Positions 1 to 64,000 of a stretch of 64,000 nt of DNA are shown here, one piece after another. The DNA comes from a virus. A program made the translations under genes and the position numbers. Positions within the stretch are counted from its first letter, which is position 1, and every line of letters starts with the position of its first letter. The notes under the pieces were generated by a model. The model had not been told where the DNA came from. It saw nothing but the letters and a program-made list of their open reading frames with translations, and searched no databases. The stretch lies in IMG/VR virus record IMGVR_UViG_3300047284_000202, positions 23,170-87,169 of that record, one strand, 5' to 3'.

Positions 1-9
1 AGAGAATAA

Positions 10-1053
10 ATGAAAACATATACTCAGTTCATTGAAGAGTGTTATGAATATATTCTTGAAGGTGCTTATAACGACGAACATGCACTTAGAAAGACTTGGA
101 ATCACTTCATGGTTCATAAAAAGCACGGTGCTGAAGTAAGACAACATCTAGATGCTGGTGATCATAAAGCAGCACTAGATCATATGAAGTCTGAAGTTGA
201 GAAAGCAAAGTCAGATCCTAAGCATCCACTAAGTTTCGAGAAAGCTAAGAGAGGATTTAAAACTGGTAAGACTGATGCAGATAGAAAGTCATACCATCAA
301 GAGTTAGATAATGCTGTACATGGTGCACATACATTGGCAACTAAAGAAAGAAGAACTGCTAATGCTGCCAAGAAAGGTCTGCCAATGCAGAACACTGGAG
401 CAGGTAAAGCACCAGTAACAGCATCATGGGAAAAGACTGGTGCTAAGAATACAACTCCTAAGAGAGATGTTGAAATCCATGATCCTAAGAATAAGAAGCA
501 TGGTATTGGTATTAGTATGAAGAAACCTGGTGGTTCTCAACTAATGTCAGGTGGTCCAGAGGAAACACATGCAACTATCAAACATGCTGCTAAGAGACAT
601 GCTGCAGAACTAGTTAAGTCTGGTAAATCAAAAGAAGAAGCAGATGTAGCACATAAGGATATTGTCAATAGATCTGAAAGAATTTCATGGTTAGTGAAGG
701 GAATGGAGAAAGGATCTCCCGCAAGAAAGGCAGCAATTAAGCAAGCAGCACAGAGACACATTGACCACATGCATGACAATCATCCTGGACTAGAGAATCA
801 CATCGGCAGTGAGGCATCTAGTGGCAATCAGAAGTTCGGTAAGAGGGTCTCAGCAGGGTCTGGACAGGCATCTGTGGTTCTCAAGGGTGCAGACACCAAG
901 AAGGGTGTGGAGGCAAAGGCACAGGACATCAGCAGAAGAGAACGTGCCCGTGGATTCAAGGGTAAGTTGAGAGCAGCATTACCTAAGAGTGACAAAGTAA
1001 ATCCAAAGACAGGTAAGACTAGATCTGGTAACGTTAAATTAGATGAAAGATGA
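10..1053 (+). CDS. Putative virion internal-head protein with a T4-type capsid-targeting N-terminus and a possible PD-(D/E)xK-like nuclease motif
   Basis: N-terminus MKTYTQFIEE resembles the T4 internal-protein targeting sequence (MKTYQEFIAE). Central TPKRDVEI...GISMKKPGGSQLMSGG segment. Very basic protein. Confidence 0.45.
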   Translation: MKTYTQFIEECYEYILEGAYNDEHALRKTWNHFMVHKKHGAEVRQHLDAGDHKAALDHMKSEVEKAKSDPKHPLSFEKAKRGFKTGKTDADRKSYHQELDNAVHGAHTLATKERRTANAAKKGLPMQNTGAGKAPVTASWEKTGAKNTTPKRDVEIHDPKNKKHGIGISMKKPGGSQLMSGGPEETHATIKHAAKRHAAELVKSGKSKEEADVAHKDIVNRSERISWLVKGMEKGSPARKAAIKQAAQRHIDHMHDNHPGLENHIGSEASSGNQKFGKRVSAGSGQASVVLKGADTKKGVEAKAQDISRRERARGFKGKLRAALPKSDKVNPKTGKTRSGNVKLDER

Positions 1054-1199
1054 TTGATAGGAAAAAATTTACATGTCCTCATTGTGGTGGAGTATTTGGT
1101 ATAGGACCGAAAGGTGAAGCATCTATTTACTCCTATAAAATCTATACCTCTCACGTAAATAATTGTGAGAAGAAACCAAAACAATGTAAAAGTTGCTAA
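1050..1199 (+). CDS. Small zinc-finger-like protein (49 aa), not in the ORF track
   Basis: ATGA overlap with the upstream stop. Translates MIDRKKFTCPHCGG...HVNNCEKKPKQCKSC. Confidence 0.55.
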   Translation: MIDRKKFTCPHCGGVFGIGPKGEASIYSYKIYTSHVNNCEKKPKQCKSC

Positions 1200-1228
1200 C
1201 TAAATATCTCCATAACGGAGGTCTTTTA

Positions 1229-1663
1229 ATGGGTAGTTATGAAAATCCTTGGATGTTTAATTCAGAAGTTTTTGAATCGGATAACATTGAAGATTATTTT
1301 GGTTTTGTTTATCATATCTACTGCACTGCAACTGGTAAGTCGTATATTGGTAGAAAGTATTTCTGGAGTTTCCGCACACCGAAGGGCAAATCTAGAAAGG
1401 TTAAATCAGAGTCTGATTGGAAAAATTATTATGGATCATGTCCCGAACTCAAAACCGATGTTAAACTTTGGGGCAAAGCATCCTGCAACAGAACAATACT
1501 TAGCCTCCATAAAACAAAAGGACAGTGCAACTTCGAAGAAACAAAACAACTCTTCTTGAATAATGTACTGACAGAGGCACTGGAGGATGGAAGTCCTGCC
1601 TACTACAATTCAAATATTCTCGGAAGATACATGCGTAAAGATTACTTTGGGAAGGGGGCTTGA
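1229..1663 (+). CDS. denA: GIY-YIG endonuclease, similar to T4 endonuclease II (DenA)
   Basis: FGFVYHIY...SYIGRK GIY-YIG motif, ESDWKNYYGS and YYNSNI. ATG at 1229 follows a GGAGG RBS. Confidence 0.75.
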   Translation: MGSYENPWMFNSEVFESDNIEDYFGFVYHIYCTATGKSYIGRKYFWSFRTPKGKSRKVKSESDWKNYYGSCPELKTDVKLWGKASCNRTILSLHKTKGQCNFEETKQLFLNNVLTEALEDGSPAYYNSNILGRYMRKDYFGKGA

Positions 1664-1689
1664 CAGGGCAGGCAGGGGTGCTATATAAT
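1660..1689 (+). promoter_or_regulatory. Sigma70-type early promoter
   Basis: TTGACA at 1660-1665 and TATAAT at 1684-1689. Confidence 0.75.
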
Positions 1690-1715
1690 TACTAGGTAAG
1701 CAACGGAGACGACCG

Positions 1716-1874
1716 ATGACTGACAAAGAGATTCAAGATTATTTCTACGATTCTCAAATTTATCAATCTACTGTTGATGAACTAGTCGATAAACTCCATG
1801 AACTTATCTCTCAGGGTGATTTCTGCAAAGCACAATTGGTTGCTGAGACTATCCGAGAGTTGCAATTGGGATAG
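1716..1874 (+). CDS. Small hypothetical protein (52 aa) whose stop codon overlaps the tRNA-Arg 5' end
   Basis: GGAG RBS followed by ATG. Translates MTDKEIQDYFYDSQ...RELQLG*. Confidence 0.55.
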   Translation: MTDKEIQDYFYDSQIYQSTVDELVDKLHELISQGDFCKAQLVAETIRELQLG

Positions 1875-1941
1875 TAGCTCAGTGGAATAGAGCAACTGCC
1901 TTCTAAGCAGTCGGTCGATGGTTCGAATCCATCCTATCTCG
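1868..1941 (+). tRNA. tRNA-Arg(TCT)
   Basis: Cloverleaf with acceptor GGGATAG/CTATCTC, anticodon arm ACTGC-CTTCTAA-GCAGT and T loop GTTCGAATC. Confidence 0.95.
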
Positions 1942-1942
1942 T

Positions 1943-2071
1943 AGTCACGGAGAGACTTAAAAAGTACTGGTGGAGTCAATTTTGACCCTATTATGCCCGT
2001 CACGGATGGACGTTAACAGCACTGGTCGGGAACCCCCCTACGGAGTTTCTAGTTTCTCTCAAAAACTGGTG
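1943..2071 (+). ncRNA. 5' part of a modular structured RNA (manA/wcaG-like cyanophage motif) with repeated hairpin/pseudoknot + UGGU modules
   Basis: GTCACGGA hairpin repeated at 1944 and 1999. TGGT motifs at 1968, 2023 and 2067. Stem GAG/CTC whose loop CTAGTTT pairs with AAACTGG. The family name is recalled, not searched. Confidence 0.6.
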
Positions 2072-2107
2072 TATCCTATATAAATAAATATAGTTATATA
2101 GGATACA
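2070..2107 (+). promoter_or_regulatory. 14-bp hairpin containing a T4 late promoter and sequestering the RBS of the HNH gene
   Basis: TGTATCCTATATAA (2070-2083) pairs perfectly with TTATATAGGATACA (2094-2107). TATAAATA at 2079-2086. AGGA RBS lies in the 3' arm, directly before ATG 2108. Confidence 0.85.
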
Positions 2108-2542
2108 ATGGCAACTAGAGAACAAAAGTTAGAAGCAAAAAGACGCTACTATCAAAAAAATAAAAACAAACTAAACTCAGAATCAAGAGAACTCAATACT
2201 AGATTGAGATATGAAAAGAAAAACTTTATCATAGAATCTCTTGGATCTAAGTGTTGTGAGTGTGGGATTACTGATTGTCTAGAAATAGATCATATCAATC
2301 CTGGATTAAAAAAAGATAGAAGATGTCTTTATGTTTGTTCTTGGGACAGAATCAAAAGTGAAATGGACAACCTCCAACTTCTCTGTAGTGCATGTCACCA
2401 TGAAAGATCTCAACTTCAAAAAGATGCTTCGTGGTTTTATTTTAAAAATCTTCCCCTAGAAGAACAAAATAAAATAATGAAGCAGTTTAAAGAGGGAGGT
2501 TCTAACTTGCCTTCCTGGTCCCCGCAAGATAAGGGACAATAA
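2108..2542 (+). CDS. HNH homing-endonuclease-like protein
   Basis: Basic helical N-terminus followed by KCCECG...LEIDHINP...NLQLLCSACH (Zn-binding HNH). Confidence 0.85.
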   Translation: MATREQKLEAKRRYYQKNKNKLNSESRELNTRLRYEKKNFIIESLGSKCCECGITDCLEIDHINPGLKKDRRCLYVCSWDRIKSEMDNLQLLCSACHHERSQLQKDASWFYFKNLPLEEQNKIMKQFKEGGSNLPSWSPQDKGQ

Positions 2543-2620
2543 AAATTCTTGCTGGTGCGGATGGGACTCTCTCCCGCCTGGTTTCCAATTTCCAGTCAAA
2601 GAATTGGTGGCGAGCCTGGA
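2491..2620 (+). ncRNA. 3' part of the modular structured RNA, overlapping the HNH C-terminal codons
   Basis: Stem GTCCC/GGGAC whose loop GCAAGA pairs with TCTTGC before TGGTG. Hairpin GCGGATGGGA...TCCCGC. Stem CTGG/CCAG whose loop CCAATTT pairs with GAATTGG, running into TGGTGGCG. Confidence 0.6.
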
Positions 2621-2629
2621 ACTTAAGTT

Positions 2630-3073
2630 ATGGAATTCTCTATTGTTGGACAGTACTTGAATCAAAAACAAGCATTTTCTAACCCTGCTTTTTATGCCAT
2701 GATTCGTGTCATATATAAACAGGTGGGAGATAACAAACTTAAGTCCGAAAACTGGTACGAATATTTGTACCCCTCAGGGGAACCTTATAAACAGGAATAT
2801 CATTCTTATGATATAATATCCCCTACAGAAGTTGATTTTCAATCCTATAATATGGACTGGGAACCAACCTGTAAATTTAAGTTCACATGGGATGGGAACT
2901 TCTGGGTTGCTGAACCATGTGGTGAGTGCGTAGTAAAGGATATAAAAATAAACAGTACGGTCAAGTTCAATGATCAGGTTTACATTTCCGAAGATGTAGG
3001 TTATGATCGAACAGGAAACGTAGTGTTTGGTCGAGTGGGAATGCCTTTCATTTTTGATAGGATTCCCATTTGA
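2630..3073 (+). CDS. cpeT: CpeT/CpcT-type phycobilin lyase
   Basis: GQYLNQKQAFSNPAFYAMI...EPYKQ...DVGYDRTGNVVFG...PFIFDR pattern of the T-type lyase beta-barrel. Confidence 0.8.
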   Translation: MEFSIVGQYLNQKQAFSNPAFYAMIRVIYKQVGDNKLKSENWYEYLYPSGEPYKQEYHSYDIISPTEVDFQSYNMDWEPTCKFKFTWDGNFWVAEPCGECVVKDIKINSTVKFNDQVYISEDVGYDRTGNVVFGRVGMPFIFDRIPI

Positions 3074-3078
3074 TTCCT

Positions 3079-3158
3079 GCCCAAGTGGTGAAATTGGTAT
3101 ACACGCTTGACTTAGGATCAAGTGCTTCGGCGTGGAGGTTCGAGTCCTCTCTTGGGTA
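3079..3158 (+). tRNA. tRNA-Leu(TAG)
   Basis: Anticodon arm CTTGA-CTTAGGA-TCAAG, variable arm present, acceptor GCCCAAG/CTTGGGT. Confidence 0.95.
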
Positions 3159-3160
3159 TT

Positions 3161-3232
3161 ACTCTGGTAGTCTATTGGTAAGGACGGGTGGACAACACAC
3201 ATGGAAACTAGGTTCGATTCCTAGACAGAGGA
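3161..3232 (+). ncRNA. Non-canonical tRNA-like RNA
   Basis: Intact T arm CTAGG-TTCGATT-CCTAG and a D-like arm with TGGTAA. The acceptor has two mismatches and the anticodon loop GACAACA lacks U33. Confidence 0.65.
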
Positions 3233-3233
3233 A

Positions 3234-3335
3234 ATAAGGTAAGGAAAGTAAAAGGAGCATGGGAACCGTATGGAGATACCGCACCTGCCTTGTTAACACC
3301 CCTCAAGCCTATCAACGATGCTCAAACAGAGGGGT
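3234..3335 (+). ncRNA. Unassigned structured RNA: two hairpins with loop-loop pairing
   Basis: ATAAGGTAAGG/CCTGCCTTGT, ACCCCTC/GAGGGGT, and cross-pairing GAGCAT (3255-3260) with ATGCTC (3318-3323). Confidence 0.55.
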
Positions 3336-3339
3336 CACT

Positions 3340-3411
3340 GCGGATTTAATTCAGTGGTAGAATGGCTGCCTTCCAAGCAGTTCGTCAGGGGTTCGAATCC
3401 CCTAATCCGCT
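3340..3411 (+). tRNA. tRNA-Gly(TCC)
   Basis: Acceptor GCGGATT/AATCCGC, anticodon loop CTTCCAA. Confidence 0.95.
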
Positions 3412-3426
3412 TGAGTTCTAAACTCT

Positions 3427-3434
3427 TATAAATA
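3427..3434 (+). promoter_or_regulatory. T4-type late promoter
   Basis: TATAAATA, upstream of a 32-codon ORF (3457-3555) and the main tRNA array. Confidence 0.65.
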
Positions 3435-3670
3435 AATTCATTAAAGGTCGAAAATCATGAACACTGCATTTATCCAAGAGCATATTAAGTTTAACGATTA
3501 CCGTTGGTATATCGTGGGAACCCCCTTTTGCGATAAATCAGTAAAACTTATGTAAGACCACTGATACATCAGCAAAACTTAAGGGGGGCAGGTTGCAAAA
3601 CCACCCCCCTTTTGCTATGGTAGATTCATCGGTGGGAGACCCACCAGCACCTCGAAAATTTAAACCTCAT

Positions 3671-3742
3671 GGGTCTGTAACTCAACGGTAGAGTAACGGG
3701 CTTTTAACCTGGAAGTTGTGGGTTCGAGTCCCACCAGACCCA
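3671..3742 (+). tRNA. tRNA-Lys(TTT)
   Basis: Acceptor GGGTCTG/CAGACCC, anticodon loop CTTTTAA. Confidence 0.93.
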
Positions 3743-3745
3743 TAT

Positions 3746-3836
3746 GAGAGAGTGGCTACTGTTGGCAATACGTGTGGCTGCGGTCTGTAAAACCGTTACA
3801 TAAGAACCATCGGGGGTTCAATTCCCTCCTCTCTCA
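3746..3836 (+). tRNA. tRNA-Tyr(GTA) with an enlarged D loop
   Basis: Acceptor GAGAGAG/CTCTCTC, anticodon arm GCGGT-CTGTAAA-ACCGT, long variable region. Confidence 0.85.
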
Positions 3837-3840
3837 CCTT

Positions 3841-3912
3841 GGCCCTATAGTGAAGTGGCTATCACGCATCTCTGTCCAAGATGTATCACGAGTTCGAATC
3901 TCGTTAGGGTCG
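3841..3912 (+). tRNA. tRNA-Asp(GTC)
   Basis: Anticodon arm CATCT-CTGTCCA-AGATG, acceptor GGCCCTA/TAGGGTC. Confidence 0.93.
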
Positions 3913-3954
3913 TTGAGAGTCAGTATTCTAACTCTCACGCATTTCTTAGAGTTT

Positions 3955-4087
3955 GCCAGTGTGTAGAGAAATGTTGTAGCAAGAACTGGAATTGGGGAGG
4001 GATTTCTAACCACCATCGGATGATGGCAGGATTCATAAGGCTACGAAGCGTAATCCGTAAGTAACTTCGTGTGGGATACCCCTCCCA
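3955..4087 (+). ncRNA. Unassigned multi-stem structured RNA between tRNA-Asp and tRNA-Glu
   Basis: Stems CCAGT/ACTGG, GGGAGGG/CCCTCCC, CCATC/GATGG and GGATT/AATCC. Long-range pairings TTGTAGC/GCTACGA and ACGAAG/CTTCGT. Confidence 0.55.
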
Positions 4088-4090
4088 TCT

Positions 4091-4162
4091 GGTCCTATCG
4101 TCTAGTGGTGAGGACATCACTCTTTCACAGTGAAGACACGGGTTCAAATCCCGTTAGGACTA
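4091..4162 (+). tRNA. tRNA-Glu(TTC)
   Basis: Anticodon arm TCACT-CTTTCAC-AGTGA. Confidence 0.93.
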
Positions 4163-4165
4163 TAT

Positions 4166-4241
4166 CGGGGAGTAGCTCAGTTGGTAGAGCACATGTCTGA
4201 AGAACATGGTGTCGGTGGTTCAATTCCACCCTCTTCGACCA
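4166..4241 (+). tRNA. tRNA-Phe(GAA), CCA encoded
   Basis: Anticodon arm CATGT-CTGAAGA-ACATG; ends in ACCA. Confidence 0.93.
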
Positions 4242-4314
4242 GGAAACATAGCTTAGTTGGTAAAGCATTCGACTGATAATCGAAAGAGCACTGGTTCGAG
4301 TCCAGTTGTTTCCA
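4242..4314 (+). tRNA. tRNA-Ile(GAT)
   Basis: Anticodon arm TTCGA-CTGATAA-TCGAA, acceptor GGAAACA/TGTTTCC. Confidence 0.95.
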
Positions 4315-4316
4315 TT

Positions 4317-4399
4317 GGAAGATTGGCAGAGTGGTTAATGCAGAGGTTTGCTAAACCTTGAGGGTCACACCTCCGTTGGTTCGAATCCAACATCTTCCG
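4317..4399 (+). tRNA. tRNA-Ser(GCT)
   Basis: Anticodon arm GAGGT-TTGCTAA-ACCTT, long variable arm, G73 discriminator. Confidence 0.93.
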
Positions 4400-4402
4400 T
4401 TT

Positions 4403-4476
4403 GGCAGTATAGCTCAGTCTGGTAGAGCACGGGTCTCATATTCCTATGGACGGTGGTTCAAATCCATCTACTGTCA
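4403..4476 (+). tRNA. tRNA with CAT anticodon (Met or Ile2) and a weak anticodon stem
   Basis: Acceptor GGCAGTA/TACTGTC and loop CTCATAT. Stem CGGGT/TCCTA has mismatches. Confidence 0.75.
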
Positions 4477-4477
4477 T

Positions 4478-4551
4478 GTGACGTTAGCCTAGTGGTAAGG
4501 CAGTGGTTTGTGGAACCACCTAGATGGGTTCAATTCCCATACGTCACCCCA
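4478..4551 (+). tRNA. tRNA-His(GTG), CCA encoded, no genomic G-1
   Basis: Anticodon arm GTGGT-TTGTGGA-ACCAC, acceptor GTGACGT/ACGTCAC, C73. Confidence 0.92.
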
Positions 4552-4552
4552 T

Positions 4553-4626
4553 TGAGAAATCGTCTAACGGTAGGACACCTCCCTTTGAAGGAGTTTATCT
4601 AGGTTCGAGTCCTAGTTTCTCAGCCA
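4553..4626 (+). tRNA. tRNA-Gln(TTG), CCA encoded
   Basis: Anticodon loop CTTTGAA, acceptor TGAGAAA/TTTCTCA, ends in GCCA. Confidence 0.92.
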
Positions 4627-4701
4627 GTTGGGTTGGTCTAATGGTAAGATGCAGGTCTCCAAAACCTTGCGATGGGGGTTCAAATCCCTCACCCTTCGCC
4701 A
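4627..4701 (+). tRNA. tRNA-Trp(CCA), CCA encoded
   Basis: Anticodon loop CTCCAAA. Acceptor GTTGGGT/ACCCTTC has two U-U mismatches. Confidence 0.85.
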
Positions 4702-4702
4702 T

Positions 4703-4777
4703 CCTCTCTTAGCTCAGTGGATATAGAGCACTTGACTACGGATCAAGGTGTCCTAGGTTCGAATCCTAGAGAGAGGG
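4703..4777 (+). tRNA. tRNA-Arg(ACG)
   Basis: Anticodon arm CTTGA-CTACGGA-TCAAG, acceptor CCTCTCT/AGAGAGG. Confidence 0.93.
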
Positions 4778-4778
4778 C

Positions 4779-4807
4779 TTGACAGACTGCTTCTGGTCTG
4801 TTACTAT
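4779..4807 (+). promoter_or_regulatory. Sigma70-type early promoter
   Basis: TTGACA-17 nt-TACTAT. Confidence 0.75.
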
Positions 4808-4832
4808 ATACTATGTGATCAGGGACAAATTT

Positions 4833-4988
4833 ATGTCACTATTATCAAAACAAGATCGAGACCTAACGGTTGAAGCAATTGAGTTCTATCTTTTTAATAA
4901 AAAGTTTGATCTCTCTGAGGAGAAAATCATGCAACTCAATGCCCTTAGGAACTGGATCCAATTAGAAAATTTTAAGCATGAAAATTAA
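4833..4988 (+). CDS. Small hypothetical protein
   Basis: ATG after a GGA RBS, downstream of the promoter. Confidence 0.6.
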   Translation: MSLLSKQDRDLTVEAIEFYLFNKKFDLSEEKIMQLNALRNWIQLENFKHEN

Positions 4989-5151
4989 TCTCTGGTATTG
5001 TGAAACGATGAAACAATGGAGGTGGACTCTAATTGATGATCATCGTCCAATTGTTAAAATGGAATCTGGTCAACAACCAGATCTTCGAGTAGCAATGAAT
5101 GACATTGCTACTACTGTTGAATATATGTTAGAAAATAGTGGGGAAGTGTAA
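4978..5151 (+). CDS. Small hypothetical protein (57 aa), not in the ORF track
   Basis: Translates MKINLWYCETMKQWRWTL...SGEV*. Its end overlaps the tRNA-Met 5' end. Confidence 0.6.
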   Translation: MKINLWYCETMKQWRWTLIDDHRPIVKMESGQQPDLRVAMNDIATTVEYMLENSGEV

Positions 5152-5211
5152 CGGTTGCACAGAAGTCTCATAAGCTTCAGGTAGATGGTTCAATTCCATC
5201 CCCCGCCACCA
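5137..5211 (+). tRNA. tRNA-Met(CAT) with an initiator-like 1:72 mismatch, CCA encoded
   Basis: Anticodon arm GAAGT-CTCATAA-GCTTC, acceptor AGTGGGG/CCCCGCC with A1:C72. Confidence 0.85.
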
Positions 5212-5217
5212 AATCAT

Positions 5218-5289
5218 TCCCCTATAGCTCAACGGCAGAGCAGAGAGCTGTTAACTCTAAGGTTCCTCGTTCGAATCGAGGTGGGGGAG
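5218..5289 (+). tRNA. tRNA-Asn(GTT)
   Basis: Anticodon loop CTGTTAA, acceptor TCCCCTA/TGGGGGA. Confidence 0.93.
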
Positions 5290-5324
5290 TCCGTGTGAAG
5301 GAAGTGTTAAAGGAGAAGTAAACT

Positions 5325-5672
5325 ATGAATTCAAATAATTTTGAGCAACTTGATTTTAAAAACTTAGAATCAAAATCTAGGTTTGCTTCTCTTTTTCCAA
5401 AAGATATTAAATTCTTAATTAAAGCAGTTGAGAATTTTTCAGTAGGGTCTGATACAGACCCTATTTCTGGATTCAGTGATTCTGTTATGATGAAAGAAAG
5501 AGTTCTTCTTAAACTTGAAGCATATCTAGAACTCTTCGGAGGCAAAGATCCAGAAATGATTGATCCAGAATTTATTAAACATCATATGCCCGATGAATTC
5601 AAACAAAAATATTTTGAACAAATTCAAAATCTTCATCAAAAGCACACTAAGAAATTTCCTGCGAGATACTGA
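5325..5672 (+). CDS. Hypothetical protein
   Basis: ORF with an AAGGAG RBS. Confidence 0.65.
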   Translation: MNSNNFEQLDFKNLESKSRFASLFPKDIKFLIKAVENFSVGSDTDPISGFSDSVMMKERVLLKLEAYLELFGGKDPEMIDPEFIKHHMPDEFKQKYFEQIQNLHQKHTKKFPARY

Positions 5673-5829
5673 TAGTATAAATTCCAGTTCAAGCAGACAG
5701 TGCTCAAAGTGTCATGAGGTGAAACCCCTTGACAGGGACCACTACCAGGTGGTAAAGTACTTTCGTACAGGATTCTCCTACTACTGCAATGAGTGTAGCA
5801 AACCTAAACCCCGTGAAAGTTCTTCTTGA
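5560..5829 (+). CDS. Small zinc-ribbon protein (start uncertain)
   Basis: QCSKCHEVKPL...YYCNEC. Contains an internal promoter, TTGACA at 5729-5734. Confidence 0.5.
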   Translation: MIQNLLNIICPMNSNKNILNKFKIFIKSTLRNFLRDTDSINSSSSRQCSKCHEVKPLDRDHYQVVKYFRTGFSYYCNECSKPKPRESSS

Positions 5830-6052
5830 AAGAGAAGGTTATCGATTTGTAGAAAAAGGTATTCTAGAAATTAATGGTAAACCAGACTTTCGTTTGCAGA
5901 AACAAAACTACTATACCAAACGGTGGTATGACATTTATCTTTTTGATAATGGTATGCAATGCTCTCTAGCAATGGAGGATATTGAATATGCAAAATGGTT
6001 AGATCCTGATCGAGTTCCATGTTACATTAAGGGAGATGACGACGATGAATGA
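5789..6052 (+). CDS. Hypothetical cyanophage protein
   Basis: ORF downstream of the internal promoter, with a WLDPDRVPCY motif. Confidence 0.65.
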   Translation: MSVANLNPVKVLLEREGYRFVEKGILEINGKPDFRLQKQNYYTKRWYDIYLFDNGMQCSLAMEDIEYAKWLDPDRVPCYIKGDDDDE

Positions 6053-6248
6053 TCGTGCTTTGTATCAACTTGAACGTGCTATTGATGCACTTTCACAAAT
6101 GGCAAAATATCTAAGGGAAGAACAGACACCTGTTTCATTTACTGATCTGAGTTCTGGATATAATCATTCTTCTTACTGGTATGATTTTGATCGAAATCAA
6201 CCAATCAATTTTGCTTCTTCTAGTTCTCCTGATGTTATTGTTTTCTAA
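6036..6248 (+). CDS. Hypothetical protein
   Basis: ORF in operon context. Confidence 0.55.
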   Translation: MTTMNDRALYQLERAIDALSQMAKYLREEQTPVSFTDLSSGYNHSSYWYDFDRNQPINFASSSSPDVIVF

Positions 6249-6250
6249 TT

Positions 6251-6496
6251 ATGCTCCGTATCAAAGTCGAACTTGAACCTTTCGGTATGACGATTGGTGG
6301 TAAACAACTTGCAGAGATTCGTATCTGGAATTCCACTGGAAAGGGTCTCACTGCAAAACATAATTATGAATATGAAGTATACGAACCAACTCCTCTGAAT
6401 GGAGAACCTATCATGAAACGTGGTAGTGTGAAAGGTTACGATAGACAGCAACCAGTTCTCAATCTGGTCAAAGAGGTCTTGACAGATTTGGACTGA
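6251..6496 (+). CDS. Hypothetical protein
   Basis: ORF in operon context. Confidence 0.6.
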   Translation: MLRIKVELEPFGMTIGGKQLAEIRIWNSTGKGLTAKHNYEYEVYEPTPLNGEPIMKRGSVKGYDRQQPVLNLVKEVLTDLD

Positions 6497-6508
6497 TCTC
6501 TATATAAT
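6479..6508 (+). promoter_or_regulatory. Sigma70-type promoter for hli-petF
   Basis: TTGACA at 6479-6484 and TATAAT at 6503-6508. Confidence 0.75.
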
Positions 6509-6530
6509 ACAGTCTGTTAAAAAACTTAAC

Positions 6531-6749
6531 ATGACCACAACGACTAATGAATTTGGCCAACAAAACATGTTTGCCAAAGAACCAACAATGTACATTTCTG
6601 AAGAGGTAATTGAAGCTATGGATAACGGTGTATACGAAACTCACAACGAAAAAGCAGAACGTCTGAATGGTCGTCTTGCCATGATTGGATTTGTTGCTGC
6701 TGTCGGTGCATATCTAATGACTGGTCAGATTATTCCTGGGATTCTCTGA
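6531..6749 (+). CDS. hli: High-light-inducible protein
   Basis: AERLNGRLAMIGF chlorophyll-binding motif and TGQIIPG tail. Confidence 0.95.
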   Translation: MTTTTNEFGQQNMFAKEPTMYISEEVIEAMDNGVYETHNEKAERLNGRLAMIGFVAAVGAYLMTGQIIPGIL

Positions 6750-6762
6750 CATTCGATTGACA

Positions 6763-6849
6763 ATGACAGAACTCTTATTTACAATGACTAGTGTTGCCTT
6801 CTTTGTATTGTTGGCAGCATCCGTAGAAAAACTTTGTGAAACTTACTAA
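6763..6849 (+). CDS. 28-aa single-helix membrane microprotein, not in the ORF track
   Basis: [28 protein letters not shown]; TAATG overlap with the petF start. Confidence 0.55.
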
Positions 6850-7139
6850 TGACCTATCAAATTACTCTTCGTTCCCCTGATGGAACCGAACAAACTATTC
6901 AGTGTGCTGAGGATCAATACATTCTCGAAGCAGCAGAAGAAGCAGGAGTAGATCTTCCTTCGTCATGTAAAGCTGGTGCCTGCTCTGCTTGTGCTGGCAA
7001 ACTGATTGAAGGTGAAGTTGATAACGAGGAGCAATCGTTCCTTGATGATGATCAAATGGCAGATGGATGGGTGCTTACCTGTGTAGCATATCCTAAATCT
7101 GATTGTGTAATTCTAACCGAACAGGAAGAGAATCTGTGA
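6849..7139 (+). CDS. petF: Plant-type [2Fe-2S] ferredoxin
   Basis: [14 protein letters not shown]...VLTCVAYP. Confidence 0.95.
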
Positions 7140-7297
7140 TTACAACTGGAGATATGTTAGGGCAATTTAGTCTTGCCCTTCAACAACTTATAGAAGAAGG
7201 TATCTGGGATAAAGACGACGAACTAGAAGTCAAAGTCGCAGGTACGTTAAAGAAAGATAAATTCATTGTCATTCAGAATAAAACCAAGAGGGGGTGA
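7136..7297 (+). CDS. Small hypothetical protein
   Basis: GTGA overlap with the petF stop; followed by a hairpin and U-tract. Confidence 0.5.
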
Positions 7298-7309
7298 CCC
7301 CTCTTTTTT
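7285..7309 (+). terminator. Rho-independent terminator
   Basis: AAGAGGGG-GTGA-CCCCTCTT followed by a T run. Confidence 0.8.
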
Positions 7310-7323
7310 CTTGTCCAGCCCCC

Positions 7324-7357
7324 TTGACAGGGTTTCCTGACCGTGCTATTATAAATA
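7324..7357 (+). promoter_or_regulatory. Overlapping early (sigma70) and late (gp55-type) promoters of psbA
   Basis: TTGACA-17 nt-TATTAT (7324-7352), with TATAAATA at 7350-7357. Confidence 0.8.
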
Positions 7358-7419
7358 AATGTTAAGGGATGGAAACATTCTTTAATAATTTATTCCCCCA
7401 ATTACTCGGAGTATTATCT

Positions 7420-8499
7420 ATGGTTGCTACTATTGCTCAACGTAGGCAAGAAAGCACATGGGAACAGTTCTGTGAGTGGGTAACATCAACCGATAACCGT
7501 CTTTATGTCGGTTGGTTCGGAGTCCTGATGATTCCTTGCCTGCTTGCTGCTACTATCTGTTTCATTGTTGCTTTTATTGCTGCACCTCCCGTCGATATTG
7601 ACGGTATCCGTGAACCTGTTGCTGGTTCACTCATGTACGGAAACAACATTATCTCTGGTGCTGTTGTTCCCTCGTCTAATGCTATTGGACTGCACTTTTA
7701 TCCCATTTGGGAAGCACTTAGCCTCGATGAGTGGCTATATAATGGTGGACCATTCCAACTGGTCGTCTTCCATTTTCTAATTGGTATCTATGCCTACATG
7801 GGTCGTGAATGGGAACTATCTTACCGACTGGGTATGCGTCCTTGGATTTGTGTTGCCTACTCTGCACCCGTTGCTGCTGCTAGCGCAGTGTTTCTGGTCT
7901 ATCCCTTCGGTCAAGGATCCTTCTCTGATGCAATGCCTCTGGGGATTTCGGGAACTTTCAACTACATGCTTGTTTTCCAGGCAGAACACAACATTCTCAT
8001 GCATCCTTTCCACATGCTGGGAGTTGCTGGGGTCTTCGGTGGTTCTCTTTTCTCTGCTATGCACGGATCTCTTGTCACCTCTAGTCTTGTACGTGAGACT
8101 ACAGAAACTGAATCCCAAAACTACGGATACAAGTTTGGACAAGAAGAAGAGACCTACAACATTGTCGCAGCTCATGGATACTTTGGACGACTCATTTTCC
8201 AGTATGCAAGCTTCAACAACAGTCGCAGTCTTCACTTTTTCCTTGCTGCTTGGCCTGTTGTTGGTATTTGGTTTACTGCTCTTGGTGTTAGCACTATGGC
8301 ATTCAACTTGAATGGTTTCAACTTTAACCAGTCGATCGTTGATAGTCAGAACCGTGTGATTCCTACTTGGGCAGACATCCTGAACCGTGGTGGTCTGGGT
8401 ATGGAAGTGATGCATGAACGTAATGCTCACAACTTCCCTCTTGACCTTGCTGCTGCTGATATGACTCCTGTAGCACTCACAGCACCTGCAATCGGTTGA
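7420..8499 (+). CDS. psbA: Photosystem II reaction-centre protein D1, with no intron
   Basis: Full D1 sequence ([14 protein letters not shown]...[13 protein letters not shown]). ATG at 7420 follows GGAG. Confidence 0.99.
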
Positions 8500-8541
8500 T
8501 ACTCGGATTCCTAATAAACGACGTTTATTGAGAAAACAACT

Positions 8542-8569
8542 AAACCACTCCTTCGGGGGTGGTTTTTTT
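8542..8569 (+). terminator. psbA terminator
   Basis: AAACCACTCC-TTCG-GGGGTGGTTT followed by a T run (cUUCGg tetraloop). Confidence 0.85.
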
Positions 8570-8602
8570 GTAACAATAAATAAATGTAAGTTGCAAATAC
8601 TT

Positions 8603-8977
8603 ATGGGTCCCCAACACTCGTTTAAGTCCTACTTGTACAATCTGGAAACAACAAGTAAAGCAGAAGCAAAACGAATGTGGAAAAGAAGTATAAAAGAACA
8701 ATGGGAACATAAGTGTGCCTACTGTGAGTCAGAAGAAAATATCACACTAGATCATATTCTTCCTCAGTGTAAGGGTGGACTTGATGTTAAGACTAACGTA
8801 GTTGCTTGCTGTCATTCTTGCAATCAGGATAAGGGACATACACCTTGGGAAGAGTGGTACTTCAATCAACATTTCTTTTCTCATGAAAATTATGAGAAGA
8901 TTAATAACTGGATGAAACCAGATAGACCTACTAATCTTTATGCATATCCACCCAGAAAGAATTACATTCCAAAGTAA
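8603..8977 (+). CDS. Free-standing HNH endonuclease
   Basis: KCAYCE...TLDHILP...GG...NVVACCHSCNQDKG. Late-promoter-like AATAAATA upstream. Confidence 0.9.
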   Translation: MGPQHSFKSYLYNLETTSKAEAKRMWKRSIKEQWEHKCAYCESEENITLDHILPQCKGGLDVKTNVVACCHSCNQDKGHTPWEEWYFNQHFFSHENYEKINNWMKPDRPTNLYAYPPRKNYIPK

Positions 8978-9011
8978 CTAAATATTGTACACAGAATTTG
9001 GTGATTATGAA

Positions 9012-9356
9012 ATGAGAAATGGAATTAAAGTGGGTCGTCATGCTATCTTTGAATTATATGGTTGTGAATCATCACTCTTGGATGATGAACAATATATCGT
9101 AGATAGTCTTACTAGAGTTGCAGAAGAATTAGGTGCAACAGTATTGTCCACTTCAAGCCATAAATTTTCACCACAAGGAGTAACAGCAATACTGCTGTTA
9201 TCGGAAAGTCATATAAGTATTCATACATGGCCAGAGAAACAATTTGCCACATGTGATATCTTTACTTGTGGAACATGTGTCCCCGAGGATGGAATTGAAA
9301 TTTTTAAATCAAAGTTCAAAGCAACAGAAACAAACTCTATAGTTTTCGATAGATAA
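9012..9356 (+). CDS. speD: S-adenosylmethionine decarboxylase proenzyme (start could be 8985)
   Basis: HKFSPQGVTAILLLSESHISIHTWPE...DIFTCG with the ES self-cleavage site. Confidence 0.95.
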   Translation: MRNGIKVGRHAIFELYGCESSLLDDEQYIVDSLTRVAEELGATVLSTSSHKFSPQGVTAILLLSESHISIHTWPEKQFATCDIFTCGTCVPEDGIEIFKSKFKATETNSIVFDR

Positions 9357-12313
9357 TGGCAGATACAAACAAAGGACAAACTAATAATCCAGATCAGCAT
9401 TGTTATACCAATGAGGAACCAACACAAGATGCTGGTGAATACTATAGAAGTTTTGTGCGTGATCCAAGGACTGTTTTTAGTCCTGCTCCACAAATGCCTG
9501 ACCCTGTGCGTGGGTTGTCAGATAACTTGGATCAACTTTGTTATCCATCTGAAGCACCAATGTCTATTGCTTCTTATGTACCAGAAGAGGAAGGACTTAA
9601 ATTACCTTCTTTTACTTTCGAAGGTCCAATAGATATCTGTAAATGGATTCCTGACCTTTGTGATAAACTACCAAAAACATTTTCCATTGACTTTGATGGT
9701 GTCAAACCATGCATAGTTCTTGAGGGTGATGAATGTTATGATCCAACTGAGTGGGATTTTGAACCAAACTCTTGTATTCAAGATGCAATTGAATGTATCT
9801 TCAAACCATTTTCTCAGGCTGGTGGATGGTTGCCAACTGCTTCTGACTGTGACACATTTTATCCACCAGGTTTTAATAGAAACCCAGACAATAAGACTTG
9901 TATTTTGAATTGTGTTCCAGAAAGAATTCCAGTCTATGAATGGAAGTGGAATGGTAGTGATAAAACAGATTACTACTACACAACAAATGAAAATGAAACT
10001 CCTTCTGGATATGTGAGAGTTAGACCTGCATCATCTGGTGGTTCTGTTGCTAAGATTTCCATCTCCACTGCACAATCTGCTGGTGTATATCAGCAAGGTA
10101 ATTGGAAAGAGATGAAAATTGACAAGTCATATGTCAACGAGGCAGGTAATTTGTGGTGGCCAAGTCTTCCTAATAAAAAATTTGAAGGTAAGTTTAGACT
10201 TGGAAATAAAGGTGCAGTGGTCGAGATGATCATTGCTGGAAAACGTGATGGTGGTGAATGGGATACCAGATATGTTCTGAAAGGATTTGAGAATAGAGGT
10301 GACGGATATACAGTTGGGGAAACATATGAACTCAGATCTTTAGATAGTAGTAATACTCTTCTTGGGTATGTTCAAATCTCAGAAATCAAATCCCAAGAAC
10401 CTAGTTTTTACATTCTCAAAAATGCACAGATGAATTCATCTGGAAATGTCGTTCCCCTATATCATCTGTTCTCTTCCAGCAGACAGGATAGTTTGTTAAC
10501 GACAGATTTATCTGCAGAATCTAATAGAATTAGTAATGGATCATATGTAGTTAAGGGTATTTTGGGTTATGTTTTCAAGAACAAAGATAATGTAGATGAT
10601 TATCTTTGTGAAGGTGAGACTATTACTAGTCTCTATCGTTATTATCAAAGTTCTGCTGCAGGTGGTGGGCAGACTCATGTTGACCATAGGTACAGTACTA
10701 TTCCCCTTGCTGTTAATGAACAACTAAAACCAGGTGAGAAAAAGTTATACTATAAAATTCCATTTCAACCTTTGAGTCCTATTATAATTCGTTATAAGGC
10801 ACAAAGAGGAAGTGCAGGAAAGAAAAGTTCCTGGGGATATTATTTTGCAAATGAATCTGGAATCCCTCAAGTTGGTTATGTCCTCAGAAAGAACATGACA
10901 GACTCTGTTGCATCAGCTAATGTTGAACTATCCGTAAATACGTTGTCAACGTATGCTGGTGGATATATTGGATTCTTTTTAATTCCTGGTGGAAATGCAG
11001 ATACAAATATTTCTGATGGATCTCAGGTAACTTTTACTGAGGTCTCAATTAATGGTCAACGAGGATATCGAGCTTATGTGAATGGCAACTTAGTATATGC
11101 TAGAGCAGGTGTTTCTGGAAATTCTAATGGAGGGGAAAATTATATTTTCTTCAGTGATAATCAATTAAATCCATATCAAAAAACCTGGACTCGTTGGAGT
11201 GGTAAGATTCAGGGATGGGAGGATTGGTATGGTGGAGATGATGATTATGATGATATTAAAGTTGACTACAATGTAAAGTGGAAAACTGGTACAAATTACA
11301 AGGCAGAAGGAATTCAATGCTATCTGTTTAAAGATGATGTACTACCAAAAGTTTACATGACATCTCAAGTTAGAGTTGGTTGTGAGGCTGATAGACTATT
11401 CAAAACTTCATTTAAAGATCCAATTATAAAAAGATTAGGATGTGGATCTACGGTTGATGGCACATATCAATCTGGAACTTGCACAGGAAATTATGTTGTA
11501 ACCACAAACTGTGATCAAACAATCACATGTAGAATGGATGGTGATATTACATTAATGTCTTGGGGTTGTGATGTTCTCAGTGATTTCAAAGAAACATCTT
11601 GGAGAATGAGGTTCACTAAAAATGGTGAATATATTTTAGATGAAGTTTATTCCGCAGCAACCTTCCCCAAAAAGGGAAGAGTTTTGCATCCAACATTTGA
11701 TGTGAAGGCTGGTGATAGTTTGAGGTTTGAATTGTTAGAGATTCAATCTGGATCTCCCAATGGAATCGTATTCCCTAAAATTAGTTTGTATGATGAATTG
11801 AATGAGATTCATGAATCAGTTATCAACATAACTATTAATACAAAATCACATGATACAACATCATACACAACATCAGTTGCTAATGATGGAACTGGCATTA
11901 AACAGATTAGAATTGAGAGCAGTGATGGAACACAATCTGTAATTGGATATGATAATAATGCTACTCAAGCATCACTGATTGTAAATGATGGTGATAACTT
12001 ATGGAGAAAAATTAAAGCATCTGATAGAAACGATACTTTATATCAAAGAGTTTCTTATTCTTTCCAGAAGAGTAATCAGGGAACCAATGGTCCTCTCGAT
12101 GCAATTATTCAAGTTAGAGTTGAACCTGTTATGGGATCTAATAATAGATACCAAACAAAAGTCACTATCGAACAGGTAGTATTCAAAGGAAGAGGATTTG
12201 CAGTTGGAGATAAAATTGTGTTAGACTGGCCCAATGCCATGTATGTTGGTACGACAAGGATTCCTCAGAATAAAAAATTTCAATTTAAATTGACAGTAAC
12301 AGGTGTTAACTAA
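9356..12313 (+). CDS. Large putative virion or adhesin protein with a DUF4114-like domain
   Basis: Beta-rich, with IGFFLIPGG...GWEDWYGGDDDYDD and a Cys/Pro-rich N-terminus. Confidence 0.55.
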   Translation: MADTNKGQTNNPDQHCYTNEEPTQDAGEYYRSFVRDPRTVFSPAPQMPDPVRGLSDNLDQLCYPSEAPMSIASYVPEEEGLKLPSFTFEGPIDICKWIPDLCDKLPKTFSIDFDGVKPCIVLEGDECYDPTEWDFEPNSCIQDAIECIFKPFSQAGGWLPTASDCDTFYPPGFNRNPDNKTCILNCVPERIPVYEWKWNGSDKTDYYYTTNENETPSGYVRVRPASSGGSVAKISISTAQSAGVYQQGNWKEMKIDKSYVNEAGNLWWPSLPNKKFEGKFRLGNKGAVVEMIIAGKRDGGEWDTRYVLKGFENRGDGYTVGETYELRSLDSSNTLLGYVQISEIKSQEPSFYILKNAQMNSSGNVVPLYHLFSSSRQDSLLTTDLSAESNRISNGSYVVKGILGYVFKNKDNVDDYLCEGETITSLYRYYQSSAAGGGQTHVDHRYSTIPLAVNEQLKPGEKKLYYKIPFQPLSPIIIRYKAQRGSAGKKSSWGYYFANESGIPQVGYVLRKNMTDSVASANVELSVNTLSTYAGGYIGFFLIPGGNADTNISDGSQVTFTEVSINGQRGYRAYVNGNLVYARAGVSGNSNGGENYIFFSDNQLNPYQKTWTRWSGKIQGWEDWYGGDDDYDDIKVDYNVKWKTGTNYKAEGIQCYLFKDDVLPKVYMTSQVRVGCEADRLFKTSFKDPIIKRLGCGSTVDGTYQSGTCTGNYVVTTNCDQTITCRMDGDITLMSWGCDVLSDFKETSWRMRFTKNGEYILDEVYSAATFPKKGRVLHPTFDVKAGDSLRFELLEIQSGSPNGIVFPKISLYDELNEIHESVINITINTKSHDTTSYTTSVANDGTGIKQIRIESSDGTQSVIGYDNNATQASLIVNDGDNLWRKIKASDRNDTLYQRVSYSFQKSNQGTNGPLDAIIQVRVEPVMGSNNRYQTKVTIEQVVFKGRGFAVGDKIVLDWPNAMYVGTTRIPQNKKFQFKLTVTGVN

Positions 12314-12600
12314 TGAATGATTTTAATTTAGAACCAGAAATTGAATCTGCTGCCAAACGCAACAGTAACTGGGATAGGAAACTTGCAAGTTCGATTATGG
12401 AACTTCAGGATCTCCAATCCGTAATGAAAAAATATGAAAGTGATCCAGCAGAGATGCGAAAGCAAATCAAAAAGGTAAGAAAGTATCACAAGTCTCCCCT
12501 TGCCGCAATTAAAGTTTTGGATATCCCCAAAGAGAGCTTGACAAATCCTGTGGACCTTGCTATGCTAGATAATGTGGATGAAAATCCATTACAACCTTAA
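12313..12600 (+). CDS. Hypothetical protein
   Basis: TAATG-coupled ORF. Confidence 0.6.
   Translation: MNDFNLEPEIESAAKRNSNWDRKLASSIMELQDLQSVMKKYESDPAEMRKQIKKVRKYHKSPLAAIKVLDIPKESLTNPVDLAMLDNVDENPLQP
12538..12566 (+). promoter_or_regulatory. Sigma70-type promoter for the porin
   Basis: TTGACA-17 nt-TATGCT. Confidence 0.7.
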
Positions 12601-12614
12601 TGATACTAATGTTT

Positions 12615-14093
12615 ATGAAACTCAATCAACTGATGCTTGCACCTGTTGCTCTGGGAATGGTTGCTCCTGTTGCTGCGAATGCCGCAGACCTTAATATGGC
12701 AGCAGTCAATCAATATTCCTCAGAACAGGTTACAAGTGTTTCGCAACTGTCTGATGTCCGTCCTACCGATTGGGCATATCAGGCACTCACTAATCTCGTT
12801 GACCGTTATGGTTGCGTTGCTGGTTATCCTAACGGCACCTATGGTGGTGGTCGTGCTATGACTCGTTATGAGGCAGCAGCACTTCTGAATGCTTGTCTCG
12901 ATCGTGTGACTGAAGTTACTGATGAACTCAAACGTCTTACTAGTGAGTTTGCTGCTGAACTTACTGTTCTTCGTGGTCGTGTTGACGGACTTGAAGCTAA
13001 AGTTGGTCAACTGGAAGCAACTCAATTCTCTACCACTACCAAACTGAAGGGTGAAGCAAATTTCATTCTCGGTGGTGTTCCTGGTGCTCGTACCACGAAC
13101 GGTGCTAATGTTGGAAACACTGCTTTCAACTATGATCTTCGTCTGAACTTTGATACTTCGTTTACTGGTAAGGACTTGCTCCGTACTCGTCTTCGTTCTG
13201 GCAACTTCAGTGCTCAACCTTTCGGTTCCAGTTCTTCAATCCTGAAACTGGATAAGGCAGAGACTTACGAAAATCAAGTTACTCTTGACCGTCTGTACTA
13301 CAGTTTCCCTGCACTTGCTAAGGGTGTAACTCTTACTGCAGGTCCTCTGGTTCGTAACACTGAGATGGCATGGATTCCTACTGCCTACCGTTCAGAAATC
13401 CTTGACTTCTTCACCACTGCTGGTGTTCCTGGTGTCTATAACAAGGCAACTGGAGCTGGTTTCGGTGCTCAGTATGTTCAACCTGGTAAGAAAGGTGGAT
13501 TTGTTGCTGGTGTAAACTATGTTGCCCAAAATGGTGATAACAGTGACACTGGTGTGTTCAATGAGCAAGGTGCTCTGAATACCCTGGCACAAATCGGTTA
13601 TCGTGCCCCTCAGTACGGTATTGCTTTTGGTTATCGTTATGGTACTCAAGGCACCCGTGTTCGTACCTACAATGGTCTTCTCGGTGCTAACGGTACTCTT
13701 GCTGCTAACCAAACCTCGAATGGTTATGCTGTGAATGCTTACTGGCAACCCAAGACATCTGGCATCATTCCTTCTGTGAGTGGTGGTTATGGTTGGAACA
13801 CTGTCAGTGGACCTTCGACTCCTAGAAATGCAACCAACACCTCTACTTGGTTTGCTGGTCTTCAGTGGAGTGATGTGTTCGGCAAAGGCAATGGTGCTGG
13901 TATTGCTTATGGTCAACCTGGCAATGCTGCTGGTCTCAGTGAGAAAGCTGGTCTGCTTGAAATTTTCTATAAGTATCGTGTAAGTGATAACATCAGCATT
14001 ACTCCTGCTGTTATCTACGTTGCTAATAACCAAGCATTCCAAGGTTCTTCCTCTAACTGGGGTGGTGTGATTCAGACGAAGTTTACGTTCTGA
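12615..14093 (+). CDS. som: Cyanobacterial outer-membrane porin (SomA/SomB, iron-uptake porin family) with an SLH domain
   Basis: Signal peptide, SLH domain QVTSVSQLSDVRPTDWAYQAL...YGCVAGYP, QFSTTTKLKGE, and C-terminal TKFTF with terminal Phe. Confidence 0.93.
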   Translation: MKLNQLMLAPVALGMVAPVAANAADLNMAAVNQYSSEQVTSVSQLSDVRPTDWAYQALTNLVDRYGCVAGYPNGTYGGGRAMTRYEAAALLNACLDRVTEVTDELKRLTSEFAAELTVLRGRVDGLEAKVGQLEATQFSTTTKLKGEANFILGGVPGARTTNGANVGNTAFNYDLRLNFDTSFTGKDLLRTRLRSGNFSAQPFGSSSSILKLDKAETYENQVTLDRLYYSFPALAKGVTLTAGPLVRNTEMAWIPTAYRSEILDFFTTAGVPGVYNKATGAGFGAQYVQPGKKGGFVAGVNYVAQNGDNSDTGVFNEQGALNTLAQIGYRAPQYGIAFGYRYGTQGTRVRTYNGLLGANGTLAANQTSNGYAVNAYWQPKTSGIIPSVSGGYGWNTVSGPSTPRNATNTSTWFAGLQWSDVFGKGNGAGIAYGQPGNAAGLSEKAGLLEIFYKYRVSDNISITPAVIYVANNQAFQGSSSNWGGVIQTKFTF

Positions 14094-14106
14094 TACCTTC
14101 GGGGGG

Positions 14107-14136
14107 TTGACGGACCCCCCTTCCACCATATATAAT
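14107..14136 (+). promoter_or_regulatory. Sigma70-type promoter embedded in a GGGGGG/CCCCCC hairpin
   Basis: TTGACG at 14107-14112 and TATAAT at 14131-14136. Confidence 0.65.
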
Positions 14137-14153
14137 GTGGTGGTCAAACAAAT

Positions 14154-14238
14154 GGAAGTGTGGCCGAGTGGTTGAAGGCACTTGTCTTGAAAACAAGCAT
14201 GGTGAAAGCCATCGTGGGTTCGAATCCTACCACTTCCG
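14154..14238 (+). tRNA. tRNA-Ser(TGA)
   Basis: Anticodon arm CTTGT-CTTGAAA-ACAAG, long variable arm, acceptor GGAAGTG/CACTTCC. Confidence 0.95.
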
Positions 14239-14371
14239 TTGGTACTCGTTAGGCAGATAGCCTAGAAGGAGACCAAATTATCACATGCGCCTGGAGATAA
14301 ACTTGTCTGCTGTGATAAGATAGAGGGTAAGTCACTGTTATATCCTTGAGGTATATCACACTTACTCCATC
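14239..14371 (+). ncRNA. Unassigned three-hairpin RNA filling the tRNA-Ser/tRNA-Pro spacer
   Basis: TTGGT..TAGGC/GCCTA..ACCAA, TTATCACA/TGTGATAA, GGGTAAGT/ACTTACTC, and cross-pairing GCAGATA/TGTCTGC. Confidence 0.55.
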
Positions 14372-14372
14372 T

Positions 14373-14446
14373 CGGAATGTAGCTCAGTTTGGTAGAGCAC
14401 TGCTTTTGGGAAGCAGGGGCCGTAGGTTCGAATCCTATCATTCCGA
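14373..14446 (+). tRNA. tRNA-Pro(TGG)
   Basis: Anticodon arm CTGCT-TTTGGGA-AGCAG, acceptor CGGAATG/CATTCCG. Confidence 0.95.
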
Positions 14447-14468
14447 TTCCGTAAATAATGGAGCAAAG

Positions 14469-14717
14469 ATGTCAACACCTAACGTAACTGTAATTTATAC
14501 CAAGAAAGGTTGTCCCTTTTGCGATAAGATTAAAGAGGTTTATAATCTCAAGGGGTGGAGTTATACTGAGTATGTTCTTGATGAACAATTCAATAGGGAC
14601 CAATTCTATAATGAGTTCGGACCTGGTGCGACATTCCCACAAGTCATTATTGATAATAAGAAGACTGGTGGAGCATCCGATACTATTCAATACTTTAAAA
14701 ATAATGGTTTAGTCTGA
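14469..14717 (+). CDS. nrdC: Glutaredoxin
   Basis: IYTKKGCPFC...ATFPQV...GGASD. ATG at 14469 follows GGAG. Confidence 0.92.
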   Translation: MSTPNVTVIYTKKGCPFCDKIKEVYNLKGWSYTEYVLDEQFNRDQFYNEFGPGATFPQVIIDNKKTGGASDTIQYFKNNGLV

Positions 14718-14790
14718 CAATAAATAGTTTTGCCATTACAAAAACAAGGAGGTTGGGTTTCGTAATAGAGGTAGTTTAACGGAGGAACCC

Positions 14791-15030
14791 ATGAGCAGTA
14801 TTGAGTTTTTATACCTGTCATTCTTTATGACAGTCGGAACATTTATTGGTGGATTTATTTTATCTTGGATCACCAAAGATTACGTAGAGGCATTCATTGA
14901 TAATGCCTCATACGCAAAGGCAATTGTGCATCCCGAAATGCTAGACGATGATGGAAGTGTTTTAAGGGATGAGTTGATTTACTTGCATTTCTCAGATGAG
15001 GATGCTATGATGGATGAGGAAGACGATTAA
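14791..15030 (+). CDS. Small membrane protein, hypothetical
   Basis: N-terminal transmembrane helix, HPEMLDDDG motif, GGAGG RBS. Confidence 0.7.
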   Translation: MSSIEFLYLSFFMTVGTFIGGFILSWITKDYVEAFIDNASYAKAIVHPEMLDDDGSVLRDELIYLHFSDEDAMMDEEDD

Positions 15031-15038
15031 GGTCTATT

Positions 15039-15917
15039 ATGATTCTCATTGACATGAATCAGGTGATGATTTCAAACCTGATGGTGCACTTGACACAAAA
15101 TCAAGAAATTGAAGAAGGACTAGTTCGACATATGGTTCTGAATTCACTTCGAATGTTTCGTTCGAAGTTTTACAAGGAATATGGTGAACTGGTCCTTTGT
15201 TATGACTCCAAAAATTATTGGAGGAAGAAAGTATTTCCTTTCTATAAAGGAACCCGAAAACGAGATAGGGAAAAGTCAGCACACAACTGGTCGAATATTT
15301 TTGATACTCTGAATAAACTTCGAGATGAGTTTAGAGAGAATCTTCCTTATCCGATTATGGATGTTGATGGTGCTGAGGCAGATGATATTATTGCTGTACT
15401 CTGTAAGTATCAAGGCACAATTAATATTCGTCTGCAGAAAGATATGCAGCCTGCAGTAAAAGTCCTCATTTTATCTGGTGATAAAGACTTTATTCAATTG
15501 CAGAAGTATAAGTTTGTGAGACAGTACAATCCAATCCAGAAGAAATTTGTTTCTGGAATTGATCCAAAACTATACATTCTTGAACACACTATCAAGGGTG
15601 ATAGGTCTGATGGAATTCCTAATTTCCTTTCAGAGGATGATACTTTTGTAGAAAACAAAAGACAGAAACCATTGTCCAAAAAGAACATTGAACGATGGTT
15701 GGAAATGTCACCAGAGCAGTTTTGTCAAACTGATGAAATCCTGCAACAGTACAATAGAAATAAACAACTGATTGATTTCACTTGTATACCAAATGACGTA
15801 GAGCAAAATATTATAGATAGTTATGAATCCATTACCCTGAACAAAAAGGGTAGACTTTACGAATACTTCATTAGGTATGGTCTTAATGAAATGCTTGACA
15901 AAATAGGAGATTTTTAA
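15039..15917 (+). CDS. rnh: T4-like RNase H (5'-3' exonuclease)
   Basis: MILIDMNQ, YWRK...YKGTR, GAEADD, ILSGDKDFIQL, KGDRSDGIPN. Confidence 0.95.
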   Translation: MILIDMNQVMISNLMVHLTQNQEIEEGLVRHMVLNSLRMFRSKFYKEYGELVLCYDSKNYWRKKVFPFYKGTRKRDREKSAHNWSNIFDTLNKLRDEFRENLPYPIMDVDGAEADDIIAVLCKYQGTINIRLQKDMQPAVKVLILSGDKDFIQLQKYKFVRQYNPIQKKFVSGIDPKLYILEHTIKGDRSDGIPNFLSEDDTFVENKRQKPLSKKNIERWLEMSPEQFCQTDEILQQYNRNKQLIDFTCIPNDVEQNIIDSYESITLNKKGRLYEYFIRYGLNEMLDKIGDF

Positions 15918-15918
15918 A

Positions 15919-16356
15919 ATGAGATTGTTAATTTCTGAAGTGCTACAAAAAGTATCTAACGCAAAAACAAAGGCAGAGAAAATTTCTCTCCTTCAAAAGT
16001 ATAATACCCAAACTCTCAGATCAATTTTGATTTGGAATTTTGATGAGTCGGTCGTATCACTTATTCCAGATGGGGAAGTTCCCTACCGTCCCAATGAAGC
16101 ACCAATTGGAACTGAACATACTCTACTGGAACAAGAGTCAAAGAGATTTTATTATTTCGTTGCAAATGGTAGGACCAACATCCCCCAGATGAAAAGGGAA
16201 AACATGTTCATCCAAATGCTAGAGGGTCTTCATAAAGATGAAGCTGAGGTGATGGTTCTGATTAAGGATCAAAAACTTGGAACTAAGTATCGGATTACAA
16301 AGGCAACCGTTCAGGAAGCATTTCCTGAGATTGTTTGGGGGAATCGTGGTGCATGA
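15919..16356 (+). CDS. Conserved T4-like cyanophage hypothetical protein
   Basis: LISEVLQKVSNAKTK...RENMFIQMLEGLH; typical neighbour of rnh. Confidence 0.8.
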   Translation: MRLLISEVLQKVSNAKTKAEKISLLQKYNTQTLRSILIWNFDESVVSLIPDGEVPYRPNEAPIGTEHTLLEQESKRFYYFVANGRTNIPQMKRENMFIQMLEGLHKDEAEVMVLIKDQKLGTKYRITKATVQEAFPEIVWGNRGA

Positions 16357-16637
16357 AGTATAATTGCAAAGTTTTTAGACATGATTGCTCCCCATCGGAT
16401 GCCGAAGATAAATCTCTTCCAACTAATTCTTATCTTGTGAAATATGTTATAGAGGGATATATCAAATATGACATTGCAATTTCACATAAGAGGGTAGAAA
16501 TTTTTGATTATTACTATGACCTTTTAAAAGATGATGAGAACAGTGAAATTCTATCAATTGAATGGACATCGGGTAGGATAAATCCAAGACTTTGGAATAA
16601 TCCGAACGATAAGAAACAAGAAAAGAAAAAGAAATGA
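16353..16637 (+). CDS. Hypothetical protein
   Basis: ATGA-coupled ORF. Confidence 0.7.
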   Translation: MKYNCKVFRHDCSPSDAEDKSLPTNSYLVKYVIEGYIKYDIAISHKRVEIFDYYYDLLKDDENSEILSIEWTSGRINPRLWNNPNDKKQEKKKK

Positions 16638-17035
16638 ACTTTAATTTTGGGAAAAAGAAACCAGACATTAAGCAGTATGCGATTATTGGAATTGTTTTAT
16701 CAACAATAATCGCAACTCTATCTCAATGTACTGGTGTTTCCGAAATTAAACTCTGGGATCTTTTCGATGAAGTCCAAAGAAAATATTTCCCAGGAACAAT
16801 TCTCAATGAGTTTGTGATTAAAGATCCTGAAAAATTAGATAGAAGGATCAAACGTGATGTTGACAAAGCCATTGATGATTACTGGGAATCTATTGGAGAA
16901 AGACCTGCTGAGGTTTCACCTCCAGTGTATTCAGAAAAAGCACCTGATGGATCTAAGGCACAAGAATTATTAGGTGGAGAAATGAGATTGTGTGCCCCAT
17001 GGGTTCCTGATTGTCCTAAAGAAAATGAAAAATAA
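16634..17035 (+). CDS. Hypothetical membrane-anchored protein
   Basis: N-terminal transmembrane helix; ATGA coupling. Confidence 0.7.
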   Translation: MNFNFGKKKPDIKQYAIIGIVLSTIIATLSQCTGVSEIKLWDLFDEVQRKYFPGTILNEFVIKDPEKLDRRIKRDVDKAIDDYWESIGERPAEVSPPVYSEKAPDGSKAQELLGGEMRLCAPWVPDCPKENEK

Positions 17036-17303
17036 GACTACAATTTTCCTCGATCCCAGAGCACTTGATGTTAAGGAAGAAGAGGAACGACAAAAACAAT
17101 TAGAAGAACAAAAAGAACAAGAAGAAAAAGAAGAAGCTGCATTGCTAGGATATTCCTTCGTAATGTTCCTTGCCAAACCATTGGTTCTTATGTTATTATG
17201 GAACTGGACATTACCAGCACTTGCACCGATTGCAGCAATCAATTACTTGCAGAGCATGTCAATCTACGTTATGTCCCATATTATTTTTAGAGGTAAAAAA
17301 TGA
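17025..17303 (+). CDS. Hypothetical membrane protein
   Basis: Hydrophobic C-terminal half, LMLLWNW motif. Confidence 0.65.
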   Translation: MKNKTTIFLDPRALDVKEEEERQKQLEEQKEQEEKEEAALLGYSFVMFLAKPLVLMLLWNWTLPALAPIAAINYLQSMSIYVMSHIIFRGKK

Positions 17304-17995
17304 GCAAAGTTTGTTTAGTTTCGGTGACCCCAGATGCAGAAAAGACAATGGCATATATTGCTAGAGTTAGCAATCCTGCGAATCAAGACAACGAAAACTA
17401 TGCCAAGTTGCTTGGTTATTGCATTAAGCATAATCATTGGTCTGTGTTTGAACAGGCTACTATGAGCTTGGAGATTGAAACGAATCGTGGCATCGCAGCT
17501 CAGATTTTGCGTCATCGTTCGTTTACATTTCAAGAGTTTTCGCAACGATATGCAGATGCTTCTCTTTTGACTGAAGAGATTCCTGTTCCCGAACTTCGTA
17601 AGCAGGACACTAAGAATCGTCAGAACTCTACTGATGATCTTGATCCCGAACTAAAGAGAAGTTTTGAACGTCGTACTAAGCATCTCTTTGCAGATATTAT
17701 GGATCTGTATGATGATATGCTTTCTGCAGGAGTGGCAAAGGAGTCTGCTCGTTTTGTATTGCCTTTGGCAACTCCAACTCGTATCTATATGACTGGATCA
17801 TGCAGGTCGTGGATCCATTATATCAATCTTCGTTCTGCCAACGGAACTCAGAAAGAACATATGGATATTGCTCAAGCAGCAAAGAAAGTGTTCATCTGTC
17901 AGTTCCCTACTGTTGCTGAAGCACTTGGATGGTGTGACGGTAAGTGTGACTGTAGGGATTGGGAAACTGTTCAACCTTGTATTAGGATCGACTGA
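17300..17995 (+). CDS. thyX: FAD-dependent thymidylate synthase
   Basis: HWSVFEQ and QILRHRSFTFQEFSQRY (RHRx7S signature). Confidence 0.97.
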   Translation: MSKVCLVSVTPDAEKTMAYIARVSNPANQDNENYAKLLGYCIKHNHWSVFEQATMSLEIETNRGIAAQILRHRSFTFQEFSQRYADASLLTEEIPVPELRKQDTKNRQNSTDDLDPELKRSFERRTKHLFADIMDLYDDMLSAGVAKESARFVLPLATPTRIYMTGSCRSWIHYINLRSANGTQKEHMDIAQAAKKVFICQFPTVAEALGWCDGKCDCRDWETVQPCIRID

Positions 17996-17996
17996 T

Positions 17997-18182
17997 ATGT
18001 ACTATGAATATCTACATCAGGAAGGTATGTTTACCGAATGGATAACATGCCAAGTATTAGATAATCTATCAGACAAAACTAAAATTTATATTCGATATAA
18101 ATTAGGTCATGGTGAGTATGAAACTTGGGTTCCTGGTAATAGAATTCGATTAGTTATAAATTCAATGGAGACATCACAATGA
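17997..18182 (+). CDS. Small hypothetical protein
   Basis: ATG directly after the thyX stop. Confidence 0.55.
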   Translation: MYYEYLHQEGMFTEWITCQVLDNLSDKTKIYIRYKLGHGEYETWVPGNRIRLVINSMETSQ

Positions 18183-18336
18183 ACAATCAAGAAGTAATTC
18201 AAATGGCAAAAGATTGTGGATTAATTTACAATAACAATCATGACATCCTTGAATTTTACCAAAAGATCCGCAAGGAACTGAAAAAAGAATTTGCAGAGCC
18301 CGCAAAAACCAATAAATAAAACCAAGGAGTGTTGAT

Positions 18337-18567
18337 ATGCCTACTTATCCCGTAAAACATAAAGAAACTGGAGAAACTCAAGATCTCTACATGTCAGTAG
18401 CTGATTATGAGCAATGGAGAAAAGACAATCCTGACTGGGATAAAGACTGGTCTAAGGGTATTGGTGGTGTAACCTATGGTGAACCAAAACAATCCGATGG
18501 TTTCAAAGAAGTTATGAGAAAAGTGCAAGACGCACATCCAAGAGCAAACCTTAGTAGATTTACATAA
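18337..18567 (+). CDS. Conserved cyanophage hypothetical protein
   Basis: MPTYPVKHKETGE..., AAGGAG RBS, late-promoter-like AATAAATA upstream. Confidence 0.75.
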   Translation: MPTYPVKHKETGETQDLYMSVADYEQWRKDNPDWDKDWSKGIGGVTYGEPKQSDGFKEVMRKVQDAHPRANLSRFT

Positions 18568-18568
18568 C

Positions 18569-19327
18569 ATGCCAGTAAGAACTCGCAAGAACAAGGTTAA
18601 CGGCAACGGCAATGGAATGAGTGCTAAACAAATGAGACGAAAGAAACCCATTAATAATGAGCATTTAATCAATATTACACCACTAACCGAAGGACAGAAA
18701 AGAGTCTTTGAGTGTTGGGAAGATGGAAAAAATATGATTCTTCATGGTGCAGCTGGAACTGGTAAAACATTTGTTAGTTTGTATCTTGCTCTTAGGGAAG
18801 TCTTGAATCCCAATACACCATACGATAAAATTTATGTTGTACGTTCCCTAGTTCCAACTAGAGAAATTGGATTCCTGCCTGGAGACCATGAAGATAAATC
18901 AGCACTTTATCAGATTCCATACAAACATATGGTCAAATATATGTTTGAGATGCCAGATGACAACTCATTTGAAATGCTTTATGATAATCTTAGGGGTCAG
19001 GAGACAATCTCTTTTTGGAGTACCTCTTATATTCGTGGTGTCACTCTTGATAATTGCATTATTATTGTTGATGAATTCTCAAACTTGAATTTCCATGAAC
19101 TTGACTCAATGATTACCCGTGTCGGTCAAGATGCCAAAATTATTTTCTCGGGTGATATTAGTCAGTCCGATCTCGTCAAGCAGAATGAGAAGAATGGAGT
19201 TCTAGACTTCATGAAAATTCTAGAAACTATGGATGAGTTTTCTTGTATTGAATTTGGTGTTGAGGATATTGTTCGTTCTGGTCTGGTTCGTTCGTATCTT
19301 ATTAGTAAAATTAATCTTGGATTTTAA
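18569..19327 (+). CDS. phoH: PhoH-like ATPase
   Basis: GAAGTGKT, REIGFLPG, YIRGVTLDN, IIVDE, GDISQSD. Confidence 0.96.
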   Translation: MPVRTRKNKVNGNGNGMSAKQMRRKKPINNEHLINITPLTEGQKRVFECWEDGKNMILHGAAGTGKTFVSLYLALREVLNPNTPYDKIYVVRSLVPTREIGFLPGDHEDKSALYQIPYKHMVKYMFEMPDDNSFEMLYDNLRGQETISFWSTSYIRGVTLDNCIIIVDEFSNLNFHELDSMITRVGQDAKIIFSGDISQSDLVKQNEKNGVLDFMKILETMDEFSCIEFGVEDIVRSGLVRSYLISKINLGF

Positions 19328-19329
19328 TT

Positions 19330-19998
19330 ATGTTTAAATTTGTCGGGACTCCAGTTGAATTAAAAGAACTGGAGTCTTTTGAACGTGATGGTAAACGGTA
19401 TTATGCTGTTCACGATAACATTGAGTATCGTTCTGTTACAACTGTAACCTCCATCAGAAGTAAGAAAAGTATTGATGCATGGAGAAAACGAGTTGGTGAC
19501 GAGGTAGCAGATAATATTTCTGAACGTGCCACTAGACGAGGGACTGCATTACATGCTATAATTGAGACATACCTCAAGAATGAACTCAAAGAAATTAATG
19601 AAGACCCTCTCCCGACTACTCTCTTCAAAGTATGTAAGAGTACTCTTGATAGGATTAATAATATTCATGCTCTTGAAGCCCCTCTTTACTCTGATTATTT
19701 ACGTCTTGCTGGTCGGGTTGATTGTATTTGTGAGTTTGATGGCATCCTTTCTGTAGTTGACTTCAAATCGGCAAGTAAAAGCAAAGAAGAAGAGTGGATT
19801 GAGAATTATTTTGTTCAGGAAACTGCATATGCAGCAATGTATTATGAAAGAACTGGCATTAAAGTAGAACAGATTGTCACTATCATCGCAACTGAAGATG
19901 GGGAGTGTCAAGTATTCATCAAGAATAATCTCGATGAATATTTTTCTTTATTAAAAGAGTACATTAAAGAGTTTGAGGTCTATAACTCACATGAATGA
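19330..19998 (+). CDS. PD-(D/E)xK exonuclease (Cas4-like fold)
   Basis: YRSVTTV, RGTALH, LAGRVDCI...VVDFKS, YFVQETAYA. Confidence 0.88.
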   Translation: MFKFVGTPVELKELESFERDGKRYYAVHDNIEYRSVTTVTSIRSKKSIDAWRKRVGDEVADNISERATRRGTALHAIIETYLKNELKEINEDPLPTTLFKVCKSTLDRINNIHALEAPLYSDYLRLAGRVDCICEFDGILSVVDFKSASKSKEEEWIENYFVQETAYAAMYYERTGIKVEQIVTIIATEDGECQVFIKNNLDEYFSLLKEYIKEFEVYNSHE

Positions 19999-20239
19999 TT
20001 TTGAAGAAAAATTTATGACTCAAGCAAGATTTAGTGACGAAGTTGAACGTGTCGTCAAAGACAGTAATGGTTTGACCAATTATATTGATGCAGTTCTTTC
20101 AGTTTGTGATAACTATGAAATTGAAATTGATACTGTAAACAAACTAATTTCTAAACCACTGAAAGATAAACTTAAATATGATGCTCAGCAATTGAACTTC
20201 ATCAAAAGAACTACGATGGGAGTTCTACCTATTGTATGA
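19991..20239 (+). CDS. gp33: Late-transcription coactivator
   Basis: NYIDAV...KLISKPLKDKLKYDAQQLNF; T4-like synteny with gp59 and gp32. Confidence 0.9.
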   Translation: MNDFEEKFMTQARFSDEVERVVKDSNGLTNYIDAVLSVCDNYEIEIDTVNKLISKPLKDKLKYDAQQLNFIKRTTMGVLPIV

Positions 20240-20856
20240 CTGGGTATGATGTATACAAATTATATTTGTCTGTGAAGTTGCATTTCACCACAGATAACTA
20301 TAATTTTTTTCAGTATCAAGGAAAAACGAATGCATCTAAGGTGACATTCGATAAAAGAAAGGACAAGTATTTTTTTGAGAAGTTAGCAAATAAATATAAT
20401 CAGGAGGCACTCATAGAATATTTTGTCTCCCAATTTGTTACACAGCAGGATGTTTGGGTTGGTGATATTGTAAAAGGTCAAGGTGAGAAAAACTATTACT
20501 CTTGGAAGAAAAAAACACAATCACTAGAAGAAACTTTTACAAATGAGTTAGATAATTTATTGTCTCTTATTCAAGAACCATACCAGAATAATTTTGATAA
20601 ATTATTTCAATGCAATCAAGGCAGCACACATCCACTTATACTCAGAGCATATTTTAAAAAGACGATTGGATTAGAGACCTTGGTTATTTTCAATAAAGTA
20701 TTACCTTTTATCAAAGACTTGGACAAGAAATTGTCAGATCCAATGTGGTTGACAACTAAAAATAAAATCTTGAGATATGCCCCATTCCTGCATGTGAATA
20801 GTATGGAGTATAGAAACATCATCAAGAATAAGGTAATTAAATGTCAGAGTTTTTAA
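20236..20856 (+). CDS. gp59: Helicase loader
   Basis: YKLYLSVKLHFT...YNFFQYQGK...RKDKYFFEKLA. Confidence 0.92.
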   Translation: MTGYDVYKLYLSVKLHFTTDNYNFFQYQGKTNASKVTFDKRKDKYFFEKLANKYNQEALIEYFVSQFVTQQDVWVGDIVKGQGEKNYYSWKKKTQSLEETFTNELDNLLSLIQEPYQNNFDKLFQCNQGSTHPLILRAYFKKTIGLETLVIFNKVLPFIKDLDKKLSDPMWLTTKNKILRYAPFLHVNSMEYRNIIKNKVIKCQSF

Positions 20857-21161
20857 GATCGGAAATTGTACAAAAAGAATTGTACGAAATGCAAAGGTTA
20901 TACGATCGTCTTTCGAATATTGTTGAGCATCTAGCAAACTTAAGTAAAGAAGAAAAGACGGAATTTTTAGAACAAACTAAGATGCTAATCGAAAAGCAAA
21001 AAGTTTTTCATGCAAGATTGAAACTTGCTTCTTACGACGACGAAAAAATTAAAGAGATCGTGGATAATATGGATAGATTGTCTATGGTGTTTTGTGGTTC
21101 ACCCATGACCACTGTTCTCAACACGATGTCTGATAAGTTAAACTCATACCTCCCCTCTTGA
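20841..21161 (+). CDS. DUF1825-like cyanophage protein
   Basis: SEFLRSEIVQKE...LIEKQKVFHARL. Confidence 0.7.
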   Translation: MSEFLRSEIVQKELYEMQRLYDRLSNIVEHLANLSKEEKTEFLEQTKMLIEKQKVFHARLKLASYDDEKIKEIVDNMDRLSMVFCGSPMTTVLNTMSDKLNSYLPS

Positions 21162-21186
21162 CGGAGGCTAAATAGTGTGCTATCCT
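21158..21186 (+). promoter_or_regulatory. Sigma70-type promoter for gp32
   Basis: TTGACG-17 nt-TATCCT. Confidence 0.65.
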
Positions 21187-21244
21187 TAATGGGTGGCACA
21201 CAGACAAACCACAGGCCAAATACTAAAACAATACGGAGAAATAC

Positions 21245-22201
21245 ATGTCTTTTTCTAATCTCAAGCGCAATTCTGGTTCGGCATTCGACAAACTCACTAA
21301 AGAAATCGAAAAGATTTCAAACCCCGAAAGTGGTTCTAGTGCAGATACTCGATTCTGGAAACCAGAAATGGACAAATCTGGTAATGGATTCGCAGTGATT
21401 CGATTCCTTCCAGAACCTGAAGGTGAAGATATTCCTTGGGCAAAAGTGTGGTCCCATGCTTTCCAAGGTCCTGGTGGATGGTATATTGAAAACTCACTCA
21501 CCACTATGGGTAAGAAAGATCCAGTTGGTGAAATGAATCGTGAACTCTGGAACTCAGGTCATGATTCTGATAAGGAGATTGCACGTAAGCAAAAACGTAA
21601 ACTCTCCTACTACACGAACATCTATGTTGTAAGTGATCCTCTTCATCCCGAAAATGAAGGCAAAGTGTTCCTTTATAAGTTCGGTAAGAAGATCTTTGAT
21701 AAGATCATGGAAACCATGCAACCTCAGTTTGCAGATGAAACTCCCATCAATCCTTTTGATTTCTGGCAGGGTGCAAACTTCAAACTGAAGATTGTTAAGA
21801 AGGATGGTTATTGGAACTACGATAAGTCCGAGTTTGCCTCTCCTTCGGTTCTTGGTGATTTCTCTGACGATAAGTTGGAGAGTATTTGGAAGACCCAATA
21901 CTCCCTTAAGGAGTTCACCGATGAAAGTAATTTCAAAACTTACGAAGAACTTGAAGCACGTCTTAACATCGTTCTTAATACGGTTAAGAAAGCATCTCGT
22001 CGTGTGGATCAAGAAACTGAAGAGGACGAAGAGTGGACCCCAAGCACCTCAACTTCGACTGCATTCGGTGCACGGAAAGAGTCATCCTGGAACGAGGAGA
22101 TTACATCCTTCCGAAATACAACGGTTGCTTCAGTTGCAGAAACTGATGATGATGAGGAAGACAAAATGAGTTACTTTGCTCGTCTTGCGGAGGAAGACTG
22201 A
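21245..22201 (+). CDS. gp32: Single-stranded DNA-binding protein
   Basis: RFWKPEMDKSGNGFAVIRFLP, WYIENSLTT, acidic tail. Confidence 0.96.
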   Translation: MSFSNLKRNSGSAFDKLTKEIEKISNPESGSSADTRFWKPEMDKSGNGFAVIRFLPEPEGEDIPWAKVWSHAFQGPGGWYIENSLTTMGKKDPVGEMNRELWNSGHDSDKEIARKQKRKLSYYTNIYVVSDPLHPENEGKVFLYKFGKKIFDKIMETMQPQFADETPINPFDFWQGANFKLKIVKKDGYWNYDKSEFASPSVLGDFSDDKLESIWKTQYSLKEFTDESNFKTYEELEARLNIVLNTVKKASRRVDQETEEDEEWTPSTSTSTAFGARKESSWNEEITSFRNTTVASVAETDDDEEDKMSYFARLAEED

Positions 22202-22361
22202 TGTATATTGCAACGAGAGAAGTGGGTCAAACCAAACTCTATTACCAGAACGATGGTCAATGGACGATAGATAGATCTAGGGCAATGGAATTTGAAACTT
22301 CAGACGAAGCACATGTGACTTCTAATTTCCATCAAATGTATGATGTTCTTGTGGAATCGGT

Positions 22362-22622
22362 ATGAAACACATTCTTATTTCCTTTGGTGCCCTACTCTCT
22401 CTTTGCACTCCTGCATATGCTCAGTACATACCTGGTACTATTCCTGGATGCGATAGATTTAATGGAGTCTATGTCTGCGGAGATGGATATGGAAGACGAT
22501 GGATTCCCCTCCCGAGACAAAGATATGTGCGGGAGTATTATGAATATGCACCTCCTTGCAGTTCATCGACTCTTACTATTCTAGGAGTACCAATCATTGG
22601 ATCGACAACCATATGTCAGTAA
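22362..22622 (+). CDS. Small secreted hypothetical protein
   Basis: Signal-peptide-like N-terminus ending in AYA. Confidence 0.6.
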   Translation: MKHILISFGALLSLCTPAYAQYIPGTIPGCDRFNGVYVCGDGYGRRWIPLPRQRYVREYYEYAPPCSSSTLTILGVPIIGSTTICQ

Positions 22623-22733
22623 CACCTAAGGAACAGTTTGAATACATTTGGATTTGTCTTAAGGAAACTATAAAAATTCTTAGGACCCCAAAACGAAAAT
22701 GACCCTTTAATTCCCAAAAGGTGCCGAAAAATT

Positions 22734-22764
22734 CCCCAGGAAAAAATCGTTCCTGGGGTTTTTT
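22734..22764 (+). terminator. Rho-independent terminator between convergent units
   Basis: CCCCAGGAA...TTCCTGGGG followed by a T run. Confidence 0.8.
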
Positions 22765-22779
22765 AGTAATTTATACTTA

Positions 22780-23451
22780 TTAAATATAATTCTCAGTGAT
22801 ACTTGTTGGAGTTAGTGGAACATCATCATATTCATCCTTTCTCTTATCATATGCAACAAGTTTTTCAAATTCAGAAATGAATTGACCCAAGTATTGTTTC
22901 TTAAGTAGGAAGATATCTCTTTTCTTCTCATTCTCAGAAACTAGATATTCGTAGTTTGTAACTGCTGTTCTTACAGCATTTCCAGTAAGAAGTATTCCTG
23001 TGGTTGGATGTCGATATGTAAAATCGTGATTGACAATCAGACCACCTTCTAATATCTCAATACCATTATTAGTTGTTATTTGTACAGTTTCATAATGATG
23101 AACAGAATTCAACTCATCTAAATTTTTGAATCTCTTTTGTGCGTAGTTGTATAATTCAGATGAACTTAATGGCCATTGATCATACACATCAGTAATATTG
23201 TTGCATAGTAAGATAACCCACTCATAGGCAGCATCTCCATAATACTCGTATGCAATTTGATATGGCTTTTCACCGTCACCAATTTGGATAGGAGTGAATA
23301 CTAAATATTCTTTCTGTAGATTGTTTACTAGAGCAACGTTTCTAAAGATATTTTTGGCAAGTACATATGGCTGATCAATACCCTTTGCTGGACCCATTCG
23401 GACCCAAACATCAGGTAATTGAGAAAAGTAGAAATTATTGAGAATTGCCAT
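22780..23451 (-). CDS. gp53: Baseplate wedge protein
   Basis: YFSQLP, GEKPYQIAYEYYGD...WVILLCNNI...QWP, HHYET. Confidence 0.9.
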   Translation of the reverse strand: MAILNNFYFSQLPDVWVRMGPAKGIDQPYVLAKNIFRNVALVNNLQKEYLVFTPIQIGDGEKPYQIAYEYYGDAAYEWVILLCNNITDVYDQWPLSSSELYNYAQKRFKNLDELNSVHHYETVQITTNNGIEILEGGLIVNHDFTYRHPTTGILLTGNAVRTAVTNYEYLVSENEKKRDIFLLKKQYLGQFISEFEKLVAYDKRKDEYDDVPLTPTSITENYI

Positions 23452-23457
23452 TTGATG

Positions 23458-24588
23458 TTACTTTTGAGTTTTTTGTGCTTTTGCATTATCAATCAAAGAT
23501 TGGGCAACATTTTGAGAAACGAGATTAGTTGCCTTTTTTCCACCAAAATTTGCTTTTGTTAGCATTGCTGTCTCTTTGAATTGTAGATCTATTTGAACTG
23601 CTACAACTCCATAGTCACCTTTGGATGAATTGTTGTATTCGTTATTTAGATTTTTTAGAGGTGCATATGTACCATCAGGGGTATAATTCACTGACATGCC
23701 CTCTAAGACACAAAATGTTGGTAGTTGAATTAATTTATTTAATGTATAACGATCATCTACACTTGAACTATCTCCAGAACCAATAACTCTAACTAATTCT
23801 AATTTGAAAAAGTCTGGAAGAGTCAACCAACGTTCAGAACTTACATTCACGTCACCGTTCTTGAATTTGTCAGTTAGATTTCCTTCAAATTGCTCATCAG
23901 CACCAACTCCTGCAATTCCAGGGTGCATTGCATATCTCAAAGATGCAATGATGTTGTTAATAGTTTCTGCATCTTTGAATGATCTAGCAATTAATTTAAA
24001 AGAAAACTGGTGAGATCTGAATTCAGTTCCTTGGTAGATTAATTCTTTGTATGGATTGAGGATAGCACCTTTGGTTAGTTGAGTTACTCCTTTAGTTGAG
24101 AGTGAACTTTCTGTTCCAATTAATTGGTTAATACCACCAATAGCACCAGACATTGCGTTGATTGCAACTTCTGGTTTTAAACCTTTTGCAGCATCTTTTA
24201 ATTCTGATGCCATGGAACCCATATCACTTCTACCACTCATCATATTAAGGATGCCAGCACCCAACATTCCAATACTTTCAGTATTATATCCTTGCTGGAA
24301 TGTTTCTGACAGTTGCTGAGGCATGTATAAATAAATGGTGTCACCTCTGCCAATAACATTAGTTGTTCCTGCCAATACAGAATTTAAAGTTGCTCCTGTA
24401 GAGTTGTTTCCCCTATTTACGTAATTTGAATATGAATTGCTCTCTGAGTTTATGATTTGAATTTTTAAATAATCTCTTGGCTCGTCACTTAGTTCTGCTG
24501 TTCCCTCAATAAAGTTCCTCTGCGGATCATCTTTAAAACGAAGATCCGCAGGACTTGGATACACATATACTTGACCTGAATCTGCCAT
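23458..24588 (-). CDS. gp48: Baseplate tail-tube cap
   Basis: IYLYMP, NPYKELIYQGTEFRSHQFSFKL, VNYTPDG, LQFKET. Confidence 0.88.
   Translation of the reverse strand: MADSGQVYVYPSPADLRFKDDPQRNFIEGTAELSDEPRDYLKIQIINSESNSYSNYVNRGNNSTGATLNSVLAGTTNVIGRGDTIYLYMPQQLSETFQQGYNTESIGMLGAGILNMMSGRSDMGSMASELKDAAKGLKPEVAINAMSGAIGGINQLIGTESSLSTKGVTQLTKGAILNPYKELIYQGTEFRSHQFSFKLIARSFKDAETINNIIASLRYAMHPGIAGVGADEQFEGNLTDKFKNGDVNVSSERWLTLPDFFKLELVRVIGSGDSSSVDDRYTLNKLIQLPTFCVLEGMSVNYTPDGTYAPLKNLNNEYNNSSKGDYGVVAVQIDLQFKETAMLTKANFGGKKATNLVSQNVAQSLIDNAKAQKTQK
24326..24333 (+). promoter_or_regulatory. Late promoter for the gp4 operon, located inside gp48
   Basis: TATAAATA on the + strand. Confidence 0.55.
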
Positions 24589-24589
24589 T

Positions 24590-25021
24590 ATGTCCTACCG
24601 AGGAAGATATTTACCATCAAATCCCAAAAAGTACAGGGGAGATTACAATAATATTATTTATAGGAGTTTATGGGAACGAAAGTTCATGATTTACTGTGAT
24701 CTGAGTGCTCACATTGTTGAGTGGGCTTCAGAAGAAATTATTATTCCCTATAGATCACCTCTAGATGGTAAAGTTCACAGATATTTTCCAGACTTTTATG
24801 TGAAAGTAAGAACTGAAAATGAAACCAAAATTTATATCGTAGAGATTAAACCACTTAGGCAGACTAGAGAACCAAAACCACCAAAAAGGAAGACAAAGCA
24901 ATATTTGAATGAGGTATTTGAGTATACTAAAAATCAAGCAAAATGGAAAGCAGCAAGAGAATGGTGTGCTGACAGAAGATATGAATTTAAAGTAATTACT
25001 GAAGTAGAATTAAAGGTATGA
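24590..25021 (+). CDS. gp4: Head completion nuclease
   Basis: YRGRYLPSNPKKYRGD...YRSLWE...HRYFPDF...VEIKP...NQAKW. Confidence 0.93.
   Translation: MSYRGRYLPSNPKKYRGDYNNIIYRSLWERKFMIYCDLSAHIVEWASEEIIIPYRSPLDGKVHRYFPDFYVKVRTENETKIYIVEIKPLRQTREPKPPKRKTKQYLNEVFEYTKNQAKWKAAREWCADRRYEFKVITEVELKV
24655..24662 (-). promoter_or_regulatory. Late promoter for gp48-gp53, located inside gp4
   Basis: TATTTATA on the + strand, which reads TATAAATA on the - strand. Confidence 0.65.
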
Positions 25022-25488
25022 CACTATATCAAGAGATCAAAAAAGAAATGAAGGGTTTTGGTAAAACAAATACTTGGTATCGTGACTGGTTATTTGGCAA
25101 AGTTAGTGGACATTATACTCAAAAACCAAAACCAGGGCAGATGCTCTTTTTCTCATACTTTGCAACTACTTTAAAAGTACCATATTTTGATAAGTATCCC
25201 TTAGTTATGGTATCTGAGATCGGAGAAGATTACTTTGCTGGTGGAAATCTTCATTATATGGAACCGACACTAAGAACTTCTATTGGCAAATCATTTAAAA
25301 ATGGTGGAATGTCATATCCACTTAAGATGCATCATAAATACTTAAAGATAAATGCTAATTCCCCCTTATTTGTTATTGATGAAGTAGAATGGGCTGATAT
25401 TGGTCTCATTCCAGTAGAAGAATTTGTTAAATTTGTTGATGGGAGAACAGTGAAAATTCCATCATCAAAGGTTTGGAACGACTCATGA
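25018..25488 (+). CDS. gp2: DNA end-protector-like protein
   Basis: PGQMLFFSY...YFDKYPLV...GNLHYM; synteny with gp4. Confidence 0.75.
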   Translation: MTLYQEIKKEMKGFGKTNTWYRDWLFGKVSGHYTQKPKPGQMLFFSYFATTLKVPYFDKYPLVMVSEIGEDYFAGGNLHYMEPTLRTSIGKSFKNGGMSYPLKMHHKYLKINANSPLFVIDEVEWADIGLIPVEEFVKFVDGRTVKIPSSKVWNDS

Positions 25489-26228
25489 GTTTTAACAATT
25501 TTGAAAATTTTAGACAGAGAATTACTGGGGAGGCAACATGGAATCCTGCCACCAGTAATTTGTATGGGGTTAGTATATCGAAACCAAAAGTTGCTCAACA
25601 AAAGTATCTGGGAACAATCACTCAAAGAGAGTGGGATGATAGAATAAATCTACTTGCTGATGAGGTTACGGTTCCAAGCAGACAGTTGACGACTGGTGAA
25701 GGAAGAACCTTCGGTGCAATGTATAGGTATACAACTGGAACAACCTTCAGTGAAATTACGATCAGTTTTCTATTGACAAAGGATTTATCTATTCGTCTGT
25801 GGTTTGAGAGATGGATGAATTTCACTCAGTCAGACTCTTCTAATTTCGTTCTACCTCACGAAGATTATACAGCACAATTGAGAATATCTAAGTGGGAAGC
25901 AGGATCTAATATCGTAGTGCAACAAAAGAATACTGAAGGTAAAGTCATAGGTCAGAAGAGACTGAGAACATGTACTGGTAATTGGATTGTTCAGAATGCA
26001 TTCCCATTCAATATTAGTACCATGACATTTAATAATGCAGAAACAACTCTACTGAAGTGTGATGTTTCTTTTTATTATGATAGATATAGATTTGATAATG
26101 CTGGAAATGCTTCTAGTGGATTAGCAGGTGGTACAACATATATTGATAACTCAAACAATGCACTATCTGACTACATTTCTACAGTTAGAAGTAGAGGTGA
26201 TGTATTTGGAAGTGTTGAGTATGAGTGA
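25485..26228 (+). CDS. Tail tube or tube-initiator protein (gp19/gp54 fold)
   Basis: EVTVPSRQL, ITISF, WFERWM, NAFPFNI; synteny. Confidence 0.7.
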   Translation: MSFNNFENFRQRITGEATWNPATSNLYGVSISKPKVAQQKYLGTITQREWDDRINLLADEVTVPSRQLTTGEGRTFGAMYRYTTGTTFSEITISFLLTKDLSIRLWFERWMNFTQSDSSNFVLPHEDYTAQLRISKWEAGSNIVVQQKNTEGKVIGQKRLRTCTGNWIVQNAFPFNISTMTFNNAETTLLKCDVSFYYDRYRFDNAGNASSGLAGGTTYIDNSNNALSDYISTVRSRGDVFGSVEYE

Positions 26229-26261
26229 TAAATAAAAATATGAATTAGTAGTTGAGTAATT

Positions 26262-26978
26262 ATGCCTTTACCTAAATTATCTGTTCCTGAGTATGAGTTG
26301 GAACTCCCTACAACAAAGGAGAAAGTAAAATATAGACCATTTCTCGTTCGTGAAGAGAAGATTCTATTCATGGCAATGGAATCTCAAGATGAAAAGGAAA
26401 TGGTCAATGCAGTAAAAACTATTATTAAAAATTGTACGAATGTAAAAAGAAAGGTTGAGGAACTTGCAACTTTTGAAATTGAATATCTCTTCCTGAAAAT
26501 TCGTGCTAAGTCTGTGGGTGAGGGTAGTAATTTTATGGTTACCTGCCCAGATGATGGTGAAACTCAAGTCGAAGTTAAGATCAATCTAGATGAAATTGAA
26601 CTTGAGATGGATGATAATCATAGTAGAAAAATCATGCTAGATGATTCTGTGGGTGTGATGATGAAGTATCCTTCTCTAGATACCTTCGTCAAACTAAATC
26701 TTTCTACAGAAGATACTCCATCAATGGATAACATGTTTGAACTTGCTGCAGGTAGCATTGAGCAAATTTTCTCTGGAGATGAAGTTTGGGAAGCAAAGGG
26801 AACACCAAAGAAGGAAATCTTGGATTTCTTGGAGGGCATGAATAATGAACAATTCCAACTAATTCAATCTTTCTTTGAAACCATGCCAAAACTCAAGAAA
26901 GTTATTAATGTGAAGAATCCAAATACTGGAGTTGTATCTGAAGTTGTGCTTGAGGGATTAGCATCTTTTTTCGCATAG
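26262..26978 (+). CDS. gp26: Baseplate hub assembly protein
   Basis: MPLPKLSVPEYELELP...YRPFLVREEK...RAKSVGE...EGLASFF. Confidence 0.93.
   Translation: MPLPKLSVPEYELELPTTKEKVKYRPFLVREEKILFMAMESQDEKEMVNAVKTIIKNCTNVKRKVEELATFEIEYLFLKIRAKSVGEGSNFMVTCPDDGETQVEVKINLDEIELEMDDNHSRKIMLDDSVGVMMKYPSLDTFVKLNLSTEDTPSMDNMFELAAGSIEQIFSGDEVWEAKGTPKKEILDFLEGMNNEQFQLIQSFFETMPKLKKVINVKNPNTGVVSEVVLEGLASFFA
26966..26972 (+). other. Putative -1 ribosomal frameshift site (T TTT TTC)
   Basis: X XXY YYZ heptamer in the gp26 reading frame. The -1 frame continues without a stop into the gp51 ORF. Confidence 0.65.
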
Positions 26979-26983
26979 CACTG

Positions 26984-27175
26984 TTGCATGATAATCTTGG
27001 AAACTATTACAAGACTAATTTCGCACTCATGCAGCACCACAAATATAGTCTGACTGAATTGGAGGATATGATACCTTGGGAAAGGGATATCTACGTTAGA
27101 ATGCTTATGAAATGGTTAAAAGAAGAAGAACAACGTCAGAGATCTGCACAAGCACAAGGTAAAGTTAGTCTCTAA
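26984..27175 (+). CDS. gp51: Baseplate hub assembly chaperone, probably expressed as a gp26 frameshift fusion
   Basis: YYKTNFALMQHHKYSLTELEDMIPWERDIY. Only a TTG start, with no clear RBS. Confidence 0.85.
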   Translation: MHDNLGNYYKTNFALMQHHKYSLTELEDMIPWERDIYVRMLMKWLKEEEQRQRSAQAQGKVSL

Positions 27176-30100
27176 TGGCACAGATTAAAGTTAGGTCATT
27201 CGTAAAGGTAAATCCCACTACTAAAGCTAGTAGTGGGATTGCTGCGTCTTATGCAGCAACTATAAAAGGTATCAATAGAATGGGAGGGGCAGTAGAATCC
27301 CTCGGTAAAAATTTAGAAACGGTAGATAAGTTATTTAAATTTAGAAATGAATTCTTGATTCAATCGCAGGCAAAACGAATCAAGTTAGAAGATAGGTTAA
27401 GTGCAGCAGATGCAAGAGATGAAAAACTATCTGAGCAGAAACAGAAACGTTGGTGGAGACGTTTCTTAGATCAAAAAGCAGAAGATGCTAGTGAGAAAGC
27501 AGTTAAGGATCCTGAAAAGGTAATTGATAAGAAGGCAGATATAATCAAAAAAGCATTATCACCACTTGAGAAGTTCTTCAAGGTCTTCAATGGTGTGTTG
27601 GAACCAATCATGAGAATGTTTGTTCTCATGCCAATTCTCAATTGGATCACAGGGCAGGATACTGGAAAGTTAGCAAAAACAATAGGTAATGTAATAACCA
27701 TTGTTAGTTTTGTTCGAAAACTTGTTGGATTTGGTGTAGGTACATTATTAGATGGACTATCAAATCTATTTGGTGGTTTTGATAGAATTAAGCATGGAAA
27801 TGTTGCTGGTGTACTGCAGGGATTTGTTGGTGCATTACAATTAGTCAGTGGTGTTGCTTTAGTTAAGGCAGCACAGTATATCTTCATGCCTTGGAAACTC
27901 ATTGGTGATGTTAAGTGGGTAACCAGTCTGTTCACCGAATGGGGTAAGATTACTGGTGAGGCACAAGGTGCCGCAATGAATAAAGACATTGCTGGGTATG
28001 TTGATAAGAATGGTAATGTAATCTCTAAGGAAGATTTTGAGAAAGCAAAAGCAAAAGCACGAAAGCATGATGAAAAGGTTGCCAAAAGGCAAGGTAAGGG
28101 ATGGGCATACAGTGGTGGTCAAGATTACCTAGGTGATAGGTATCGTGCACAATATGGTGGACGTAAGAAAGGATTCCTAGCACGAAATGCTCAACGTGGT
28201 AGAATTGCATTTAAACGTGGAACTAGAGGAATTCGTGGTCAATTTAAAATGGCTGGGAATTGGATGGCAGCCAATCCAACAAAGGGTAATGCTATTTTCT
28301 CAGTTGTAGGTGGTGTAACTAGAGCAGCTACTGGTTTAATGTCTGGTGAAGGTGGTGCAGCAGTTGGTGCTGGAGTTGGACAGGCTGCAGGTGGCATTGC
28401 TGGTTTTGCTCTTGGTAATATGCTTCTTCCTGGTATTGGAGGAATCATTGGTTCTGCTTTAGGATCATTCTTAGGTGAATGGGTTGGGACCAAATTGGGT
28501 CCAATGATTGAACCAATTATCAAACCAATTGGTAATGCATTTAAACTTGGATTTGATATTATTTCTCCTGCTGTTGGGTTTATTGCTGGTGAAGCAGGAG
28601 AGATGTTCTCTGCATTATTTGATGGTCTCGGTGCTCTATTCCAACTTTCAGGGTATATTGCTAAAGTTGGAATGGATGTGCTCAAATTTGCTTGGGAAAG
28701 TTCATTAATCAAAAAGGCAGTTGATGGATTGGTTTGGATTTGGAAAAATAAAGATAATATTGGTGGTGCAGTAAGAGATGTTTTAGCTACTGGTGCTAAG
28801 GGACTTGCTGATAGTTTGACCTTTAACGTATTTGATTTTGATAGACAAAATAAGAAAGCAATTGGTGGTCCTGTTCCAATAATGGCAGCAGGTGGTGTTC
28901 TGGAAACAGATAGTCCAGAAGTGATGGGATTGAAGTATGCTGGATCTGCTATCATTGCAACTACTTCTTCTACACTGGACAGACTTGGTATTGTTGGTAA
29001 TATTGTCAAGTCTGCAATTGCACCTCAAGTTAGTTTTTATGGTAATTTATTTGGTGTGAGTAAGGTTGCAATTTCTGGTGACAGAATGCAATCTCAGATC
29101 AATAAACCTTCTGCAGACCTAAACGTTGGAAGTCAAAGTGCTCCATCATCAGATAACAGTGCTGCGAGAAAATTAATTGGTGAAGGATCTGTAAATATTC
29201 TTACGGCACAACCAGATAAATTTAGTCCAATAAATCAAAAAACCACCAGAGGATTACTTGCTGACATTTATAATGCTTTTGTGTCTGCACGTTTTGGTGG
29301 AGGTGGTGGAACTACCAACAATCCTGCTGTTCCAGGTACAGATGCCGCATTAACTGCAGCAGATTTAAAAGCAATTCAGGCATCTTCTGCAGATAAGAGG
29401 GCAGCAGCACACCTAGCAACTTTGGAAGCTAGTGCACCTCAACATGTTGCTGATGTTTATCAGGTAATTTTAAACAGAGCAGCAAAACAATCTGGTGGTA
29501 TTCCAGCAGTTATTACGGCAAGAGAGCAGTTCTCCCCATATTCTGCGGCATTATATGGTTCCAGTGCTGATGGTGCTGCAGCATCTAAGTATGGGTCATT
29601 GAAGTTAACTAAGAAGGAACTGTTTGAACTTGCTGCTAAACCAGATGGAATACAGCAATTAACAAAGAGATTCCAAGCAGGCAATCCCAGTGTTGCTGCA
29701 AAAGTTCTTGCTGACTTTGAAATGAATGGTCCACTATCACAATCTGCTAAGAAATTTGTTGGTGGTGCTCAATATTTTATGGGGTACAAAGTTACTGCTG
29801 TTGATAGAAGAAGACCAGATGGTGGAAACTGGATTCGTGATAAGTATGCAGTTGGTGGTGTTTACAAGTATGATAATTTGATGGATTATTATGGAAGCAG
29901 AGGTAAAACTGGGCAGCAACTGAAGAAAGCATATATGATACAGGACATTGAAGGTACAGAACTAAAAAGAAAATTTGCTGCTGGTGGTGTTTATAATTAC
30001 AATTTAATACCAGCACAGGCATATGGTGCTTCTAGAGATGGTGGTCGTAGACAACATGCTGGACAGGATTTAGATATTTCTGGTAATGAAGCAGTACAAA

Positions 30101-30828
30101 CATTTGGTGGTGGAGTTGTTGTTGGTGTATATCACCAAAGTGGTGGTTATGGCAAATATATTGATATCTGGAATGATAAATTAAAAGTTGTAGAAAGAAT
30201 TGCAGAACTAAGTAGTTTCAGTGTCAAGAAAGGTGATACTCTACAACCAGGTCAAATTGTAGGTAGAGGTGAGACGGACACTGGAGTTGCTCACATTGAA
30301 GTTCGTCCAATGAGTTCATATGCAGAAAAATATGGATTCAGTGGAACCAGAAATCCATTAGCATTTTGGAAGTCTGTGGGAGCTGCTGTTGATGTTGGTG
30401 GTAATAAAATCAAACTTACATCAAAGGTAACTGGATCTGCAGATTTTGTCCCTTCCGATATTGCTGGTGGTGGAACTGGTGGTAAATCACTATTAGAGGG
30501 TGGTGGGGGAGTATCTGATCCATTTATTGGTGCACAACAAGATTTAGATAAAGCACTGAAATTGTGGGCAGAAGCATTTGGTGGATCTACTGCAAGTACG
30601 TCCAATTCTCTATCACCAAAGGCATCACCTTCTGTAAGTGCAGCTCCAGTGTCAACATCAACTTCATCTACAGTTCAGAGAGGTTCTGAACAACATGTAT
30701 CTAGAGAAGCAACTAAACCAGGTGTGGCTGCTGTTGTTCCAGTTCCATTAGTTGCACAGGTAGGATCACCACAACCACTACCTACATTTGTTAAGAGTAC
30801 AGCACTTCCAAAGGCAACAGTTAACTAA
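27175..30828 (+). CDS. Tape-measure or hub-like virion protein with cell-wall hydrolase and M23 peptidase domains
   Basis: Long Gly/Ala helical region, VYQVILNR...VITAREQFSPY (SleB-like), and RQHAGQDLD...GYGKYI...HIEVR (M23). Confidence 0.7.
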   Translation: MAQIKVRSFVKVNPTTKASSGIAASYAATIKGINRMGGAVESLGKNLETVDKLFKFRNEFLIQSQAKRIKLEDRLSAADARDEKLSEQKQKRWWRRFLDQKAEDASEKAVKDPEKVIDKKADIIKKALSPLEKFFKVFNGVLEPIMRMFVLMPILNWITGQDTGKLAKTIGNVITIVSFVRKLVGFGVGTLLDGLSNLFGGFDRIKHGNVAGVLQGFVGALQLVSGVALVKAAQYIFMPWKLIGDVKWVTSLFTEWGKITGEAQGAAMNKDIAGYVDKNGNVISKEDFEKAKAKARKHDEKVAKRQGKGWAYSGGQDYLGDRYRAQYGGRKKGFLARNAQRGRIAFKRGTRGIRGQFKMAGNWMAANPTKGNAIFSVVGGVTRAATGLMSGEGGAAVGAGVGQAAGGIAGFALGNMLLPGIGGIIGSALGSFLGEWVGTKLGPMIEPIIKPIGNAFKLGFDIISPAVGFIAGEAGEMFSALFDGLGALFQLSGYIAKVGMDVLKFAWESSLIKKAVDGLVWIWKNKDNIGGAVRDVLATGAKGLADSLTFNVFDFDRQNKKAIGGPVPIMAAGGVLETDSPEVMGLKYAGSAIIATTSSTLDRLGIVGNIVKSAIAPQVSFYGNLFGVSKVAISGDRMQSQINKPSADLNVGSQSAPSSDNSAARKLIGEGSVNILTAQPDKFSPINQKTTRGLLADIYNAFVSARFGGGGGTTNNPAVPGTDAALTAADLKAIQASSADKRAAAHLATLEASAPQHVADVYQVILNRAAKQSGGIPAVITAREQFSPYSAALYGSSADGAAASKYGSLKLTKKELFELAAKPDGIQQLTKRFQAGNPSVAAKVLADFEMNGPLSQSAKKFVGGAQYFMGYKVTAVDRRRPDGGNWIRDKYAVGGVYKYDNLMDYYGSRGKTGQQLKKAYMIQDIEGTELKRKFAAGGVYNYNLIPAQAYGASRDGGRRQHAGQDLDISGNEAVQTFGGGVVVGVYHQSGGYGKYIDIWNDKLKVVERIAELSSFSVKKGDTLQPGQIVGRGETDTGVAHIEVRPMSSYAEKYGFSGTRNPLAFWKSVGAAVDVGGNKIKLTSKVTGSADFVPSDIAGGGTGGKSLLEGGGGVSDPFIGAQQDLDKALKLWAEAFGGSTASTSNSLSPKASPSVSAAPVSTSTSSTVQRGSEQHVSREATKPGVAAVVPVPLVAQVGSPQPLPTFVKSTALPKATVN

Positions 30829-30855
30829 TAAATACTTACGGAAAGGGGAATCTAA

Positions 30856-33800
30856 ATGGCAACACCCACAGATAGACCAGCAAAACCTAAACTTTATAAG
30901 ATGGTTTCTGTACCAAAGGTAACTGGTGGTGCTACTATTAAAGTTGGTGGTAGCACCATTACTGGTGGTGGTGCATCAATGACTGGAATCATCAAGGCAA
31001 TGAATAGTCTTGGTGCAACTGTTAATAGTGTTGCTATTATTACGGAGTCTATTGCTAAGCAAACTCAAAGAACAATTGCTACTGAAATTAGACAGCAGAG
31101 TGAACTAATTCGTAGGCAAGAAAGACTCAGAAAAGTAAAAGCAAAAACTGACAAAGATAAGGAAGACAGAAAGAGAAAAGAAGCACAAAGACAGAGGGAT
31201 GCAGAATCCGAAAAGAAATCTGAAGCAGGTGGTAAATTCTTAGTTAAGTTCACTAAATTTGCAACTGCAGCAGCAGGAGGATTCTTTCAAGGATTGGCAA
31301 CATTACTTGGTGGTATTTTCAAGGCATTTGTAGTAACTGCTGTACTTGATTGGATTAGTAAACCAGGAAATACTGATAAGGTTGCTAACATCATTAAAGG
31401 TATTGTTGGTATCTTTAAGGTTTTCCAGAGACTATTATCTTTTGGTGTAAGTAGTGCTTTAGAGGGACTTGCAAAATTAATTGAGAATCCAATATCATTC
31501 AAGGGATTATTTGGTGCAGTACAATTTATTGTAGGTGCTGCTATATTAATGAAGGGAATGAAGTGGATGATGAATCCAGCTTCCCTAGCAAAAGATTTTG
31601 TTTCGGTTCTATCCTTTGTTGCTAAGGGCATCATTAACCTGAAGAAAGGTGTTGGTGTATATGGTGCCATAAAGAAACTTGCCTCCACCAGAGCAGGCAA
31701 ATATGCCATGGCAGGTGCCGTGGGAGTCGGTGCTGGGATGGGTTCTGCCCTGCTGGGTGGCACTAAGGAGGAAGCAATCGGCACGGGTCTCGGTGCTGCA
31801 GCAGGCACCATCGGTGGGGAGATGCTCGGCACTGCGTTGGGTGGTGAGGCTGGTGGAAAGGTTGGAGCAGCTGCTGGAGGTCTCCTAGGGGGTCTTGTGG
31901 GTGGTCCTGTGGGCAAAGCACTCAAGCCAGTTACGGATGCCATCGGTAAATTCTTCGGATTGATTGGTCAGATTCTGAAACCAGTATTTGATTTTGTAAT
32001 GAATATTGGTAAAGAATTCTTCAGTGCAATTGGTGATCTAATTCAATCTGTTGTCAATTTACTTGAACCACACAAGGAAACTCTATCTTGGATTGCAAAG
32101 GGATCTCTCTTTGTTGCATTCATGCCTTTGATCATGTTGATGAAGGGCATAACAAGTTTAATTAGATTATTCGTACCAAAAGGTTCTGCAGATAAGGGAA
32201 GAAGTGATACTACAAAAAGAGCAATAGGTGGTCCAGTTGTTGTGCCTAAGATGGCAACAGGTGGAATGATTGGAAATACTGTCATGGCAAATCCAATCAC
32301 CCAACAGTTACAGCAAGCACTTTCAAATGCAATCCTATTACCATTCAAAGCAGTTGGTATTGGATTAATTTCTGCTATGAGTATGGTCGGTAGTGTCTTT
32401 GGTGCTTTCCTACCAGGACCAATGCAAATGCTCTTAGGATCAGTATTGGCACCTATTGCATCTATGTTTGGTGTTCCTAATTCAGTCTTTAAGAAGGTTG
32501 CTGGATTTGCACTGAAAGGAATTAAGAATGCAGGACAAGCTGTAGTTGGATTTGCCAATACTGCTTCTGATGCATTATCTGATCTTTTTGATGCTTCTAG
32601 AGGTGATAGTGTTAATGGATTATTATCTAAGATTCTTGATGCTGTTATGAAGATGGGTGGTCATACCACTCCACAAGCATCTATTGGTGGTGTAATTCCC
32701 CAAGCAGCTGCAGGTGGTTGGATTAACGGTCCTATGTCTGGTTATCCAGTATCATTGGATGGTGGAAGATCAACTGCATTTATTGGTCACGGTAGAGAAT
32801 GGGTAGGATTTAAAGGTCGTGCTGCTGGTGGTGGTGCAGGATCTGCTTTTGTCATCCCATTTAATACACCAGCAACTGTCAGAACACCTAGTTTGACTTC
32901 ATTGAGAATGAGTCAGGCACGTGCTGGTGGATATGCATTACCTAGATCTATCGGTGGTGTTGTTCCACAATTTGCAACTGGTGGGGAGTTTGATCCAGCA
33001 AAATATAGAGAAGGAATTAAATCTAGTGATAGAGTTAAGATTCGTTCTCTAGATAAATCATATGTTTTTGGATATACTGTTGGTGAAGATGCACAAGTAA
33101 ATATCAAACAACTCAACAAGTATACTGGTGGATTCCTATCAAATGATCTAGTCGGAGTACAACCAGGATCACCAGAATGGAAAAAGGTAGTTAATTCTAC
33201 AGATGCAATTGATTGGTTTAAATCACATTCTGTACCTGCGATCAAGTCAAGTCAAGTCAAGATTAAAGTAGATCCTCAGGCAGATCTTGGATACTGGTAT
33301 AATCAAGCATATCAGACACATTATAATGATTGGAAGAAAAAGGGACTCTCCCATAGTGAAGCATCTGCTCTAGCATCTAAAGCAGCAAAGGAATTTGCTA
33401 TTTCTAAAAAGGCTGGTTCATTGTTACCAGGAGCAAAGGGTGGATCTGCACCTGCTGATCTTAAGAATGTTGAAGTTGCTTCAGGTGGTCCTGCATCTGG
33501 TGATGCATTATCATCAAAAACAGAATCTGATCCATTTGCATCGGCACAAACAACTTTAGATGAAGCACTTAAGAAATGGCAGGAAGCATTTGGTCCTAAA
33601 ACTGGAGACCAATTAGATAAGCAATCTCAGGACACCAAGAGTGCTCAGGAGAGAGCACAAATGGATGCAACTCAAGCAGCTGCAAATAAACTATCAGCAA
33701 CTGCGACTGCAACTGCTGCTAATGTTGCTAATGCAAAACCACAAGCAGCAGGGGCAATTCCATTAAATAGTACTGGTGAAAGACCTTCTTCTGATATTAA

Positions 33801-33870
33801 TCCATTCTTAAGGTCTCAATTTGGTGTTGTTTCTCAAGCAAATTATGCACCCCAAAATATTGTAGTCTAA
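30856..33870 (+). CDS. Second tape-measure or hub-like virion protein, paralogous to the upstream gene
   Basis: Shares N-terminal architecture, AxGG repeats and the DPF..AQ..LD.ALK.W.EAFG motif. Confidence 0.7.
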   Translation: MATPTDRPAKPKLYKMVSVPKVTGGATIKVGGSTITGGGASMTGIIKAMNSLGATVNSVAIITESIAKQTQRTIATEIRQQSELIRRQERLRKVKAKTDKDKEDRKRKEAQRQRDAESEKKSEAGGKFLVKFTKFATAAAGGFFQGLATLLGGIFKAFVVTAVLDWISKPGNTDKVANIIKGIVGIFKVFQRLLSFGVSSALEGLAKLIENPISFKGLFGAVQFIVGAAILMKGMKWMMNPASLAKDFVSVLSFVAKGIINLKKGVGVYGAIKKLASTRAGKYAMAGAVGVGAGMGSALLGGTKEEAIGTGLGAAAGTIGGEMLGTALGGEAGGKVGAAAGGLLGGLVGGPVGKALKPVTDAIGKFFGLIGQILKPVFDFVMNIGKEFFSAIGDLIQSVVNLLEPHKETLSWIAKGSLFVAFMPLIMLMKGITSLIRLFVPKGSADKGRSDTTKRAIGGPVVVPKMATGGMIGNTVMANPITQQLQQALSNAILLPFKAVGIGLISAMSMVGSVFGAFLPGPMQMLLGSVLAPIASMFGVPNSVFKKVAGFALKGIKNAGQAVVGFANTASDALSDLFDASRGDSVNGLLSKILDAVMKMGGHTTPQASIGGVIPQAAAGGWINGPMSGYPVSLDGGRSTAFIGHGREWVGFKGRAAGGGAGSAFVIPFNTPATVRTPSLTSLRMSQARAGGYALPRSIGGVVPQFATGGEFDPAKYREGIKSSDRVKIRSLDKSYVFGYTVGEDAQVNIKQLNKYTGGFLSNDLVGVQPGSPEWKKVVNSTDAIDWFKSHSVPAIKSSQVKIKVDPQADLGYWYNQAYQTHYNDWKKKGLSHSEASALASKAAKEFAISKKAGSLLPGAKGGSAPADLKNVEVASGGPASGDALSSKTESDPFASAQTTLDEALKKWQEAFGPKTGDQLDKQSQDTKSAQERAQMDATQAAANKLSATATATAANVANAKPQAAGAIPLNSTGERPSSDINPFLRSQFGVVSQANYAPQNIVV

Positions 33871-33871
33871 T

Positions 33872-35335
33872 ATGTTACAGTCACACGGTTATAAATTAGC
33901 ATCTATTGATATTACTTTGGCTGATAATAAGCAGTACAATATCAAAGGTATTGTCAGTGAATTTACTATATTTGAAAGTATTGATTCACCAGCAGTTCGT
34001 GCAGAATTTCTAATTGCTGATGCTACGGATTTCATTAGTAGCATTTATGGAAATGAGACGATTGAATTAGAGTTGGCAACTGATTCTGACACAACAGTAT
34101 CTTATAAGTTGAAGCAAAAGATTTATAAGATTGGTTCCAATGTCAAGAATGAAAGAATGCAGATGTATGTCTTACATACTGTAAGTGAGGAGGCAATTAG
34201 GAATGAAACCAACAGAGTATTCAAAACTTTTAAGGGTACTGCTTCAGATACTGTAAGAAAAGTATTAACTGATAATCTTCAAACAAGGAAAAAAGTTATT
34301 GTAGAAAATACACAATCTTCTTTCCCATTCATTTCCCCTAGCTGGAGACCATTTGATGTGATTTCTTATCTAACCGATAAGTCAGTTAGAGTTGGTAGAG
34401 AGAAGATTCAAAGTTCATTCATGTTCTTTGAGAACAGAGATGGGATACACTTTGAGTCGATTGATTCACTGATCGAAAAATCACAAAACATGGTTCCTAG
34501 TGGAAATGTTGTGAAGGGTCTTTTGACAGGTGATAGATCAAAGGCACAGATGAAGAAATTTGTCTATGCTCAAAAGAATGTTGGATCTCCAGGTAACAAC
34601 TATTATAATATTCAGAGAGTTACCTATCCAGACAAGTATGATGTAATTAACAACCTAAGAACTGGTGTTTTAGGAAACTCAATTATTGGAATTGATTTGC
34701 ATTCATTTAATGATTCTGCACTTCCAAAAGCATCTGCAACGTCTTCATCATCAACTGCAACACCAATTGGACCAGGTGGTGGTAATTATTTTATTGCTTC
34801 TAGATCTGCAGACTCATATTGGAAAGAGTTTTCTCACATTGATAAGAATAATCCATTTGCAGTTTCTTCAAAATCTCTACTGCCAGGTAAAGGACATCGC
34901 AAAAGACTAAAGTATATTGCTGGATCTGGTTTTGCTGATACTAGTCAAGCATCTGTAACACCCAATCAACAGACTGCAAATCAGGCAGCAAAAAATCCAA
35001 CAACTTCAATATCACCTCTCACCCAAGGTACAAATAATAAAGGTGGTGCTGCTATACAACCACAGCAGATTTTAGAATCTGCATTATATTCTCTGATGAG
35101 GTATCAGGCAATCAATTTAATTAAGCTAAATATAGTAGTACCTGGGAATGTCGGTGTTACTGTTGGTGATGTAATTGAAGTTGAATTGCCTGCTGCGAAT
35201 GAGTCTGGTAAATCCCTACCAAAAGAATCAACATACAGTGGTTATTATTTAGTTTTAGGAGTTGTACATGTGTGGAGACCAGAGGGTGTTACTACCAATA
35301 TAGATATCGGTAGGGATAGTGTTAAAGACTATTGA
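33872..35335 (+). CDS. Baseplate hub protein, gp27-like
   Basis: IFESIDSP, FISPSWRPF, FMFFENRDGIHFESID, VPGNVGVTVGD...YSGYYLV; upstream of gp5. Confidence 0.75.
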   Translation: MLQSHGYKLASIDITLADNKQYNIKGIVSEFTIFESIDSPAVRAEFLIADATDFISSIYGNETIELELATDSDTTVSYKLKQKIYKIGSNVKNERMQMYVLHTVSEEAIRNETNRVFKTFKGTASDTVRKVLTDNLQTRKKVIVENTQSSFPFISPSWRPFDVISYLTDKSVRVGREKIQSSFMFFENRDGIHFESIDSLIEKSQNMVPSGNVVKGLLTGDRSKAQMKKFVYAQKNVGSPGNNYYNIQRVTYPDKYDVINNLRTGVLGNSIIGIDLHSFNDSALPKASATSSSSTATPIGPGGGNYFIASRSADSYWKEFSHIDKNNPFAVSSKSLLPGKGHRKRLKYIAGSGFADTSQASVTPNQQTANQAAKNPTTSISPLTQGTNNKGGAAIQPQQILESALYSLMRYQAINLIKLNIVVPGNVGVTVGDVIEVELPAANESGKSLPKESTYSGYYLVLGVVHVWRPEGVTTNIDIGRDSVKDY

Positions 35336-35346
35336 GGCATCAAGAA

Positions 35347-35559
35347 ATGAAAAACATAAACGATCATATTCAAAAGGATCAAAACATTTTAGAAGATCCA
35401 TTAACTTCATCTCAACAGAGAAGACATGTTGAAGATGAATTGCAATCACTAAAAGCATATAAGGATAGGCATCCAAACGATGATCATGATCCATCTCCTC
35501 TAGAACTTTTCTGCGATGAGAATCCAGACGCAAAGGAGTGCAAGGTATTTGATCTATAG
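35347..35559 (+). CDS. cp12: CP12 Calvin-cycle inhibitor
   Basis: RRHVEDEL...HDPSPLELFCDENPDAKECKVF (CP12 C-terminal Cys pair). Confidence 0.9.
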   Translation: MKNINDHIQKDQNILEDPLTSSQQRRHVEDELQSLKAYKDRHPNDDHDPSPLELFCDENPDAKECKVFDL

Positions 35560-35562
35560 GGA

Positions 35563-35591
35563 TTGACACCCAAACCAAAATTTGCTACAAT
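35563..35591 (+). promoter_or_regulatory. Sigma70-type promoter
   Basis: TTGACA-17 nt-TACAAT. Confidence 0.8.
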
Positions 35592-35603
35592 ACTTTCAAA
35601 TCT

Positions 35604-35675
35604 GGGCAATTAACTCAGCGGTAGAGTGCCTCCTTTACACGGAGAAGGTCACTGGTTCGAATCCAGTATTGCCCA
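35604..35675 (+). tRNA. tRNA-Val(TAC)
   Basis: Anticodon loop TTTACAC, acceptor GGGCAAT/ATTGCCC. Confidence 0.95.
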
Positions 35676-35677
35676 TT

Positions 35678-35787
35678 GATAGTAGCAAATTTTTTTATGA
35701 GAAAGTGACTACTATCAGTAGAGCCCAGGAAGGTGCCCCCCGAGAGGGGTGGTGGACCCCCCTTCTATTGGGATGTAGAGTTCAATC
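35678..35787 (+). ncRNA. Structured 5' leader of rlpA (candidate cis-regulatory RNA)
   Basis: TGATAGTAG/CTACTATCA hairpin, then GC-rich CCCAGGAAGG/CCTTCTATTGGG enclosing GCCCC-CCGAGA-GGGGT. Confidence 0.55.
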
Positions 35788-35794
35788 AAAATTA

Positions 35795-36157
35795 ATGCTT
35801 CTTAAAACAGTTTCAATTATTGCTTTTGGTCTTGTCGGACTGGCACCCGTAACAGCAAAAGCAGCGAGCGGATGTTCCCTCGCATCACATTATGGAATCG
35901 GTGATGGATATCATGGGCAGACAACTGCTAACGGAGAACGATATAATGCCTATGGGAAATCGGTAGCACATAAGTGGTTGCCATTTGGTACACGGTTGAG
36001 AGTGACGAATCAACGAAATGGCAAATCCGTGATTGTGCGTGTGAATGATCGTGGTCCTTATGTAGGTGGTAGGGATCTAGATCTATCCTATGGTGCGTTT
36101 TCTACTATTGCTTCACCAAGTCAAGGTGTAGCAAGTATTTGTTACAGTAGAGTTTGA
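35795..36157 (+). CDS. rlpA: RlpA-family (DPBB) lytic transglycosylase with a signal peptide
   Basis: ASHYG...HGQTTANGE...AHKWLPFGT...VRVNDRGPY...RDLDLS. Confidence 0.92.
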   Translation: MLLKTVSIIAFGLVGLAPVTAKAASGCSLASHYGIGDGYHGQTTANGERYNAYGKSVAHKWLPFGTRLRVTNQRNGKSVIVRVNDRGPYVGGRDLDLSYGAFSTIASPSQGVASICYSRV

Positions 36158-36162
36158 TTATC

Positions 36163-36185
36163 GGGAGGGAGACCTCCCTTTTTTT
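36163..36185 (+). terminator. Rho-independent terminator, followed by a late promoter (TATAAATA 36187-36194)
   Basis: GGGAGG-GAGA-CCTCCC followed by a T run. Confidence 0.85.
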
Positions 36186-36221
36186 GTATAAATATTTTGA
36201 CGTAGTAGTAATAAATTCATA

Positions 36222-38654
36222 ATGTCAATTCTTAATGTTCCAGGAAAAGTTGACTATGCTGGCAGAGATGGATTTTTCTGGTGGTTAGGGGAAGTTGAGA
36301 AAGTTGATCTAGGTGAGCATAGATGTAAAGTAAGAGTTATCGGATGGTATACGGGTCACCAAGGTATTGACCCAAAGGACGGAACATCTGGTATTAGAAA
36401 GGAAGCTGGTTATCTCAAAGATATTCCAACTGATGATTTGCCTTGGGCATACATCATGCTGCCAAATGACCAGGAAGGTATTCATAATAGTGGCACCAGA
36501 GTACAGTTACAAGTAGGTGCTATTGTTATTGGATTCTTTGCTGATGGTGAGGAAGCACAAATTCCAATTGTACTTGGAAACATCAAAGGATACAAAACAG
36601 TTCCAGGTACTGTAGTTGCAGATCCAGAGAATAAATTAAACTATCCAGAGAACTCTGCTGCAACTGGCATTACTGATAGAACATCGAAGGATATTGGTAA
36701 TCCACAAACTACTCCATCAACAGCAAATTCACCTGGTGGAGAAACTGGTCCAGGACCATCAAGAGGAGTTCCATCTGTTATTGCTACTGTTGCTCCAGGG
36801 CAAACTCAGACTAACCCAACAAAACCACCAAGTGAAATTAATCCAGTAGCTGATGGCATCATGGGTCCAGCTGGTGCTGGAATGGAGGCAGATCTTAAGA
36901 GAATGCTAGTTGATATTGGACAAGCATTTTCTTCAGTAATTCAAAACGAAAACGGTGAATTCATTTCTATTGTTACTGGTAAAATTGTTAAACTTAATCA
37001 CTTAATTGATAACGTCAGGGCATTCATCAGTAGAGCAATCACTGGTATCATGTCCTGGTTGAAAGAAATCATTGCCAAAATTATTCAAACAATTATTGAT
37101 AAGATTGTTTCCTTAATCTCCACTTTCATTCCTATTGGTGCAACTGTTGCTATTCTTGAATTAATTGAATTTATTCTCAGTTTGTTCTGTAATTTCGAAG
37201 GTGCTTATATTATTGGATATATACGAGGTGCTTTGGGCAATTTGAATGGATTTATTAATAGTGTTGTCAATAATACTTTCAATAAAGTTGCATCACCAGC
37301 AATTGCTCTAGCACAGAAAGCAGAAGAGACTGTTAATAAAGTAATCGGTCAGATTCAGACTGGATTGAATCAAGCAATTCAGACTGGACAAACTCTAGTG
37401 AGTGTAATCAATACAGTTAAAGGTGTAGCAAAAGTTGCATCTTCATTCAAAGATATTTTTAGAGTTGACTTCACTAAATTAAATTGGACAAGCATTGTTT
37501 CAATTATCAAAATGCTTCTCGGTCTTTTGATGAAGAAGGATTGTGGTAGAGAAGCAAAGAGTGCTAAACCGAAGTTCTGGTTACCACTTCTAGGATCTAC
37601 AGAATGTGATGATATTTCTGATGCACTAAAGAATGATTATAAACTTCCAGCAACTAAATCACAATATACAAAAAGCCCTGGGTCAGTAGTATCAAATTAT
37701 TTTGATAATTACTATGTTGGGATGGACCCCAATTTGATGAACATCACTTCTTATTTGAATGGTGCTTACATTCTAAATGATGCAACTCCAGGAAAAGAAA
37801 AGAGAGTCGAACAAGGTCCAGGTGGTGTTAGTAAATTTGAAGACACTAAAGGTAATATTCACCATGCAGTTCCAAACAATGAAACTAAGATCATTGGTAA
37901 GGACTCTTGTGAGACAACCAAAGGACATAAGATTCTAACAATTGAAGGTGATCTAACTCTGAAGGTTATGGGTAACTTTAATCTTGAGGTTGGTGGAACA
38001 GTCAATAAGCATATCTCTGCTGGTATGGATGTTGCCAAGGGTGATACCAAGCAACCTAAGTTAGTTACTACAGAAGCAAGTGATAAGAATATTAACCAAC
38101 AGGGTGACATTACTCTACAGGCACCAAATATTAAACTGACTGCAATTTCTACGATTGGATTGAAAGCAGCAACCATCAAGAACGAAGCAGTTACTATTAA
38201 TAATAGTGCTGATGGTGAGATTCTTAATGAGTGTGGTTGTGAGACAACCCTAGTGAACAGTCTGCAGACCACTATTATAGCACTATTCAACCCATTAGCA
38301 CCAGTTACTGGAAGACTCACCTATATGCAGGGTGCTGATATGACCATCGTACAGGAGAAACTAATTGGTATCCCTGGTGTTCCACCTGTTAAGTTTGATG
38401 TGACACTAGGTGTCAAGCAACCAACAGGATTCATTCGTCTTGCTACTGGTGCTGTGAATGCCTCAAGCATTGATCTATGCCAGGGAGCAACAGCAGCAGC
38501 AGGAAGATTCGTTCAGGGTGGTTCTGGTCTCATCTGTGATGCTAACAACTCTGGTGGTGGTGCTTCAATCTACCACAATGCTATTGGTATCTTTGCTGCA
38601 GGATGTTTGGTTGGTCCTGCTCAATTTTACGGTTTGCCAATCTTCCTGAACTGA
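36222..38654 (+). CDS. gp5: Baseplate hub spike with gp5 N-terminal OB fold and beta-helix; no lysozyme domain seen
   Basis: GRDGFFWWLGEVE...RCKVRVIG...DLPWA...GFFADGEEAQIPIVLG and DATPGKEKR. Confidence 0.88.
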   Translation: MSILNVPGKVDYAGRDGFFWWLGEVEKVDLGEHRCKVRVIGWYTGHQGIDPKDGTSGIRKEAGYLKDIPTDDLPWAYIMLPNDQEGIHNSGTRVQLQVGAIVIGFFADGEEAQIPIVLGNIKGYKTVPGTVVADPENKLNYPENSAATGITDRTSKDIGNPQTTPSTANSPGGETGPGPSRGVPSVIATVAPGQTQTNPTKPPSEINPVADGIMGPAGAGMEADLKRMLVDIGQAFSSVIQNENGEFISIVTGKIVKLNHLIDNVRAFISRAITGIMSWLKEIIAKIIQTIIDKIVSLISTFIPIGATVAILELIEFILSLFCNFEGAYIIGYIRGALGNLNGFINSVVNNTFNKVASPAIALAQKAEETVNKVIGQIQTGLNQAIQTGQTLVSVINTVKGVAKVASSFKDIFRVDFTKLNWTSIVSIIKMLLGLLMKKDCGREAKSAKPKFWLPLLGSTECDDISDALKNDYKLPATKSQYTKSPGSVVSNYFDNYYVGMDPNLMNITSYLNGAYILNDATPGKEKRVEQGPGGVSKFEDTKGNIHHAVPNNETKIIGKDSCETTKGHKILTIEGDLTLKVMGNFNLEVGGTVNKHISAGMDVAKGDTKQPKLVTTEASDKNINQQGDITLQAPNIKLTAISTIGLKAATIKNEAVTINNSADGEILNECGCETTLVNSLQTTIIALFNPLAPVTGRLTYMQGADMTIVQEKLIGIPGVPPVKFDVTLGVKQPTGFIRLATGAVNASSIDLCQGATAAAGRFVQGGSGLICDANNSGGGASIYHNAIGIFAAGCLVGPAQFYGLPIFLN

Positions 38655-38658
38655 CCCC

Positions 38659-38687
38659 TTGACAGCCCCCCAGCACCCTGCTACAAT
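38659..38687 (+). promoter_or_regulatory. Sigma70-type promoter
   Basis: TTGACA-17 nt-TACAAT. Confidence 0.8.
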
Positions 38688-38712
38688 AACCTTGTACCCG
38701 AGGTCAAGACCC

Positions 38713-38910
38713 ATGGAGCCTAATTCCAATTCTACCCTTCACCATGTCGTGATAAATATCAAAGAACGAACCATTGAACTACATGGTGATGATGGTGAAG
38801 TTAAGATTGAAAAATGTTCTTGGGACGAAAGGGGTTGCCAACAGTTCGAGAATATGGTAAAATTCTGTCAAGACACACTTCCCCCTGAGATGAGGACTTA
38901 CGAACTATGA
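38713..38910 (+). CDS. Hypothetical cyanophage protein
   Basis: ATG after GAGG, downstream of the promoter. Confidence 0.65.
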   Translation: MEPNSNSTLHHVVINIKERTIELHGDDGEVKIEKCSWDERGCQQFENMVKFCQDTLPPEMRTYEL

Positions 38911-39167
38911 TGATGACCACTATTACTCCTGAAGAGCTTGCGGGTAACCTGGGTTTTCTGCTAGAATTGGTACAACGAGGTCACACCTTTAAGATCGTAA
39001 AAGAGGGTGCTCGTTCAATTATGTTAACAAGTATTAATAATCCTATGATTCCAGATGTTGAACCTATTCCTTTGACTGGTGTTCCACCTGCTATGGATCT
39101 TGTGCCTGAGACTGAGATCCGTAACTATGTCCATGAAACTCTTGCGGACATACAAAAAGAGATGTAA
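38907..39167 (+). CDS. Phd/YefM antitoxin-like protein
   Basis: N-terminus MTTITPEELAGNLGFLLELVQRGHTFKIVKEG matches the Phd/YefM pattern. Confidence 0.55.
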   Translation: MMMTTITPEELAGNLGFLLELVQRGHTFKIVKEGARSIMLTSINNPMIPDVEPIPLTGVPPAMDLVPETEIRNYVHETLADIQKEM

Positions 39168-39176
39168 TAATCTCTT

Positions 39177-39248
39177 GGGACTGTTGCTTATTGGTTAAAG
39201 CCCACTGCTTATAACGGTGTGAACAGAGTTCAATTCTCTGCAGTCCTA
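39177..39248 (+). tRNA. tRNA-Ile(TAT)
   Basis: Anticodon arm CACTG-CTTATAA-CGGTG, acceptor GGGACTG/CAGTCCT. Confidence 0.9.
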
Positions 39249-39253
39249 CCTAT

Positions 39254-39326
39254 GGGAGTGTAGCCCAGCGGAAGAGGCAAACGACTTAAAATCGTTCAAG
39301 GGTGGGTTCGAATCCCACCACTCCTA
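39254..39326 (+). tRNA. tRNA-Leu(TAA) with a short variable loop
   Basis: Anticodon arm AACGA-CTTAAAA-TCGTT; 73 nt long. Confidence 0.9.
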
Positions 39327-39349
39327 TTGCACATATATAATGTGTAAAT

Positions 39350-39423
39350 GCCTGAGTAGCTCAGCTGGATAGAGCAACGGTTTTGTAAACCGTAGGTCGT
39401 CGGTTCAAGTCCGACCTTGGGCT
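39350..39423 (+). tRNA. tRNA-Thr(TGT)
   Basis: Anticodon arm ACGGT-TTTGTAA-ACCGT. Confidence 0.95.
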
Positions 39424-39477
39424 TTAATGTTCTACAACTTGTATAAATAAAACTGTATGAAAGGAAGGTAATACTAA

Positions 39478-40809
39478 GTGGCAGTTAAAAGAATATCACA
39501 ACTTGCTACAATCTCTGATGCGGCTCTCACTGGAGAAGCAATTCTTCCTGTCGTTGTTTCCGATCCATTACTTCCAAACAGAAAGTCAAAAGTCAGTCAA
39601 CTCTTTCGTGGAGTTGCTGCAGGATCAAAAACAGCACCAGGACTTGCTTTTGACTTAGACCGTGATACGGGATTGTATCAAAATTCGTATAATGAACTTG
39701 GAGTTTCATTTGGAACTGCTTCTCTTTATCACAGAAAGAATAGCAACAGTGATGGTTCAACTACAGTTATTATTGCAGCTGGTGATTCTGTAGCAACTAA
39801 CGTTAATGTCCAGTACCAACCACAAGGTGCTGGATTTTTTACAGTAAATGGTGTTTCTAGATTTACTGATGCAAACTTCTATCTTGTAGACGATACAGAT
39901 CAGAATAAGAGAGCACAGTTTCAGATTTCTGGTATCTCTACTGGTGGTGGTATTAAGACTTTTAACTTACCTTCGGTTGGATCTCAAACAGGTACTACAT
40001 TACTTGGTACTGATACAGCACAGACACTTACAAACAAATCAATTGTAATTGTAGATGCTAACTTACAACTTACTGGATCATTAAATGCAAGTAAAATTGC
40101 AAAATTTGAAGTTGATAGTTGGGATTCTGTTGGCACCAAAACTTATAAATTACCTGACCTAGGTGTGAGTGTAATTGAAGCAGTCTTAGTTGATGATAGA
40201 ACTGTACAATATGTTTCAAATAAATTTTATGTAAATCCTTTGATTAGTGATACACCATCTAATGATCCCCAAAACCCAACACCATATGTTGCATTAGATA
40301 GTGCTAACATTACAGCAAATAGAGTTGCTGTATTTCCAGATCAAAACATTGTATTTGTTGGTGAGGATTCAAACCAAGTTTTAACTAACAAAATTTATAG
40401 AGGTGCAGTTTTTGCTGACACTACAACTCTAAGTAAAAGAGTTACTTTTGATCTTTCGAACTATCTGCCACTACAGAATGCTATTGTTGGATTTCCGTCA
40501 ACAAACCTAAACACTCAAACAACAGAAGTTAACTATTTTGTTTGGGAGAGAGCAAGACAAAACCTATATAATAAAACAGCAGTTGGTTTGACAATTGCTA
40601 GTCCAACGGCACCTGCTTCTAGACAAGTTGTAATTGATACGAGTAACTTGACATCTATTCGTAATATTCAATTTCCAGATGCAGATGCTACATTACTTTC
40701 TACTAATAACGCAGGATCATTGCAGGGAATTTCATTCGGTGGTGCCCTTGGTGCCGATTCCTTTGGTGGTAGATTAAGATTACAAACTTATTTTCAGGCA
40801 GGATGGTAA
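39478..40809 (+). CDS. Virion structural protein (tail or fibre associated)
   Basis: Late promoter TATAAATA at 39443, GTG start, repeated FPD...QTLTNK motifs. Confidence 0.75.
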   Translation: MAVKRISQLATISDAALTGEAILPVVVSDPLLPNRKSKVSQLFRGVAAGSKTAPGLAFDLDRDTGLYQNSYNELGVSFGTASLYHRKNSNSDGSTTVIIAAGDSVATNVNVQYQPQGAGFFTVNGVSRFTDANFYLVDDTDQNKRAQFQISGISTGGGIKTFNLPSVGSQTGTTLLGTDTAQTLTNKSIVIVDANLQLTGSLNASKIAKFEVDSWDSVGTKTYKLPDLGVSVIEAVLVDDRTVQYVSNKFYVNPLISDTPSNDPQNPTPYVALDSANITANRVAVFPDQNIVFVGEDSNQVLTNKIYRGAVFADTTTLSKRVTFDLSNYLPLQNAIVGFPSTNLNTQTTEVNYFVWERARQNLYNKTAVGLTIASPTAPASRQVVIDTSNLTSIRNIQFPDADATLLSTNNAGSLQGISFGGALGADSFGGRLRLQTYFQAGW

Positions 40810-40816
40810 TTAAAAA

Positions 40817-43213
40817 ATGGCAGCAGGAAGACTAGCATCATCAAAACCAGCAGCAACCACTAATACTACGTTGTATTCATGTCCAGTGGGATATGCAGCA
40901 TCTGTAGTATTAAATGTTTGTAACCAGAGTTCCTCAGCAACTTCTTATCGTGTTGCTTTGAGAAATTATACACAAATTATTACAACCAGTGGAAGTTCAC
41001 ATACCTTCAACAGAGGTAATCCAATTTCTACTTATAGAATGACGATTTCTCCAGGAATTTCTATCTCTTCATTTGCACCTGGAGATACATACACCGACAG
41101 CAATACTAAGTGGTCCTTAAAAATTCTTGATATCTATAAAGATACATCTACTATTAATGTAAATACTAAAGTTGCTAGAGTTGGTACAGTAAATTATACA
41201 GACATTAACCCTGCTCTAGCAACTTTTGTGGTAGGTAATACAATTACTGATTCTACCAATGGTTTAACTGCTACCGTTTTGGGTATGAATTCCACTAGTG
41301 CTAGTTTGTATATTCAATTAGAGCCTCTTTCTACATCTGCTACAACTTTAAAACTTGCGTCTGCACCCGCATACATTGCTGCAGGAACTAATGAGTTCTT
41401 GGCAATTCCAAGTGGAACATCGTATGAAATTGTTAGAGTAAGTGCTTGGACTGCTGCTACCTATACAGCAACGATTGTTAGGGCTCAGCAAGGAACCACT
41501 GCTGCTGCTATTTTGCCTTCTTCAAATGCAATCTCACTTACATTAACTGCAACTACTAAAACTATTAATGAGGGTGCAGTATTTAGTGATACGGATACTG
41601 CTTTAACACTAAGTGATGCTACGGGATTATTCACTGGTGACTACTTAAAAGTTGATAATGAGTTTCTTCTTGTGCAAACTGTTGATACTGGTACATCAAC
41701 TGTAAATGTGCTTAGAGGGCAGTTATCGTCAACAGCTGCTACGCATACTGACGGTGCAACTGTAACTAGAATTTCAAATAATGGTACTGTATATGCACAT
41801 TACTTTGGTGACACTCCAACTCCAGCAGCTGCTACAAAGAATTATACTCTAACTGCTAATTTAACAAACGATTTTGTATTCTCTGGTGATGCTACAGGAA
41901 ATGATCCTACAATTACTGTTAATGTTGGAGATACTTTGAATTTTGTCAATAATGTAGCTGGAGCTCCACTACACATTACTAATACTGCTGGTGCGTACAA
42001 CGTTGCAAATCTAGTTTCGACTGGTGTAACTGGTGATGGTGCAAATGGAGGAGCAACATTAACTTGGGATACAACTGGATTGCCTGCTGGAACTTATTTT
42101 TATGTCAATGAGTTTCAGTCCACGATGCAAGGTCAAATTGTTGTAGTTGTACCATCCACAAATCCAACAATTTCTAATGGAACGACAACTGCAAGAATTA
42201 GCACAACACCTACTACCTTCAATTCATCGAATGAGTTTATTCACGATTTCAATGGTGATGGAAGTTATGAATGGGATTCTGAAGGATTTAGTCTAGATCT
42301 AGGTAGAATTTATAGATTTAGTCAATCTGATTCTTCAAATACTGCTCATCCTTTTGTATTTTCTGATCAAGTTTCATTAACACCAGTGTATACAACTGGT
42401 GTAATTACATCTGGTACACCAGGATCTGCTGGAGCATATACTCAGATTGACTTGACTGCTTCATCACCAACGGTGTTGTATTCACTATCAACAAGTACTG
42501 GTGAAAGTGGATATGGATCTAGTTTCAACGTTAACAATGATCCTCTCTATACTCAGATTTATGTTTATGATGTATCAGCAACACCAACGGCTGCTGATAC
42601 CTTTACTAGTGGTATTACAACTACAACCACTCAAACTATCTCTGCAGTACAACCTGGACCCTATGGTTATGTTCAAGAATTTAGTGGAACCACATTGAAG
42701 GTTTCTCTAGGAAATAAATCAACTCCATTTACAACATACACAACTTCAATTACTGGAACTTCTGGGCAATTCACAATTACTGTTGGTTCAAATGCAAATC
42801 TTGCAGTTGGTATGGCAGTGTCTGGAACTGGAGTTGCCACGGGTGCAAAAATTACAAATATCTCTGGAACAACAGTTACACTTGACATTGTAAATTCTGG
42901 TGCTGTTTCTGGTACAGGAACATTTAATTATACTTTCCTAGATACTCCATTGACAGTAGCAGGAACAAAATCTATTGCAACTGTTAGTTCTATTACTGAT
43001 GTGGATGTTGCTGATTATATCTTATATGATAAATCAATTTCTGGAAATGTAACTGATAAGAATAGTGGTATTGTTGTTGGTCCAGGATCTAGCATCATGG
43101 TTTATTCTACTGCCAATACACTTAGTTACGTTGTTAATGGTTTTGAGGATGTCACAAGTGATTGGACAACAGTTCAATATGAATATACCTCACAAGGTAC
43201 TACAGCTCCTTAA
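40817..43213 (+). CDS. Virion structural or fibre protein
   Basis: Thr/Ser-rich beta repeats, with a cupredoxin-like segment DPTITVNVGDTLNF...GTYFY...MQGQI. Confidence 0.7.
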   Translation: MAAGRLASSKPAATTNTTLYSCPVGYAASVVLNVCNQSSSATSYRVALRNYTQIITTSGSSHTFNRGNPISTYRMTISPGISISSFAPGDTYTDSNTKWSLKILDIYKDTSTINVNTKVARVGTVNYTDINPALATFVVGNTITDSTNGLTATVLGMNSTSASLYIQLEPLSTSATTLKLASAPAYIAAGTNEFLAIPSGTSYEIVRVSAWTAATYTATIVRAQQGTTAAAILPSSNAISLTLTATTKTINEGAVFSDTDTALTLSDATGLFTGDYLKVDNEFLLVQTVDTGTSTVNVLRGQLSSTAATHTDGATVTRISNNGTVYAHYFGDTPTPAAATKNYTLTANLTNDFVFSGDATGNDPTITVNVGDTLNFVNNVAGAPLHITNTAGAYNVANLVSTGVTGDGANGGATLTWDTTGLPAGTYFYVNEFQSTMQGQIVVVVPSTNPTISNGTTTARISTTPTTFNSSNEFIHDFNGDGSYEWDSEGFSLDLGRIYRFSQSDSSNTAHPFVFSDQVSLTPVYTTGVITSGTPGSAGAYTQIDLTASSPTVLYSLSTSTGESGYGSSFNVNNDPLYTQIYVYDVSATPTAADTFTSGITTTTTQTISAVQPGPYGYVQEFSGTTLKVSLGNKSTPFTTYTTSITGTSGQFTITVGSNANLAVGMAVSGTGVATGAKITNISGTTVTLDIVNSGAVSGTGTFNYTFLDTPLTVAGTKSIATVSSITDVDVADYILYDKSISGNVTDKNSGIVVGPGSSIMVYSTANTLSYVVNGFEDVTSDWTTVQYEYTSQGTTAP

Positions 43214-43250
43214 TTTAAGATTATTTCCGAAATCTCTAGGGTAAAATAAT

Positions 43251-46200
43251 ATGGCATTAACAAGACTTAAGAATATTATTACATCAAGAACTGGTCGTAT
43301 TATCTACGTTAACCCAGATGATTTTGATGCTTCAGATGCTTTTGATAATAGAGGTAACTCATCCCTTCGTCCGTTTAAAACATTACAACGTGCTTTCCTT
43401 GAAGTAGCACGTTTCTCGTATCGTGTTGGTCTTTCAAACGACGAATTTGATGCATTTACCGTTTACCTCTTTCCATCAGATTATGTGATTGATAATCGTC
43501 CTGGTACGTCAACATATAACGACATTGTACCATTTGACGCAAATACTAATTTTGATATTAATAGTCCATCGAATGTCTTGTATAGATTTAACTCCACAGA
43601 TGGTGGAGTTATTGTCCCTAGAGGTTGTTCGATCGTTGGTACTGATCTTAGAAGAACCAAAATTACTCCTAAGTATGTTCCATACCCAACGACAAGTTCA
43701 GCACTTGCAATTACATCACTTAATGAACCAGCAACTGCAGCAATCTTCCGTGTAACTGGTGGTTGCTATTTCTGGCAGATGTCATTCTTTGATGGTGACT
43801 CAAATGGTGTTTATTACAAACCAAATGATGCATCACAAATTGCACCTAACTTCTCTCACCATAAACTAACCTGTTTTGAATTTGCTAATAAAGCAGACCT
43901 AGATCTATACTATCAGAAGATTTCGAAAGGTTATGCATCTATTCCAGATACTTCTGGTATTGTTGCACAAGACCAATTGCAGGCACGTGTTGAGGAAAAC
44001 AGAATCGTTGGTCCTATCTCTGACGAATATAGAGTTTCTCAGATTATCCGTAATGGTCAGACTGTAACTGCATTTACTGTTGACGAACTAGGAAACCCAG
44101 TAAACCATGGATTCTCAGTTGGTGTTGCTGTTAATATTTCTGGTGTTACTGGTCCTACAGAAACTGATGCACTTCTCTACAATGGATCTTTCCTATTGAC
44201 ATCTGCATCTGGTAACCAGTTCACCTATCAGGTATCTGCAGAACCATCTGGTAATGCTATTGGATCTAACATCCTAGTTAAGGTTGAGATTGATACTGTA
44301 GACTCTGCATCACCATATATCTTCAACTGTTCACTCCGTTCTACTTGGGGTGTGAATGGAATGCACGCTGATGGTGCACGTGCAACTGGTTTCAAATCAA
44401 TGGTTGTTGCACAGTTCACTGGTATTTCTCTACAGAAAGATGACCGTGCATTTGTAAGATATAATGCATCAACTGGTGCATACGATGATGCTGGATCTGG
44501 TGCACACATTGATGGTACAGCAAGGTATAAGAAAGGATGGAGACACTGCCACATTAAAGCATCGAATGACGCATTCATTCAGGTCGTTTCGGTGTTTGCT
44601 GTGGGATTTGGTGATCACTTCTTTGCTGACAGTGGTGGTGACATGTCTATCACCAACTCTAACTCTAACTTTGGTTCATTGGCATTGCGTTGTAAAGGAT
44701 TTAAGGCAGCTGCATTCACCAAAGATAAAGCAGGACAGATTACTCACATCATCCCACCTAAGTCACTTGCTGATGTAAGTGAAATCTCTATCAACTGGAC
44801 AACAATTGACATTCAAAAGACTAAGCAGGTTGGTAACACTGGAAGACTATACTTGTATGGTTATACGACACAAACAGGTGCACCACCAACTAAGGTTCAG
44901 GGATACAATATTGGTGCAAGACAGGATGGAACTGTTCCTGATAAGATCTATGTACAATTAGTTGTTTCTGGTCAGACTGCAGCAACTACACAATCTGCAC
45001 GTATTACACCATATGGTCCTACAGTAACTGGTACTACCGCAAATAGTTCTGGTAATCCCATTAAGTGGGATTCTGCAAATTCTCAGTGGTATCTACAGGT
45101 TGAAGGTGCAACTAATACCATCTATACAACTTTAGTTGGTAATACTAAGTACAACACAGTTGCATTTACCCCAACCACATTTATTAAGAGAATTCCTGAT
45201 GCTCGTGTTCTCAAGGACAGAATCTATAGATTTAGATATGTTCTTGATAAAGATGCATTCCCAATTCCACGTGCTCCAATCACTGGTTTCGTGATGCAAC
45301 CACGTTCATCAGAGGTTAACTCTCCATCATATCAAAAGGTATATTATGTCTACGAAGTAGAAACTTATCAGACATTTGAAAGAGGTGTTGCTGATGGTAT
45401 TTACTACTTGACTGTACTAGAGGCATCTGTAACTCCATCTACATCTAACTATAATGACTATAAGTTCTCACAGCAAGTAACAGAAGTATATCCTTCATTC
45501 GACCGTGATAATCCAAATGCAGATCCAACTGCTGCTGTTTCTGTTGCAGATAACATCATCATTGGTCAGGTGTATTCAACTGACGGTGCAACCCCAACAC
45601 CAAATAAGGATCCAAAACTGAGCATCACAAAAGAAGCAGTTTTACACTATGTTGCAGAAACCGAGAACAATCTTGGATACAACCCAACAAACCAGTCACT
45701 TTCTGGTACTGTTATCACTGCTAGAATTGGTGATGCAGAGGCAAGAAAGATTCCAGTTAAAGTGAACGCAGATGGATCTACAGCACCTATTCTGGTTGAA
45801 CTTCGTAGGCACTCAATTCTACGTTCTGGTAACCATACCTTTGAATATCTAGGTTTCGGTCCTGGTAACTACTCAACTGCATTCCCACAAACACAGGTAG
45901 AAGTTCTAACACAAGAGCAGGTTAAACTATCTCAGTCACTCAGAGAGGCAGCAGGTGTTGCATTCTATTCTGGATTGAACTCAAACGGTGACCTATTCAT
46001 TGGTAACCAGGTAGTTAACCCAGTTACTGGACAGATTACTAACTCTGATATTGCACAGTTGAATGTTATTGGTGAAGAGAACACTACAATTCAGACATTC
46101 TCTGAACTGATTCTTACTGATAAGTTGACTGTTCTTGGTGGTGCATCTAACCAGTTAGAATCACTATTTGTTGGTCCTGTTACTTTCTCAAGCAAAGTTA

Positions 46201-46817
46201 CATCAACCAATAATCTTCAGGCAATTAAACTAACTTATGCAAACGATGATGGTACTGTTCTTAAGCAGACATTCTTAGCAAAAGAAAATACATCTACTGG
46301 TCTTCCAATTATTGTTGGTGCTCCTGCATTTAACGAAGGTGACATCATTTATAATATTGACTGGACTCCAGGTTCTGCTATGGGATGGATTTATGGATCT
46401 GGAACATGGTATAAGTGGGGTCTAACTGATACTGCAGGATTTAAGTCCACTCGTTCTGGAATTAATACATATTGGGGTATTGATGCCACCCCATCATCTT
46501 CATATAAGTTGAATGTTGGTGGTAACTTAAATGTTACTGGTAACCTTAGTGTCACTGGAACATATGGACTTGCAGGTAGATATAAGTTGGCAACTGGTCA
46601 AGCAAATAATAATAATGGTGTTACTTATTCTGGTAATGGTGCAACTTCCAGTTTTGCAATTAGTTCTGGTCACACTTCATTCTCTGTTATTGTTCTACTG
46701 AATGGTGTTATGCAAATGCCAACAGTTGACTATAATGTATCTGGTAATGCTGTTGTGTTTGTTGGAACACCTCCAGCAACTGGTGATATGATTCAGATTC
46801 GTGAATTACCTATCTAA
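43251..46817 (+). CDS. Large tail-fibre or baseplate-associated structural protein
   Basis: MALTRLKN...GRIIYVNP...RPFKTLQRA, ASPYIFNCSLRS, RRHSILRSGNHTFEYLGFGPGNYST. Confidence 0.75.
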   Translation: MALTRLKNIITSRTGRIIYVNPDDFDASDAFDNRGNSSLRPFKTLQRAFLEVARFSYRVGLSNDEFDAFTVYLFPSDYVIDNRPGTSTYNDIVPFDANTNFDINSPSNVLYRFNSTDGGVIVPRGCSIVGTDLRRTKITPKYVPYPTTSSALAITSLNEPATAAIFRVTGGCYFWQMSFFDGDSNGVYYKPNDASQIAPNFSHHKLTCFEFANKADLDLYYQKISKGYASIPDTSGIVAQDQLQARVEENRIVGPISDEYRVSQIIRNGQTVTAFTVDELGNPVNHGFSVGVAVNISGVTGPTETDALLYNGSFLLTSASGNQFTYQVSAEPSGNAIGSNILVKVEIDTVDSASPYIFNCSLRSTWGVNGMHADGARATGFKSMVVAQFTGISLQKDDRAFVRYNASTGAYDDAGSGAHIDGTARYKKGWRHCHIKASNDAFIQVVSVFAVGFGDHFFADSGGDMSITNSNSNFGSLALRCKGFKAAAFTKDKAGQITHIIPPKSLADVSEISINWTTIDIQKTKQVGNTGRLYLYGYTTQTGAPPTKVQGYNIGARQDGTVPDKIYVQLVVSGQTAATTQSARITPYGPTVTGTTANSSGNPIKWDSANSQWYLQVEGATNTIYTTLVGNTKYNTVAFTPTTFIKRIPDARVLKDRIYRFRYVLDKDAFPIPRAPITGFVMQPRSSEVNSPSYQKVYYVYEVETYQTFERGVADGIYYLTVLEASVTPSTSNYNDYKFSQQVTEVYPSFDRDNPNADPTAAVSVADNIIIGQVYSTDGATPTPNKDPKLSITKEAVLHYVAETENNLGYNPTNQSLSGTVITARIGDAEARKIPVKVNADGSTAPILVELRRHSILRSGNHTFEYLGFGPGNYSTAFPQTQVEVLTQEQVKLSQSLREAAGVAFYSGLNSNGDLFIGNQVVNPVTGQITNSDIAQLNVIGEENTTIQTFSELILTDKLTVLGGASNQLESLFVGPVTFSSKVTSTNNLQAIKLTYANDDGTVLKQTFLAKENTSTGLPIIVGAPAFNEGDIIYNIDWTPGSAMGWIYGSGTWYKWGLTDTAGFKSTRSGINTYWGIDATPSSSYKLNVGGNLNVTGNLSVTGTYGLAGRYKLATGQANNNNGVTYSGNGATSSFAISSGHTSFSVIVLLNGVMQMPTVDYNVSGNAVVFVGTPPATGDMIQIRELPI

Positions 46818-46849
46818 TAATAAATAGTTAAAAGAAATAGGGATCAAAT

Positions 46850-47722
46850 ATGGCAACCCAGATTATAGGAAACCAGATTGCATCCTCAACTGTTGCATTA
46901 ATGACATCTTTGACGTTGAGTGGAAATTTTAGGTTACCAGCACTCACAACTGCAAATAGACCGTCATCTCCAAACGCAGGTCAATTAATTTTTGATACTG
47001 ATTTGGATAATGTTATTGTTTGGAGACTTAAAACAGGACCAACTAAAACAACAGCAGCATGGACAGTTGTTGGTGCTGGTGGACCTTCTGTTGGTACTAA
47101 CTCAATTGTTCGTACCAATGCTCCAACTATTAGTGAAAACATTACTATTGGACCAACAGCAAATGGTGGGGCTGAATTTACCAATGGTTTCTCTGGTGGT
47201 CCAATTACACTTGCAAATGGTTACACTTTAACTATTGAATCTGGTGCAAGTTATGTTGTTATTGGTAATGATGACTTCTCTGGTTCTGGGGCATTCTTTG
47301 AAACATTTGAAAATGTAGCAGTATATAATACATTAAAGTTACCAGATGCACTATTGGAGTTTGGTAAGACACGTGAATACGTCACAATGACAAACTCTCC
47401 ATCTGGAACTGTCGTTTATAATTTTAATAGTTCTAATATTTGGTATGGAACCAATCCACCATTAGGTAATTGGACTGCAAACTTAGTTAATGTTCCTACT
47501 GACAATATGTTTGCATTTGGTATTACTATAATTACATTCCAGGGTACTGCAGCTGGATTGCCAACTTCATTACAAATTAATGGAGCTGCTCAAACTATTA
47601 GATGGAATGGTAACTCAACACCAACGGCATCAACCTCTGGTAAATACGATATTACAAGTTTTAGTTTTATTAGAATTTCTGATAATTGGATTGTTCAAGG
47701 ATCTAACTCAAGTTTTGGGTAA
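46850..47722 (+). CDS. Tail-fibre-associated structural protein
   Basis: GGPSVGTNSIVRTN...GPITLANGYTLTI motif; late-promoter-like site upstream. Confidence 0.65.
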   Translation: MATQIIGNQIASSTVALMTSLTLSGNFRLPALTTANRPSSPNAGQLIFDTDLDNVIVWRLKTGPTKTTAAWTVVGAGGPSVGTNSIVRTNAPTISENITIGPTANGGAEFTNGFSGGPITLANGYTLTIESGASYVVIGNDDFSGSGAFFETFENVAVYNTLKLPDALLEFGKTREYVTMTNSPSGTVVYNFNSSNIWYGTNPPLGNWTANLVNVPTDNMFAFGITIITFQGTAAGLPTSLQINGAAQTIRWNGNSTPTASTSGKYDITSFSFIRISDNWIVQGSNSSFG

Positions 47723-47732
47723 TTGATATAAC

Positions 47733-48344
47733 ATGTTTAAACATAAATTTGCAGCAAATAGTACTAAAAATGGTTCTCCAGCTGGATCTGCATCTGGTGG
47801 AGAGAGATTATATTGGTATTATGAAAATAATGATTGTAGAAGTTTCATGGGGAATTGGAACTACAATTCCGAACAATATAATATGACATCTCTTGCAGAA
47901 TTTGGAAATAGTTGGGTTCATGGTTGGGGTGGTAGTGGAAGAACTTATATTCTTACTGTGAATAGTCTTCCAGTACACACTCAACTTAGATATACGTGCA
48001 ATATTCATATGATTGACTCTTGGGATAACGAATATAATAATGTTAGAGTCAATAATTCTGCTGGTAGTGAAGTTCAAATTGCAGAGTGGAGAAAAAACTA
48101 TCAAAATGCTTATGTTGATAGTTTATCAACAACTAATGGTGGATCTGTAATGCAGTATTTTAATAGAAATTATTCTTATCAACCATGGGGTGGACAACGT
48201 TCTGGAAATGGATACATCACTGTTACCAGTAATTGGTATAACCATAACAGATCACAATTTCAAGCTTGGCATAGAACAGATCTAAATCAAGGTGCTAGTG
48301 ATGAGGCATATTACATCAGCCACGTCCAAATAGATTTGAAATAA
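47733..48344 (+). CDS. Putative lectin-like (jelly-roll) fibre-associated protein
   Basis: Aromatic-rich beta protein with HMIDSWDNE and LNQGASDEAY motifs. Confidence 0.5.
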   Translation: MFKHKFAANSTKNGSPAGSASGGERLYWYYENNDCRSFMGNWNYNSEQYNMTSLAEFGNSWVHGWGGSGRTYILTVNSLPVHTQLRYTCNIHMIDSWDNEYNNVRVNNSAGSEVQIAEWRKNYQNAYVDSLSTTNGGSVMQYFNRNYSYQPWGGQRSGNGYITVTSNWYNHNRSQFQAWHRTDLNQGASDEAYYISHVQIDLK

Positions 48345-48385
48345 TATAAATAAATAAAGGAAAACGTTACTTGGATTTATAACTC

Positions 48386-49192
48386 ATGAGTACACTTAAG
48401 GTAGCAAATATCCGAGATTTGGCAGGTACTGGAGGATTTTACCTAAACTCTGGTACTATTTCGGCACAAGGTACACTTACAGTGTCCAACCTTGTAATTA
48501 ACGGTACAATCTCTGGTACTAATAAACAATATCTTCCATCACAATCTGGAAACTCTGGTAAGTATCTAACCACTGACGGAACTAACCCATCCTGGGGAAC
48601 TCTATCACTTGATGCTGGTCCTGTATCAATGCAAGTATTTACTGGAAACGGCACTTGGAATAGACCAGCAAATATTAAATATATTCGTGTTCAGTGTCAG
48701 GCTGCAGGTGGTGGTGGATCTGGTCACGGTGAATCTGGCGGTGCTGGTGGATATTCGGAAGTTCATGTAAATGTCCAATCTGTATCATCGGTTGGTGTTA
48801 CAGTAGGTGGAGGTGGTGGAGGAACATATTATGCAAACGCAGGTGCTAATGGATCTGGTTCATCATTTGGTGGATATTGCTCAGCTCAAGGTGGATGGGG
48901 AGCAAATCAACAGGCTCAGCATTGTGGTGGTGCTTCTGGTGGTGCTTCTGGTGGTTCCTTAAATATCCACGGTGGTGGTGGACAAGGGCACGAACATTAT
49001 GGTGGTGGTGGAGATGGTGGAGCATCTTATTTTGGTGGTTCTGGACCATCTGGACACCCTAGAGGTGGTAACTATGCACACAACCACCAAGGTCATTCTG
49101 CACCAGGAACAGGAGGTTCTTCTGGTTGGCAAAGTGGTCACCGTGGTGCAGACGGCAGACCTGGAATTGTAGTAATCACGGAGTACAAATAA
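48386..49192 (+). CDS. Glycine-rich tail-fibre protein
   Basis: PSQSGNSGKYLTTDGT, FTGNGTWNRP...GGGG...GIVVITEY; TATAAATA at 48346. Confidence 0.75.
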   Translation: MSTLKVANIRDLAGTGGFYLNSGTISAQGTLTVSNLVINGTISGTNKQYLPSQSGNSGKYLTTDGTNPSWGTLSLDAGPVSMQVFTGNGTWNRPANIKYIRVQCQAAGGGGSGHGESGGAGGYSEVHVNVQSVSSVGVTVGGGGGGTYYANAGANGSGSSFGGYCSAQGGWGANQQAQHCGGASGGASGGSLNIHGGGGQGHEHYGGGGDGGASYFGGSGPSGHPRGGNYAHNHQGHSAPGTGGSSGWQSGHRGADGRPGIVVITEYK

Positions 49193-49193
49193 A

Positions 49194-49676
49194 ATGAAAA
49201 AAGTATTATTAGACTACAAAGGTATTATTTCTGAAATTTGTGATCCTGGACAAGAATATGAAATTTATGAAGGTTCTGATGCTAATTGTTCCTGGGTAGA
49301 TGCACCCGATGATGTTACATATTTTTGGTCTCTTGAGTGGAGTCCATCTAAAAATGCGATGGTTTGGATTGAAAGGGAGCAACCTTTTGCTGATCCTACA
49401 CTAAAGAGACAAATTGCATATGGATCAATTGGTGAGCAATTAGATATGTTGTATCGTGATATCAAAAGTGGTAAGATTTCTGAGGGAGAGTGGGTTTCTC
49501 ATATTGATACTATCAAAGAGACTGTTCCAAAACCATATGATGATGAAGTTAGTATGGAAGAAATCCAACAAAAACTAGCAGATAATGAACCAGATTCGTC
49601 CAAACCAGTGATTTATTCAAATAGAGATCTTCCTGCATGGGTAAGATATTCTGGATGGAAAGGATTCACAGCTTGA
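49194..49676 (+). CDS. Fibre-associated or chaperone-like protein
   Basis: RQIAYGSIGEQLDMLY...IKETVPKP motif, typical of genes following fibre genes. Confidence 0.6.
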   Translation: MKKVLLDYKGIISEICDPGQEYEIYEGSDANCSWVDAPDDVTYFWSLEWSPSKNAMVWIEREQPFADPTLKRQIAYGSIGEQLDMLYRDIKSGKISEGEWVSHIDTIKETVPKPYDDEVSMEEIQQKLADNEPDSSKPVIYSNRDLPAWVRYSGWKGFTA

Positions 49677-49701
49677 CATAATATCGTCTTATAACTATAA
49701 T
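49673..49701 (+). promoter_or_regulatory. Consensus sigma70 promoter of the halogenase/oxygenase island
   Basis: TTGACA-17 nt-TATAAT. Confidence 0.85.
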
Positions 49702-49724
49702 AGTAATGTAGGTTTGAGCATAGT

Positions 49725-51341
49725 ATGAAAATTGAAAGTATTTGTATTGTTGGTGGTGGATCTTCTGGATGGATGACTGCTGCGGCACTCAGTAAATTAT
49801 GTCCAAATATGCAGATTGCTTTAGTTGAGTCTGCAAATGTAAAAACTGTTGGTGTAGGTGAATCTACTCTCGGACATATCAATCGTTTTCTTGATCTTCT
49901 AGATCTTAAAGATGAAGATTGGATGTCAGCATGTAATGCAACCTACAAAAACTCCATTCGTTTTACCAACTTTAGAGAAAATGATGGTACTCATTTTGAG
50001 TATCCATTTGCTGCTGGATTTGATTATACTGATAAGTATGCTGGGTTGTTGACCTGGGCAGATTTATCTTCTCTATATCCAGAAGAATACACTCCTGAAA
50101 CTTTTGCAGAATTTTATGCTACTGGAAATACTTTTCTGGCAAAATACAATAAACAGTCTAAGAACGAAGATCAAGTTTTTAGAAATTTCAATTTTAAGTA
50201 TGACACTGCATACCATATGGATGCAGAGAAGTTTGGTCAATATTTAAAAAATAATATTGCAATTCCAAATGGAGTTGTGCATGTTATTGGAGATGTATGT
50301 AAATATCAAGTGGATGAATCCACAGGAAATATTACTTCTATCCTGACTGAAGATTCTATATCAATTGAAGCAGATTTGTATATTGATTGTACTGGATTTA
50401 AATCTTTGCTTCTAGAGAACTGGATGGGATCTAGATTTGTATCATTCTCAGACATGCTTGCAAATAATAAAGCAATGGCATGTAGAATTCCCTATGTGGA
50501 TAGGGAAGAGGAAATGGAAAATGTTACAAACTGTACTGCAATCGAAAATGGTTGGGTATGGAACATTCCTCTTTGGAATAGGATTGGAACAGGATACGTT
50601 TATTCCGATAGATTTGTTGATAAGGAAACTGCAGAGAAAGAGTTTCGTGCACACTTAGCAAGAGATCCAAGATTTGAAAAACGTGCTGAAGAAGCAGAAA
50701 TGTTCCATATCAACATCAGACATGGTAAAAGAGCTCGAGCATGGGTCAATAATGTTGTTGGTGTTGGACTATCTTATGCATTTGTAGAACCATTAGAATC
50801 AACAGGTCTTCTAACAACACATGAAAACATTGTCAAACTGGTAGAAACTCTAAATCGTAGAAATGGATTTGTCGGTCGTCCTGATATTGATGCTTTCAAT
50901 TTTGCTTGTGATTATGAAATGAATGGATGGAAGCAATTTGTTGCTATTCATTATGCTCTTTCCATGAGAACTGATACTCCATATTGGAGGTGGTGTACTG
51001 AAATTAATGAGTACGTTCCTGACATTTTTGATAGTAATGTCCGTGAACCAAGAGGAATACAGAATTTTTATTATCAAACTAATATCGCACATTTCTGGAA
51101 TGAAGATCTACAAGGTATTAATTACATTGCAGCAGGAATGGGTCACAAACCACATGCTACTAAGAAAGTTGTACTTTCCAGTATGCAGAGAGCAGGTTAC
51201 TCGATGGATGTTGTTGATGATACAAAGAGAAAATATGAACAATATCGTGATTATGTGATTGAGTATGTCAAGAATCTTCCCTCACATTACGAGTATTTGA
51301 AAAATAACATTTATGGTGGTGTTGATGAATTTATTCAATAA
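49725..51341 (+). CDS. Flavin-dependent halogenase (tryptophan halogenase PrnA/VirX1 family)
   Basis: GGGSSG, GVGEST, ATYK (position of the catalytic Lys), IDCTGF, GWVWNIP, FVEPLESTG. Confidence 0.93.
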   Translation: MKIESICIVGGGSSGWMTAAALSKLCPNMQIALVESANVKTVGVGESTLGHINRFLDLLDLKDEDWMSACNATYKNSIRFTNFRENDGTHFEYPFAAGFDYTDKYAGLLTWADLSSLYPEEYTPETFAEFYATGNTFLAKYNKQSKNEDQVFRNFNFKYDTAYHMDAEKFGQYLKNNIAIPNGVVHVIGDVCKYQVDESTGNITSILTEDSISIEADLYIDCTGFKSLLLENWMGSRFVSFSDMLANNKAMACRIPYVDREEEMENVTNCTAIENGWVWNIPLWNRIGTGYVYSDRFVDKETAEKEFRAHLARDPRFEKRAEEAEMFHINIRHGKRARAWVNNVVGVGLSYAFVEPLESTGLLTTHENIVKLVETLNRRNGFVGRPDIDAFNFACDYEMNGWKQFVAIHYALSMRTDTPYWRWCTEINEYVPDIFDSNVREPRGIQNFYYQTNIAHFWNEDLQGINYIAAGMGHKPHATKKVVLSSMQRAGYSMDVVDDTKRKYEQYRDYVIEYVKNLPSHYEYLKNNIYGGVDEFIQ

Positions 51342-52104
51342 GAAGAGTTGGGTTAGATTTTATTCCCTAGAACCCGCAGTAGTTGATTTATTTCCAGTTG
51401 TTCCTGCAAGTTCTCTTCACCGAACTTGGAAAGAACCAGAAGTTAAAAAGAAAAAATGTCCATTTTCTGGACTTGTATCATCATCAAACTGTCCAGCAAT
51501 TACTACATTTTCTAGTTTGGGATATGTAGTAGTTGCTCCAGCAGATTTTATCATCACAACGAATGGTGATGGAATTAATTTTCAATGGCAAACCAATCAT
51601 ATTTTTACCAAAGGTATGAATGGATATATTGCTAGTCACGAAGAAGAACAAACTGTTCCACTATTAGATGATGTGAATACTACACTGAATACTGTAGTTA
51701 AAATTGAGACACCATGGAGAATTAAATCTTCAGATGATGTTGTTTTTCTACAGACTCCAGTTCACTATATGAATGAGAGTAGATTTACAGTTGCAACTGG
51801 AATCTTGGATCCAAGATTTGCTCATGTTGTCCATGTTCAATTATTTTGGAAAGTTTTAGAAGGAGAAACTTTAATCAAAGCAGGAACACCATTGGCTCAA
51901 TATATACCATTGAGTAGGAAGTACCTATCTCCAAAGAACTACGATCTTATCGTTGACAAAGCAACACAAATAGAGTATGATCTTGAAGAGTCGTTTCAGT
52001 ATGCCAATAGTGCAAACATATTAAAATACGACTCTATTCAGAATAGATTAAATAGAGTCGTAAAAGTTCTTAATTCCTATAGGAACGGTAAAAATAAATT
52101 ATAA
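51325..52104 (+). CDS. Hypothetical protein typical of oxygenase islands (DUF6065-like)
   Basis: CPAI...GYVVVAPAD...KIETPW...GILD...IKAGTPLAQYIP. Confidence 0.6.
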   Translation: MNLFNKKSWVRFYSLEPAVVDLFPVVPASSLHRTWKEPEVKKKKCPFSGLVSSSNCPAITTFSSLGYVVVAPADFIITTNGDGINFQWQTNHIFTKGMNGYIASHEEEQTVPLLDDVNTTLNTVVKIETPWRIKSSDDVVFLQTPVHYMNESRFTVATGILDPRFAHVVHVQLFWKVLEGETLIKAGTPLAQYIPLSRKYLSPKNYDLIVDKATQIEYDLEESFQYANSANILKYDSIQNRLNRVVKVLNSYRNGKNKL

Positions 52105-52125
52105 AAACATTGGAGGTTCACTAAA

Positions 52126-52362
52126 ATGACTATTGATGAATTAATTGTTGATTTTCAGTATCAACATGGACAAAAGATGGAAGAATTTGAAAAAATGAAT
52201 GAGGAACTGTCAAATCCAGTTCTCAATCCATATGGAGTAACTAAGATTGATTTTAGTCAAAGAGAAAATCTTAGAACTGAAATTATTAAACTGGAGGGTG
52301 CAATTGAGGGATTAGAATTGTATAATCAACTTAATAGCACAAGTGCGGAGGATGCTGAATAA
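52126..52362 (+). CDS. Small coiled-coil hypothetical protein
   Basis: GGAGG RBS, KLEGAIEGLE motif. Confidence 0.7.
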   Translation: MTIDELIVDFQYQHGQKMEEFEKMNEELSNPVLNPYGVTKIDFSQRENLRTEIIKLEGAIEGLELYNQLNSTSAEDAE

Positions 52363-53119
52363 TTTTAAATTTTGCCAACCAGATGCTTTTACATTTTCTG
52401 ATTGGATTAAAATAAAATCAATACATGAGATTGATTTTGAATATACCTACTTTGATACTGACATTGGTTATTGGACTATTTCTTCCCCATTTCATGATAA
52501 TGGATTTGAATTATTTCAAAATTTAGTGGGGCAGTTTCCAATTGAAAAACATACTAATTCAATTGAACCAAATCAATTTTGTTGTATACATTTACCGTAC
52601 TGGATAACAAATAATATGTTATTTCTTATTAAAGAATTTTTTGATTCTCATGTAAGAAAATATTATAACAATTATTCTTTTGGTGAATGGGGCAATATTT
52701 TCATCAGGGAGATGATTAAACCACTAAAATGTTATTCTTTACCTCATTTTGACCATAAAATTGGGATAGTTGGTAATTTATGGTTTAGTGATCATAGTGG
52801 AGATAGGGGAACTTATTTGTATAAGTATACTGGAAAAATTCATGGAGATTACTATGATTTTCAAATTGATCCAGAACACAAAAAATTTAACGAATACAGA
52901 ATGTTAGTTGAGTCAAAAGATAGATATTCCGAATGGATTAATATCTCAGATTCAGAGTGTGGAGAATGGGGATTTGTTCAACTTGGACTTGCACCTGCGA
53001 AGAAAAATACCATAACTTTATATGAGTCTAGTGTTTCACATTCTCCGTTCATATCAAATAAATGTAATTATAGTTGGTCACACACATTTGCATTAGAATG
53101 TACTGGGGGAATAATATGA
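52352..53119 (+). CDS. 2OG-Fe(II) oxygenase-like protein
   Basis: LPHFD...GTYLY...LYESSVSHSP (HxD...H). Confidence 0.65.
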   Translation: MLNNFKFCQPDAFTFSDWIKIKSIHEIDFEYTYFDTDIGYWTISSPFHDNGFELFQNLVGQFPIEKHTNSIEPNQFCCIHLPYWITNNMLFLIKEFFDSHVRKYYNNYSFGEWGNIFIREMIKPLKCYSLPHFDHKIGIVGNLWFSDHSGDRGTYLYKYTGKIHGDYYDFQIDPEHKKFNEYRMLVESKDRYSEWINISDSECGEWGFVQLGLAPAKKNTITLYESSVSHSPFISNKCNYSWSHTFALECTGGII

Positions 53120-53691
53120 TAGAAGAAGTGCATTTATGGAAACCACTTATATGGAGGTTTCAATATGAGTTTAATTGTGAAGCACTTTTACCTAAAATTG
53201 ATGGTCTGCGTGAAAGAATAATCAATCCCTCAAACTTAGAAATTGGTGCCGCAATTTCAACAGTCGGAGTCGATGCTAAAGATAGACCTCATCACTGGTC
53301 AGAACTACAACATTTTAATAATTTCCTCAAACATAAAATTGCTTATGTTTGGGATCAGTATGAATTCAAAACAAAAACACATTCTTCTATTGAACAATCT
53401 TGGTTTAATATTCACTTAAATAGTGGTATAACTTTAGAGCATTATCACAACAATGTATTATTAATTGTTGTTTGTTATATTCAACTTCCAGAAAATTCTG
53501 GTTACATTCAATTTAGAGATCCTTTAGAGTACCATTGGGGAAATACTCCAATAATTCCTGAAGAAAAAACATGGAAAACATTACCATGTAAGACAAATGA
53601 TGTTTTAATTTTTCCTGGGTGGATTCGTCATAGAGTTGAGGAAAGTTGTAGTCCAGAAAAAAGAGTTGTTATGACATACAATATTGTTTAA
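53116..53691 (+). CDS. 2OG-Fe(II) oxygenase, TIGR02466-like
   Basis: EHYH...IFPGWIRHRV...RVVMTYN. Confidence 0.85.
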   Translation: MIEEVHLWKPLIWRFQYEFNCEALLPKIDGLRERIINPSNLEIGAAISTVGVDAKDRPHHWSELQHFNNFLKHKIAYVWDQYEFKTKTHSSIEQSWFNIHLNSGITLEHYHNNVLLIVVCYIQLPENSGYIQFRDPLEYHWGNTPIIPEEKTWKTLPCKTNDVLIFPGWIRHRVEESCSPEKRVVMTYNIV

Positions 53692-53699
53692 GAAGTACT

Positions 53700-54278
53700 A
53701 TGAGATTAGAATTTTGGTTTCCAACTCCGATATGGTCTTGCAATTTGGACTATGATACTAATAAAATTTTAGATTATGCATTAAATTTATTCTCAGTTGA
53801 TGATGGCAGAGATGCAACTAATGTTGGTGGATGGCAATCTAATGATTTGTATTATGAAAATGATAGTCCAATCAAAGATTTCCTGGATATTATTAACATC
53901 AAACTAACTGAGTGTATTTTTGAGTATAATTATGAAATTTCTGGTATTGAACTGGGAAATTTTTGGTTTAATATAAATGGACATGGTAATTATAATCTAA
54001 CCCATACACATCCAGGATCATTCCTTTCTGGTGTTTATTATATTAAAGTCCCAGAAGATTGTGGAGTTATTACATTTGATAATGACTCAAAATCTAATTT
54101 TATATTACAATCACATAGGACAACTGGAGACAGTGTTTTATCTCATAGTCAATGCAAATATCCACCACATGAAGGAATGTTGATAATTTTCCCATCTTGG
54201 TTACCACATTCAGTAACAGCAAACAATTCTCATGAAAGTAGGATATCTTTTTCTTTCAACTCTAGGATTTTAAAATAA
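53700..54278 (+). CDS. 2OG-Fe(II) oxygenase, TIGR02466-like
   Basis: HTHPGSFLSGVYY...IFPSWLPHSV...RISFSFN. Confidence 0.9.
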   Translation: MRLEFWFPTPIWSCNLDYDTNKILDYALNLFSVDDGRDATNVGGWQSNDLYYENDSPIKDFLDIINIKLTECIFEYNYEISGIELGNFWFNINGHGNYNLTHTHPGSFLSGVYYIKVPEDCGVITFDNDSKSNFILQSHRTTGDSVLSHSQCKYPPHEGMLIIFPSWLPHSVTANNSHESRISFSFNSRILK

Positions 54279-54919
54279 TGGAATCTATACCAACAATTAT
54301 TATTGATAAATTTTTTGAAACTCCTTCATTGGTTCGTCAATATGCTCTCGGCCTTGACTTTTATAAGGGTGATAGGGGAAACTGGCCAGGCACAAGAACA
54401 GATTTTATTGATAAATTAAATCCAGAACTCTTTGAAGTTGTTGCAAAGAATCTAATTAAATATCTTAAAGGTTATACTGGATTTTCTGAGCTACAAATCT
54501 CTTTTCAGTTGGTTACTAAAATTCATGAAAAGGGATGGATACATACTGATGACACCAAATTTAATGTTGGTGCTGTAATTTTTCTAAATCCAGATTCACC
54601 AGTTGATAGTGGTTTTTCTGTATTCGATATGCAAAACTATGCTGGTGATGGATATTGGAATCAACATAGCAAACTAAAAGAAGAATACTTTTCTAAATTC
54701 CAAAAACAGGTTAAATCTGAGGATCCAGAAGAGATTAAAAAATATGTTGAATATAGAGATTTACACAATTCATCATATACTGAAAATATTTCTATTCAAA
54801 ATAGATTTAATAGAGCTTTAATTTTCTCTAGTAGTCAGTGTCATTCTGCTCAGAACTTTTTTGGTGATGGTAAAGATGATGCTAGATTGACTTTAGTATG
54901 TTTTGGGAGAGCAGTATGA
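54278..54919 (+). CDS. 2OG-Fe(II) oxygenase-like protein (DUF6445-like)
   Basis: IIIDKFF, WPGTRT, WIHTD...NRFNR...HSA...RLTLVCF. Confidence 0.8.
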   Translation: MESIPTIIIDKFFETPSLVRQYALGLDFYKGDRGNWPGTRTDFIDKLNPELFEVVAKNLIKYLKGYTGFSELQISFQLVTKIHEKGWIHTDDTKFNVGAVIFLNPDSPVDSGFSVFDMQNYAGDGYWNQHSKLKEEYFSKFQKQVKSEDPEEIKKYVEYRDLHNSSYTENISIQNRFNRALIFSSSQCHSAQNFFGDGKDDARLTLVCFGRAV

Positions 54920-55530
54920 ATAAAGTCAAACTTATCAGGGATGCAATTCCATTGCCTATTTGTGAATTACTATCCATAGAATTCCAATTGATCAAAGATA
55001 ATATGGATCTTGTAAATTATGATCATTCCTATAAAGATCCAATGTGCCCTGGTAGTTTTTCTTGGTATGCTCCTTTACCATTTGAATCTTTACTTGAGTA
55101 TCTCAAACCAAAAATTGAAGATGTCATGCAGATGACATTACATCCAACATATTCTTATGCTAGAATATACACTGAAGGTGCTTTCATGGAAAAGCACACT
55201 GACAGAAGATCTTCTGAAATTGCTGTTAGTTGCTGTATTGATAAAGATTCTGAGTGGCCATTAATTTTTGATATTGACGGTAAAGAAAATGAAGTATACA
55301 TGAATGTCGGTGATATTTGTGTGTATAAAGGTATGGAAGTTCCCCATTGGAGAAATGAATACCAAGGTAATAAACAAATTCAGGCATTTTTAATGTATGT
55401 GGATGTAAATGGTCCCTATGATTATTTTAAATATGATACCAGACCAATGCTCGCAGCACCTTTTTCTACAGTTAAACAAGTAGTCATTGATGAAATGAAC
55501 GGTAAAGTAAATGACCCACAAAATTATTAA
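54916..55530 (+). CDS. 2OG-Fe(II) oxygenase
   Basis: PTYSYARIY...KHTDRRSSE...YKGMEVPHWR. Confidence 0.85.
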   Translation: MNKVKLIRDAIPLPICELLSIEFQLIKDNMDLVNYDHSYKDPMCPGSFSWYAPLPFESLLEYLKPKIEDVMQMTLHPTYSYARIYTEGAFMEKHTDRRSSEIAVSCCIDKDSEWPLIFDIDGKENEVYMNVGDICVYKGMEVPHWRNEYQGNKQIQAFLMYVDVNGPYDYFKYDTRPMLAAPFSTVKQVVIDEMNGKVNDPQNY

Positions 55531-56092
55531 TACAAAATCTAATAAAATTATTCATGTTTTTGATGAAGTGTTCAGTTATCAGACTAGAACACTTTTACAT
55601 CGTTATATGATGAACTCTAATTATCAACCAATAGGGTATGATAATGACATTCTTGAGTATAAATCTGATATTACTACAATATCACTTTATTCTGACAATG
55701 ACGTGAAAAATATGAATTTTTATGGAAATCCTGAGGGGCAATTCTTATCATCGCATTTAACTGGTTATGAAACCAATTCAATATCAGTAAATATGTGCAC
55801 ACCATCAGATAAGTATAGAATTCATATGGATGCTGCTGATGGATTGACACTTTTATATTATGCTAATCTTAAGTGGGATATTGAATGGGGTGGGGAAACA
55901 CTATTTTTTGATGAAGAATTGGATGATATCGAATTTACTTCAATATATAAACCTGGAAGAATCGTTCTATTTGATTCGTCAATTCCCCACATGGCAAGAA
56001 CTCCTACGGTAATTGCTCCATACTATAGATTTACTTTTGTGCACAGATTTCAGAGAGCAAAGATGGTGAAACTAAATGACGTTATCAATTAA
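55511..56092 (+). CDS. 2OG-Fe(II) oxygenase, prolyl-hydroxylase-like
   Basis: IHMD...TLLYY...WGGET...PGRIVLFDSSIPH...RFT. Confidence 0.87.
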   Translation: MTHKIINTKSNKIIHVFDEVFSYQTRTLLHRYMMNSNYQPIGYDNDILEYKSDITTISLYSDNDVKNMNFYGNPEGQFLSSHLTGYETNSISVNMCTPSDKYRIHMDAADGLTLLYYANLKWDIEWGGETLFFDEELDDIEFTSIYKPGRIVLFDSSIPHMARTPTVIAPYYRFTFVHRFQRAKMVKLNDVIN

Positions 56093-56771
56093 CAAAATTA
56101 AAAACTTCCAAAATTTTATCATCAATGATAAACCATTTTATATCAAAAATGCTCTTACTGATGTTGATGACTACTTATCTTGGCAGACAGTAGAGGAATG
56201 CTTGAATGATCCAATAAAGTATAAATTTGAATGTATTGATAAAGATAATCAATCAAAAATACAGTTTGGGCAAATTAAACCATTCTGGAATGAAGTTGCT
56301 ATTCCTGATAAAAAGCACTTATTCAATATAGTTTCATCTGGTAATACTCTTGTTATACTTAATTATGGTCAATATAGCAAGAGCACCAACAATTTGTGTA
56401 AAACTATAGAAAATAATTTTCTTGTTGCCACAGATATACACGCATATTGTAGTTTTTCAAAATCAAAATCTTTCAAGATACACTGTGATTATGCCAGTAA
56501 TTTTATAATTCAATGTTATGGTACTACACACTGGAAAGTCTATGATAATAGATTATCCACTTTGTATCCAATTTCAAATTATGAAATTGATGAAAATGAG
56601 TTGGAGACTTTAATTGATATTGAATTGGTTCCTGGTGATTTAATTTACATACCATCTAGAATGTATCATAAAGCAGAACCTTCCGAAAAGAGATTATCAA
56701 TGAGTATTCCTTGTGTACCAATGATGTTTGATGTGACTAGATATGATAGAAATTACTACAGTTTACTATAG
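56076..56771 (+). CDS. JmjC/cupin oxygenase, similar to ribosomal oxygenases
   Basis: FKIHCD...IIQCYGTTHWKVY...LVPGDLIYIPSRMYHKA. Confidence 0.85.
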   Translation: MTLSINKIKNFQNFIINDKPFYIKNALTDVDDYLSWQTVEECLNDPIKYKFECIDKDNQSKIQFGQIKPFWNEVAIPDKKHLFNIVSSGNTLVILNYGQYSKSTNNLCKTIENNFLVATDIHAYCSFSKSKSFKIHCDYASNFIIQCYGTTHWKVYDNRLSTLYPISNYEIDENELETLIDIELVPGDLIYIPSRMYHKAEPSEKRLSMSIPCVPMMFDVTRYDRNYYSLL

Positions 56772-56776
56772 ACAAA

Positions 56777-57376
56777 ATGGATGATATTTTAATATTTGAT
56801 AACATAATTCCCAAAAGGCAATCAGAATATATTTTAGACTCTATATTTACTGATTCATTTCCTTGGTACTTTATGCCAAAGATAGTAGATCCAAATGGAG
56901 AAAGCAACTATCAGAATGTTTCGGGATTCAATCATTTTCTATTAGAGGATAATAAAAAAGTATCTCAATACTTTGATATGTTCTATCCAATAGTCATGAA
57001 TGTTTTGGATAAGCAAGAGGTTACATGTAATCAAATTATCAGGATGAGATTAAATCTACATTCTTGTCATCCAGATACTAAAATGGAGTATCATCTACCT
57101 CATATTGATTCCTTTTTCCCACATATGAACATGATTTGCTATCTAAATGATAGTGATGGTGATACTTTTATCTTCAATGAAGTCAATGAGCATTTTAATA
57201 CTCAATACGACAGTGAAATAGTCTCTAACAATAAGTTTACTATTAAAAAAAGAATTACACCAAAGATGGGAAGATGTGTAGTATTTGATGGTAGGTATTA
57301 TCATTCATCATCTTATCCGAAAAAGTCCCTATCTAGATGTGTAATGAATGTAAATCTTGCAACAATTAAATTGTGA
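56777..57376 (+). CDS. 2OG-Fe(II) oxygenase
   Basis: PHID...YLNDSDGDT...FDGRYYHSS..P...RCVMNVN. Confidence 0.85.
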   Translation: MDDILIFDNIIPKRQSEYILDSIFTDSFPWYFMPKIVDPNGESNYQNVSGFNHFLLEDNKKVSQYFDMFYPIVMNVLDKQEVTCNQIIRMRLNLHSCHPDTKMEYHLPHIDSFFPHMNMICYLNDSDGDTFIFNEVNEHFNTQYDSEIVSNNKFTIKKRITPKMGRCVVFDGRYYHSSSYPKKSLSRCVMNVNLATIKL

Positions 57377-57396
57377 CCCTGGACTCCTAGGGGGTC

Positions 57397-57425
57397 TTGA
57401 CAGACCGATCCACATGACCTATAGT
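57397..57425 (+). promoter_or_regulatory. Sigma70-type early promoter preceded by a hairpin
   Basis: GACCC...GGGTC hairpin, then TTGACA-17 nt-TATAGT. Confidence 0.75.
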
Positions 57426-57446
57426 ACCTGAAGAAACCACTCACCC

Positions 57447-57632
57447 ATGACACACTACGACAAACTTATGGATGCGATCAAAGATCATCTCTATACCTAC
57501 TACATTAGTGGTCAGCAGGGAGATGGTTGGGATGAAGCAGATGCTCAAGAATCTGCCCGTATGATTCTTGAAGCAGTAGAAGAATTTCAGACCAAACGTA
57601 CAAGGATTAATATGTGGAGAGCATCCGACTGA
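57447..57632 (+). CDS. Hypothetical protein
   Basis: First ORF after the promoter. Confidence 0.65.
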   Translation: MTHYDKLMDAIKDHLYTYYISGQQGDGWDEADAQESARMILEAVEEFQTKRTRINMWRASD

Positions 57633-57811
57633 TGACAAATAAAACCACACCAGAGAACGTTAAAGAGGCAAATGAGGGACTCTTTCGTGCTACAATGAAT
57701 CTTCCCTATGCTGCATATCATTGTGGTATGACGCAAAAGGAAATGAAAATGACCTTCCGTGAGTATCTAAAGTATCATGACCCAGACTACACTTACCAAG
57801 CTGACTCCTGA
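57632..57811 (+). CDS. Conserved cyanophage hypothetical protein
   Basis: KTTPENVKEAN...MNLPYAAYHCGMT; TGATG coupling. Confidence 0.65.
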   Translation: MTNKTTPENVKEANEGLFRATMNLPYAAYHCGMTQKEMKMTFREYLKYHDPDYTYQADS

Positions 57812-58085
57812 TCAACTTCAACTTGTTTATACTGCAGTACGTCGGTATCAACTTGAAAAGACTATTCTCGACTCGAATGATTATTGGGAGTGTTCAGAAA
57901 TTCTTGACATCATGTTCGATTCGGTCTATACTCAGACCAGAGAACAAGCAACCTAATGAACCATCTAGACATTATGAAATTGTGTGACAAGTTACAAGAT
58001 GCAAGAGATCGCATGTTGGAACTTGACGAATCCGAAGATGCTGCTACACTAGAACTGCTCTACCAGAAGTACCTCCAACGTTATC

Positions 58086-58613
58086 ATGAATATATTCGTA
58101 GTCGATGAAAATCCTCATGCTTCGGCACGGCAACTACCTGATAAACATGTGGTCAAAATGCCCCTAGAATCGTGCCAAATGCTCTCTATCGTATACTCTA
58201 AGTGGTATTACGATTGGGGCACCTTGCCGAAGAAGGACGGGTGCGATTATGAGACAAAAGGAGGTGCATTCCGTAACCATCCATGTACACAATGGGCAGC
58301 AAAGAATATCTATAATACTGCATGGTTGATTGTACATGGTCTTGCACTTTGTACAGAATACTATCATCGGTATGGTAAACATCATGCCTGCAGAAAGTCT
58401 TTGTTTGAGGCAAAGAAAATCTTTCATGAGAAGACAGGTAAGGCAATTACATGCTACTGTATGGCAGATCACTTTGCCCGTGCTATGCCTGACGAGTTTA
58501 AGTTAGACACTAATATAACTACTACTGATGCCTACAAAATGTATGTTGCATCTAAACCTTGGGTAAAGGATAATTACCTGCGAAAACCAGATAGGAAACC
58601 AGAATGGGTGTGA
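58086..58613 (+). CDS. Pyrimidine-dimer DNA glycosylase (endonuclease V-like) family protein
   Basis: MNIFVVD..P...A..LPDKHVVKMPLESCQMLS...NHPCTQWA...EYYHRYGKHH. Confidence 0.75.
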   Translation: MNIFVVDENPHASARQLPDKHVVKMPLESCQMLSIVYSKWYYDWGTLPKKDGCDYETKGGAFRNHPCTQWAAKNIYNTAWLIVHGLALCTEYYHRYGKHHACRKSLFEAKKIFHEKTGKAITCYCMADHFARAMPDEFKLDTNITTTDAYKMYVASKPWVKDNYLRKPDRKPEWV

Positions 58614-61600
58614 TGTGGAGACTGTGGGCTAAGGCACTAGGAGAAAAAGCACACAAGAAAGATTGTGTTGCTGATAAAGTTGCAATTATCAGAACCATTA
58701 TATTTGCAACATATTTAATTACAAACGTGTTTATTGTTGCTGGTGTGATTCGACACTGGAATGATGAACCAGCAAAGATTATTATCGAAGGAGTGCCTGA
58801 TGAGCAACCAGAACAACAACGAACGAACTTTCTATGATGATGCCTTTTATGTTGAAGAAACTCCGTATAAACTGTGGCACTCTTTTGACAAAGATGGGAA
58901 GCCACTTATCACGTCCCTCACGAAAGAATTATGTATTTCTGCCACCAGGTTTTATCTTAAGGGAGTACAAGAAGGATGGGGTGACAATGTTGGGTCTTCG
59001 TATGAAGGAGTCGTAGGTGGAAAACTCTAATCGTGAATATCCGTATCATGAATTAGATCCAACGACTCCATGGTACGAATTTCTGTGCTATAGTGAAATC
59101 TGCCATCAACTAAATGTCCCTGGGCAACCACACCTGGGACGTTTTATGGCATATCGTCGTTATCTTAAATCAGTAGGTATTCTATGACACACGACTTTGA
59201 ATGTATCTTCAAACCTGGAGATATGGTATCCTATTTGGGTTGTAGTCCTTCCCAGATTGCTTGGGGTTCGAATGATGATCCTGAAGATGTATTGGTTCAG
59301 GGTTATGTTTATGGTGTGGAGAAAGTTGATGTGCATTCTCAACATACCAAACTCAAACTGGTATCTAAACCAGGATGGTATAATTCTGTTTGTTTTGAAA
59401 AGTACCCGATGTGATTGACTACGGTAACGAGAAATTAAATCAAATTTTTAATGACACTTGGCCAAACTTAGGATGGGCAAAACGTATGACTGAACCAATT
59501 CACGCAAAAGTATCTGAAGAAGACTACCAGAAGGTTGTGGATCTTATGAACAATCAACAACCATATCCAGATGAGATGTTCGAAGAGGCAGAACGTCGTG
59601 AGAAGAGTAATCGTGTTCTTCAACGATATAATGACTTCTACAATATGGAATGTGCTGGTATGCCTCATGGGACACCCATCACACCAGAACATATGCAAAT
59701 GATTGCATTTGAGTCTATGATTGATGCTCTACGTTGTGAGAATCTCAATCGTGAGTATAATGAGATTGCGATTTCTGATATTGAGGATTTGATTGAAAGA
59801 CTTTGTGAACAATCAAATGAATTTCTTGAACGAGTGAGGAAACTGAAAAATGACTGAAGACATACAACAACCAAATGGAGACTTTCTGAAGAACTATCCA
59901 GATGTTACCCGTGTTGAAGTTATTACTAATAATGGCAGAGAGTTTGTTCAATATGAATGCTCTAATGTTCAGGTAAGTCTTCAAGATGACGGACAAACAA
60001 TTAAAGTATTTCTATTTTCCACTTATGACTGACAAACCTTTTTATCGTTTCTTTGCGATTGATTATCTTGCCACTGGTGAAGGTCATTCATTCTGGTTGA
60101 AGATCTGTCGCAACTATCAAAGAGTTGATGATAGGGATCGTGAATATGAAAAGTTTGCAAAGTTTGTTGACTGCGACTATTATATGCACGGATTTGAAGA
60201 ACTTACGGAGAGAGAGTTTCTGGACAAATATACGAGATTTATTCCTTACTTTGTCGCAGAAATGATGCAACGAAAAGATCAACCTGCATTTACTTGGGAA
60301 ACACATTTACACTTTAATTATTCATGACCGATAAAGAACTATACAACCCAGATGAATTCTTGCTGGATAATATCAAGAGCTACCACTATGAGGTGATGGA
60401 TGAGGGAGAGCACGTTTGGATGGCATTCTATTTTGAGGATGGTCGCACAGGCCACTTGAATATTTTCACCAACTGTGGTAAAATCAATACCAGATACGAG
60501 GAATGGGGAATGGGATGAGGTTTGAAGAACCAACAAAATGGGAATACTTTCTTGATGGATTTCGTAATGTGCTGTATATTCTCGACTCTTATGATACCAT
60601 TGAGCATTTTCCTGATGATTTCTGGGAATCTTTGAGTATAGGTTGGTATCAAGAATACATCTTCCCTTATGATGATCCATTTCTTATACACATCCCTTCA
60701 CCCGAACGTAAATTGAGGTTAGCAGCATGACTGATAGAGCACAAAAACTAATGGATGCTGTGTGGAACGAACGAAACACATGGGCAGATACAGAGCAAAA
60801 ACTTGTTGCTGCTATCATTCGCAAAACCATGGAACATGTTAAAACCATGACAGCACAAAAGTTAAACAACTTGACGGTGCTTGACAAGGGTGATATGATG
60901 ACCCTATCTAAAGAGGTGGAAAACCTATGAAACTCCTTGATTACTGCCACTATGAAGATTATGGGCATGAATGGTACTTTCAAGTGCTATCATTTCCTCG
61001 TCGTTTTGCTCTAATTGATATGGTAGTTCAGTGGGATGATTATCCTGCTACTGAATGGTTTCCATTTCTAATTATTGGTATTGGACCCCGTGATGTTGGG
61101 TTCTCATTCAGATGGAAATGGTTTGAGATTCGTTTTGATGTATTAGACTTTGATCCACGTAATTTAGATAACTACCGAGAAGGTAGAACTGTATACTACA
61201 AAGTGAGAAAGCAAGATGAGCAGGAAACTGAACTGGTTTGATTATTATTTTGGTCACTGTCTCCAGACTGGTTGGAGAGAGATGTGGAACAACTTTAAGA
61301 TGTGGAGAGATCTCATCAGTGGAAACTATGCTGATTATGGTCTACTGAGTGGTGATGATCCATATCAAGAGTGTTATGAATGGTTCTGGTGTAGTATCAA
61401 CATGGATGAAACATATCCTAAAGAGTTTCTAGAATATCTGATGGAGATGTGTGATAGAATTGATAGAGGTGAAGAGAAGTTGATACCTATTGATGAAGAT
61501 TTCTTTAATAGAATGAAAGAACTTACTGATGGAGTTGAACTAGATGACTAATCCATTGCTCGATACATTCGACGAAATGTATGGTGAAAAGAAAGAAGAA

Positions 61601-62080
61601 ATCGTAGAGGAAGTTGTAGAAGATAAAGAGGATGAACTTAGAGAAGAATTGAAGAGTAAGTTATCTGCACTTCATAGTGGTGCATTTACTACTGCAATTA
61701 CTAATGCTCCTATACATGGACAACTATCTTTTAATGCTTCTACTAACGAACTTTCAGTATATAATGGTTTAACTGATCAAGTCATTCCTACTGCTACTGT
61801 ATCGAATGGTAGAATGAATATGAATGGTGATTATATCAAAGCCGATGCACTGATTAGCAACGGCAAAACCACATCACCTGTTACTAGAACTTCAGTATCA
61901 ACATGTTTTGCTTTTCCTAAACCAACAACAGAAATGGAAAAACATTTTCTCAAGGTATTGGAAGAAGTTGCAAATGGAAAAGCTGTAGTATCAGATATTA
62001 GAGCAGACATAGATCCATCATTCACGGGATTTGGTGGACAGATAAGATATACTATTGGTATCGTCGGCAAATATCCGTAA
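58613..62080 (+). other. Run of about 14 small, translationally coupled hypothetical genes
   Basis: Includes ORFs 58613-58837, 58800-59030, 59184-59414, 59411-59857, 59850-60032, 60025-60327, 60324-60518, 60515-60730, 60727-60930, 60927-61241, 61216-61551 and 61544-62080, many with ATGA overlaps. Confidence 0.7.
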
Positions 62081-62097
62081 CACTTATCAATGACCCC

Positions 62098-62126
62098 TTG
62101 ACTTCACGGTTGAGGGGTGTTATATT
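62098..62126 (+). promoter_or_regulatory. Sigma70-type early promoter within an ACCCCT/AGGGGT hairpin
   Basis: TTGACT-17 nt-TATATT. Confidence 0.65.
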
Positions 62127-62151
62127 ATCAATGTTGAACGAAACAAAGCAA

Positions 62152-62349
62152 ATGTCTAGCAATTCTTCTTCTTCCTCCAGTGGTATCGGATTCCCTGGTC
62201 TGCTGACTGTTCTGTTTATTGGTTTGAAACTCACTGGTCATATTACTTGGCCTTGGGTCTGGGTTCTTTCTCCTCTGTGGATTAGTGCTCTAATTTTTCT
62301 TTGTGCTGTTGCTACCATCTTGATTGTTGCTATCATTGCTGACAAATGA
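62152..62349 (+). CDS. Small phage membrane protein
   Basis: GIGFPGLLTVLFIGLKLTGHITWPWVWVLSPLW motif. Confidence 0.75.
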   Translation: MSSNSSSSSSGIGFPGLLTVLFIGLKLTGHITWPWVWVLSPLWISALIFLCAVATILIVAIIADK

Positions 62350-63999
62350 GAAAGGTTATTGTAAAACCTAAATCTAGCAAGGCAAAGAATCGTTTGTCCA
62401 ACATCATGGAAAACAATCCTGTCTGCATTGTAGAGCAGGATACTGGTGGTGAGTTGTTCCTTGCTTCTGAAAACCGTAAATACTTTATGTGGGTCAGCAC
62501 TCGCACTGGAACTAATCGTTTCGGTGACAAAGCAGATGCTCACTGGGAAATCATTTCTGAAATCAAGGATGTAATCTTATGACTTACTCAATCACAAAAG
62601 AAATTCGTATTCACCACGAAGATGGTTGGTTCTACCAATTCACTGATGATGGTGAAGGTTGTATTGAAGTTTCTGCTTATGAAACACACGGTATTCAAGA
62701 AACAAAAACAGGGCAAACTCTTCACATTCCTAAAGATTGTATTGTTGATTTTATTGAAGTCCTGAATGAAATGCGATGAACTACCTCTGCCTCATTGATG
62801 GTGTTGTTGAGTTTGGCAGCACCAGTTTACACGAGTTTGCTCGTTACTTTGTGATGTATGATGAAGAAATTACAGAGGCAACTGAGAATGGCACCTTAGA
62901 GATTCTCACTGTCACTGATGAAGAATACACTGCTATGTTTCCTGTGGAGGATGAAGAATGAAAAGCTTTTTTGAGGAATATGTTGCCATTCCACTTGGCA
63001 TTCTGTTGTTGATTTTTATTGCTCCAACTGCGGTGCTTGGTGGATTGAAACTTGCCGCAACCTTAGTTGATATGACTCCTGCTTGTGAGGTGAGGAAATG
63101 AAACCTAAAACCCGTGTAATATTAGAAATGGCAATCGAAGAAGGTGTGCGTCGTGGGTATGCGTTAGCACACAAACATGTTGAGAATCCTTCTGAAGGTG
63201 CTATTATCGAGAGGATTGAAGATGCCGTGATGTCTGCAATCTACGAATATTTTACTTTTGACGAGGAGGATTTCTGATGACTTACGATCAACTCTACGAG
63301 CATATCGTCAACTATGTTGCCATGCCTCATACTACCATCACTGAGCATGATAAACGTCGTGCTTGTTTGATTCTTGGCACATTTATGGAGTTTCTCCTTG
63401 ATTGTGAGATTGAGGGCACAAACCCATACACCATTGACATGACTGGTTTTATCAACGAAAAGATTGACGAATACGAGGAAATGAAATGAGTGGTGGACAC
63501 TTTAACGATTGTGGATACAAATACTACAGTGTATCCCAGTTTGCTGATGAGTTGGAAGTAGAGATTGAGAATAATGGTAAGGAAAGGAATGAAGACCGCA
63601 CTTATGGTGAGATGTGGTATCCTAACCACGACCCTGATGTGATTGATGTTCTACGGGAGCAAATCCCCAAACTGCGTAAGATGGCAGAGATTATGAAACA
63701 CATTGACTATCTCTATAGTGGTGACATTGGTGATGATAGTTTCCTGCTTCGTATGAAAGAAACGGAGGCTAAGTATGACTAACCAAGAAAGAGCAGAAGA
63801 ACTCCTAAAAGTTATTTGTAAAAGTGAAGCACACAATACTGCTTGGATGCTTCAAGAGGTTCTTCAACAACTTCGTAAGCAACTATCAGGAACCAATAAG
63901 ATTGATTTTACTGATGAACTGGATGTGATGTTTAACGCTGGGTGGGATGAATGTCTCAAAGAGATTGATGCTATTTGTGATGAATTGGAGTTGTTATGA
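62346..63999 (+). other. Run of small hypothetical early genes
   Basis: ORFs 62346-62582, 62579-62779, 62776-62961, 63277-63489, 63486-63782 and 63775-63999, plus two short ORFs between 62958 and 63277, with ATGA overlaps. Confidence 0.7.
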
Positions 64000-64000
64000 C

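Follow-up and report, generated by a model that had tools for sequence, protein, structure and literature searches.

The source of the 64,000-nt stretch of DNA that we analysed (hereafter the window) is a freshwater T4-like cyanophage. Close to its 5' end, a chain of small features connects a tRNA gene with a cpeT-like gene (Table 1). The early promoter probably starts a transcript that would run through a small ORF, the tRNA, the RNA units, the cassette, wcaG and the cpeT-like gene, and no terminator-like site was found when the region 1500-3200 was searched. The ATG of the cpeT-like gene lies 9 nt 3' of wcaG, and its product is 77% identical to the counterparts in relatives without an HNH gene (L015-L017). 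A previous reading made from the sequence only had described an array of RNA modules directly 3' of the tRNA, which is indeed the arrangement, and the six UGGU(G/C) sites that it listed (1968, 2023, 2067, 2516, 2553 and 2605) are all present. We rejected the abundance of TGGTS as evidence, since the word is common genome-wide; it was observed 502 times in the window compared to 262 in shuffles, mainly within coding DNA, and the support for the motif comes from conservation, not from number.

Table 1. Features of the locus, their positions in the window and the evidence for them.
Feature	Position	Strand	Evidence or remark
Early promoter, sigma-70-type	1660..1689	+	12/12 consensus letters
tRNA-Arg, anticodon UCU	1867..1942	+	3' end adjoins module A
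Module A ('alpha')	1943..1988	+	>120 matches in viral contigs; covariation
Module B ('beta')	1996..2038	+	covariation of loop-spacer contact
Orphaned first wcaG unit of the recipient (P1)	2043..2071	+	aligns to wcaG P1 of L001, L003, L004, L015; pseudoknot covariation
Cassette-start hairpin, 14-bp	2070..2107	+	fold -15.9 kcal/mol, z -4.96
Cassette-specific DNA, ~483 nt	2072..2552	+	blastn boundaries and alignment; not in HNH-free alleles
HNH endonuclease gene, 144 aa	2108..2542	+	PHROG, Pfam, motifs, dN/dS
Complete wcaG RNA, Rfam RF01761	2516..2621	+	79.9 bits, cut-off 42, model positions 1-98
The cassette's own first wcaG unit (P1'), predicted H-type pseudoknot	2518..2557	+	compensatory changes in both stems, 10 copies
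CpeT-like gene, phycobiliprotein lyase family	2630..3073	+	Pfam CpeT 38.3 bits, cut-off 21

Modules A and B have no entry in Rfam 15. Module A consists of a hairpin (1943-1957) with an invariant GG in its loop, an A-rich spacer, UGGUG at 1968-1972 and a small hairpin; module B consists of a hairpin (1998-2012), a spacer, UGGUC at 2023-2027 and a mini-hairpin of a G-run and a C-run. The second loop position of module A pairs with the spacer base 4 nt 5' of UGGUG, and this pair was CG in 57 and UA in 18 sequences, so that all 75 distinct sequences were paired. Module B shares this loop-to-spacer contact (paired in 36/36 distinct sequences). For these sets, two length classes, which differ by 2 nt in the spacer, were aligned separately; the hairpin stem had been imposed by the selection of sequences and hence is no evidence, whereas the loop-spacer pairs had not been imposed. 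The sequence-only reading had named manA, wcaG and HEARO as candidate families. Searching Rfam over window positions 1-8000 with E values up to 10, we obtained the match to wcaG, but manA and HEARO did not appear and nothing, including introns, matched 1943-2071.

The downstream half of the array is a complete wcaG RNA, as had been suspected, and the covariance-model alignment contains the three hairpins of the family linked by the conserved UGGUGCGGAUGGG and GUGGCGAGCC. Weinberg et al. (2010; PMC2864571) describe wcaG in T4-like cyanophages, ahead of photosynthesis-related genes. The copy in the window is alike in that it is full-length, belongs to a T4-like cyanophage and lies 5' of a cpeT-like gene. 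In contrast to RF01761, the wcaG of the window and of many relatives closes a longer chain that includes modules A and B, and whereas the structure line of cmscan gives three plain hairpins, both hairpin units covary as H-type pseudoknots. In the 3' unit, an outer stem (2578-2581 with 2592-2595) is combined with the P3 stem (2585-2590 with 2602-2607), and P2 lies at about 2562-2578. Over 101 homologues, P3 was paired in 96% and P1 in 83%. The outer helix of the 3' unit was 92.7% paired in the 101 sequences, with all 4 pairs changed on both sides, and that of the 5' unit was 80% paired, with the pair types GC 35 / AU 19 and AU 42 / GU 23 / GC 15. A terminator together with a new promoter lies 3' of wcaG in 47 of 87 distinct copies, which would sit oddly with a simple 5'-UTR riboswitch.

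The sequence-only reading had quoted three pairings (CTAGTTT/AAACTGG, GCAAGA/TCTTGC and CCAATTT/GAATTGG) as pseudoknots and had made its case dependent on covariation of the stems in homologues. The three pairings are real stems of H-type pseudoknots with short outer stems, and the covariation was found. Reading them as plain hairpins with no pseudoknot was rejected on the covariation in wcaG and in the cassette unit. Covariation thus supports the predicted H-type pseudoknots in wcaG, in the cassette unit and in the upstream modules. Because single-sequence folding gave no thermodynamic support either for 1943-2072 (z +0.81) or for P1' (z -0.76), the structural case for the RNA units is wholly one of covariation. 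The hairpin loops of these units also resemble the GGA loops that CsrA binds; a profile search for CsrA (PF02599) in the 87-kb contig gave no match, a result of low weight given that the contig is about 47% complete.

An AT-rich cassette with an HNH gene interrupts the array, as the sequence-only reading had recognized, although it is about 483 nt long and not ~420 nt. The homology of L006, L007, L009 and L010 to the window spans 2072-2618 (88.5-92.3% by blastn), whereas that of L015, an HNH-free allele, reaches up to 2031 and starts again at 2553. Because TG flanks both sides, the breakpoint is ambiguous by 2 nt. The boundary had been placed after a third UGGU, and the place is right. In HNH-free alleles P1 is followed by UGGUG, of which only the first two letters (2070-2071) are left here, and together with the end of the P1 arm they make up the UGGUG at 2067-2071. 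In the orphan P1 itself, GAG 2043-2045 pairs with CUC 2056-2058, and the P1 stem is formed by 2049-2054 with 2064-2069.

The stable 14-bp hairpin that opens the cassette has the late-promoter motif TATAAATA (2079-2086) in its 5' arm and loop and the ribosome site AGGA (2100-2103) in its 3' arm, 4 nt 5' of the ATG. Equivalent folds with a promoter inside precede four other HNH lineages, with different arm sequences, and z over the five lineages ranges from -3.65 to -6.0. At the end of the cassette is P1', with an outer stem of 2518-2522 with 2533-2537 and an inner stem of 2524-2529 with 2547-2552. The stop codon (2540-2542) falls in its last loop and UGGUG comes after it at 2553-2557. The claim that RNA is embedded in the 3' end of the nuclease gene is correct, but the overlap takes in the stop and the 8 sense codons before it (from 2516-2518) instead of ~16 codons. 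P1' extends 10 nt past the stop. The stems of P1' are under selection. In the outer stem, C-G is changed to G-C in 4 of 10 copies by way of two amino-acid changes; in the inner stem, G-C is changed to A-U in 3/10 copies and to a wobble pair in one. One copy has its stop 5 codons early and retains the pairing. P1' differs from the displaced P1 in sequence and represents a variant type of fold, and units of its type are also seen in natural HNH-free relatives. The wcaG RNA is whole and no unit is broken; the interruption affects the longer array alone. The sequence-only reading did not foresee that the cassette would bring a first unit of its own.

The identity of the gene as an HNH nuclease, already proposed, was supported by the PHROG HNH families (E 1e-15) and by a match to the HNH endonuclease of PDB 5h0m (E 0.0016); its score against Pfam HNH (PF01844), 21.3 bits, was 0.1 bit below the cut-off of 21.4. 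The protein has the motifs CxxC...DH...N...CxxCH and thus contains the catalytic His, Asn and His of the beta-beta-alpha-metal motif and two CxxC zinc pairs. No variation was seen at C49, C52, D61, H62, N64, N88, C93, C96 and H97 among 10 homologues, which range down to 38% identity, and dN/dS of 0.06-0.18 indicates purifying selection. The AlphaFold2 model has a mean pLDDT of 80.6, with values below 50 for the last 8 residues (137-144), which are predicted to be disordered. With this model, Foldseek gave no PDB match that reached E 0.001; its top rows (Cap5, T5 SciA, GVE2 HNH, Gme HNH and McrA) were mostly HNH nucleases. When 50,697 GenBank phage records were searched with tblastn, no cyanophage homologue was found, which fits a sporadic element; distant HNH genes of non-cyanophages were found at 28-40% identity. 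The closest annotated relatives in other phages are labelled HNH homing endonucleases.

Alleles without the nuclease gene, which the sequence-only reading had hoped would reveal the insertion point, do exist. In the syntenic L015-L017, a GIY-YIG gene, a small ORF, tRNA-Arg, modules A and B, wcaG (87.6-90.6 bits) and cpeT follow each other unbroken, and the window differs from them by the presence of the cassette at one point. The concern that the two halves might be unrelated elements is answered by these alleles and by the phages DSL-LC03, S-RIM4 and S-B64, in which the halves are contiguous as well. Nine other viral contigs have the same cassette (79-95% protein identity) at the same unit boundary, in at least three neighbourhoods, each of which also has empty-site alleles. 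In all 9 contigs wcaG begins about 24 nt 5' of the stop codon. The second neighbourhood, a 65-aa gene followed by wcaG, is occupied in L005, L009, L010 and L012 and empty in L023, L032, L041, L042, L079, L083, L088, L097 and L099, with an identical breakpoint; the third comprises a membrane-protein gene, module A and wcaG. The cassette is found repeatedly at one point of a conserved sequence in unrelated surroundings. The 1.5-kb flanks of the window share nothing with the 9 other occupied loci. The upstream region is partly common to these 9, which suggests that the independent insertion events were few, their number being uncertain.

The left junction lies 0-2 nt past an intact orphan P1 in 7/10 occupied loci (the window and 6 of the 9 others), and among the 6 other contigs the sequence of the orphan P1 is locus-specific. 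The arrangement is not always kept, because the orphan P1 is truncated in L009 and L010 and missing in L006 and L007, and L147 has lost P1' and P2. When relatives with at least 34% identity were included, an RNA unit overlapped or touched the 3' end of the ORF in 24/26 loci, many of which are near-duplicates. Two more-distant HNH lineages likewise end in or against such units, and of the 17 distant loci L164-L180, 8 were viewed by eye and none of these showed a unit.

We believe that the cassette is probably a free-standing HNH homing-endonuclease gene which is specialized on RNA genes of the wcaG family and would be tolerated by landing between their units. The sequence-only reading had offered, as one of two options, a homing endonuclease that colonized a modular RNA without splicing, and the HNH-free alleles joining the two halves, together with the occurrence of the same boundary elsewhere with empty sites, favour this option. 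In the HNH-free relatives, tRNA-Arg is followed by A, B, wcaG and the cpeT-like gene. In the window, the cassette separates P1, as the first wcaG unit, precisely from the remaining wcaG, and it has three parts, namely a hairpin with a late promoter, the 144-aa HNH gene and a substitute unit, P1'. By analogy with T4, the hairpin would bury the ribosome site of the nuclease so that early read-through transcripts stay untranslated, while late transcripts, starting inside the hairpin, would be translated. P1' makes the downstream wcaG complete, and the P1 of the recipient is left upstream as an orphan. During co-infection, the nuclease may cut the HNH-free wcaG DNA, and repair would then copy the cassette and the core of wcaG next to it. 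The conserved wcaG sequence would offer a recurring target at several loci in many phages, and landing between self-contained units would spare the RNA without splicing. A point against this reading is that UGGUGCGGAUGGG, which forms the conserved right half of the target as presumed here, remains beside the nuclease gene. The letters 5' of it are most commonly GCAAG in HNH-free junctions (31/79) and CTTGC or CTTGT in the cassette. Because UGGUGCGGAUGGG is intact, we infer that immunity to self-cleavage would have to rest on the changed 5' letters.

As a counterpoint, plain homologous recombination between repeated RNA units could be enough to move the cassette, with no action of the nuclease. 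In T4-type phages, PeSLs are promoter-terminator cassettes that are moved by recombination, and an accessory set of HNH gene plus wcaG might be shuffled in the same manner by repeat-mediated recombination, with the nuclease taking no part. The RNA units are repeated and alike, P1 and P3 being almost the same in some cases, and the terminator and promoter 3' of wcaG are of the PeSL kind. The reduction of wcaG to the P3 unit in L136 is what inter-unit recombination would be expected to produce, and in L154 the 3' half of P1' is fused to an HNH gene from a different lineage. However, it is difficult to see in this way why three HNH lineages with 34-44% mutual identity all lie at unit boundaries, why the nuclease is under strong purifying selection, and why it has the regulatory design of T4 homing nucleases and relatives annotated as homing endonucleases. 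Such shuffling is also compatible with homing, in which a cut would merely stimulate the same recombination. We therefore regard a mere passenger role of the nuclease as improbable.

The other option of the sequence-only reading, a functional unit of a small HNH protein and its flanking RNA like IscB with its omega-RNA (HEARO), or an RNA that regulates the gene in cis, is very unlikely. The contact between ORF end and RNA unit in nearly all of the 26 loci and a weak match of the HNH domain to the IscB structure 9k2z (E 0.51) would agree with it. But the protein, at 144 aa, has an HNH domain only and no RuvC, HEARO was not matched at E up to 10, and in L011 and L082 it is a gene other than a nuclease that ends within a first unit, so the overlap appears to be a general habit of these arrays. 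Arrays of wcaG are far commoner without a nuclease gene than with one. None of 120 loci retrieved with module A (L018-L137) carries the lineage-1 gene at 80% identity or more; L084 and L091 hold a relative at 38-40%, and ten others (L034, L035, L058, L060, L089, L109, L120, L121, L134 and L136) have weak matches of 28-36%. Conversely, the HNH relatives in L153 and L163 occur without an RNA unit. Even less probable, to the point of being hardly worth entertaining, is that the cassette is a self-splicing intron with an HNH gene that is removed from the RNA. HNH genes are known in phage group I introns, such as I-HmuI of SPO1, and the cassette does sit within an RNA gene. However, the search of window 1-8000 with E values up to 10 gave no intron family, the ORF takes 435 of the ~483 nt and the ~48 nt outside it give no room for a ribozyme core, and a late promoter of its own and a substitute unit would be needless if the cassette were spliced out. 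Contigs from RNA libraries contained no joint across the cassette, which proves nothing.

If the cassette is a homing element, it can be compared with several known systems. T4-type phages carry free-standing homing endonuclease genes, seg and mob, and F-CphI reportedly lies beside the psbA intron of cyanophage S-PM2. The cassette resembles such T4-type genes in its small nuclease gene, patchy distribution, present and absent alleles at a fixed point, late signals and lack of an intron. It differs in that the target is a structured non-coding RNA gene and not a protein gene or an intron site, in that the element brings a structural replacement for the displaced part, and in that its activity is predicted from sequence. 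The T4 genes e, soc and I-TevI have translational masks with a nested late promoter; here likewise a stable hairpin pairs the ribosome site and has TATAAATA inside, so that late transcripts would lack the 5' arm, and the likeness is one of sequence, folding and conservation across five nuclease lineages. Some integrative elements target tRNA or tmRNA genes and carry a replacement gene end. These are similar as mobile elements in a structured RNA gene whose own copy restores the displaced part, but they use integrases and duplicate the same sequence, whereas the cassette has a nuclease gene and a substitute unit of different sequence. In essential genes, homing endonuclease genes mostly persist by means of introns or inteins, and landing between units with a spare unit appears to be a different way to be harmless.

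More broadly, we tentatively put forward as a serious possibility that wcaG is the terminal pair in a family of tandem H-type pseudoknot units, each a hairpin followed by UGGU(G/C), that also includes modules A and B. Such units would form multi-unit RNAs released beside tRNAs or at the ends of early transcripts, and at least three HNH lineages would have specialized on homing to their boundaries, each with its ORF ending in or just before a unit. These would be the first intron-less homing endonucleases in a structured non-coding RNA gene, tolerated through insertion between units and a substitute unit. The natural present and absent alleles amount to an insertion experiment which reveals the parts of wcaG that act as units of their own. 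These alleles and the covariation give a new picture of wcaG, in which two pseudoknots close a longer chain, and this could provide RNA biologists with better constructs for studies of structure and binding, and phage biologists with a candidate site-specific nuclease that has a conserved, multi-copy target.

The junctions of the cassette are also bridged by contigs from DNA runs of other studies, one from X3 that corresponds to 1940-2582 with 1 difference and one from X4 that corresponds to 1619-2214. Another X3 contig has an HNH-free form, in which 2037 is linked to 2549 through 28 other letters; it may come from a related phage, as its shorter side of 28 letters was placed at 85% likeness. 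Contigs from RNA libraries, which can contain DNA, match the window exactly over 2164-2345, 2249-2412 and 2429-2578, and a further one matches 2589-2727 with one difference.

The window and three syntenic viral contigs lacking the HNH gene (L015-L017) had in common the gene order GIY-YIG gene, small ORF, tRNA-Arg and cpeT-like gene (77% identity). In these three, homologues of 1943-2071 lay directly 3' of tRNA-Arg and were followed by an unbroken wcaG RNA (87.6-90.6 bits). The same unbroken array was found in Synechococcus phages DSL-LC03, S-RIM4 and S-B64; the hairpin that closes the upstream half of the array in the window corresponds there to P1, the hairpin with which wcaG begins. The sequence-only reading had treated the RNA on both sides of the HNH gene as one split element, and the contiguity of the halves in all these HNH-free alleles bears this out. 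Because the SegE-like GIY-YIG gene also occurs in L015-L017, it is not part of the HNH insertion. By blastn, similarity between the window and L015 extended to 2031 and resumed at 2553, while similarity to cassette-bearing loci covered 2072-2618; these limits indicate an insert of about 483 nt, the cassette. To the left of it remain the P1 arm and the two opening letters of UGGUG; its right edge lies before an intact UGGUG at 2553. The insertion points seen all fall between RNA units. Contigs from other studies span both junctions (X3 matches 1940-2582 with one difference and X4 matches 1619-2214), and thus the arrangement is not a mis-assembly. The source of the window is a viral contig of 87 kb in IMG/VR, with a completeness of about 47%, that belongs to a T4-like cyanophage; several studies of freshwater and lake metagenomes contained near-identical DNA. 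No terminator-like site was found from the promoter at the head of the array up to 3200.

Coordinates of features of the RNA array and its neighbours in the window
Feature	Position	Remarks
SegE-like GIY-YIG endonuclease gene	1193-1663	Pfam SegE_GIY-YIG, E 1.3e-51; 200 nt 5' of tRNA-Arg
Sigma-70-type promoter, perfect	1660-1689	Heads array
ORF, 52 codons		First after the promoter
tRNA-Arg(UCU)	1867-1942	
Non-coding DNA	1943-2071	Between tRNA-Arg and HNH ORF
Module A	1943-1988	4-5-bp hairpin, 7-nt loop with invariant GG, A-rich spacer, UGGU(G/C), small G/C hairpin
Module B	1996-2038	Same plan: 4-5-bp hairpin, GG loop, A-rich spacer, UGGU(G/C), G/C hairpin
HNH nuclease ORF	2108-2542	
wcaG RNA, full-length	2516-2621	Rfam RF01761, 79.9 bits vs cut-off 42, model 1-98
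P1' outer stem	2518-2522 with 2533-2537	
P1' inner stem	2524-2529 with 2547-2552	Stop codon in last loop
CpeT-like gene	2630-3073	Then tRNA-Leu

The cassette carries its own first wcaG unit, P1', an H-type pseudoknot formed by the last 8 sense codons of the HNH gene, the stop codon and the next 10 nt. Among ten cassette copies, the outer stem changed from C-G to G-C in four, via Ser to Cys and Gly to Ala, and the inner stem from G-C to A-U in three; in one (L013), a wobble makes a stop five codons early. An AlphaFold2 model of the protein (mean pLDDT 80.6) predicted residues 137-144 to be disordered, and together with the pair changes this indicates that the tail is constrained by the RNA and not by the protein. 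Some copies of wcaG without an HNH gene also begin with a unit of the P1' pseudoknot type (e.g. L071, L137, L018 and L020), so that P1' is a natural unit variant rather than a makeshift.

The cassette opens with a hairpin (2070-2107; 14 bp, -15.9 kcal/mol, z -4.96) that holds TATAAATA (2079-2086) in its 5' arm and loop and AGGA in its 3' arm, with ATG 4 nt further. Equivalent hairpins in four other HNH lineages had ATAAATA in the loop, unrelated arm sequences and z of -3.65 to -6.0. In T4 e, soc and I-TevI, a promoter-type motif and the ribosome site are likewise placed in a hairpin; the cassette resembles this design as far as sequence and folding go. The ORF probably encodes an HNH nuclease, judging from its matches to PHROG HNH families (E 1e-15), Pfam HNH (21.3 bits vs cut-off 21.4) and PDB 5h0m (E 0.0016) and from CxxC, DH, N and CxxCH residues without change across 10 homologues. 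Its dN/dS of 0.06-0.18 (15 pairs) indicates purifying selection.

The proposed array of successive H-type pseudoknots, in which every unit ends beside UGGU(G/C), was upheld by pairing and covariation in both the modules and wcaG. The core pattern of module A gave more than 120 IMG/VR matches, and no Rfam family matched it. A pair between loop position 2 and the spacer base that lies 4 nt 5' of UGGU was present in 75/75 distinct sequences (CG 57, UA 18) and, in a second set, in 36/36 (CG 23, UA 13). Sequences of the long-spacer class had a further pair, between loop position 5 and the following spacer base, in 36/36 (GC 19, AU 16, UA 1); sequence selection imposed the hairpin stem and not these loop-spacer contacts. 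Across 101 wcaG sequences, each GUUUC is preceded by a stretch that pairs with the next hairpin's loop. The 3' unit had 92.7% of cells paired, with both-side changes in all four pairs, and the 5' unit 80% (GC 35 / AU 19 and AU 42 / GU 23 / GC 15). For either unit the covariation score was reached by 0/500 shuffles and was much lower when the partners were slid; as the sequences are related, these figures are not probabilities.

The nuclease was present at 79-95% identity in nine further viral contigs, and in all nine wcaG (55.7-82.1 bits) begins about 24 nt before the stop codon of the nuclease gene. In six of them the left junction lies 0-2 nt past an orphan P1 (the recipient's first wcaG unit) of locus-specific sequence; the orphan P1 is truncated in L009 and L010 and absent in L006 and L007. 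The flanks of the window had nothing in common with other occupied loci, which partly share upstream genes and differ downstream. A second neighbourhood (65-aa gene, then wcaG) includes occupied alleles (L005, L009, L010, L012) and empty ones with an identical breakpoint (L023, L032, L041, L042, L079, L083, L088, L097, L099); a third consists of a membrane-protein gene, module A and wcaG. This nuclease lineage was absent from all 120 loci fetched with module A and from the cyanophages among 50,697 GenBank phage records, making the gene a rare one of patchy distribution.

In a profile search (at least 34% identity), a unit of the wcaG-type RNA family stood at the ORF 3' end in 24 of 26 relatives' loci, many of them near-duplicates and hence representing few independent events. 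The 24 include the nine contigs at 79-95% identity. At L147 (1483-1960) the HNH gene is 70% identical, the usual orphan P1 lies upstream, P1' and P2 are lost and just P3, the 3' unit, follows the stop. A 147-171-aa lineage stops inside a module B or a module A, and a 128-aa lineage just 5' of a module B or, in L154, 5' of the P1' 3' half. L153 and L163 had no RNA unit there. L154 (1465-1941) joins the 128-aa HNH gene of the other lineage to the lineage-1 P1' 3' half and a full wcaG, which points to recombination between cassettes.

The sequence-only reading offered a homing endonuclease or a small HNH-RNA unit. An IscB-like RNA-guided nuclease was rejected: the 144-aa protein is without RuvC, no HEARO RNA matched, and the RNA occurs much more often where the HNH gene is absent. 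We also rejected an intron, given no intron model match, only about 48 nt of non-coding insert, and a promoter and substitute unit of the cassette's own. The main rival is that plain repeat-mediated recombination moved the cassette. In L136, past the 65-aa gene, just the 3' unit of wcaG is left, as would be expected if the nearly identical hairpins P1 and P3 had recombined. We consider movement by plain recombination improbable; it would also fit with a nuclease whose sole role is to stimulate such events.

Among orphan riboswitch candidates, wcaG is already known (Weinberg 2010, PMC2864571). In the parts of two later papers (PMC9964418 and PMC12197685) that we consulted it is merely listed, and it goes unmentioned in a 2026 preprint about RNA cages of manA. 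No paper linking a nuclease gene to wcaG was found in the full-text literature, main texts only, on wcaG RNA/manA RNA and on wcaG with homing endonuclease or cyanophage.

Some minor observations were also made. In L006 (about 2985-3000) and L007 (about 3420-3435), some 11 nt directly 5' of the cassette resemble the P1' loop at the cassette's far end, forming an imperfect direct repeat. In L011, L082 and L043, genes that encode no nuclease run into the first RNA module and have their stop codon in its A-rich spacer. Second-lineage HNH genes have the same few end residues, which gives the impression of a fusion to the tail of the displaced gene. The module loops xCGGAxx (1943-2040 and homologues; GG invariant) are reminiscent of CsrA-type GGA loop sites; a search of the incomplete 87-kb contig for a CsrA gene gave no match. 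Within about 110 nt past 47 of 87 distinct wcaG copies (loci L018-L137, e.g. L021, L034, L068) lies a terminator hairpin with a -35 box in its loop and TATAAT 17 nt on, a PeSL-like terminator-promoter cassette. From this layout, wcaG in those 47 copies would end a transcription unit and not be the leader of the next gene; the window had no PeSL-like cassette 3' of wcaG. An abiF RNA match (RF03085; 50.7 bits vs cut-off 37) at 3299-3335 is flanked by a degenerate tRNA-like element and tRNA-Gly, and L015-L017 have one likewise at 3662-3698; abiF, wcaG and manA occur in one region of phage S-CREM1, according to its paper. A tRNA-like sequence (3161-3232) 2 nt past tRNA-Leu scored 28.1 bits vs the Rfam tRNA cut-off of 29, with no ARAGORN call. 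ARAGORN called a 93-nt tRNA-Arg(GCG) at 3746-3838, for which the best Rfam model was tRNA-Sec (29.8 bits vs cut-off 47); it is unusually long, perhaps through a long variable arm.
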